64,000 bases of DNA, from contig NMRA01000352.1 in assembly GCA_002633005.1 (NCBI GenBank), positions 224,905 to 288,904 on the forward strand. Reading direction: 5' to 3'. The translations under genes and the position numbers were made by a program. Source of the stretch: Phoronis australis (Eukaryota; Animalia; Phoronida). The notes beneath the pieces were generated by a model, which was not told the origin of the DNA, made no database searches, and was given only the letters and a program-made list of their open reading frames with translations. How positions within the stretch are numbered: the stretch's first letter is position 1; each line of letters starts with the position of its first letter. Of this stretch, positions 1 to 64,000 are shown piece after piece.

Positions 1-669
1 ACGATGAATTTGGCTACTACCCAGCTGCCATGACTTGGAATTCTGGGTTATTTTGTCTAAGATATTTTTGATGTGTGGAGGATATTTATTACGTAAACCA
101 CAACTACGGAACGAACATCAGTGTGATGTTTTTTAAAAACATACAAGTGCATACAAAAGACAAATATGAAATTTCGACTATCGTCAGCTAGAACACATTA
201 AAAATATGTTGAGACAGAACCAAACAGGCCTTTTCACAAGAGCTGAAAGAAAGGTCTCTTTGTCAGAATTTAAAATGTTAGCTGTCATGGATTGTGCCAA
301 GAACAAGAATTATGTGGGTAATGTAAAGTTAGTTCTCAAAGTCATGTACGTTTATGAAGACCAATGAAAGTCTCGAGATGAGACCGAGAGACTGAAAGTT
401 AAAGTTCAAAAACTTACATGACTCCGATAGGTAACTTTCGATTACCCATATTCTAACGCAGTCGGTGATATGAACATTCATTCTATTAACAATCATATGG
501 TTGACTTATTAAATGGAGCCCTCCTTGACAGAGCAGCAGTGGATCACAAAAAAGTAGGGAAGCTAAAGCAGAGGCCTAACGCTATGAATAGATATGAAAG
601 TGGTCTCTAACTCAGTCTGGTGTACAGCGCAAGGTTTTCCAGGCCACATGTCAGGAAAACTCAACATCA

Positions 670-1150
670 CTGAGCAAAATGTCGGCCAAAGGGCACTGAA
701 ATAATTTGAGCTAACTTTTGCCTAATTTCTCGCAGGAAAACTAAAAAGAGCCATGGTTAATGGTTTCCTTGAAGGAGAGACAGATGCAAAAAACAGTGTG
801 CCACTAGGGGGCACAGCATTCTCCCACTCCGTTTCAAGCAAATTCTGTTCAATCCTTCCTATGAACACATTTGCCAAATTCTATGAAGATCCATTGATCA
901 CAGAACTCAGCAGGTACTGAAGTACAAGAAAACTAAACGTGCCACAAGGAGGCGCTATACTAGTCAGATCCATCCACAAATCAATGCCAGCCATGCTCTC
1001 CTCAACAGAAACACATAACCCCAAGCTTCATGTGGACCCAATAAGGAACATGGTAGGTAGTAGCATAAAATCAAGCAAAAAAAAACTGCCACTGACTAGA
1101 GGCACCACAGTTGACAGATTTGTCTGAAAATGGATAGCAGCCAATAAAAA
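670..1150 (-). mobile_element. Degenerate DINE/HINE-like repeat fragment in the PSENEN intron
   Basis: About 145-bp spaced motifs GCCACTAGGGGGCAC (near 800), GCCACAAGGAGGCGC (near 941) and GCCACTGACTAGAGGCAC (near 1088); reverse complement of the units in the 34351-36048 element. Confidence 0.5.
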
Positions 1151-1397
1151 CACAGCTCCCACCTTTCATGGTTCTTCAAACAATTTTGTGGATATGAAGC
1201 TGGATGGCAAAAAATAGACACAAAAGTAATAAAAAACAGCAACCAGGGAGATCACACCCACCCAAAACTTTTAACAGACTTCATTGCCTCCTTGATTGAA
1301 ACTCGTTTAATTTTGGATTTCAAGGACATGCCTAACTCAAAATAGAATCCAAAGACCATAAAATGGTTAAAAGGTGCACGGCTTGGATTGAACTCAC

Positions 1398-1563
1398 ATT
1401 TCTTAATCTGTAACTGCTGCTCAAATGCAGGTTTCCTGAAGGCTTCGTTGAAAAACCACACACAGTTAATGACCCACATAAAAGGGAGAAGCGCACAGCC
1501 TCCAAGGAAATACTTCCTGCATAGATCCAGTTTGTCCTCATCTTTAACCTTGCGCAGATCCAT
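1398..1563 (-). CDS. PSENEN: Gamma-secretase subunit PEN-2, first coding exon (remainder of gene appears to lie left of the window)
   Basis: Translates [55 protein letters not shown], matching the PEN-2 N-terminus ([20 protein letters not shown]). A cag acceptor lies 6 nt upstream of the ATG and a gtgagt donor follows 1398 (phase 1). The C-terminal exon was not found in 1-1397. Confidence 0.93.
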
Positions 1564-2949
1564 GGCTACCTGTTACATTGTAAACATGAACAAATTCAAG
1601 TGACATTGTTGCACATGATCTTAGAATCCTGCTTAATCTCAAGATCGTGTATCCCTGAACTTGGAATTGAGTATTCATAAAGGCAGTAGATTGAATTTTT
1701 TTGTACAGAGTAAAGAATGTTTGTGATTATTGGCCTCACGATCACCCATTTGCTCCTTTATCGTAACTTGTGTCGTAGAACTGAAAGGATCTGTGACTGG
1801 TTAACTCGAATATCGCTTGGTGAATAAGATCGCCAATAGTTGAAAAAAAGTTGGCGAAAATTTCTAATATTTTACTAAAATGTAATTGCATTTAGTGCAG
1901 GGCAAATTTTCATCAACGTGAATGTGATTTTATCAACACGAACGTGATTTGATTGACCTTGTCAAGTTTGCTCGTGTATTCCAAGTTCTCGTATATGTGA
2001 TCTTGAGATTAAGCAGGATTCCAAGTTCACCCACATTGTGTCTCTGGGGCACTTGTCCCATACATTTTATATATGTCACTGCTGTATCAATAAAAACTTT
2101 GCATTTTGTCATTCAAAATTCTGATTCCAATAAAATTTTAATATTGCAGAGTAAGCACTAATTCAGACATAAAAACTTCGTGATGTCTTGACCAAACAAA
2201 CAAAATAAAGGAACCTCATAAAATATGTTATTATTTTCGTAACATGATATACAAAATTTGGCACAACTAAAGTAACACATATAGTTAATTTCTATAGTGC
2301 GGGCATTTGGCAATACAAGAATCCGAATGCTCAGTGTGGGTGTTGTAGTCTAAACTTATTTGCGCACTTCAATTTGGCACTGGTTCGTGAGCCAAATTGG
2401 GGCTTGCGACAAACGAAAAAAGCTACTGAAAGTTCTAAAATTATTGCTTTTTTATCGGTTACCAGAACTGAAATTGATGACAAAGAGTGTTGTGTGGCAT
2501 GTCAAAGTTTTGCAGGACACTCCCTCTATAAGATTAATCCAAATGGTAAAAGTGATTCATCCAAATGACCTGTATAAAGGCTGTAATCAGTGTAATCATT
2601 AATGGGTTCTGATAATCATAAAAAATCCACACCACTTGCAGTAATGTGGGAACTAATAAGTGGATGAAACTGGTTCTCTAAATCAGGGCTCACTTATGAT
2701 ACGACCATTGCCGAAACGAAAACACAAAACGACACTGTCGCAAAACAACGCGTCATACTGATACGCCACAAACACCGACTCGGCCTCAGTCTCACTCTCG
2801 CTCTCTGACTCAGCCACTCAGGTGACTCAGGACAGCTAAAGTAATACCGTAACTTGTTTACAAGTATAAGCTTGTCATCATCAACTACAAATCATGGATA
2901 GGAAACAGGACGAGTAATAAAATACAAACACAATCTGCTACAACGCAGT

Positions 2950-3270
2950 CCTCGACGGCTTAAGTTGATCGTTCTGTAAGAGTTTTTGTATCAGCAACTG
3001 TAAATAGGTAAATTAGACTTCTTTCAGACAGCGGAAGTAGGAAACGAAACTTGCATAGTCTCCAAACTTAACAGCAGTCATAATTGAATAAAAGCAAAAC
3101 TGCATAATATTTCTGAAATTTAAAACATTTTTTTCGTGCTAAATATTACTTTCAAAACAGATTATTGGTGCATTTTATTTCATATACATGTATATTATAT
3201 TAGCATTTTTATCTACAAGAGTTCATATCCACCTCCTTTTGGTGGATTACCGCGAGAAAAATGGCCGAGT
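2950..3270. promoter_or_regulatory. Candidate bidirectional promoter between PSENEN and U2AF1
   Basis: Lies between two divergently oriented genes. ETS/GABP-like CGGAAGT at 3032-3038; YY1-like AAAATGGC overlaps the U2AF1 start codon. Transcription start sites are not determinable from sequence. Confidence 0.5.
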
Positions 3271-3304
3271 ACTTGGCTTCCATTTTCGGTACTGAAAAAG
3301 ATAA
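3261..3304 (+). CDS. U2AF1: U2AF1 exon 1
   Basis: [14 protein letters not shown](K), 44 nt, gtaagt donor. Confidence 0.95.
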
Positions 3305-6300
3305 GTAAGTTTTAGATTTGTTCTTCTCTTTGGCTGATGATACGAAAGTACTTCGAAGATAAAAATCCACTGATAAACTGTGATACTGTTGAAGGGACTC
3401 GAAAGCATAACAGTGAAAGCGACCTGAGCCTTCCGAACAGGTTCCGAACTCGTCGTTGACGTTGCTTGATCCTTGCTTTCCAAACTACGTGGCTAAACTA
3501 GCCGAAAACTTAATCAGAAAACCTGTAACTGACAACGTTATGTGCGGCATTGGACATAAATTTAATCTCACAGATATTTTATTTTCATATCGCTTTAACC
3601 TTTGGCTTGGTGTTTCAAATTTTGCCTCGACACTGAATGAATGTCGTCGGCCATTTTGTTTCACGGCACTGGCCTTTGGCTTTGTTGGCCGTTTTTGTTC
3701 AGGGTTATTTAGAATGTGCGGAGTAATGCTACCAAAAAGACAGATAGTGGAGATCACTTCCGATGATTTTTGGAGGGTCTGACACTTTGACATTCTTTAT
3801 GCAGTCTCCTCAGACACTCATAGCACCACATTAACAATTTGGGTCTTAGCTGACCTGTTTTCTTTGTGTAGGGAGGACAACGTTTTTTTAATTTTTTTAC
3901 AATACAGGGCTCGACATAACGAGCTGCAGGTCGCATTTGCGACCTGAAATTTGGAAATGCGAGCTGAGATTTTTGTCAGGTCGTATCAAGTCGCAAAATG
4001 CGACCTGGAATTTCCAACGAATGCGAGCTGAGTTTTTACAGTTCTCAACAGATACCTGGCAAATACACTAACCGAGAACAGCCCTCCCGACGACTTGTAA
4101 GCAAGTCGCGTGAACATAGGATATGAAGAATCGATCTTTGACGCGTTTCATTGGCTAACACTTTCGGCTACTTTAGTAAATTCCCGGATTCGCCGAAGAA
4201 AGTTTCGGGCCACTGCTTAACAAGTGATAAAACTTCACAAAATAACGGTGTTTCTATTAATTCTTAAGCGATCAACTTACCAAACTTTGTGGTGGACAAA
4301 AATATTTATTTTTCACAGAAGATGTCCTTATTACATGTACCAAATATCCACGACAATATCCCTGATATCGCACTGCGGCACCGTTAACGCGCACGCAGTC
4401 CCGGCAGACAATCGTGACTTAGACTGAGATGTGCTTCTCCTTTTTATCGTATTAAGACAGCCAAAGTGAAAATGACAACCTTATTAATCGCCAAACGACG
4501 GTCACGTCTTTACTTTCAGTTGCCAAGAAATTCTCAAACCCTTTACTTGTTTCTGGGGCTACGTGCGCGAAATATGATTTGTCTTTCACACGTTGTTGCC
4601 ATCGTAAAGTGTAGGCCTACTCCAGCGATTCAAGTGCGTGAACTCACGCGTGCACCACTTCAAAGAACAGCGACAGTTCTAAATGAAAGAGTATACCGTC
4701 TTGGCTCTGGTTTATTTGAAATTGAACTCAGATTCCAAGCGGTTATAAAAGACCCGATGTCCCGGGACCGATATAACCCAGAACTGAAGTTTTCCTGTTA
4801 CGATGTTTCCCGAGGTCGATGTTCTGTAAACCCTGTATTCTATGCCCGTAGCCAGCTATTGCAAATTGCAACTAAACTGGCACTAGATNNNNNNNNNNNN
4901 NNNNNNNNNNNNNNNNNNNNNNNNNNNNNNNNNNNNNNNNNNNNNNNNNNNNNNNNNNNNNNNNNNNNNNNNNNNNNNNNNNNNNNNNNNNNNNNNNNNN
5001 NNNNNNNNNNNNNNNNNNNNNNNNNNNNNNNNNNNNNNNNNNNNNNNNNNNNNNNNNNNNNNNNNNNNNNNNNNNNNNNNNNNNNNNNNNNNNNNNNNNN
5101 NNNNNNNNNNNNNNNNNNNNNNNNNNNNNNNNNNNNNNNNNNNNNNNNNNNNNNNNNNNNNNNNNNNNNNNNNNNNNNNNNNNNNNNNNNNNNNNNNNNN
5201 NNNNNNNNNNNNNNNNNNNNNNNNNNNNNNNNNNNNNNNNNNNNNNNNNNNNNNNNNNNNNNNNNNNNNNNNNNNNNNNNNNNNNNNNNNNNNNNNNNNN
5301 NNNNNNNNNNNNNNCTTTCAATGGCGGTCGTGAAGAACAGTAAGGCCGTACCTGCATGAATGAAGTCAATTTTGAGATCCGAAATTTGTGAGTATTTAAC
5401 GCTGCAGGTAAGAGCATAATCTAAACATTTTCTCGATGATCTAAAAAATCTATTTTGGCGTGTAAAAATGGCGGGAAAATTTTGCGACCTGGCATTTACT
5501 AATGCGAGCTGGATTTTGAAAATGCGACCTGGGATTTTGGCTAGGTCGCAAAATGCGACCTGGCGATTTTAATAGCGTCGAGCCCTGCAATACCCATGTG
5601 TCATACATTTTTGAAAAGCCCTTGGTGTGAGAAATGAAATGGTGCAAAAATCAGAAAAATTGGATGAGCGGTTGACGAGAAACTGGCCGTTGAAACGCGA
5701 TGATTATGCGTAAAATATCTGCCTTTTTACATAATTTCGTAAAAAATAAAAGAATATACATGTGCTGCATATAAAAAGATTCGTCTCATTGAGACAAACA
5801 TGGTCGTATGTATTATATAAAATTTGGATCTATTTCTACAGAGATATTGCTGTTTAAGTGTGTTGTTATAGCATATAATAGAACAGGCTCATCATGTTTG
5901 ATGAAAACAATGGATTACACAGCTTAAAAGGTAAAGAGCAAAGACACCACATTAGCTCAGAAATAAATACATCTGAGCTAGGAGGAAATTTCACATCAAA
6001 TCACAGGATCACATTGGTGGATTTGGGGGGGCAAAGGGGCCTGGCCCGTGGCCCCCCTTAAACTCCCATATTTCATTTGGCAGTTTGAGGGTGCAAATAT
6101 CTTACGGGTAAAATCCTGCGTAATACTCTGCCCTGACCCCCCCTCCTATCTAAAAATCCTAGATCTGCCCCTGAATACTACTACATGGGCAACACATCAT
6201 TGCCTGACAGTGACAGGGGGCTGGGGGAGGCTATAGCTCCCCCACTTTTTTCAGTGTTGGGTGCCACTCACGTACTATTAGATCGTATCATGGCAAAAAA

Positions 6301-9300
6301 CATCAGAAAGCAGACAAAAGACCATTTGGGAAGACAAATCACTTTTAACATGAAGGATTTCATCATTTACGCAACAAAAACTTTGTAACAACTTTATTTC
6401 GAACGGTGAAGTTGCGATGCCATTGAACTTCAACGTAGCTGCTGGTGGCGCTGACATGCGGCGACTTAGTGAACGAACGACTGCTGTTTGAAAAGTGCCA
6501 ATGTTCAGCAGTTTGACAGAATTTCTGAAAATGAAAGAATTACCAATTGAAAGAGTGATAAATTCCTCATCTAAAAATCGGGGGGGCATATTGCGCAACT
6601 GGAAAAACATCAATCTCCCGACGGACCAAAATTAGGCCTTCCGGACGATCGAAAACTCGCCATGAAAACTTGGCCTTGACTTCGAGAAAACAACTTGAGG
6701 AGATGCGCACGCATCTAAACTACATCCTGTCCAAATTTCATTTGTGTATTTGAGAGTATAGTGCTCTTTTGGATAGGAGGAACAAGAGGTATTTTTTCGA
6801 AAGTTGATCGCATGGCGGAAAATCGCTTACAAAAAATGATTTATCAGCGATAATTTGAGACAAAAAGATTACAAACTTACAAATAAAGACTAAGGTTACG
6901 ATTTATAACTCAAAATTGTCTTATAGTTAACTTTGAAGTCTGAAATCGGGTAATTTACCGACGTGGGTTTTACACGGAGGCAGATATGGAGCACCGTGAC
7001 CTACTTTTTGATTGTCCTCCCTATATTAGTACTGAAATGTGCTATATCAGTTTTACTCAGAGATGATCATGACGGTAGGCGCATTTTTCATGAACAAGCT
7101 TGTATGTGATGCAGGGCTTCATCTAGGATTTCGAACATAGGGTGTCCAAAATGGGGTTCCCAATATTCCAGGGCGTCCATGATTCCAACGCCGCATTACC
7201 CCCCCTCCCCACCCCATTCACCAGTAACCCCCCCCCCCACACACACAGTGAGTTTTTTTACAATTAAAAAATGCGTTGAACAAGGCTTTTACACCTAAGT
7301 TTACAAAAACAGCTCCCTTTTATTGGGCTTTTTTAAGTACTAAAAAACTGTTGATCAAGACTTTTATGTTTAAATTTACGAAAACAGCCAAATAGCTTAC
7401 CAAACGGGTATTACAGATATTACAGATATTGGTTGAACGATGAGTGCACTGTTTTTGGTCATCTCAAGTCAAATTCTGTTATAAAGTTTATTATATCAAC
7501 TTCACTAGCTTTATATTCTGTACAATGAGTCATCAAAGCTGCAGTTACCAACAAAAGAAAAATGCACAGATGATGTGTGGTTTATATTTTGACAACAGGT
7601 GTCACTGCTGCTCCATTTTAGACGCACATAGAAAAGCATGAAACAGGCGAAAACTCAAACATTTTAAATGGGGATATTTTTGCGGCACATCATATTATTA
7701 AAGTAATGACATTTATTTTGCTTTTGGTATTTTTAAAAAAAGATGAAGTACATGAAATTACAGCTCTGAAACACCAGTTTGGAGTTGAGCAAGGTCCATG
7801 TCCCTATATAAAGTACAGACTGGCAGTGGCATGTGAGTCTATTGAAAGCAGACACTCTGGCAACCAAGCACGTGCTCATGATTGACAGGTCTACCAAGTA
7901 GTTGGAATATTGCAACATTTTAAATACTTTGTATATTTCTTTCTGAGTTGAAAGGGCCAACTTCCCGCTTTGATTAACTGGTGTCTTAGTAATCTTTCAA
8001 TGTGGGTGTCCAAACTGGAGAAATTCTGATTGACAGGGCGTCCAAATGATACATTGGGCGTCTACATTAGTGCTAGGGTGTCCATTTGGACGCCCAGGAC
8101 GTAGGCTGCATGAAGGCCTGATGTGATGATGAGTGTACTGGATTTCATTGAATTCTCATGTTGAATGCATCTATTTCAGAGTCAACTGTTCTTTCTACTT
8201 CAAAATTGGTGCTTGTCGACATGGTGAAAGATGTTCACGACTTCACAACAAACCAACATTTAGCCAGGTACTATAGCGAAAAAATAACTGAAGATGTTAT
8301 TCAATATTTAATTCCAAATATCCAGACTGTGTATTCATTGCTTTTGACCTCCCTTTACTTGACGTACCTTCATGGGAAAACTAATGACGACAGCAGAAAA
8401 TCACCTTGTCAGCCACTCGGTAAAGGCAAAATAACCATTGTCGCAATCTTCAGAATCAAGAAATTCAATTTTGGCTTTAATTTCAATGTCTCATACTTTG
8501 GAGGCTGTCCCAAACTAGAGAATATTTATTGTAGATTGTTGTAACCATAAAGCACCTCAGATTCGTGTAGAAAATGAGTGATAGCCTCTTTAGAAAGCTT
8601 TCAATTCGTAATCTTCTATTTTGCCTATTTAATTTTGCAGCATATCTAACTCTGTGTGTACACATTGTGCTTTTCTTTTCAGACGATTGTGATTCCTAAC
8701 CTCTATTTGAACCCACAGAACTCTGCTCAGACGGCTGATGGATCGCACTGTAAGGACATTCTATTTCCTACTTCGGTCGTTTCAAAGTTATACTTAGGTT
8801 GGCTTCGCAATGGATGGTTTGTCAAAAATGTCTGGAGTTCATTCACACAAACTTTCAAAGTTCCTCGATTGAGATATTATGTGTTGTATTCCATTTCAAA
8901 AACAGGCAATTTCAAGCAATAATTTTCAAACAAACCTTCAAAGATTGTCCCTTTGGGCTGATGAGCTGTTAAAGTTATGTAGGACCCTAGGAAAAAGCCC
9001 AAATTTGGCTTACGTCGCATCATCATATCTCGGAAACGGCCAAGTGGGATTTACATGACACTCACAGAAACTATGCATTATTCCTCGTTCTCCAAAGCTG
9101 TTCAGAATTGTTTTTAAAACGGCAATTTCACATGAGTGGTTATCAAAAATAGGACTTTTATGATATGAAAACCTCGACAGTTGCATTAAGCAAAAACAAA
9201 AGGATGATTTATAAAACTGTTGCAATATTTTTGAGATCTCATCTTGAAAAGACACGGTTAGTGACCAAATAAATGACAGATGGTATAAAGTCAAAAATGT

Positions 9301-10697
9301 AAGTCTACATTCGGAAATATACACTTCTACAGGTCTAGTGTTTATATTTCCTAGATATTTGACTAAATGCAGAGACTTGTCGATAAAGTTCCACATAACC
9401 TTAAGACTCTGTCTGCAACTTGAAGAGTGGTATAAGAGTGAGGAAAGTTGTGTATTTTTGACAAATGGCTTTGGTCATATACAACATACCACAACCTGTT
9501 ACTATGGAAAGTGGTCTGTGCACCATAAGCTGTGAGTAAATCTCTCAGTACTCGTGCAATGCTTTGCAAATCTTGAAATGTGGTAATAGTACTTGTAATT
9601 AGTGGGTATTCTCTTGCAGTTATGTAATAAGACTATTTCTAACTACTATTGTTATGCAATGTGAAGTATTAGGTTTAGGGATTGTCGGCTCAATTTAGAG
9701 TTTGAGAATGGTGAGATGATCTACTTGGTATAGAAACAGCAGTTGTATTTTTGGAGCAGAATTCTAAAAAAATATTCGTCAAGTTCAGTATAATGGTTAG
9801 CTGCATGGAGTTATTCATATTCGTGTGTTTTAAGTACACGTTGAATTGCATTTTTCAACAACTCGCTATTGTGGTGAGTGAACACGTGTCAAACCAGTTT
9901 TATTGCTTCCAGTTGTCGTTAGTGACGTGGAAATGCAGCAGCACTACGATGAATTCTTTGAGGAGATCTTTGTTGAACTGGAGGCTAAGGTACGTAATTA
10001 TGCCATACATTAATAAGCAACTGCAAATACACTAGGTGGTGCTAGTGGAGCAACCATCTTACCTACAATACAGTGCATGCCAAAAATAATCGGTCAAAAT
10101 GACCCAGAGTTTGTTGTCAAAAGAGCTGAGCGCGAGGGAAATATCGTGTCTGATTATTTTTGGGGTGTGCTGTATTGTGTTGTAACGTTTCCTTTCCAGC
10201 GTGAAAAACATTCATATCAATACAGAAACCTTATGGTTTTGGATTTTGTAATAATTTCTAAAAAGTCTGAGATGTCCTCAGCTCGTATTATATGAGGCAG
10301 CACATATCATTCCGACAATTGTTTAAGAAACAACTGTATCATCTCGCCTTGACTATCAGTCGCAGGTATAAACTTGAGCACCTAAATTTTTCATCTCCCA
10401 CACTCAAGGAAATCTTCTTTTGCGATGCACTTTTCCTCAAAGTATTTAAAACACAATTCTGAACACACCTATCCCAGTAAAATTGTTGGCATTGATGATC
10501 AAATTGCTGGACTTGGCAAATTGTTATTGGCATACTCGGGACTAGTACCTCACTGAACACACGGAATTATGCCATTTGCTTGTTGCATTTTTGTCTATGG
10601 GGAATTGAAATATTGGAACCTTTTCTACCACACTGGTTTTCATGCAGGTAGTGCGCGCGCATGCATGCCCCTGTGCACGCACACACACGCACGCACG

Positions 10698-10735
<38 letters not shown>

Positions 10736-13700
10736 AATGAATCATAACTGTAGATGTTACAAGAAATGACTGCCTTGCTTTGCACTATTTATTGAGTGCA
10801 TTACTATAGAGTAGATTTTGTGTTCAGGTAAACTGCATTGTGGGTTTAGAGATGAAGTTTTAGCGGATGTATATACATTAGGTATATGAGCAGTTGAATC
10901 AAAGTCACATGTTAATTAGAGCATGATGCAATATCATTGTGTTACTTTACAGGATTTATTAAATTTAGCGCAATAGAAGTATGCGCATTGTAATTTCGCC
11001 CGATTAGCTGGATAAAAACGGAAATTAAATTAGGCCTTTTACTGTAATGAAGTCTGTCTCCATGATAAGAATCTCCTCTCCTCGATAACAATTTACTTCT
11101 ATTGCCAGCAAGAATATCAGTGACTCAAGAAAGCGCTTCTGAGATTAATGGGGTTGGACAACCCTAAAAGTGCGAATTGGAAAATGGCACTTGTATGCGT
11201 TGCTTGTGACTTGTGTTGGTACTAGAAATAGAATCCTGTCAAGGTAAGAGAGAGAAAGGCCTGATATTCAGTTTTTGTTTTTAGTCAACTGAACAGGGTC
11301 AAATGTAGCTTTAAATAATGCATGTTGTTTTGGTTTTGTTGCAGTATGGTGAAATAGAGGAAATGAATGTCTGTGACAATTTGGGTGATCACCTGGTCGG
11401 AAGTGTCTACGTCAAGGTGAGCCTACATTGTTCCATCCGTTTGGTGGAAGGATATCTGTCATGTAATGTCTTCCTTTTGTATTCAAATGGCGCTGAGTAC
11501 ATCAGTTTTCAAAAAAGTTGACGAATTCCGTCCAAAATTTTCTATTAGCCTTTATGTTGAAAATCTTGAAGAGAATTGGAAAAAAGTCATTTTCTGAAAA
11601 TGATTGCAAAATTAGCGGAAAGTCTGACAGACAATTTTGGCAAACACATGTGAAAAGTAACTGTTACACACCGGAGTGAGTGCATGCTGTTAGAAAAAAC
11701 TGTCTCAGCTGAGTTCTTTCTTCATGCAGGCTGTGTTTGTCACTGCACTGTTTTGATTTTTTTTACAAACTAGGCAACACAAATTTCTGATATTCTCTAG
11801 TCACTTCTCTCAAATAAGATTCCTTATGAAGCTGGTAAGTGTGCTGTAATGCAGATAATAATGTTCTCTGATTGACCTTTAAACGGATTGCAAAACGTCA
11901 TGATATGCACAAAGGATTGTGGGAATTCATTCAGCCTACATGGTGACTTGTTCCAACTGAACTGTGTCATCATAATTGCGATTATGATTCTTTGGAGTTC
12001 TTTGGCGTATTTTCCTAACTTTGAGGTACAGTTTTGCATTAGAGAGACATTGACACCTCCTCAATTTCGTATGGGTTTAACATATTTTGCGCCATTTAAA
12101 TGAATCAAAAGCACCCCTCGAAGCATACCAAGTGTAGTGCAGTAGCAGATGCATTTTTATGCGCCCACATATTTGTTTGTGGACGCATTATGCCGTCATC
12201 TCCGTCCGTCCGTCTGGCGTCATGCATCCGGCATCTGCTGCTCTATCTCCTAAACCTTTTGACATACGTTCATAAACTTTAGCACATATGTTCGTTTTAT
12301 TTGTACTATAGGCATCTATTGGTGAGATGATGCTATCCCGTTTTTGGATGGATTCGAGGTACTTTTTACCACCTAGTGGCCATTTTTCCTGTTTTCAAGT
12401 CTTGTTTTTTAGCGTCCACCCCTCGATCAACCAAACCATTCTAAGAATGAGTTTGAAAATTGGCGTGTATGTTTTCTGTGTGAAGAGGGCAGTTGTCTAT
12501 AACGAATTCAACTACTGTGGCGTCTCTTAGTGATAGTTTTGTTTTGTTTTGCGCCCATAGCTACATCTCCTTAACACACTGCATGATCTTTATTAAATTA
12601 TATTTATATGAAGTTAACAACGGACAACATCTTTCAGGCCGATCCAATGAATGCTGTGCCCCATAGTGGCAATTTTATTTTTTTCTGTTTTCCTTCGTTT
12701 CTCTGAAGTTCTGACAGATTTTTTGGAAATTTGGCAAATAGCTTTCTATTAAAGAAGCGGTGTTATTTTCCTGTTTTCAGGTGGATTGGATGTTTTTGCG
12801 ACATCTAGTTGCTATTTTTATGAAACAAATAAACAAGCATAGGAGCACACCATTTGCGGTGCATTCGTGGGCGCATTTCAACGCTCCATGGTGCTCTTGT
12901 ATATCTCTGTATTGCTCTTGTATATCTCTGTATTGCTCTTGTATATCTCTGTATTGCTCTTGTTATAAGAAGGCAGAGACGACGTGTGATGAGATAAGTG
13001 TTTACAAAGGTATCCCTCTTGGATGTACCCTAAACTTGTGGGTAAACGCTCTTACCCGGGTAATCACCCATCCCCACCTTTTTGTCAATTTTTGGTTTAA
13101 GTGGTCACTGCTTGGGTAATCGCCCATCCCCCATTTTGTGCCAATTTTCGGTTTAAGCACCCCTCTGCTTGGGTAATCGCTCTCCCCACGTATCATCAGC
13201 TACACAATTTAAGCGCCCAGGGCTTTAACCCGCGAGTTTACGGTAGTTAGCATACCATTGTTGTGCAATATGTCATTGTTCTGGCCGATCACTGAACGAG
13301 TAGAGTCTAAGCACAAGTCATGTCGTTGAAATGTAAGCCTGACATAGTAAAAATGACGATCTGCTGTCTAGTTTGAGGTGGACAATATGAAGGCAGTCCA
13401 GCCATCTTACAAGCATTCACATGACATGATTTCAATATGCAGATCAGACGTCTAATCAACTTTCTCATCATGTTGCTCATGAAAGCTGTGTAACAGGGGA
13501 CAAAACTAGATTTATTCCATGACCTCTTACAAGAAGCATGTTGCTTGCACCAAAGCTTAACCTAGAAATTTACTTGCTAGGTGTTGTGATGAAGATTGAA
13601 ATGCATATTGTTTAGAGATGATATTGTTGCAGCCACCGTCAAATCAGAACATTCTTTACTACTTTGTTAAGTGTGGAAAGCAAAAAGGAAAAAGCAGTTT

Positions 13701-15605
13701 CAACATGGTGAAGTGCTGTGTGTGATTTATTATTTTCCTTGAACTGTGCCTAAAATTTTACATCTGACTCTGTTTGCAAGTTGCCTTGTGGCAGCCAAGT
13801 CACACAATGCTTTGATGATAAGTCTCAAAGTGGAACCAGTTATTTTTTTAGCATAATTTCTGTTGGATTTGTAACTGTGCTCACTGGTTTACCTGTCCTT
13901 TAGTTCCGTAATGAAGAAGATGCAGAAAAAGCTGTTAACGAGCTCAACAATCGTTGGTTTAATGGTCGTCCAATCACAGCTGAGTTGTCTCCAGTGACAG
14001 ATTTCCGAGAGGCCTGCTGTCGTCAGTACGAAATGGGGTAAGTGTTGTTCCATAACCATTGCTGACTTGTTTTCCAATTTTCTCTGTTCTGAACATGTGA
14101 TAAAGTGGCATTATTATTTTCGCGATTATTGTTGAATGGGATAGACATTCACACTCTGTTTACGCTATAACTCCAGAATGACTCACTTTAAGTCGATATA
14201 CCACCATGAGCTCAAGTCGCCACGTTTGATCGTTTACACTCCATGTTCGCTTTATCCTGACTGGTTCAAATTGCCTTGAGTTCATGTTGATACTACCAAA
14301 AACCCGAGTCATTTTAGGTGCTGCGCCGTTTGCTAGAAGAATCCTGTCTATGTACGGATCCTTTTGTCCTGTGAAGAACTTCCTTTACAAAATGGCGGGC
14401 TTCTCTTGTTATCGAGAAGAGTACTACTGATGTGAATTTTGGGTCAAATTGGACAACAGCATAGTCGTTCAATGGCAATTTTGTTTTTGTTTGTTTGTTT
14501 TTTTCTATCTGTCAAGCTCCTTGATGGATGTTCATGAAATTTGCAAATAAATTACTATAACTTAGCCCAGTTCAGCTCATCGGTTTGTTGTGTGAACATT
14601 ACATCAATATTATCCACCTTGTGATTGGATGAAAACAGACATGGTTGTTCTGTAGTGTACGAACTGACCGTACGTAATATCCCGTTGGCCGTTTTAATTT
14701 TTTCAATAGTGCCTTTTGATGATTCCTGACTTTGAGAAATGAGCATTATTGTTTTCAACCCTCTTTTCGTTTTCTTCAGCCTCTGTTTATCAAATTGCTC
14801 AATAAGTGGGGTCCAATTGTTTTAACGCTTCCTGGTGACAATTTTTTTCATCCACAGATGTATCTCATAAACACCTTGTAGGATCTTGTGAAGTTTCGAA
14901 AACAACATGTGACAACTCCTTTCAGATGAATCTGACTATCACTGTGCCTGGTGGTGTTATTTTTGTTTATTACCTGTCCCTGATATCTTCGGATGACAAT
15001 GGAAATGAGTCTCTAACTTTGTACTGTCTTTGTTTCCCACTTGTACTTTGTTATGTATTTTTCTTGTATTTTCTGTACTTGTGTGAGCTAAATAAATAAA
15101 TAAAAAGTATTTGGAGTTCCTGGATGGATTTTTGTGAAATGTGACAATTAGATTTCTATTAAGGAGATGTCAAGGCCTTTTCGTTTTCAGACTGGTTGGA
15201 AAAAATCTGCGCCACATAGTGCCGATTTTTTTATACTAATTAACAACCCCGGAAGCATGCCGTTTGCGGTACTCTTGTGAGCCCATTTCAGCGCACTACT
15301 TGTTCTTTTTACAGTGTTTGTTCTCTCAGATTATTGAAATATGTTAATAATTGCGTTGTATAATTTCCAGTGAGTGCACCAGAGGGGGCTTCTGCAACTT
15401 CATGCACTTGAAGCCAATCTCTCGTGAACTGCGCCGTGAACTATACGGACGTAGCAAGAAAAATGGTCGTCGCAAGTCAAGATCGCGCTCACCTAATCGT
15501 CGAGGATCACCTCGTCGCAGAAGGTCAAAGTCGAGGTCACGTAGCCGCGAACGCGGTGGCGGTGGCGGTGGAAGGCGAGACAGGGAGAGATCCGGCCGTT
15601 TCTAA
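3261..15605 (+). CDS. U2AF1: U2 snRNP auxiliary factor small subunit (U2AF35), 7 coding exons, 238 aa
   Basis: Exons 3261-3304, 8180-8267, 8683-8749, 9913-9989, 11345-11416, 13904-14037, 15371-15605. All are GT-AG, in frame, 717 nt total. Protein [44 protein letters not shown]...[25 protein letters not shown]...[44 protein letters not shown] followed by an RS/Gly tail: ZnF1-UHM-ZnF2-RS architecture. Confidence 0.97.
3905..5587. mobile_element. Non-autonomous DNA transposon (hAT-like ends, 5-bp TSD) spanning an assembly gap
   Basis: TIR CAGGGCTCGAC...GTCGAGCCCTG; CAATA duplicated on both flanks; repeated subterminal TGCGACCTG motifs at both ends. Confidence 0.75.
7112..8120. mobile_element. 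Non-autonomous hAT-type transposon in U2AF1 intron 1
   Basis: TIR CAGGGCTTCAT...ATGAAGGCCTG; perfect 8-bp TSD ATGTGATG; subterminal GGGCGTCCA/GGGTGTCCA repeats. Confidence 0.85.
8180..8267 (+). CDS. U2AF1: U2AF1 exon 2 (ZnF1)
   Basis: [29 protein letters not shown], 88 nt, tttcag/gtac. Confidence 0.95.
8683..8749 (+). CDS. U2AF1: U2AF1 exon 3
   Basis: [22 protein letters not shown], 67 nt, ttttcag/gtaagg. Confidence 0.93.
9913..9989 (+). CDS. U2AF1: U2AF1 exon 4
   Basis: [25 protein letters not shown], ttccag/gtacgt. Confidence 0.93.
10675..10733. repeat. (CA)n / (CACG)n microsatellite
   Basis: Directly visible. Confidence 0.95.
11345..11416 (+). CDS. U2AF1: U2AF1 exon 5
   Basis: [24 protein letters not shown], tgcag/gtgagc. 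Confidence 0.95.
12154..12900 (+). mobile_element. DINE-1/HINE-like (Helentron-associated) non-autonomous element
   Basis: T-run followed by subTIR ATGCGCCCACA, then a (CCGT)n microsatellite, central repeats with CCACCTAGTGGC, and a 3' GTGGGCGCAT followed by a degenerate hairpin. A 21-bp tandem repeat follows (12900-12963). Homologous to 34351-36048. Confidence 0.7.
13028..13243. mobile_element. MITE with TA-flanked TIRs (Tc1/mariner-like)
   Basis: TA-CCCTAAACTTGTGGGTAAA...TTTAACCCGCGAGTTTACGG-TA, with internal ~60-bp tandem repeats. Confidence 0.6.
13904..14037 (+). CDS. U2AF1: U2AF1 exon 6
   Basis: [44 protein letters not shown], tttag/gtaagt. Confidence 0.95.
14495..15304 (+). mobile_element. 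Degenerate copy of the same HINE-like family
   Basis: 3' end GCCGTTTGCGGTACTCTTGTGAGCCCATTTCAGCGC resembles the 3' end of the 12154 and 34351 copies; internal GCGCCACATAGTGCC. Confidence 0.45.
15371..15605 (+). CDS. U2AF1: U2AF1 exon 7 (ZnF2 end and RS domain, stop)
   Basis: [30 protein letters not shown]...RSRSRSP...GGGGGG...SGRF*. Confidence 0.95.
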
Positions 15606-18473
15606 ATTTGATGACCCGACTTCGTAGAACTGTATACGTGTTGTACACCAGTTCACCATATCAACAACTTCTGTGAATATTGCATTGTATCAAAATGTGA
15701 ACCCACCAAATGACATATTCCCTATTAAGAAAACCTTTTTTCTAGCAAAGGATTTTCAGCAAAATATCTCTCAGTCGCAAACTGAGGGAGCGTTTTGAGG
15801 CGCCCTCATACAGATGCAGGTGCCTGGGCGTCTTCTGCCCACTGCTGTATCTTACACTCCTTGCAGGATCTTTATTAAATTTCATAGATGTGTTCCTATG
15901 AAGCTGATGAAGGATGCCGGTGACTTTTGAATGAATACAACTATTGCTGTGCACCTTGTGGCATTTTATTTTTCACTTGTAGTTACCTAGCTCCTTTAAA
16001 GGTTTTTGATTAAAAACACGACTGTATTTTCTGTTGCTCAGCTTGATATACCAGTACACCTGCTCATACCCTCTGTACAATTTTGACGTTTGTGATCGTA
16101 TCGAGGACGTGGCTGTTGTTCGTTTTTGAATGAACCTGACTACTATGGCTGCCTGTATTAGCAAATTGTCATTGCTTTATTGTGTACCAAGTTCTTTGAT
16201 AGATCGTCATGAAATTTGACATGTGCTCATGAGAAAGACAGTAGAGAAGGTAGTGAGAAGACGGTACACTAGTAAAATGTGTATGAAAATTAGCATGTCG
16301 TTCTCGCTGACTTCTTCAATGGCAAATGGTTGTAAGCATCATAGTACACCAAAGTAAAACAATAAGATGGTGTTATGTGCGAAAAAGGGGGTCAGGGAAA
16401 TGGCAAAAGGGAGGGGAATTGTGCTGTGACTCCATAAACCTGGAGTAATGGATAGTAGGTCCATCATCGGGGTTGAGATTGGATGTGGCTTTGATGGTTA
16501 CTTCTTACTGAAATATAACTAGACGGGAGACTCACGACCACCACCAGGACAATGAGGTCATCCACAAACATCTGCCGAGGAATGAGTCAGCAAGGATGAA
16601 ACAGCTGGCATCTTTGTTCAGTTTATCATCTTTTTGCTACTTTTTACTGTTTTATTACTAGTATTTTGCACTGCTTTAGGTAATTGATTGCAACTGGTCT
16701 TGAGAAAGATGCAACTGTTAGTTTTTAGATGGATCAGACTTCCACGAAGTATTACCAGTAGTAACAAGACTTTAAATTTCCTCTCTTAAGAGGATTTCCT
16801 TTTTTGGTTTCAATTTTCTTCTTTATTTGATTTCCAGTTTCCTCTTTTTCAGTTTTGACTTCATGCAAAACGTTAATTTCAGTTAAATTTTACAACACAA
16901 AAACATTTCCGTCGCACAAGATAAATTTGTGGAACTATACATCACCTGTAAAATTTTTCTTTTTTTGTCATTTGTCATTCCAAACCCTGTAGTAAGTACG
17001 AGCACATTTTAAATCTTAACTGTTGACCATGCCTCCGGTGGGCACATGTCAATGGTGTGCTGTGCTCTTGTTTTTATATCTTGTAATGGAACTGTCTACG
17101 TAGTTTATGTGTACATACATGTACATCAATTTTTAGTTCCTTAAAACAAGTAGTTTTTGTATACAATATGCCAATGTACTGTTATAAACTCTGCATATCA
17201 AATGTGTAGGCTTTCCTAACCCTGGTGTTACCTTGGCAACACATTTTGCAATGTTTGTTGTATTTTATGTGTGTAAGAAATCATGAACAGAATCTGGTCT
17301 TTTAATCCACACTGTCCTTGCATAAACGTCTCATGATACTACTCTCTCGCTTTGCAGTTGGTGTGAAAACACTCGATACCTAGGGGCCATTTTTTGTATT
17401 TGAAAGTTTGCAAGAATAATGCATGAAAGTCAGTTTGACTATCGAAATTGTTTTGTACCTACCAACATTTATAGAAATAAACCTGATAATCTTGACTGGT
17501 CAATGTAATCCATGGTTAACCCAATTCAGCAGCACTCGTACTTTCATGCTCCTTACTATGTTGATTTATGGCTGGAACTAAACAGTAATGCTATTTTGGC
17601 TTATTTACCCAACCTACCGATGTACTTGCAGGTAATTTGTAAATGTGAAAAAATGGATGACCCTTAATTAATTGCCTTTAAATTTGTTGAATCCTTGTGC
17701 ATTGGCCATATTGAGGGGTTTGGTGTAGAAATTGGACCATATTTTATGACTTTTCGCAATGTTTTGAGCTTCTTCAACAAACGATTTTTAATCGACTAAA
17801 TCAAATTTGGCAAAAGTAGCTAGTCTTACTATTACAGCTAATAAATGATGTGAAGTGTCCTGTCACGCAATGCAGTATGGGTAATAATTTGAAGTTCACT
17901 GTGGAGTGGCATTTGGCAGGCCACAAGTTATTGAAGAACCCAATTTAGAACTTATTTGATGTTCCTAGGCTCGAAACATTTCATGGAGATAGATGTGTAC
18001 ATTTAGCGCTCTCGAAAAGCAAAAATTAGTTTAAGCAGGGCTTGGAAATTCCCTCCTATTAATAAGAGGATTTCCTCATTTTTGGATTTCCGCATTTGAT
18101 TTTCAATTTCTTCTTTTGTCGTCTCTTTTTATCATAATATTTTGACGTTTGACGTTCAGGGCGGCGGAGGGCTCACCTGAGTGCGAGGCGGCTATATAGT
18201 TAGGTCTATTCAGGCCTATAGGCATGGATCAGTCTGGAATTATGGCCGATGCCTCATGAAAAGTGATATACGACGGCGCGCGCTCGGCGACAAATTAGAG
18301 GAAAAAAGCCTTGGCTATCCGCCCGCGCCCCGGACGCCCTGTTGGGCCCGGAGTCCCAATCGTTGACGACCACGCCACTCCTCGATCAATGCCCCCGGCC
18401 AACGCCCGCCCCCGCTGGGAGGGCAGGGTCCCACTGGCCGGGCTGCTAGGCCGCGGTCTCTACTGAAACAGTG

Positions 18474-18650
18474 CAGAGGCGGATTTAGAAGGGGGGGCAA
18501 GGGGCCGGCCAGGACCCCCTAAAATTCTCCTAGGTTGGATTTGGGAGTTTGTGGTGCGTATGTACGACGGCCAAGATCCTGGCTACTTAAATACTCTGCC
18601 CTGCCCCCCCGGGAACCCAACTTAAAATTTTAGCCGGACATTCGCCCCTG
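18474..18650. mobile_element. MITE (CAGRGGCGGAT-type), apparently nested in a GC-rich element (~18157-18663)
   Basis: TIR CAGAGGCGGAT...ATTCGCCCCTG with 5-bp TSD CAGTG. Related G/C-run MITEs occur at ~6012-6173, ~20610-20839 and 31445-31679. Confidence 0.65.
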
Positions 18651-19489
18651 CAGTGCCGCCCTCGTCCTCTACAATAAAATGCTGAGCAGTGCTGTAGTGG
18701 TAAAATTAGAGGTAAGTAGGCGCCCAAAGCCCACCGTATCACCTCGAGCACTGAAACATAACTTACGGTGCGTAGGCGCTACGTTAATTCAAATGCTGCG
18801 CCTATGTACGTGCGCCTCAAAGCCCCACTACACATATGGCACTGATGCTGAGACGGTGGCACCAGACCTCCAGTCGCTGGTCGAACACAAGACATGAGCT
18901 TAAATGTAACCTGAGACGGTCATGCGGTGTTTCCATATACCTCAGTATTTTTAAGGATCGGATTCTCCGCAATAATCTATGCCCAAAATTGTGAGTAACA
19001 AATAGCTTCACGTCTACAGCAATTTCCAGGCCTAGGTTGCGCGTTCAACCGGTTGCCCTTCGATCCCTGCCCCCTGCCCACGGAGGGATGGGCGGGCTAT
19101 AGCCCACACCTTTTTTAGTGCCAGTGCGCCGCCCATGTAAAACGGGGATTCCCCGTGGCCCGGGCGCCGTCAACGCAATGATCCGCTGGCCTAAATCGAA
19201 ACTAGCGGGTACAAGCCTACATGTCCTACGTAATGCACGACGGATTTCTAGTTTCACAGCTGTTGACGAACTCCCCGTCGTGGCACTGTAACTTCAGTTT
19301 CAACTCATGATTTAGCAACAACAAACGACACTGCACCTTACTATACATGGATTATAATTGGAAACCCGCCAAAATTATTCAGTCACCACTGCAAAATCAT
19401 CCATTTACTGCCTACGCACTGAGCAGCACGTAGTGTGGGTCAAGACACTCCCAACCAATCAAAACTCTTGCATCGGTTCAATGACCTAT

Positions 19490-19612
19490 TTTTGCACACG
19501 GCACGCTTCATGCGTTGGCCTTATCTGCGGTATTTGTACCGTGACACAATATTGCACATGACAGTGCGCCCGGCTTTTGCACACGACACCCTAATATACA
19601 ACAAATATAAGG
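19490..19612 (+). promoter_or_regulatory. Metal-responsive promoter of MT-L: three MREs and a TATA box
   Basis: MTF-1 core TGCRCNC at 19493-19499 (TTTTGCACACGGCAC), 19565-19571 (TGCGCCCGGC) and 19578-19584 (TTTTGCACACGAC); TATAAG at 19606; CCAAT at ~19455. Conserved in the paralogue's promoter. Confidence 0.8.
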
Positions 19613-19725
19613 ACGAGTTTCGCGATTGCCATTCATTAACACAAGCAGCTAACGCTACCAGAAGTGTAACGCACTGTGTGTGACGACGTTCAGTATATTG
19701 ACAACGCGTAGTTTTAATATCGACA

Positions 19726-19738
19726 ATGGCAGATTCAA
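19726..19738 (+). CDS. MT-L exon 1 (MADS)
   Basis: ATGGCAGATTCAA|gtgagt; conserved at 32582-32594. Confidence 0.8.
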
Positions 19739-22700
19739 GTGAGTAGGACCACCGCGTACGCACTTTGATGTGTATTAATATCTCTAATTTAGCCTAAATT
19801 TACACTTTCTTATACATCACATTCCGTGTTATTGAGTTATTGTATAATTCTTAAATTGAGTTTAAGCAGGTTTCTATCTACTGGTGATGCTTACGGCCGC
19901 TATTGAATTCAGCCGCTCACCTCTAAAAGTGACCGACGATTTCGGAAATAAAGTTCGCTGATACTGGCGCTCCCTTGATCACCTACAGGTGCAGTCTAAC
20001 TGTTTTCAGGTAAAACATGTACGTGCGAGGCCATGTGCAAGAAGGACGTCCCCGCGTGTACTCCTCCTGCCAAATGCGAGGGTCCGTGTAAATCATGCAA
20101 ATGTGCAGGTAAATGACGCGATCCTTAATTATTCATGATTAAAAATACAGTCTTGCAATTACTGTCATTTACTGTCACATAGGCCGCGGTGCGCCGCATC
20201 TGTCTTTGATTTTCTTGTAGGAAGCTGGGCGGAAACCAGCTTTTATTTTTTTAAAATCTGTTCAAAGTAAAAAAATACTGACTAAACACGTATATCTCGT
20301 GAAAAAATAAAGACAAGTAAATAAGAATAATATTTTGTTAGAAAATTTAGAGATAACGGACTTAAAAGATATTTGCACATAAGTACAGCCTGGTAAAGGT
20401 TTACAGTTACCTTAAACGTCAAGCCTAACGCCAAAACGCAAGTTCCCATGATATCATGGTTCTACCAACACGACATACCGATCTTTTTTCAAAATAAAGA
20501 CCTAATGTTAATTTAAAGTTAAAAATTTCAATTTCTAGTGCTGTGGGATAAATGGATGCCTCGCATACTTAAATAGCCGTGAGAGAATATTAAGTTCAGT
20601 ATCTAGGACCGGTAGCGGATGAGGGGGGGGGGCTCAGACCCCAGGTCGCGGCGGAATTGTGTTCCCGTTTTTTTTTTCCTTATTTTTTAGTCCACCGACA
20701 GAATTTGCGAACAGAAGGAGAAGGCCCACACCCTCAGCCCCCGCAACTTTCGGGCCCCCTGTGCACATACAATCGCGCTTTGCCCAATTCCCCGAGGCAA
20801 CATGTTGGGCCCCCCTTAGCCGCGTATCCTAGATCACTGAATAACCTCGATACCGTCGTAGACTGTATTTATGAACGTGTATAGATACATGTATTCTGTA
20901 TTGCGTTCCTTTATTTTGTATTATACACGAAGGTATCTAGCGTAATCATTATTATGGTGCTGTCCCCTTATTCATTGGTAACTACTAGCCACGACAAGAA
21001 TGAATGAAGTGCTTATGTTTGTTCCTCTCACCAGGTGGCGACTGTCAGTGTGGTTGCGGATGTGACTCCAAGACCGCCTGCAAGTGCCCCGTCACGTGTT
21101 CATGCATCGTAAGATGCGGTTGCAGGGGTGAGTCATTTCTATCAACATCCCAACAGTTATCGCTGCATTGCTCATCGGGAGATTTCAAAATAATTTCTCT
21201 GTTCAAAAAAGTTCCTAGTGGGGATCAGGGCTCATTAGTTCGTAACACAGAACGAAATCCATAGTTTTCGCAGTATTCTTTTCGCAGTATTAGTTTCTGG
21301 ATGAATACCGCAGGAAGTTCATTAAGACGTTTTGAATATTTTGTCAACAATTTTGACGGAAGGTGAAAAAGGCGATGACATCGGTTTTGGAAGCGGAGAC
21401 TGATGGTCTGACGCAAAAAGGTGCTTTGAAGCCCGGAGGCACAGTGCATATTTGTGCGTGAAACAGCTTGGTAGTAGTTTTTGCCTTGGTGAACTATGTT
21501 TGTCAAGATGTGTTATATTTAAGTCCCCGGTGTTCGTGTGTGTCGAAGGTGAAAGTGTTAATGTCGGCTACTGGTTTATGCGTATGTATTAATTGTCTCT
21601 CCCTCGCAGTATCCATTAGCAGCGTCTTTTCAGTTCTCGTTTAAAGCAATTCTTTTTTTGCAAACTGTAGTTACTTTCTCACCAGCCACAATATTCACTA
21701 CTTATTCTATGGTTACTCCGGTATATGGTGTGTCATCTGCCCGACTAAGAGTCACGTGACATTTGTATATGTGTCCACTTGCTGCTTTTTAGTTGATTTG
21801 CGTCGACTGGGAATTCAAATTTCATGTATTCTTCTTGTTGTTCACTCACTAGGGGGCGCCTGCGAGTGTGGGTGTGGCTGTAGCTGCTGCGTGCCATGTT
21901 GTTGCCAGATCACGTGTTCCTGCAAATCCAACTGCAAATGTGCTGGTAAGGACCTACTCTAGCTGTTGTACTAGACAAATAGTTTTGTAAAACCCTTGCT
22001 ATGCAACGACTCGTGGTGGAGAGTTTTACCGGTCTTCTAGATTTTTCATCACACGTCCGGTGAACGTGAGGGTGATTATTGTGCCAAATATGCTCTTTTA
22101 ACTCAAAGCTTACTACGTTATCGTCTATAGTCTAATATATGAGAAATTATTACAGTAAGTTCATAACTTTCAACGGGCAAACTGGTCACTGCTGCTACAT
22201 TCTGGTATTTACGCGCAAGAAATCCATGTGCTTAAAATGCATGGGTTCACGATAAAAATCAATGCTGGTGACAATGCCTCTGGCGAGGAAGAACACTGGT
22301 GTTTTTTGCCTCGGATGTCATATTATGCTCAATGATTTTTTTCTACAGGTGGCAGTTGCCAGTGTAGTTGCGGCTGTGACTACAAGACCCCCTGTAAGTG
22401 CGCGAACGCCTGCTCTTGCAAACCGGCCCCGTGCTGTGAACCAAAGTGTAAATGCGCTGGTGAGTTGATGTTACGGGCTCCTATGAGGCCAAAAGCAAAC
22501 AATGTTTTAAATGACATGCCCGGTCTCCGCACAATCACGTCGTTGCAGCTCTGAAACTGGTTTGAATCTGGTAAAAAAGTTGATAAAATAAGATCATAAA
22601 ACAACGTCACCACTTTTGCCCATCAGAGGTGGATTTACCTTCGAATATGTGCGCAAGTAAAGATATCGTGCCACTGCATCAATTTTCAAAAAGGCGAGAA

Positions 22701-25700
22701 CCAATTATAATTTTTGGCTGTAGTGTTGTATTACCTATAACCATTTTAAGGTGTGTGTATGCCAAGGCAATGTCTGCCTGAGGTATCCTTGAATTGTTTA
22801 CTACATGAACGTATTGTTGTAAAGCTACATGCGCTTGTTTTTGTGTCTGTAACCAAATAAACATCAAACATTAAAGTTTTAGCATGAATTCGCATTTAGG
22901 CAACGTGAAGTTCTCAATTTCCAACTCGCGTTATTTTCATTTTTGTCAATAGGTGGCAGCTGCCAGTGCGGTGTCGGTTGTGACTCCAAGACCCCGTGCA
23001 AGTGCCCTGACACCTGCTCGTGCATATCCGTATGCAAATGCGCAGGTGAGTTAATATTATGGTCTCCTATGAGACCAAAACTGGGCATAGTTGGTTCTGG
23101 TCTGTGCTCCTTCTTACTTTGAAACCTGCGCCTCACTCATTAAAGAAAAAAGCGTCCACGGATCCATTTCAGACGAAGCCTCGTTTTTTTGAATTTCACC
23201 ACAAACGCAGACAAGCAACTGGTTTTAAACGCCCTGTCACCACCTCCCCCCATCACTGACAACCACGTCGCTGCATCGTTAAGTAAAGAGTGATTTGAGT
23301 ATAGTAAAAAGAAAGAAAGCGGTGCCCGACTTTCGCCAGTTTCCGTTGGATTTGCCCTCGAAAATTTGCGGTGCCACTGAATCAATTTTCAAAAAAGACC
23401 GGGGTTTTAAATTGGAGCATGAATTTTCCTTTACACAACTTTAAGTCCTCATAATTTCCCTCTCTTTTGTCCTGGTTAAATTTCTAAAATAGGTGTTGGA
23501 ATGTCGTGCAGTTACCCAAGATTAAGAAGAGTAAAATATTATAAAGTAAAACGATGAACGTAGGAACCAAAATATATTAAAATATGACTGACGTTCGTCG
23601 TTTTACTTTATACTATGTTACTCATTTTAAATTTCTGTCAATAGGTGGCACCTGCCAGTGCGGTGTCGGTTGTGACTCCAAGACCCCCTGCAAGTGCCCG
23701 GACACCTGCTCGTGCATATCGAAATGCAAATGCGCAGGTGAGTTGATATTATGGTCTCCTATGAGATCAAAAATGGGCATAGTTGGTTCTGGTCTGTGCT
23801 CCTTCTCATTTTGAAACCTGCGCCTCACTAATTAAATTAAAAGAAAAAGGTTCCATGGATCCATTTGAATCGAAGCTTTGTTTTGTTTTGAAAATCACCA
23901 CATTAGTCAGGTGGATTTGCCTTCGAAAATGTGCGCAACTAAAAATAACGCGTCAATTTTCAAAAAGGCCACCACCAACTATGTTTTTGGCCGTAAAGTT
24001 GTATTACACACCTGTAATCAGGGAGTCGGTATTGGAAGGTGTGTGTAGGCCAAGGCAATGTCTTTGTGAGAGTGTCATCCAGTCGCTAAATACATTTATT
24101 TCATTATTGTAACCCTGCAAGCTTGTCTATACCAAATGTGTTTACATGTTCGCTGCTGGGCACTAAACGTTGAAATTTGAGCATGAATTTTCCTTTACGC
24201 AACGTGAAGTCCTCAATTTAACTTGTGTTAATATAATTTCTGTCAATAGGTGGCAGCTGCCAGTGTGGTGTCGGTTGTGACTCCAAGACACCCTGCAAGT
24301 GCCCCTACACGTGCTCGTGCCTATCGAAATGCAAATGCGCAGGTGAGTTAATATTATGGTCTCCTACGAGATCAAAACTGGGCATAGTTGATTCTGGTCT
24401 GTGCCCCTACTCATTGTGAAACTTGCTCCTCACTCATTAAAGAAAAAGCATCCGCGGATTCATTTCAGATGAAGCCTCGTTTTTTGAAAATCACCCTAGA
24501 CGCGAACAAGTAAAGTTTTAAACGCCATACCATCAACTTTCCCCCCACACGAAGATAACCACGAAGCTGCATCAATAAAACTGATTTGAGTATCCTAAAA
24601 AGAAAGAAAACGGCACCACTTTCGCCAATCTCACTCATGTGGATCTACCTTCGAAAATGTGCCCAATTAAAAAAATAAAGCATCAAGTTTCAAAAAGGCC
24701 ACGACCAACTATGTTTTTACCGTAAATTTGTATTACACAGCTGCAATCAGGGAGTAATTGAAGGTGTGTGTAGGCCAAGGCAATGTCTGTGTGAGAGTGT
24801 CATCGAATCGTTAACTACATTTAGTCCATTATTGTTACCTTGCAAGCGTGTCGATACCAAATGTGTTTATGTGTTCGATACTGAGCATTAAACATTGAAA
24901 TCTGAGTTCTCATTTACATGAAGCAGTCATCAATTTAACTTGTGCTGTTTTTATTTCTGTCAATAGATGGTAACTGCCAGTGTGGTGTCGGTTGTGACTC
25001 CAAGACACCCTGCAAGTGCCCCGACACGTGCTCGTGCAAACCGGCTTCCTGCTGTGAACCGAAGTGTAAATGTGCTGGTGAGTTACCGTCATGGTCTCCT
25101 ACGAGGCTATAAGGGCATAACTTGCTTCTGGTTTGTGCTCCTACTAATTTTGAAACCTGCGCCTCACTAAAGCAAAAACTTCCACGTATACATTTCATGC
25201 GAAGCCTCGTTTACTTTTAACAAACACACGCACGCACGCACGCATGGTTTTAAACACCGAGTGCCATCAGCTCCCTCACCCCCTCCGGCCCCCCTCACAA
25301 ACAGCCATGTCGCAGTAGCACTGAAATTGATTTGAGTACGGTAAAAAATTACGGCCTGGTTCCGCCAATCTCAGGTGGATTTGGTTTTTGGAAGTGTGCG
25401 CAACTAAAAAATATCGCGCCAAAAACTCATCAATTTTCGGAAAAGGCCAGAATAAGTTAATATATGCTTTAGTTGTCAGAGTGTTATATTGCACACCTAT
25501 TGGCAAGGAGTTTATAAAGGTGTGTAGGGCAAGTCATTGTAAGCTTACTTTGTGTTTACACGTTCTCTTTTAAGTAGTAATCGTTAAAATTTAAGTATGA
25601 ATTCTCATTTACGAATTGTGAAATCGTTGATTTCTCACTGGTGATATTTTCGGTTTTGCCAATAGGCGGCAGCTGCCAATGTGGTTGCGGATGTGACTCC

Positions 25701-26300
25701 AAGACCCCCTGCAAGTGCCCCGACACCTGTTCGTGCATATCGCAATGCAAGTGCGCAGGTGAGTTGCTGATAAAAATTTTAGTCTCACCCACAGACGCAT
25801 TACTTAACGGTTGCAGTCTGGTACAAGAACAAAAGGCTTAAAAATCCTTGTGTGTGTCGTTTAGGCAAAGTGAATTTGGTTCAATACTCTGAAATTCTCA
25901 GTTTTCGGATTTAATTAATTTGTTAAGATAACAAACGTCGGGTTCGCGACTGACCCTGGTGAAAGTGTGTATAACTAATGAACATCAAACTAAGTCGCCA
26001 CTATTTTCATTCTTCAGGTAAAATTTAAAATGGCGTTATATGCGTGCTTCCTGTCACAAATTCTGATGTTGGGAATTTGCCGTCATAAAAGTGGTCCTAT
26101 CTTGTCATTTACTTGGCTTAAAAGTAATCTCTCAACAGTTAATACTTCAGGTCTAGCTCATAGAATTTCATGTCTTGTATTTAGGGTTTTGATGAAATTA
26201 TTTTTAAAATTTTGTAGCAGGCGACGAGTGCAAGTGTGGAGTAGGTTGCAAGAAGGACACTGCTTGCCCGTGCAAGGATGACTGCAGCTGCCGCACTTAG
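19726..26300 (+). CDS. Long multi-domain metallothionein (MT-L), 11 exons, ~323 aa, 98 Cys (~30%)
   Basis: Exons 19726-19738, 20010-20108, 21035-21127, 21853-21945, 22349-22459, 22953-23045, 23645-23737, 24250-24342, 24967-25077, 25666-25758, 26221-26300. All introns are GT-AG and phase 1; the ORF is uninterrupted (972 nt). CxC-rich, Lys/Gly/Ser/Pro-rich and almost aromatic-free; short MADS first exon; MRE/TATA promoter; AATAAA at 26836 and 26906. Confidence 0.88.
20010..20108 (+). CDS. MT-L exon 2
   Basis: SKTCTCEAMCKKDVPACTPPAKCEGPCKSCKCA (8 Cys). Confidence 0.87.
21035..21127 (+). CDS. MT-L exon 3
   Basis: GGDCQCGCGCDSKTACKCPVTCSCIVRCGCR (10 Cys). Confidence 0.9.
21853..21945 (+). CDS. 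MT-L exon 4
   Basis: GGACECGCGCSCCVPCCCQITCSCKSNCKCA (13 Cys). Confidence 0.88.
22349..22459 (+). CDS. MT-L exon 5 (long module)
   Basis: GGSCQCSCGCDYKTPCKCANACSCKPAPCCEPKCKCA (12 Cys). Confidence 0.9.
22953..23045 (+). CDS. MT-L exon 6
   Basis: GGSCQCGVGCDSKTPCKCPDTCSCISVCKCA (9 Cys). Confidence 0.9.
23645..23737 (+). CDS. MT-L exon 7
   Basis: GGTCQCGVGCDSKTPCKCPDTCSCISKCKCA (9 Cys). Confidence 0.9.
24250..24342 (+). CDS. MT-L exon 8
   Basis: GGSCQCGVGCDSKTPCKCPYTCSCLSKCKCA (9 Cys). Confidence 0.9.
24967..25077 (+). CDS. MT-L exon 9 (long module)
   Basis: DGNCQCGVGCDSKTPCKCPDTCSCKPASCCEPKCKCA (11 Cys). Confidence 0.9.
25666..25758 (+). CDS. MT-L exon 10
   Basis: GGSCQCGCGCDSKTPCKCPDTCSCISQCKCA (10 Cys). 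Confidence 0.9.
26221..26300 (+). CDS. MT-L exon 11 (terminal)
   Basis: GDECKCGVGCKKDTACPCKDDCSCRT* (7 Cys); tandem TAGCAG acceptor (alternative start 26218). Confidence 0.88.
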
Positions 26301-27919
26301 AGCGCCGCCTTTTGATGGAGCTGGGGAACCTCGGGGTCATGGTTTCCTTTCTCGATTCGGAATTTATCTGCTCTGTCCTCGTTATATTCCATCGGTTTAA
26401 TTCCAGAATACATAGTCTTCTTATCTATTGAATACTGTTTATGTTGTATAATCATCCCCTATCTGCTTTTATATACTTGCCTGGTTCCCTTTACTAAACT
26501 TGTCAGTTCTCTTTGAAAAACAGTAAGGTATATGTTATTCATAGACAATGGTCAAGGTGGCCATGAGAGGTTAATTGTTGAATAGACGTGGCCATATAGA
26601 AGCAAAGTTCAGTGTCTGTGTAACTTAAAGTTTTAAACCTCTTCCTCTAAAGCTTGTTAAACATGTGTTATGTTAATGACCTAACGAAATGTTTTGTAAT
26701 TAGGAGTGTCGTCTGCTGAGCTTTCTAGATTACACTGGGAAAAATCTGTTTCAGACGACTTCAAGTGTAAACCTATTTAGCTCAGCACACAAAGACATTT
26801 ACTACTCTGTATAAATACAAGTACTGTATACACACAATAAAATTATCACAATCGACAAGAATAGTTCCTTACTTGTGTTATTAAACGCTCAATTATGTTC
26901 TCATCAATAAAAGTATACTTGGTCCAGTGCATGCATTGAGAACGTCATGCGAAAAATTAAATAGAATTTAATCTATGGTTATTCTATCCAAAAGTAACCA
27001 CTGAAAATAACGTCAATTTTTTGAAATTCAAAATTTACAAAATGTACTTACAAAAAACCTTTTCGTAAACACAATGACGTCATTTCAAACGCTTCACGCA
27101 TTGTCTCTTGACGTACATTTAGAAGTGTATGGCACCCTCAAGTTGCCTTGAACTTTCGCCTCCTCTGGAACACCTCTGGTATTTTAGTTGCCTAAAATTT
27201 CGTTTAGAGGTGAACGTTATTCTTACCTCAGTCACACGGCAAATCATGTGACTTTCAAACTGTAGAATAACTGACAGTCACGTTTGAGGGCAAAGTTAAG
27301 GCTCGAGACTACCCGATGTTAAATCAAAATGCGCCCTCCTTTGTCAATGACTAGTGTGAAAACGGTACAAGCTGCCGCAAGTTCATACAAGCAAACGTTC
27401 ACAATGAATTCAAGAAAATTCGGAAAGAAAAGACTTGTGTAAAAACACAAAATTTACAATAATATTTGGTATTCACATCCTGATGCACCGTATGTTGGTG
27501 ACTACTCATGGCAGTCTGGAACTCTACAGAAACAATCCATTCAGTTGCGCTGAGCAAGCCAAGACAAGGTAACAGTCACCTTGCATCGACGGAACGGAAA
27601 CTAATATTCTACGTTTTGAAGTCCATTTTCAAAAGTTCAACCCTCACGTTCCCATTTTGTCAAGACGTTCTGACTGGCTGAGAAGTTCTGAGAGCGAGTT
27701 TGTTGTGACAGTAACTTAAAGTGGCACACATGATTGGCAAATCTCCTTAGACCAATGCGACAACTCATATGCAACGCGTTTCATAAATAGACAACCTTTA
27801 AGCTTCGCGCCAACTAAAGACAAACAGTGTTAACTTCAATTGCTCGATGGGGTCAGTGGCGGCTACTGCAGCAGTCGCTACAATCTGTCAATATTCGTTT
27901 TCTAATTACCCAAACACCC

Positions 27920-28160
27920 GTGAGGAGTCAGTGTGACCTAGTGTGATAGGTGCCCGCTTTCTGTCACGAGATAGGGTTCGAGTCGCATTGGGCCCTCACT
28001 TCTATGGACCCTTGAGTAAGGCCTCTAGCTTCTTAGCTCGGTTTTAACTATATAATAAAGCCCAATATGGTTCGAGGTGATCAGTGCAATGGGCCCACGT
28101 GCGCAGCCTGTGTACGTCTGGTACAACGGTACGGTACCGCCTGTAATTTTTATATATTTA
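27920..28160 (+). mobile_element. tRNA-derived SINE
   Basis: A-box-like TGACCTAGTG, B-box GGTTCGAGTC, CORE-like GACCCTTGAGTAAGGCCTCT, AT-rich tail; 13-bp TSD TACCCAAACACCC (27907-27919 / 28161-28173). Confidence 0.8.
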
Positions 28161-28469
28161 TACCCAAACACCCAGTATTAGCCTAAAAGTGGCACGTGTT
28201 TGGATAACGTTTTCTTACTCAAACCTCACTTCTTCACTACCATAAACTGTCTTGAAATTGGTTGCTATGGAAATGGAGATAATCGCATCTATTTATGAAT
28301 GCAAACAAAATGAACTTAGTTTAACTTAACACCACAAATAACTCCGGAAATCTTTAACAAACTTGACAACGTGGCGAAAGGTACTGAAAAGCAGCGAAAA
28401 TAACTAAAATGTACTTTGTTAAGCCAAATCAACATTACTTTCTTCTGCTATATTTTACTAATTCCTTAA

Positions 28470-29760
28470 AGGAGCATGCCACCCAAAAATCACCTATTTT
28501 GTATCAATTTAGATCGAGTAGTTCTACTCCATAACGACACGTACGGTTGCGTTACCTGACACCTGACGGCAGACGGAGGTGTTGAAACTATCTAATGACG
28601 TAATTGGTTTCACACGCAGTCTGTTCAGTAGTTCACAACACGGGTTACTGGTGTCAGCTTATCGCTTGAATTCATCGTTTAACACAAATAAATCATCAAA
28701 CTTCGATGTAAAACCCTTAAAAATACACCGAGTTCTTATAAAAACGTGTTGTCTGATTTCGCTGTTATGGATTTATTGTTATTTGGACACACCGTAGCCA
28801 ACAAAGTTCGGCAGGCCAATAAAGTCCGTAGCAGGAGTTTGGGGTCTTTTCGGAGATAAACTTTCGAAGTATTTTCCGTGAGATACAGACAGGAGAACCT
28901 AGATCTGTGTTGTTTAGACTTGTGATCTTTTGAGTTCTAAACACAAAACGCTTGTTATAGTGGCCAGTGGCTCAGAGCCCCGGCAATCAGGCCCGTTTCG
29001 AAGCCGGCCGGATTGACTCGTTATCCCGGCCTGAGTGGCTTGGAAACTGATCAGACATCACGAACATAAACCAGCCAAAGTTCAGTGGAAACTAAACTTC
29101 CAGTCAAGAAAATACTATACTAGTGAGCCAAAGTGCACGTGATTATGTTGGTGAATTAGCCAGGAAACTGCAAATCTACTTACTCGTCGGGGGCCGCGAA
29201 TTCAAGTTCCGCTTTGGCCACAGCACCGTCAGGGCAGAAGCTCTACATTGACAATCATTATTTGAATAATGTAAATGTAAATAAAGATTCCCCTGATACC
29301 TTGTCGTGGGATGGCAATCGAGTTGTTTCACAAAAGTTTCTGCCAGTGAACACTAAATTAGCATGAGTTCACACGGACTCGGTGTCTCGTCAATTAGTTT
29401 TATTGCACCTAAAGCCGGTAACGCAGTGATTTATTCATTGCTGGCCCCTCAAATCATTTGCACTCACGAACACTCCAAAGGCATTACAAATTGCATCTAA
29501 TGAGACAGACTTTGTTTTAGTTTTATATAAGTATTGGTTAGGGTGAGAATAATTCATTTTGAAACAGAACGCTCATGTAATAAACGTCAACATGGCAACT
29601 CGCAATCCCGACTTAGGCAAGCTAGAGTTTATCAGTCCCGACGAAGACTTCACAGGTGGATCGTTAAGTTTCACAGGCTATCAATTCGAACAGGAATACG
29701 GTGATGAAGAAATGCTAGAGAGGCCCCGTGAACAAGCTCCGGCAGACAACGGAACTTGCA
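28470..29760 (+). mobile_element. Truncated Kolobok-like element (left part), same family as 51597-53220
   Basis: TTAA followed by AGGAGCATGCCACC; collinear similarity with 51597-52820; acidic ORF remnant SPDEDF...TGYQFEQEY. Right TIR not found. Confidence 0.7.
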
Positions 29761-32189
29761 GGTGAACAGAAATGTCAGTGTCTCGGGGATACTCTTGAGA
29801 TCGCGAAGGGTCTTGAAGACTTCGAGAAGTCGTTGAGCAACTATGTAGTAACGCTTTTCGAGCGTCAGCAGAGAACGTTTTCTACGACAAGAAAAGTAAA
29901 AATGTCACGATCATCTATGGGACAGGACATATTCAGGAACTTGAGCATTCTGAACAGACACAAAGAACAACTGCCTAAAATAAACCTCGTAGATATATTT
30001 GTAACGCAAACAACTTTGGAAAATATTAGCTCTGTCAATCAAAACATACAATCAACGTATGCCAAATATATCGTTCACCTCCTTGTTCGTTGTAGAGTCG
30101 GATAACTAGGACAATCACGTACAATAATTGCAAGCATCGTAAACGACTAAAGAAAAAACAACTTTGAAATTTTTTTCTTCTGTCAACTACTCAGTCCTGT
30201 CATATAAAACAAACGTGTGTCTTCTTTTCGATGTTATCTTTTAAGAAATTAAAATTTCTTGCTGTAAATAAAAAATACACCTGACAACTGGACCGGGAGG
30301 GGGTACCCGAGCATTTTTGGACGGCTGTGCCGCTCTAAAATTAACAGACCAGCCCATTTTCGCACAGTTTTGCGTTAAAATTAAAAAAAAAAACTCACTA
30401 GAGAGAATTCTGTCAAAAATGATACCTTTCAGGCAGCACGTCCCTTATACCTCTTTTATGTGAGTACGCCCCCCACGGTAACTGGACCATCTCACTGGCA
30501 GAGGCTTACAGCACCGGATATTAGCTCCCCACTTATTTCAGTGCTGCGCCGCCAATGCATGGTTTATGTCCGTAAAAACCTCCGCACTCTATACAGGGTC
30601 GGCTATCACGTAATATAATTTTTTTAAAGTTTGTGACTGAATCCTATTTTTACCCCTTTGAATGATTTTGAGTTGCTAAGAATTGAAGCTACACAAGACA
30701 TTACGAATTTTTACAGTTTTGACTTTTTCAATAAACACTTCTATATCTTATCAACAAAATAAACTTTGATAAAGGTAGGCTTTTCTTACGACCATGGCTA
30801 AAATATATTTATCATAAGTGCCACGTGAGCTAGTGATCCATATTTCCCAGAACGGCAACAGGTTGCGGAAATTGAACTTGTTTTGTCGGACTACGACGAT
30901 GGATCGAAAATATCAGTAACTAACCGTTTTGATTTGTAAACTTAGCTATTCAGTAGAAACCTGAAAGATTCACTGTTCGTTTTCACGTAGGCCTACAGCT
31001 TCTAATCAAGGTAGGGCATTCCATATCTAACCGATAGGCCTAAATAGAAAACTTAGCAAGTTCACTGCTCGTTTTCGCGCCCAATTTCACCGGTAGATAC
31101 AACCCTACGCTGTATCTGCAGTCAAATCAGCACGCGTTCAGCATGCGCTCAACGGAGTTCAAAGTGAGGTCATGACCATTTGGTTGATAACGTTTCAAAA
31201 TTTTCCGGGGACCCAGAATAAATTCAACCCCGGCGGCTGTTATTGTTTCCATACCTACATTAAGCCGGTGAAGGCACGCCACACGTCTTAGTATTTAAAG
31301 GACCGGGTTCTCCGCAGCCGGCCACAAAGTGCGAGGAGTACAAATAAAAGGCATGACTTAATTAGTTAGGTTTCACGAAATTCCCGGCTTCATAGGTGCG
31401 GCCGGACCGGGGGGTTGGCCAATGAGATTAAAAAGTGGGAATTTCAGAGGCGAATCTACAGGGGGGGTTCAGGGGGTTTAAACCCCCCCTCGGGACAGGA
31501 TCAAAAATGAAAACTGGAAAAAATATCGCCAAAAACGAAATTAGCTACTAAAAATCCCAAAAAATCTTACACGGGAGGAGGGAAACCCTCTCGCAACCTT
31601 CCTTCTCCTCGGCGCTACGCGCCTCGGATTCTTTCGAATCCTAACCCCCCCCCTTACTGAAATCGTAGATCTGCCACTGGATTTTCCCTGGACGATGACG
31701 CCAAACTGACTGAGTCGCAAATCAAATCCTCTACGCAGTGGTAAATTCTGTGATCTGCTGGACCAAATCAGGCGAATTTGGCCGATACCTAATAATGCAC
31801 AGATTTTGACAACAGTTTCACACCTGTTGACAGACTCCACCCGACGATCAAGTGATAGTAGGCTGACATTGACACTGATGTCTAACGCGCCGTGCGACTA
31901 GAAATCGCGATTTTCAGGGTCGTGCATGGCCTTTCAATTTCAGCTTCAACTCATGATTCAGAGACAGCAAACGACACGGCACCTGAACACGTGAAATTTC
32001 AGTTGACGTATATGTTTATAGGCCTACTATGTAAGGATATAATCGGAAACCAGCCAAATAACCAGTCACCTGAAAAACAATCATTACTGCCTGCACAGCA
32101 GAAATCATGCATGCGTAGAATATTTGCATGGACTGTGTGTCAAGCCACTCCCAACCAATCAAAACTCATAAAAGATTGGTTAAATGACC

Positions 32190-32490
32190 CATGTTGCACT
32201 CGGCACTCTTCGTTCATACGTGAGTGCCGCGTCTGCATGTGGTATTTGCACCGTGGTGACACAAAATTACCTGCCGGTACCTCATGACATAGTGCGACCG
32301 GCTTTTGCACACGGCACCCTATATGTACCTCTGCAGTGGAGTTATCTCCCTTTTCGCTAAAGTGGCGAACACCATTGGAATGCTCGATATTTTCAGCATC
32401 TCAATGGAGACATGTTGGGTTATCACTGAATGGCAACTGAAGAATGGAAGCCTCCATTGAACGGCGCGTAGCAAGGTCTATATAAGGGCG
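32190..32490 (+). promoter_or_regulatory. MT-S promoter: two intact MREs, one mutated MRE, TATA displaced by an insertion
   Basis: TGCACTC at 32195-32201; TGCGACC (mutated) at ~32293; TGCACAC at 32306-32312; TATATAA at 32479-32485; ~145-bp insert at ~32331-32476. Confidence 0.7.
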
Positions 32491-32581
32491 TTTCCAGTAA
32501 TTGCCATTCACTGACAAAAGCAGCTGCAAACGCCAGCAGACGAAGTGGAAAGTACAGTGTGACGACGTTCTGTTATCGACA

Positions 32582-35500
32582 ATGGCAGATTCAGGTGAGT
32601 GGGACCACCGCGTACGCACTTACATTTATATTTTCTTATTCAATTCAATATAACTGTCTAATTGTTTATTTAAATCTAACCAGATTTTTATTCATTGATG
32701 ATGTTTACCGTCGCTATCGACAAATATTCGGGTACAAAAGTGTCAAGTAAAATTTCTTGCGAGATAAGGAGCTCTTAGTAATCTCAATATTGAACACGGT
32801 TCACCTCAAAGAAGTGATACGCTCCCTTGATCACCTTGGGTTCAATCTTAACTTTTTCTTCAGCTAAAACGTGTATGATCGAAGCAGTGTGCAAGAAGGA
32901 CGTCCCTGCGTGTACTTCTCCTGCCAAATGCGGTCCGTGGGAGTCTTGCAAATGTGCAGGTAAAATGATACAATGCTCATTGTGAATAAACACAGGCATG
33001 CAATAAATTTAAACAGTTTGTTTACCGTCACATCATGTCGCGCCGCATCTGTCTTTGATTTTCTTGTAAGAAGGTGGGCAGAAACCAGCCTTAACTTTTA
33101 ACTTCGAGGATCGCGGTCGTTTGAGCTGCAACAGGTGACTCCAGAACAAGGGATTCCGGCCTGTTTCGGCCAACACAAGGGACTTTTTTCTTTTTGAAAA
33201 ACATCATGCCGAATCAATTTTCAAAAAGGCAATCCAGAACTGATTATGCGATTTTTGTTAGCCTTAAATCGTCAAGCCCAACACCAGAACTTATTGCTAT
33301 GATGTACTACCAACACGACATAACAGATTTTTTTTCAAAATAAAAACTAAATGTTCAAATTTTAAGTTTAAATTTACAATTTCTAGTGCTGACTGGCATA
33401 AATGGCTGCCTGGCATATTTGATTAACACCGAACTGCGATTAGAAACACAACCCCGATCATTACGGGACATTGTAAATTGAATTTAGACACAACAACATG
33501 TGTAGATATACTACTTTACAGCAATCAATTTGCCCTCAGTACAGTTATCTCCCTTTTCACCAGTGCTGAACACCATGGGATACTTGCCTCCCGTTCAGTA
33601 ACGCTAGGACCTCGCTAAAAAGCAAGACTTCGCGAGATTATGTGAGATATTGCCGTGTATTTTAAATGAGAACATGTGACTTTGACTAGGTTTTAGCTAG
33701 GTCCTAGCGTAGGTCCCAGTGTCTCAGTACTGAACGCACGCCAGGCGCTGTTCAGTAACGCTAGGACCTAGCTAAAATCTTGTCAAAGTCACGAGTTCTC
33801 ATTCAAAATACACGGCAATGTCTCATGTAATCTCTAGTCTTGCTTTTTAGCGAGGTCCTAGCGTTATTGAACAGAAGGCTGATGCTCACTGGAAACAACA
33901 GCTGGGTAATCACTGAATGGCAGGCTAAGAATGACAGCCAGCCTCCTTTCAGTTGAATGGCGCGTATCGTAGGAAGGTATGTACGAAGGTATCTAGTTTA
34001 ACCATTATTACTGTGGTCTCCTTGTTCGTTGGTAACTACAAGCCAGGATAAGAATGACGGGCTTATGTTTCAACGGTTCCTTTCACCAGGTGGCAGCTGT
34101 CAGTGTGGTTGCGGATGTGACTCCAAGACCGCCTGCAAGTGCCCCGTCGCGTGTTCATGCATCGTAAGATGCGGTTGCAGAGGTGAGTGGTTTCTATCAT
34201 CATTTTTATTGTACAGTTATCGCTGCATTGCTCTGAAAATCTTAAGTAACATCGGGAGATTTCAAAAACATGTGTTCGAAAAAATTCCTATACTGGGGAC
34301 TACGACGCATTTTCGTAACGCCAAGAATGAAATCCATAGTTTTCGCAGTATTTTTATGCGTCCACATATAAATATGACGTTCGTTCGTCCTTCCGTCCGT
34401 CCGGGCGGCGTCCGTCCGGCGTCCGGCGTCCGGCGTCCGCTGCTCTGTCTCCAAAACCCTTTGACATACGTTCATGAAATTTGGCACATATGTTCCATTC
34501 TTGAATGGGACGGCATATGAGCGAACTTTTGGACGGATCCGACTACCGATGTGCCCCCCAGTGGCAATTTTAGTTTTTTACGCTTACCTAGTATCTTCAA
34601 AAGTCCTGAACGGATTTTCATGAAATTTAGTAGGTGTTAGTGAGATGACGCTATCCTCCCGTTTTCGGATAGATTCGACGTAGTTTGCGCCACCTAGTGG
34701 CCATTTTTACTGTTTTCGAGTCTGTTTTTGCGTCCACCCTCTATCAACCAAACCGTTCAAAGGATGATTGTGAAAATTGGCATGTATGTGCTTACTATAA
34801 AGAGGACGGCTGACGATGATTTTCCGACGATTTCGACTACTGTGGCGCCTCCTAGTGACAGTTTTGTTTTTTTGCGCCTATGGGTGTATCTCCTAAACCG
34901 TTCGCAGGATCTTGACGAAATTTCGTAAGTATATTTATGTTAATAACGGACGACGACAACTTTTGGACAGGTCCGACTACAGGTGTGCCCCCTAGTGGCA
35001 ATTTTATTTTTTAAGTTTACCTTTGTGTCTTTAAAAGTCCTGAACGGATTTTCATGACATTTAATATGTAGGCACCTATTAGTGAGGTGACGCTATCCTC
35101 CTGTTTTCGAATGGATTCGATGTAGTTTGCGCCACCAAGTGACCATTTTTAATGTTTTCCCCTCTATCAACCAAACCGTTCAAAGGATGATTGTGAAAAT
35201 TGTCATGTATGTGCTTACTTTTATGAGGACGGTTGACTTGATTTTCCGACGATTTCAACTACTGCGTTGCCTCCTAGTGGCAGTTTTGTTTTTGTTGTGC
35301 CTATGGCTGTATCTCCTAAACCGTTCGCAGGATCTTTACTTAATTTAAATAGCAAATGTATTTATATGATGTTGACTACGGATGACGACGACTTTCGGAT
35401 AGATCTGACTACTGCTGTGCCCCCTAGTGGCAATTTTAGTTTTTTACGTTTAACTCTGCATCTTCAAAGGTCCTCAACAGATTTTCATAAAATTTTAAAT

Positions 35501-37374
35501 AAAGGCATTTATTGGTGTGATGACGCTATCTTTCTGTTTTTGGATGGAATCTAGGTATTTTGCACCACCTAGTGGCCATTTTTGCTGTTTTCAAATCTTG
35601 TTTTTGATGTCCACCCCTGTGTCAACCAAATCATTTGAAAATTGGCAGATATGTTCTCAGTGTGAAGACTACCTTTGATGATGGTGACTGACTACTGTGG
35701 TGCCGCCTAGTGGTAGTTTTGTTTTGCGCCCATAGCTGTATCTCTAAACCCACTGCAGGATCTTTACTAAATTTAGTAAGTGAATTTATATGAAGCTAAC
35801 AACAGACGACGACGACTTTCAGGCGGATCCAACGGACACTGTGCCCACTAGTGGCAATTTCATTTCATTTTATTTTGTTTTCCTTTGTTTTTCTGATGTT
35901 CCTTGACGGATTTTTATGAAATGTGGCATGTTCCTGTTTTTGGATGGATTGTATGTGGCCATTTTTATGACACAAATAAATAACCCTAAAAGCAGACCAT
36001 TTGCAATGCATTTGTGGGCGCATTTCAACGCTCCGCGTTGCTCTTGTTCTAGTAGTATTAGTTTTGGGTGAATACCCTAGAATTTATTAAGACGTTTTGA
36101 AGATTCTGTCAACGATTCTGACGGAGGGTGAAAAAGAGGATGACATAGGTTTTGAAAGCATAGACAGATGATCTGGCGCTAAAACAAATTCGATAAATTA
36201 GGTTTTTCATAGTTTGGGACGATATTTAAGGTAAAAATTCACCTACTAGGAACTTGTTTGTGGTTGATTACTCGGACATTCCATCCTCATCTGAAGGTCT
36301 TTCAACTTATGGATTATCCGCGCTTTGTTGAATGGGGTCATGACCACGGACTAGCTGTAGACCTTCGTTTCGGTTCACGGTGGGCTTTCTGTTCCTGATA
36401 AAGACGGCNAATACTTCGAAAATTCTCATTTTCGGATTTAACGGATTTGTAAACACTCCATACACAAACATCAAACTAACTCAGTACTATTGTTATTGTT
36501 CACGTAAAAATTAAAATGACATTGTGCGCGTGCTTTCCGACGCAATTTCTATTATTGTTTTTTCCACAACAAAAGTGGTATTAAATTGTCCCTTGCTCGG
36601 TTTTGATGCGATCTCTGGAGTCGGTAAGAACTAAAAATTTGTTACAACTTGGGGCGAAGCTTATAAAATTTCATGTCACGGCGTACCTAAACTGGAATTT
36701 TATAAAAAGAAATAACGAACTGACAAATATGTAATGATGTCTTCAATCAATGCGTGTGCACACTTAGCAGCAAGTCCAGGATTCGAACCCCGGTAAGGAA
36801 ATATGTCTTTTCGGACTTGACAATAATTCACGCGATTTGATCAACATACACGTAAGGCCTATACGAAGACTTAAGGATTCTTATTTAGACGAGTTGTCAC
36901 TAGAGTTATTTGGATGTCCTGAAATAAGCTCCAATATGATTGCGGAACAATTTGAGACTAGTTTCATAACTGCAAGAGGCCCTTGAAAATCAAAAACTGC
37001 TTTAGACAGAAAGCCCGGATTTAATGCCAACTTGACATACGTGCGAAAGTAAGCGAACACATAAATTAATACCTTCACACAGGAACTATGATAATTTGGT
37101 AAATGGTAAAATTGAATTGTTCTAATTTATTTTCTTGATCATGCTTTTGGTTTTCATGAAACAGTCACAGCGGAATTATATTTTCATTTTGGTGTTGTTA
37201 GGGTTTTAATGAAAGCATTTAAAAAATTTTGCAGCAGGCGACGAGTGCAAGTGTGGAGTAGGTTGCAAGAAAGGCACTGCTTGCCAGTGTAAGGATGGTT
37301 GCCTCTGCCGTTTGATGGAGCTGGGGAACATGGGAGTCGCCTTCTCAACTTCGGTGTTCGCAAAATTTCGTTAA
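32582..37374 (+). CDS. Short metallothionein paralogue (MT-S), 4 visible exons, ~112 aa, 23 Cys; possibly decaying or incompletely assembled
   Basis: Exons 32582-32594, 32864-32959 (AKTCMIEAVCKKDVPACTSPAKCGPWESCKCA), 34090-34182 (GGSCQCGCGCDSKTACKCPVACSCIVRCGCR) and 37238-37374 (GDECKCGVGCKKGTACQCKDGCLCRLMELGNMGVAFSTSVFAKFR*). Homologous to MT-L exons 1, 2, 3 and 11; AATAAA at 37894. Confidence 0.78.
33586..33879. mobile_element. Inverted dimer of a ~155-bp MITE, nested in another short repeat (~33540-33975)
   Basis: GCCTCCCGTTCAGTAACGCTAGGACC... is mirrored about ~33743; monomers at 55924-56078 and 57646-57804. Confidence 0.75.
34351..36048 (+). mobile_element. DINE-1/HINE-like element with central tandem repeats, in MT-S intron 3
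   Basis: SubTIRs ATGCGTCCACA (34356) / TGTGGGCGCAT (36013); (CGTC)n microsatellite; ~145-bp units in ~435-bp higher-order repeats; 3' hairpin CAACGC-TCC-GCGTTG. Inserted in a T-run with no TSD; the empty site is visible in MT-L intron 3 (~21277). Confidence 0.8.
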
Positions 37375-38229
37375 ATGACCTAGGTGGTCCTAGATGCCAG
37401 AATGAGTTGATATGTTGGGCCTGATGGTTTACTTACTCGATTCAGAATTATCTGCTGTTCGCTGTCATGTTCCGTTGGTTTGATTCCAGTCTTCTTATTT
37501 ATTGAATACTGTTGATTTGTAATTATACCTAACTGCTTTTATATGCTGTCCATTTGGTGATAATAAAATTGAGTATGCTTTGAAGAACGCTTAAGTTTTA
37601 TTGTGACGTGGCCACGTACTCGTACGTAAACAGTTCAGTGTCTGTATAATTTTAAGTTTAAGACCTCCACTTCTAAAGTTTGTGAAACAGGTATCATATT
37701 TTAATATGACCCGATGGAAAGTTTTGTAGTTACGAGAATTGTCTTCTGAGATTTCTGGGAAAATCAGTTTCAGTTTACTTCAAATGTAAATTTATTTAGC
37801 TTGGCACACGAAGACTTTGACAACTAAGCAGAAGTAAAGTACTCTATATAAACTCTAAAATCCATCGGAATCTCAAAACTTCCTTGTCTGTGTAATAAAA
37901 CGCACAAGTATATTCTACTCAACAAAGTGCATGCATCGATAACGTTATGCCATAGATTAATTTCTATTTAATCCATGGTTATACTTTCCAAAAGTAACCA
38001 CACACAATAACTTCAAGATTGTTCAAATTTACAAAATGTTCTTGGAAAATCCTTTGCGTAAACACAATGACGAGATTTCAAACGCTTCACGCATTGTCTC
38101 TACGTACATGTACAAATGTAAAGCACTCCCAAGTTTCCTTTGAACGATCGTCTCCTTCAAAGGACTTCTGGTATTTTCCCCTGAGGAGGTGAACGTTATC
38201 TGTTTAGTGTACTTCAGTCACACGGCAAG

Positions 38230-41200
38230 TCATGTGACTTTCAAATTGTAGAATGATTGACGGTATGACCAAAATTGGCAAGTGCGCAGGCAACGTCCAC
38301 ATCTGAAGGCAAATTCAAGGCTCGAGGATACCCGAGGTTGAATCAAAGTGCGTCCAACTTTTTCAATGAGTGTGAAAACAGTACAAGCGGCCGCAAGTTC
38401 ATAAAAGCAAACGTTCATAATGAGTTCGATAAAGCTAAAAAAGACTTCTGTAAAAGTACAAAAATAAAACATACAGAAATATTTGGTATTCAGAACCCTA
38501 TGCACCAAATTTAGAAGTTCAAGAGTCCGGTGGATCCCACGCTGGAACGCTTCCAATACACTCTAGTTATTGCACTGAGCAAGCCAAGGCAAGGCAACAG
38601 TTACCTTGCTTCAACTGGACGGAAACTAAATATTCTACACTTTTGGAGTACATTTTAGGTTCATCCTCGCGTTCCCATTTGGTCAAAACATTCCGACTTG
38701 TTCGCAGGTTCTATGAGCAAGTTTGGTGTGACAGGGCCTTAAACTGACAAATGGTGAAGCTTTCAAGTGATATTTGACGGCACTTAACCAAGCAAAACTA
38801 GTTATGCCTACAGAAGCCCAGTCCGCTTCAGCGACGAACAATTTTGACCAGTATTAATCGATGTCTTCCAGGATACCAGGATGTTGTGCTCCATCCACTA
38901 GAGAGTCGGTGATCGACCACGAAAGATGCACTGGGGTTACAAGGGCATCCTTTAGCATGTCTAGGAAGCGTGGCATATCCGCGTCAGAACGTGTTACTCT
39001 AGAGTACAGCCTACAAGAACAATTTAAAAGGCGTTCACGATGAAACATATTACAGGCACCCCCCAAGACATACATCCTGTTTTATGACTTAATAGCTCAG
39101 TGATTTATTGACCAAAACATGAAATTGGCAGAGTGATACTTATTTGGATAATGTTCTCATACTCAAAACTCCCCTTTTCACCAAAATAACTTGTCTTGGA
39201 TTGGCTACTACGAAAATGAAGATTATCGTATTTATGTATGAAGGTAAACCAAAGGATCTTAGTTTAACTTACCGCCACGTATTACTGCAGAAATCTTTGA
39301 CAGACCTGACAACCTGAGGAAAGGTACTGAAAAGGAGGAAAATTAGCAAAAGTACTTCGTTAGGCCAAAGCACCATTACAGTCATCTGCATTATTTCGTT
39401 ACAACAGATAAATTTAATATACCACTGCGTAGGTGGCGGTGGTTTGAAATTATACATAACGATCTTCCCTCACAATACAAGAAACTACACGTCCAGTACA
39501 TGTGAAGACGCGACCAGTACTTATGTTCTTTGAGCGCAGTTGAAATTGCTTCAGAATTTTAGCAGCATGTAACAAGATCACTGCTGCGTCTTGTGGACCC
39601 AAAATAGTTGGACTGTAGTTAGCGCTAGAAATCTTCATTTATGAAACGGAAATGGTGAATTTTATCCCACAATGCAACATCCCAACGTCACCGCGACCCA
39701 TCACTTCGGCTGGGAAACGCTTACAAGCTCCCGAGTGAAACACTTGCTTTTCGTGGTGCTGCGTTATTTTGCATTTCTCGCTTGGTTCCTACGGCAAGCT
39801 AACACAATCATGAAATGGAAACATACTATTTAGCTCAATAAAACTAGCCAGATTTAGAGTTCGCAAATTTCACTGATATACCGTGACATCACCTCAGTGG
39901 AAGCCATACCAGCCATTGGAGCTCAGCCTTTAAACTGCCATGAGTGGGGCCCACATGTACATGTACATGTACATGACACACGTCGCATATGTGCACATAC
40001 GGGGAATTTGGGATACAGTCAGGCTTGCTACATACCACGTACTATTATGAAGCTCAACGTCTAGCTTCTATAAGAAGGCGATTTATGCTTCAGCCGTTAC
40101 GTACTACACTCACTGGCATTAGTTTCTGCCCGTAAAAACCTCTGCCCTCTATACAGGTGCAGGTTTTTGAAGGCATCACGAACTGAACACAGAGTGCCCG
40201 TTTTGTACCCTTTTGACAGGTTTTAAATTGTTTTGAATTGAAACTAGACACGATTTTACGAGTGTATACAAAGCTTCGATTTTTTTCAATAAACACTTCA
40301 ATTCCTTATCAACAAAATATATTTTGAAAGAAGTCGGTTTTTCGTAAGACTAGAGCTAATGAATATGTCTCGTAAAAAGTGCAACGTGACCTACATTTCC
40401 CAGAATGGTCACACGAGAAAGAAACTGAACTTGTTCCTGTCGGATTACGGCGATCGATCTTAAGCAATAATACCTCATTGTTTTAATTTGTGAACTTAAC
40501 CATTCAATAAGAGGTTGGAAAGATTAGTGTTTGTTTTCACGCCCAGTTCCACATGACCGATTTAACAAAACATAGGCAAAGATCGCTGCTCGTTTTCACG
40601 CCCATTATCTCCGGTAGCGACAAACCTACCTTTCATTCTGCCATCAAATCATCCATCTGCGCTTTAAGTTCAAGTTGAGGTCATGACCTTTTGGTTGGTT
40701 ATGTTTCAAAAGTTTCCGGGGACCACGATTAACTTTTCTGGCTTTAGAAATTTTGGTAACTGAATCAAAGATAGCGATTCACTTCGATGCAAGACACAAA
40801 AATGTGGCTTAATTTAAATTTTAGCTTTCTCAATTGCCAAACTCGAGTCCAGCAACTTTAGAATATTTAAAAAGCAAATGGAGCAACATTAATATTTCAA
40901 AAATTTACACTTACCCTGTCAAAAAGTATATCCCTAAGACTTCAAAACACATTCCAATTCTTGGAAATCCAAACAGAACAGCAAGAATACCAAATTGGGT
41001 TAACTGAAACCCTTTCTCTGTTTCATTAAGGAATGATTCGAACTGGATTAGGTCAAAAGCAACCACAGCAAATCCAGCTACAAGTAACATCTGAAAAGAG
41101 ATCAACTTATCATGTCATAAAATGCGTTTTGAAAAATCTAGGCCTGCTGCGCGGCAGGTTTTGTGAATCAAAATGCCTAAGAAACTCCACTGCCCAGTTG

Positions 41201-44200
41201 CATGATCCTAAATAGAGACTTGACTAAGTTCCATAAATCATTTGCGTATTCGTGTCGTTCTTTACCGACAGATGTAATTAACTTTTTCTGTCAGTGTATC
41301 CTTATTATTATGATATCCTCTTTGACTGTTGACATTTTGTTATAATATAATTAAAAAATGATCAATGAAAACAATTAGAGACTTAGTCATTTAATTAGTG
41401 GCGTTGCATGAGAAGATACCAATTTATTTTCAATAGTTTGATAATTCAATATTAAGTTCATACGGTCCAGTGTGTATCAAAGTCAAAAAACACAACATAA
41501 ATGAAAATAAAAATAAAACCATTGAGAATGTTTCATGCAACCGGGCATATGAGCACATGTATTCAGAGCAAAAGTTCTGGGACTTTGGAAAAAATAAGGA
41601 ATGTAGAAAATCCACATTGTGTTCATGTATTATATAACTTATTGTATGATATTGCAAGCTTCGTGATCACAGTAGAATTATAGACCCTCTTTGGTTCATG
41701 ATCACACGTCTGCATCTTCGTGCTGAATTTGAGATCGAACCTGTAGGTACATTCGTAACACACTTCTATAGGCTCAAACTTCACGGAAATTCCCAAGGTG
41801 TTCCGCATGACTTTGGTACTGTGTCAGAGTGCGAACAATATGGAAAGTAACGTAAATTTTGATGAGTTTGCTAAAACAACACTTACGTGTATCAAAATCA
41901 ACAATGTATGATTCCATGGGAACAGTAAGCCAGGGAGCGCGGTGAACAGTACAACTCCTGACATTCCGAGACATATCTGGAGTTTTGGACTGTAAGCAAC
42001 ATAACACAATTATATGTCCGTTGGAATACAAATAAATTTGTAGAGATGGCATGAGAACAACGTTATAGAGCTTGCTACACCGACTAGGCTAGGCTAGGCT
42101 AGGCGAGGTGGTTTACCCCGCGCGGTCTTTTAGGACATCAAAGGAATTGTGGCGACAGCATCAAGCATCAAGTGAAGCCTAATTCACAAAGACGAGCCCA
42201 AGTTGAGTGAGAGCGTAAATCTTTGTTAGAATGTAGGGCGCCTGTAAATATTTCCACCAATAATTAGGTTTGAGGTATTGGAATCACGAATGGTACGGCA
42301 ATGCACTGTCTGCGGGTGATCGCGGTGAGGGAGGTGTAATTTGTACATGCAACTTATAAGCCACGTGCGGCTTATGGTTTTACAGTAATAGCTATAAGTC
42401 AGTATAACTATATTCAGTAGAAGTGAAATAATCGGTGCATGAAATGTGGTGCACCTTTGCTTCTATTTCCGCAAAATCTGCGTTGTCAGTAACCCTTTAC
42501 CTCGCTGGTTGTTGAACCATATCAGACCTTCAGGAAATTTACTTGCAATAACCTCAGTTGAGTATAAGTTAGGTGTTCAGGTATAACGTCCAGCAAACAA
42601 AGCGTTCTGGTAATAGTTAACCTCCAAACTCTGCATAAGCGAGTAGTAATAATCAGTTTATCGGATTTTCCAAGCAGATTTGGCCATTGAAGGAAAGCGA
42701 GCAATGTACAGTTATGCCCCTGACCTAGACTGAGAACGTTATGAGCTTTCCGAAAACAATTTAGTTTTAAGTTCACGCTTAAAATCAATCAAAAGTAAGC
42801 ATGAGTATTAAAGTGAACACAACATGACTCTAGTACCTCAAAATAAATTTTATTATTATATCTTACTTGATTTCAGTTCCTTTAGTGCACAGCTCATAAA
42901 GAAACACGCAAAAATTTAAAAAATAATTATTATGCACAACGTCATGGGTTGAACACAAGTCGTTCGCCAAACTGTTTGGATCAGAGACAAAGTGTATAGA
43001 GTGAAGAGAAAGCAAAGTACATTTAGCGTCGAGAAGGTTCGTAGAGGGATCAAAAGATGAGTTTCCGGAGGCTTCAGTAACAGCAGCCAGGCGGAGAACG
43101 TCTGTTCCGAAGGACACCAAAGTTGCGCAGAAGTGGCATCGCTTCGTGGGCCGAACGAGAGTGTGGGACGTCATCGTGGACCAAGCGATTCGGTCCGGGG
43201 TCACTCTGTGTTCTGCCCACTTTGAGGACTCGCGTTTCGACTCCAGTCACAGGAGACGTTACGATAAAGGACAATATTTATCATTCAGAGACATCAGCTC
43301 AGGATCGTCTGTTGGCTGACTGGGTTGACTCGCCGAGCCCGAGGCCGCTTCTCCCGCGGGAGGATCCAGTTCGTAAGGCTCAAAGTAGAAACGTACGCAG
43401 CCGGAAGCACATTAAACTGGTTCTCGCTTTCGTGCAACCCCATTTCCTCATCCTGGCCACCATTCCCGTACGTTTTTTCATAGTATTCGTTCAATTCTTG
43501 CTCATAATCGTCGTCGCTTTCAAATTCCCTGCTCTCCGCCATTGTTCAATGCTATTCACTGAATCTCTTGTGTTCAACCATGACGTCACATGGCGGGAAA
43601 TGTGAAAATTGGCAAAATTGAAAGAAAAATCAAAATTTCGAGCTAATTGCACAAAGTAAACATGGGTTTAGCTAAATTTTACGTCATACATATAGTCTGT
43701 GGCCACCGGTAATTCAAAATGTGCAAAAATCCGTATGAGGAAGCTGGGCACTTCTGGAAATCAACTTCTCATCTTGCACTTCAACTTAGTAATTAGTGAA
43801 TAAAGGCTTAGCAAATTAATTACGAGCGCATCACAGTCTAGAAACAAATAACGGAAATTATCACAAAAACTAACAGCTGCTCACTGAGATTTTGCACTTT
43901 TGCTCAAGCTGGAGATTTAATTATTTTCCGAAATTATTGAGTGAAGTCTAAGACCAAAACGCCTGACTTGAAAGTCTGACGTCACTTTTCATGAAACAGG
44001 TCCCAAGACTCATTCTCAGATGCTGCTTTGCCGAGACCTGTGGAACCAAGTTGAAGCTATGGCCATACGTGTTCTTAACAGGAAAACGTGAATTTTTCTA
44101 TATTCAGCATGAACATTTTTCCTTCATCCAGGCCACAATATTAGCAAGACACTGTTCGATTCACACAATTGTCTGAGAGTGACGTCATACAGGTTTACAG

Positions 44201-46331
44201 GTATTTCAATGTACATCAAACATCTTAAAATTAGTTAGCAGAATGTGACGATATCAAAAAGTATCAGCTACGTGTAACATTTCAAAGTGCGCATCCACAA
44301 ACTACGTGAATGGATGCACTAAAACTATCGTTTTTTAGAAATGACGGATCGCGCCAACGTCTTGTACTTTCAAGTTTCTTCTGTCTAATTTAGTTTCTTC
44401 TTCATGCACGGAAACAAAACCTAAGGGTCCGTTCCATAGACGAGATACAATTGTGAAAACGCAAGGTATCATCCCGCATTACAAACAAAGCAATGATTAA
44501 TGTTGGTTCACTGGCGAGTTGCGTCTACGGATCTATGCCTGCACGTCTTTCAATTTCTTTGCTACGGTTTCAAAGCAGTAACAACAAATAGAAGTGGAAA
44601 CAAATAAACTCACTCGTCCGTAAAGTTGTAGAAGTTCGAGAAGTGCCTGGCATGAGTTTTTCTGTAAATAATTAGACACCTTAAAGACATTTGACAAATG
44701 GGACAATAGGTACGCACTAAACAATTCTTCTCTTGGAGTGTTTTTAACCCAGTGAGTTTTCATAAAGTGATATTGCGAGCCCTACAGCAGTTACGGAATA
44801 TTAAACGCGGTTCTACCTTCTTAGCAGATGTCAACAACCACAACATCGTATTTAACATCAAATGATTATTGAAATGACAGAGCCGTTAGTGGTCATCAAA
44901 GGTTTTGAGCAAAAAAAAACTAAACCGGTCAACAAATTCTGCTCCATAGGCAAACACCGAGTCCAGTTCAACAAGTAATACCTCGATATAGATAAGCAAG
45001 ACCTCACGAGATTCCGCGAGATATCGCCGTATGTTTTCAATGAGAGCACGTGATTTTGGTTAGATTTTCCCCCCGCGAGTCGGCCATTAACGCTATTTCT
45101 CTACTTACGCCACAGCAACAAATGCCCCAAGCAGGAGCAAAGAGTAACCAATCACAGGGCTGAAGATCACCATCATTAGCGGAGGGCTCAAGATCGCTAC
45201 AAGTCCTTTGATGTTGAGAAGGGGGGCCACCCCAACGAAATTTATAAGTCCAGCTATGGCAATTGACTGGAAAAAACAAGAGACGTCTGTGAATTCCATG
45301 TTACTGCGTCAGTTTTATCTGCAGCTCGATAACGAGCCTATCAACAATCTGGCACCAGCCTACTCACGTATCCTCACAAGTACAGCAAGCGCAAGTTGAC
45401 CCAAGCAGCTTTCTCCGTCGCTTCGGTCGGGAAACAGGTTAAAGTGGTATTTGCAACGGGAGGACTTGAAAATCAATTCCTGCAAAAAAGCGCCCAGTGA
45501 TCTTGTAGGAAGATCTGTTTTGTGGTGCAGTGGGAATTCGTTGAGTTGTCCAATACTTCAATAGGCGGTCTACCAACGCAGCCTTTCTCGCTTGCACATG
45601 GCAACACTGAGAACTAAATTTACACAGCTTACTACGAACGCAGTTCACGGGTCCGTGAATATTTGCCTCGCTGTGTACGGGTGAGCGAGCTATAGTTGAG
45701 CTATAGTTCACTTGAGACAGACAGCTCAGCTCGTAGCCCTCTGTCTGTTCTCAGAGGTAGAAATGTTTGAGGCCAGAATATGAACGGAGTGTAAGAGCAT
45801 TGTGAAACATAGTTTGGCTGTTTATGCAAATATATTCTATGTAGACGCTTTTTGTCATCAAAGGACATTTTTGTCCGATTCGTACACTACGTTAAGACAT
45901 ATTTATTTGCCATTCAGGAAACTACATTCACTCCAAAGTGATGACAGGGTGCGGCGGAGGAACTTTCTAGCTTGAACAAAATTGATAGTTTAAAGGACTT
46001 AAACGGGAATTTTAATCTTTTTGAAAGCATTTTGGTCAATTAGGCACATTAAGTCACTCATAAAGGATTTTTATTCTTTTTCATTGAAACGAAACTCAAT
46101 GAATATTCGTCAAAACGGAAATGTGACGGTGCATGTGAGCAACTCGCAAAATGCAAACACCGGCTTTAACAGTCTACAGAATTAGTCCACGTACTTTCCC
46201 ACAAGTATATACTTACACAGCCCAAGCAGAACAGTGAATCAGCGATAACAAGAATGCTCAGTGGCCAGCTCAGTCCCACAGTTGCTAGTCCGAGAGCAAC
46301 TAATTCAACAACAGTCCGGACGGGTTGACAA
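38230..46331 (-). CDS. Unidentified multipass membrane protein, 3' exons
   Basis: Phase-compatible GT-AG exons 46217-46331, 45378-45479, 45109-45266, 42543-42630, 41887-41976, 40915-41090, 40114-40243, 39273-39385, 39163-39207, 38941-39010, 38605-38710, 38230-38447. They give a continuous hydrophobic ORF (…VELVALGLATVGLSWPLSILVI…SIAIAGLINFVGVAPLL…MLLVAGFAVVAFDLIQFESFL…). Some donors and acceptors have alternatives. Confidence 0.65.
43060..43600. mobile_element. Kolobok-like transposon remnant: THAP domain fragment (+) convergent with an acidic ORF (-)
   Basis: + strand 43104-43319 reads VPKDTKVAQKWHRFVGRTRVW...LCSAHFEDSRF (THAP P..W..R..LCS.HF). - strand 43294-43542 is acidic (MAESREFESDDDYEQE), with YFEPY in a shifted frame. 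Ends are unclear. Confidence 0.6.
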
Positions 46332-48070
46332 CTGTCAGAAGCAATAACAATTTTTTAGCACTGTTTTGTACGAATCCCGGGGTCTAAGCTTAGTAATCAA
46401 GCACTTATTGCTTGACATAGCACTGATTCCTAACACGAATAAGCCAAGTCGCCTTTATAAAAGTTCAGACATTCGCCCGTTATTTCAGTGCAATTCACAC
46501 TCGGCCGGTAAGCAGGAAATGTCTCCCCAATGCGCTTGAAGTCAAAAGCAATTTTCAGTATCGGCAGTGAGTGATCGGGGAATCGTCACTATGGTCGTAT
46601 TTATTCTACTTTTTGAAAGGTTTTCTCAGCACACAGAAACTGAAAAGGCGTTTAAAAGCAAATAAAAGCTTACCAATTGTGCAGATTTTCGCTAAAATTT
46701 ACTTGCTTAACTTGTCACACAACCTAGTCGAACACATACAGCAGGCCCGGGCCCAAGTCCCGCCGATTCTGCACTGAGACACCGGTGCAGCTGAGAGTTG
46801 GCTCAAACGAGCAGTCACTGAGCTACTTCGCACATCACAGACACCCGTAATCGCATCCGGGGCAACTCCGGTATTATCGTAACCTCTAGTTTCCCCTCGT
46901 ACGTGAACGTAATCTGTGCATGCGCAAACTTGAGTCGTACGACCAATAATTTTGAAGCTTGAAAGTCACATGACTTGCCTCCTGACTAAAATATGCTCTC
47001 CTGCAGATAGCGATCACCTCCGAGTGGGAAACTTAAGGCTACTTGAATACTTAAAGTGCTTCAGATGCAGTACCCATCCCACTTCATAGTCGTCAATCTT
47101 GTCATGCAAATTAGATTGATCATCTTGAAAGCGTTCGAGTTCCTCGTGAAAATCATTGTTGGGTAATGAGAACTTGATAAACATGAGATGCTCATGACGT
47201 CACAAACTCGACTTGGAGAATTGAGATTCATCATGAAAAGGCGATTCAGCCGTATCAAGCATTTCGGAAATTCAAGATACAATGGAAAACGAAAATATAT
47301 GCAAATTCAGATATACATGGCGCTATAAAAATACATTCCCAATTCAAATGACTATATCTGCGTTGTTTACAAACTTACGAACATTCATGATTACTTTGTT
47401 TAAATTCACACAGAAGTAACAAAATAGGAATGAAGTCTTCAAACCAAAATAAATGGATTATTGTTTAACTTTGGGATAAGATTGACTATCTTTGCTATTC
47501 CTTGACGTTATTGAGTTGATAGAAGCATTGCACGATAAAATTTCGTTGTTCAAAACTGAAATATTTGTTTTGCCAATCCCATGCATATAAAGCACGCGAC
47601 GTCTCGAGCGTCTGTACGTCCCGCCACAGAATGTCATCCACGGGAACTAAACTTGAACATCGGGGGTTGTACTGAAGTGTCAGGACATTTTTGGGAACCC
47701 CTGAAGTATGAAATTTACTTCCCAAAACTCAAAACACCAAAAAACATATGATTTGTACTTTAAATGTCGCTTTGCAAGTTTCCGGGTAGGATTAACGGAC
47801 TGTGGTTATTCCGTGTTAAATCGACGGAAAATTGGGAGTTGTGACAACGAGCGCCTAAAATAAAGTCGAGTGCACAACAGAACTTCTCGGCGGAGTTGCA
47901 TGTGTGTTTGTTACTGTGATTTGCTTGACTTTTCTCAAAATAAATAAGGCAAACGAAGAAAAAGCTAAAAACGAACTAGTTGATCCTTTCAAATGAGAAT
48001 TTTGCACAAGACAGTTAAAAACGACCCGAAGTAGCAGGGTTGTTTTTGTTGTTGCGTAATCTCTACCCAC

Positions 48071-59389
<11,319 letters not shown>

Positions 59390-59661
59390 CTAGAAGACAG
59401 AGATGAAATATGATCCGTTAGTGACGGCCGTCCCGCAGAAATAACCAGTTTTATTCTAGAGGTTTCCTACAAACTACTCAAGAAAGCGACGACCTCTTAA
59501 GGGACCTTTCAAATATGTGCATGCGACTTTTTGCGTAAGTAACTTGGTGGATTAGATGAAACCGTGTTTCTTCCAGGTCAATAAAAGAGTTAAAAAACAC
59601 TAGACATGGACCAGTGACCAGAATTATCCCGTAAAAATGTGCAAGATATTTTTGGTTTAGG

Positions 59662-59870
59662 GAAGGCAGTGTGGCCTAGTGGGTTGAGTATCCGGCTCCT
59701 GTTCACGAGTCCCATCAAACCCCAATGCTTGACCCTTGAGTCAGCTCTTTAGCCCCAACCCCAAGCCCGGTTTTAAGTTGCTTGTATGTCTATAACGGTG
59801 ATGTATTCATTGATAAATGAAAATGGTTTCAGGTATTTGGTGCAATGGTTCCAGAAGAACAGCCTGCGCA
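59662..59870 (+). mobile_element. Degenerate tRNA-derived SINE
   Basis: GGCAGTGTGGCCTAGTGG head and GACCCTTGAGTCAG block shared with the 27920 and 60562 copies. Confidence 0.55.
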
Positions 59871-60093
59871 CGTCTTGTGCAACGTGCATCGGACTACCTG
59901 CATTATTTTTATTTGTCGAACCAGATGGTCTTCAAGTCATGTTGCATGGTACGTTTTCCGATTACATTCTCATCAGATACAGTCATTCCTTGGAATGGCA
60001 ATATTGTGCGACTAACCAGCTACTGACAGTTTCACACTGGCACATGCGGTCCCAATCTGAGTGGAAGGACAAGGTTCAGTGAGGTCGAGGTTA

Positions 60094-60527
60094 CCTGGTA
60101 TTTCCGTAGATAAGCCCATGGGCGTGTATTCGGAAAATGAAAATTTTGAGGCGTTTTAGCAACACCAAATAAACGCCCGGGCGTTTATTCGGAAAAGGGG
60201 GCGTGTAAACGGAAAGCTATTGTTTTGCTTGACTTGACACTCTTTTACATAAAACTACGTTTTTAATTTTTTGTTAATAAATTCATAGTTCGCCAACGCT
60301 CGTTTTTTATAAATGATAAATGCTCCAAAAAACTGAATTTGTGACAAAAGTTGACGCTGATTGGGCTTTTAAGAGGAAAATTTCCAAATAAATGTCCCAC
60401 TGTCTGTACACTTGACACCACAAGTTGTAACACCAAATAAACGCCCATGGGCGTGTATTTAGCATAATTTTCCGAATAAACGCCCATGGGCGTTTCATCG
60501 GGTAGACTTATCTACGGAAAACCCCAG
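60094..60527. mobile_element. MITE with TA-flanked TIRs
   Basis: TTTCCGTAGATAAG... / ...CTTATCTACGGAAA; repeated palindromic AAACGCCCATGGGCGT motifs. Confidence 0.7.
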
Positions 60528-60561
60528 TACTCAGTTTTTAACAGGACATACTTAGCTGTTT

Positions 60562-60798
60562 GAGGAGGCAGTGTGGTCTGGTGGGATAAGTGTCCGCTTC
60601 CTTTACCCTAGGGTGAGGGTTCAAGTCCCAACTGGTGCTCACTACTATACCATTGAGTCAGGTCTCTAGCTCCTCAGCTCGATTTTAATTAAAAATATTA
60701 AGAAAGAATAAAAATGAGTCCAGGTGATTAGTTCCATGGGCCCACATGAGCGGCCTGCGCTGTACTAGACAGTCTGCAATCGTTTTTTATGCCCACTG
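60562..60798 (+). mobile_element. tRNA-derived SINE
   Basis: TGGTCTGGTGG A-box, GGTTCAAGTCC B-box, body homologous to 27920-28160; 9-bp TSD TAGCTGTTT. Confidence 0.75.
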
Positions 60799-63700
60799 TA
60801 GCTGTTTCATTTTGTGTGAAATCGTTAGGCTTGATTTATTTGTAAATTGACTGGTTAGTCAAATATCTGGGTGACCTTTCTTTCTCTGCTGTTTAATGTA
60901 AGCTGAATATAGCCGTTTGAACACACGGAAATGCAAAATACTTCAAAGTATTGTAATACATGTAGTCGCGGAAACAAATACTACCACAGCGGCACAATTG
61001 TAAAATAAAACCGAAATCATGCTCACAAACTAACGTTCATTGTCCCACAACACTTGTATGGCATTAATGGTGTCAAAATCCATTTTCAAATTTACCTCAT
61101 CATGTAAAATACACCGTATCCCTGGACGAAAATGCCAAGCAACGGAAATCCAAAAATTAGCATCAATATTCCAAAACACATAATTCTGTGTCCTTCCAAA
61201 TTCATCATTTCGTTTACCAGTGATTTGAATTTAACAAAACCACACGCATAAACGAGTCCAACAAGAACGGCTATCTGAAAGAAAAAAGAGAAATATCTTA
61301 TTGAATGGGGCTTATTTCTCGAACACTGGATCTTTTAGTCGTTCTTCTATCCAGCTTGAAACAGACTAACAAAAAAGGGTTCACAAAACAAGGTTTTCCT
61401 ATGCACACAGAAACCAAAAAACTGGAAGAGTTTAACGCCATTTTCGTCTTCCAAATTGGCAAAAAAATTAATCCTACACACAGATACTCTTCTAAGCCTA
61501 TTGCACAAAAGATCGATTCGTCCACTATGTAACCTCTGTTTACATCATTGGCAGAAGCAAGCGCAAAACACATACAAAATATGACTGTTCCTGAGTAACA
61601 AAATTAGGCTACACTGGCCTTGGGTGGGAAGAAAACTGGACGTTCGTAAAGAAAGGATGCGTCTAAACATAGGAAAGACAGACAAGAAATGGAAAGGACA
61701 GGAAGGCAAGACACACAACATGGAATGACGGAAATGACTGAGCGTAAGAATGGATAATGGTTGATAGGAGTGGAGCCTTTGTTTTAGCGCCGAATCCAAA
61801 CATTCAATCAATGTTAACTTTTGAAATCGTAAGCGGTACACATCGTAACGAAGTCACGAAATGAACAAGGCACATGAAATTTAATTTTCTAAAAGCATGT
61901 AGTATATCGCGAGTGCTGTGACCACACGTTTTGGCGAACCTGGCGTCAGCGGCTGAGAGAATGAAAATTTGCCAAATCATTTTAGTTGGAAAACTTGCAC
62001 TTTCTCTCTTTCTGTCGATCACCACTCATTCTATCGCCACTCATTTCACCGACCTTCCGGTCTCAGCCATATGCACCCACACTTCCACCCACTCCTCTAC
62101 TCTCCGGTAACCACCACTATCACTGCTCTTCACCGGTAACCACAATTTATACACACACAAACATCTCTCGCACCAATTTCACCCGTCCCAGTTGCCACCA
62201 TTCCTCCCCGCGTAAGGAACTTGTTCCTTTTCTGAGTATTGCGGCTGTCGATACAGCTTCTCAAATGTTCTTCTCGTGTTTTTTTTTCCGTTGGATACTA
62301 CACTATATAGATTTTCCTTGTTTTGCTGGTATTAACCACCAATTCTCAAATCTTGGGGGGAGGCGGCAACTTAAGGTCTATGAAGACAAACCACACGCGA
62401 CACGACAGGATGGAAGAGAACCAATAACCGGATGCCACTGATTGCAAATTATCTCTTCTTTGCTTTAAACGAGTAGTTACAAGTTACTAATCAGAGCTTT
62501 GGTATCATCTTGTTAAATTTTCCAAAAGGTCACGATCAGTTACTTCTGCAGATACCATTACCAAACAACATCATGATATTAAAATAAGAAACTGTACCCT
62601 TCTCTAGGCATTGTATACACACATCATATAAGCAAAATTACGTACTAGTGCAAAACGCTTAAACGTCCATAAACATCTACTAAGCGTGATAGCGTTAACA
62701 CCCCGGATTTGCTTTGTAACTCAACTGGTATGCAAATTGTTCGGTAAATCAAAAGATGCTACGATTCAGACAGAATGACAAACAGAAAACAAGGCAAGTT
62801 CAAAAATACTAATCAAGCACAAATGAAGCTCAATTGTCGCATAGTGTGTCGCCCAGAGATTAACGTCGCGCACCAGAGCATTCACTTCTTGAACATTGCA
62901 TGAGTGCATGGTACTTGAATTCGTACAACAAAATAATATCGAAATACTTTGCGTCTCGAACCCCCCCGCCCCGAAAAACAAGATCAACTTGGAAGATGAA
63001 ATTTGGCCGGATGCATCTCAATGACGCAGCAATGTTAGCACGAACATTTGTCAAAATCAACGATTCGTTATTTTGTTGCAAAAAATTGTAAATACATTGT
63101 AGTATTGTTGTTGATGAGAGCCCTTAGTTTAGTTTTCCATGTCGTGTCCTGTAAGTTGACAGAGTCATAATGCCACTTCAAAAAGTGACCCGCCGGAGAC
63201 ACAATAATAGGATTTCAAACCTATGTCTAACATTTTAGGGAACAAAGAACTATTCATGCTTTTCTAGGAAACGAACAGCCTTACTAAAATTCCGGTTAGT
63301 CTAGTATGATTCAAAGGCAATTAAGATGACTATGCAACTACTCCCAGCGAAGACCCTGCCGTTACCAATAATGCTCACACTTTCAGTCCATATGGCAAAC
63401 TGCTCAGACTACTGGTATCCATGCGCGCATCCAGCCTAAAATGTGGAGGGAGCTCAAATTTTTGAGAATGTGGACCTTTTTCTAAGAAAACGGGGTACGT
63501 TCAGAGCTACTGTGATTTGAGCATCTGCCATTTTAGTGACTTTTGTCTCGTTTTCTACTTTTTCGAACTTTTTGTGTCTTTGAGGCCGACCTTTTTGCCC
63601 ATTTCGCCACTTGGGAGGACTCGAACGAGCCCCCCCCGAGCCCCCCTGGGTGCGCGCATGGTATATTTATACAGTTTTAACTCTTGATGTATTTTGACAA

Positions 63701-64000
63701 TGAGTCGACACCGTGTAGATGTAGGTGAAAACAAACTCCAAGACACTGTGGCAACATTAGCTGTGTGACCTTCGCTTCTATCACATGAAGCCATTACCAT
63801 CCGATCTGGGTGCAACTTTAAAGTAACGACATAGGCCAACATTGTCGCCTGGTTCGATCTAGTGAAATGTACAGTCGGTCTCAACTAAAGCCTCAGCTGA
63901 AAACGATTCACTAGCGACCAACTGTGGCAGCGCTGCCTGAAAATGCTCAATTAAACGAAAGCCAAACAGTATCTCCTTCCCATTGCTTACCCCGCCTTTC

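What the first reader, a model, noticed from the sequence alone, without database searches (positions are those of the whole stretch)
20090..26300. Metal-binding domain register is offset from exon borders: nine tandem CxC-x4-CxC-x3-C-x5-CxC-x3-CxC domains
Seen: joining the last CxC of each exon to the first seven core Cys of the next gives e.g. CKC-AGGS-CQC-GVG-C-DSKTP-CKC-PDT-CSC at every junction from exon 2/3 to exon 10/11. The terminal exon has exactly 7 Cys and exon 2 supplies the first CKC, so the array closes exactly. Established (from memory): this spacing equals the 9-Cys C-terminal beta-type domain of gastropod Cd-MTs (CNC-TSDG-CKC-GKE-C-TGPDS-CKC-GSS-CSC), which binds three M(II). 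Inference: MT-L is a 6-Cys N-terminal segment plus 9 beta domains (about 27 or more divalent ions), and each exon is a circularly permuted domain.
Basis: partly seen in the sequence, partly recalled or inferred. Interest (0 to 1): 0.78.

Follow-up and report, generated by a model that had tools for sequence, protein, structure and literature searches.

The report
Nine-unit metallothionein, introns inside each unit
This expressed invertebrate gene repeats the cysteine pattern of the snail three-metal "beta1" domain at least nine times, with an intron cutting every repeat, so the protein likely holds about 27 or more cadmium or zinc ions in clusters built across exon junctions; long repeat metallothioneins are known, but not one made mostly of beta1 units in the papers I could search.

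Summary
Real gene, mostly as described. Eleven phase-1 coding exons give a 324-aa, 98-Cys protein. Stranded RNA reads support all ten introns. The mollusc beta1 Cys core spans all nine junctions from exon 2/3 to 10/11 and ends flush at the C-terminus.

Corrections: the last junction is x5, not x4; only 5 of 9 units have exactly nine Cys (11 extra Cys overall); "nine" is this assembly's count, since in one RNA run exons 9-10 have about double depth.

The junction register is favoured by C-terminal closure, by a 6-residue insert falling in the predicted linker, and by the solved Littorina beta1 domain, where one Cd site uses Cys on both sides of the equivalent junction. No metal binding was tested.

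The offset is likely a by-product of duplicating a domain that contains an intron. Oyster alpha-beta1-beta1 MT shows the same repeat join, and a 10-domain snail MT binds 30 Cd. What differs is that beta1, not beta3, is expanded. New variant of a known kind; modest interest.

The parts
19493..19584 (+). Three metal-response-element cores (TGCRCNC) at 19493, 19565, 19578, 65-160 nt upstream of the RNA 5' end
   Evidence: 10 of 1275 overlapping 250-nt windows hold 3 or more sites, this one included; two sites are kept in the paralog's promoter. Function not tested.
19648..19738 (+). Exon 1: RNA 5' ends at 19648/19653, ATG at 19726, four codons plus one base, no Cys
20010..20108 (+). Exon 2: degenerate 6-Cys N-terminal segment plus the first CxC of unit 1
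20096..21105 (+). beta1 unit 1 (exon 2/3; 10 Cys); exon 3 = 21035-21127
   Evidence: joint of 926 nt
21115..21923 (+). beta1 unit 2 (exon 3/4; 13 Cys with CC and CCC; most divergent); exon 4 = 21853-21945
   Evidence: joint of 725 nt
21933..22419 (+). beta1 unit 3 (exon 4/5; 10 Cys); exon 5 = 22349-22459 ends with a 9-residue CC-bearing linker
   Evidence: joint of 403 nt
22447..23023 (+). beta1 unit 4 (exon 5/6; 9 Cys); exon 6 = 22953-23045
23033..23715 (+). beta1 unit 5 (exon 6/7; 9 Cys); exon 7 = 23645-23737
23725..24320 (+). beta1 unit 6 (exon 7/8; 9 Cys); exon 8 = 24250-24342
24330..25037 (+). beta1 unit 7 (exon 8/9; 9 Cys); exon 9 = 24967-25077 ends with the 9-residue CC-bearing linker; possibly present twice
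25065..25736 (+). beta1 unit 8 (exon 9/10; 10 Cys); exon 10 = 25666-25758
25746..26291 (+). beta1 unit 9, C-terminal (exon 10/11; 9 Cys, first gap x5); exon 11 starts at 26218, stop 26298-26300
26301..26860 (+). 3' UTR with a polyadenylation hexamer at 26836
   Evidence: an X5 contig runs to 26854
32582..37420 (+). Tandem paralog: exons 32582-32594, 32864-32959, 34090-34182 and from 37235; internal repeat exons likely missing at the scaffold N at 36409

Best explanation
This is a spliced, expressed multi-domain metallothionein of an invertebrate, likely a lophotrochozoan, whose nine or more repeats carry the mollusc beta1 cysteine pattern across exon junctions and likely each fold into a three-metal, nine-cysteine Cd/Zn cluster. 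Shown: gene structure, splicing, Cys spacing, flush C-terminal closure. Inferred by homology to the solved Littorina C-domain: the second Cys of the CxC at the end of one exon, with the first CxC and the lone Cys of the next exon, bind one metal ion; the 3- or 9-residue stretch after each unit is the linker; capacity is about 27 M(II), more if the 11 extra and 6 N-terminal Cys bind; the role is likely metal detoxification or buffering driven from the upstream metal-response elements. Inferred history: the ancestral C-terminal beta1 had an intron after its first CxC; duplicating domain plus intron made phase-1/phase-1 exons that hold the last seven Cys of one unit and the first two of the next, so any internal exon can be gained, lost or skipped without breaking the pattern.
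For: (1) Closure: of nine rotations of the nine core Cys, only the junction register leaves no Cys over at the C-terminus; the exon register leaves 7. (2) The spacing equals the published beta1 motif; strict beta3 and 12-Cys alpha patterns match 0 times. (3) An exon profile hits only the two Littorina MT chains (5ML1, 5MN3) among 177,635 PDB sequences; profile positions 1-24 align without gaps to the C-terminal beta1 (13.2 bits, E 0.97, weak) and the protein ends there; the beta3 domains score -10.6 to 4.9 and need gaps. (4) In that domain Cys74, 79, 81 and 85 bind one ion (PMC11500472 section 2.6). Counting on the Littorina sequence of Table S2 (by eye), the junction here falls between Cys74 and Cys79. 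(5) Gaps inside units are nearly fixed (4-5, 3, 5, 3), while the one large length change (3 to 9) sits in the predicted linker; mollusc linkers range x1-10. (6) Oyster CgiMTII and ApliMT1, classed alpha-beta1-beta1, join their beta1 copies by the same CxC-x3-CxC. (7) Introns 5-9 are mutually homologous, so the repeats grew as exon-plus-intron blocks.
Against: No metal binding or structure for this protein. The PDB hit is not significant by itself (E 0.97); Pfam gave 0 families for 10 of 10 exon peptides and three sequence searches found no relative. The insert in exons 5 and 9 is probably one event (the exons are 80% identical), so it counts once. The 3-residue link is also the spacing inside alpha domains, so an 11-Cys alpha-like core matches 6 times, overlapping. 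Four of nine units have extra Cys, which could change cluster size. The intron position in mollusc MT genes could not be verified; that step rests on recall and on the oyster repeat sequence. Introns 2 and 10 show no detectable homology to introns 5-9.
Confidence: 0.8

Rival explanations
1. Shifted clusters: the array folds as overlapping alpha-like (11-Cys, four-metal) or beta3-like units. Each beta1 core would recruit the next CxC across the 3-residue link, so boundaries differ from the beta1 tiling, at least in the Cys-rich units 1-3 and 8.
For: beta1 + x3 + CxC equals the first 11 Cys of the mollusc alpha motif and matches 6 times; a relaxed beta3 pattern matches 8 times. The profile also aligns weakly to Littorina beta3 domains. 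Calatayud et al. derive beta1-3 from a trimmed alpha domain.
Against: The strict 12-Cys alpha and strict beta3 patterns match 0 times. Alpha tiling would leave alternate units with 7 Cys; the beta3 register cuts a CxC, has a 1-residue linker and leaves 6 Cys at the end.
Confidence: 0.1
2. Exon-register domains: each exon encodes an autonomous, circularly permuted nine-Cys cluster (CxC-x3-C-x5-CxC-x3-CxC-x3-CxC), and the 7-Cys last exon is a trimmed unit.
For: Exons are the symmetric duplication unit; exons 6-8 have nine Cys each. Exon 2 opens with CxC-x3-C like the repeats. Trimmed terminal units exist in Oikopleura MTs (t-12C).
Against: No such motif is in the mollusc domain table. It leaves the conserved C-terminal unit incomplete, puts the 6-residue insert inside a domain and splits the Cys74/79/81/85 site.
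Confidence: 0.05
3. No fixed register: the protein works as a loosely ordered thiol sink (mixed Zn/Cu, redox buffer), and the beta1 pattern is only inherited.
For: 11 extra Cys with CC/CCC runs and a degenerate N-terminal segment. Metal preference cannot be read from Cys spacing (PMC7826182).
Against: All nine core Cys are invariant in 8 of 8 internal exons while neighbours vary. Long snail MTs form single Cd species at three per domain.
Confidence: 0.05

Closest known systems
Mollusc beta1 MT domain (C-domain of Littorina littorea MT, PDB 5ML1; Calatayud et al. 2021, PMC7826182)
   Same: Nine-Cys spacing; ungapped alignment of 24 profile positions; C-terminal copy ends the protein.
   Different: Here it is repeated nine or more times; four units carry extra Cys; most mollusc MTs keep one beta1.
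Oyster/clam alpha-beta1-beta1 MTs (Crassostrea gigas MT2/CgiMTII, Alectryonella ApliMT1, Pisidium PcorMT1)
   Same: beta1 duplicated; in the two oyster proteins the copies are joined by CxC-x3-CxC; CgMT2 is described as an exon duplication (PMC4101491).
   Different: Two copies rather than nine; intact 12-Cys alpha N-terminus rather than a degenerate 6-Cys segment. Oyster intron positions not seen.
Gastropod multidomain MTs, e.g. Alinda biplicata AbiMT4 (beta3 x9 + beta1, 319 aa)
   Same: Size and domain number; binds Cd30 at three per domain (PMC11645667), the model for capacity here.
   Different: Expands beta3, not beta1, and the gene is intronless (PMC7084494).
Oikopleura dioica MT2 (399 aa, 3-7 repeat units by population)
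   Same: Long repeat MT with varying repeat number (PMC8283569), as the reads hint here.
   Different: Unrelated 12-Cys domains; longer, so this protein is not the longest MT.
Proteins whose exon or sequence repeat is offset from the structural repeat (progranulin, potato type II inhibitors)
   Same: Same general principle. Recalled; only search listings and abstract openings of PMC4527844 and PMC2259423 were seen.
   Different: Disulfide-bonded secreted modules, not metal-thiolate clusters.

Membership tests
Metallothionein superfamily | About 15-30% Cys in CxC/CC/CCC motifs, few aromatic residues | tested here: met
   98 of 324 residues are Cys; two Tyr, no Phe, Trp or His
Metallothionein superfamily | Match to a curated MT profile | tested here: inconclusive
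   Pfam 0 of 10 single-exon peptides; Atlas first hit is an MT cluster at 0.86, below the tool's reliable range; the spliced protein was not submitted
Metallothionein superfamily | Binds metals in thiolate clusters; metal-inducible | not testable with these tools
   Three MRE cores upstream are only suggestive
Mollusc beta1 domain | [CxC]x3-6[CxC]x3Cx5-6[CxC]x3[CxC] core | tested here: met
   9 of 9 junction units (motif)
Mollusc beta1 domain | Exactly nine Cys per domain | tested here: inconclusive
   Met by 5 of 9 units; the other four have 10, 13, 10 and 10
Mollusc beta1 domain | Sequence similarity to a solved beta1 beyond Cys | tested here: inconclusive
   Only PDB hits are Littorina MT, best stretch the beta1 domain, but E 0.97
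Mollusc beta1 domain | Autonomous M(II)3Cys9 cluster | not testable with these tools
   Shown for Littorina C-domain in PMC11500472, not for this protein
Gastropod multidomain beta3(n)-beta1 MT | Tandem beta3 motif Cx3Cx4-5[CxC]x3-5[CxC]x3-4[CxC]x2C | tested here: not met
   0 matches
Bivalve alpha-beta1-beta1 MT | [quoted passage not shown] | tested here: not met
   0 matches; N-terminal segment has 6 Cys
Bivalve alpha-beta1-beta1 MT | beta1 copies joined by a 3-residue link | tested here: met
   6 of 8 links are x3 and 2 are x9; oyster sequences
Bivalve alpha-beta1-beta1 MT | Intron after the first CxC of beta1 in the mollusc genes | tested here: inconclusive
   No mollusc MT gene could be fetched; searches gave no exon coordinates; recalled only

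The most novel reading that the evidence does not exclude
An all-beta1 metallothionein whose length is tunable: because every cluster is completed across a symmetric splice junction, exon gain, loss or skipping would always rebuild intact chimeric beta1 clusters. Individuals or transcripts would then differ in Cd capacity in steps of three, and the Cys-enriched units (13-Cys unit 2, CC linkers) would be new four- or five-metal domains arising inside the array.
Probability: 0.3. Interest if true: 0.55.

Novelty: new variant of a known kind. Interest (0 to 1): 0.36.

Why it matters
Known long mollusc MTs expand the N-terminal beta3 domain and keep one beta1; beta1 duplication is reported as two copies in a few bivalves (PMC7826182). 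In Littorina the beta1 domain binds Cd four- to six-fold more tightly than the others (PMC11500472 abstract), so a nine-beta1 chain would be a high-capacity sink of the tighter domain. It also offers a clean test of whether MT clusters follow the exon repeat or the ancestral domain. The offset itself is a known kind of gene architecture and does not change MT chemistry.

Tried and rejected
No whole genome is held, so other paralogs could not be searched.

Single-exon phmmer against the PDB gave nothing useful (0 hits; yeast Cu-MT at E 9.4). Pfam gave 0 of 10. Word-index searches found no candidate, and the profile search of 1.84 billion representatives gave 0 hits. These blanks likely reflect short Cys-biased queries and say nothing on novelty. 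The Atlas hit (0.86) is a lead only.

Amphioxus MT was considered and rejected: its motifs differ. The neighbouring PEN-2 exon is closest to a nemertean (80%) and a gastropod (78%) over 56 residues, which does not resolve the phylum.

I first read the paralog as a short derivative that had lost seven exons. Rejected: its similarity to intron 10 starts at the base after the scaffold N (36410); its exon 3-to-4 joint is not among the 15 of 82 joints shown although its exon 2-to-3 joint has 132 and 135 reads; and an exon-7-like end joins its last exon in 75 and 79 reads. For the same reason the depth ratios of X7 (paralog expressed) and X4 (labelled DNA but spliced; paralog status unknown) are not used; only X8 is.

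The joints 7-to-9, 6-to-6 and 5-to-10 are not taken as alternative splicing, because exons 6, 7, 8 and 10 are 86-94% identical. The exon tree is unresolved (6 of 8 inner branches open). No structure prediction was run: the spliced product is not a contiguous window translation, so the junction register could not be folded.

Full report
Gene. A six-frame scan found Cys-rich stretches on the + strand from 20015 to 26327 and a second set at 32864-37344. Splice-site enumeration gave eleven coding exons, all introns GT-AG and phase 1, and a 324-aa product with 98 Cys. Stranded RNA reads from three raw-read runs lie on the + strand gene and skip exactly the modelled intron lengths: introns 1-5 and 8-10, introns 5-10 (intron 6: 35 and 12 reads; intron 7: 85 and 10 reads in X8 and X7). 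The last acceptor is 26218, not 26221. RNA 5' ends pile up at 19648 and 19653. Three MRE cores lie 65-160 nt upstream; 10 of 1275 overlapping 250-nt windows hold as many.

The observation. The core CxC-x(3-6)-CxC-x3-C-x5-CxC-x3-CxC occurs at 9 of 9 junctions, eight with x4 and the last with x5. Shuffles give mean 0.014 and at most 2 in 10,000, though the nine are copies of one unit. Five units have exactly nine Cys; units 1, 3 and 8 have 10 and unit 2 has 13; two linkers carry a CC pair.

Which register. Inside a tandem array every rotation gives nine Cys, so the interior cannot decide. Four things favour the junction register. It alone leaves no Cys over at the C-terminus. It equals the published beta1 motif, while strict beta3 and alpha motifs match 0 times. 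The only PDB hits of an exon profile are the Littorina MT chains, best on the C-terminal beta1 without gaps, though only at E 0.97; in that domain Cys74, 79, 81 and 85 share one ion, and by counting on the Table S2 sequence the junction falls between Cys74 and Cys79. The one large length change, 3 to 9 residues, lies in the predicted linker, probably a single event. Against: beta1 plus the next CxC also reads as an 11-Cys alpha core six times, extra Cys may enlarge four clusters, and nothing was measured.

How it likely works. Each unit would take up three Cd or Zn ions cooperatively, as the Littorina domains do (PMC11500472 abstract), and independently of its neighbours, as in the 10-domain Alinda MT (Cd30; Cd27 for nine domains). 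That gives about 27 ions, more if the extra and N-terminal Cys bind. Metal preference cannot be read from spacing. The N-terminal 6-Cys segment fits no listed motif and has 4 Cys in the paralog, so it is probably degenerate.

How it likely arose. Introns 5-9 are homologous to each other (69-89% over the longer aligned pieces), so the younger repeats spread as exon-plus-intron blocks. If the ancestral beta1 held an intron after its first CxC, duplicating it gives exactly these hybrid exons. The C-terminal unit here has that intron. Oyster alpha-beta1-beta1 proteins show the same CxC-x3-CxC join between beta1 copies, and CgMT2 is described as an exon duplication. That mollusc genes have the intron at this place is my recall; I could not verify it.

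Copy number. In X8, where the paralog is almost silent (depth 0.26 against 41.8 and 38.4 in its exon-2 bin), exons 9 and 10 have about double depth and 109 reads from 48 starts join exon 10 back to exon 9. An extra genomic copy (collapsed here or polymorphic), another paralog or a back-spliced circle would all give this; these reads cannot tell them apart. DNA contig depth in X1 is higher over 24315-25724 (57-109) than around exon 5 (37), but the tool warns that this is no copy number.

Paralog. A tandem copy at 32582-37420 shares promoter, exons 1-3 and the last exon. As assembled it has two beta1 units, but a scaffold N at 36409 sits where its sequence switches to intron-10-like, and reads join an exon-7-like end to its last exon, so it likely has more repeats.

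Lineage. A neighbouring PEN-2 exon is closest to a nemertean and gastropods; an earlier scan note called the genome likely molluscan (unchecked). I say only: likely lophotrochozoan.

Novelty. Multi-domain MTs of this size are known: Alinda 319 aa, Oikopleura 399 aa with varying repeat number. Mollusc expansions are mostly beta3, with beta1 doubled in a few bivalves. [quoted passage not shown] 2016 and Nam and Kim 2017, which I saw only as citations. PMC5578137 already notes that exon and domain borders do not always coincide in snail MT genes. Verdict: new variant of a known kind, interest 0.36.

What I read. PMC7826182: main-text parts 1-5 of 8, supplement parts 1 and 3 of 5 and a term search. 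PMC9781358 and PMC11645667: parts 1-2 of 5. PMC11500472: passages and section 2.6. PMC5578137: passages and section 2.3. Passages only: PMC8476144, PMC7084494, PMC5412396, PMC11101346, PMC4101491, PMC11242308, PMC8283569, PMC8658704, PMC4755600, PMC3419175. Figures were not available.

Noticed in passing
window 32582-37420: Tandem paralog is expressed in X6 and X7 but almost not in X8; likely incomplete at the scaffold N (36409).
   Followed up: partly
window 37310-37380: The paralog lacks a 17-nt stretch that holds the long gene's stop codon, so it reads on into a Cys-free tail of about 21 residues.
   Followed up: partly
window 21853-21945: Exon 4 is the most divergent repeat (54-63% identity to the others) and has gained four Cys, forming CC and CCC runs; a candidate new cluster type.
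   Followed up: partly
window 24967-25758: Exons 9-10 have double read depth and a back-joint in X6, X7 and X8 (74, 61, 107 reads): extra copy or circular RNA.
   Followed up: partly
window 26215-26221: Tandem acceptor (two AG three bases apart) before the last exon in both genes; the joints shown use the upstream one, adding one residue to the last unit's first gap.
   Followed up: partly
window 1252-1572 (- strand): First coding exon of a gamma-secretase subunit PEN-2 gene.
   Followed up: partly
window 34360-36050: Repeat with a 433-nt period inside the paralog's third intron, covered by many RNA reads with loose ends; likely a mobile element.
   Followed up: no
window 42863-43605 and 52692-53153: Open frames that by eye resemble a THAP-type zinc finger and transposon-associated proteins; names recalled, not tested.
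   Followed up: no
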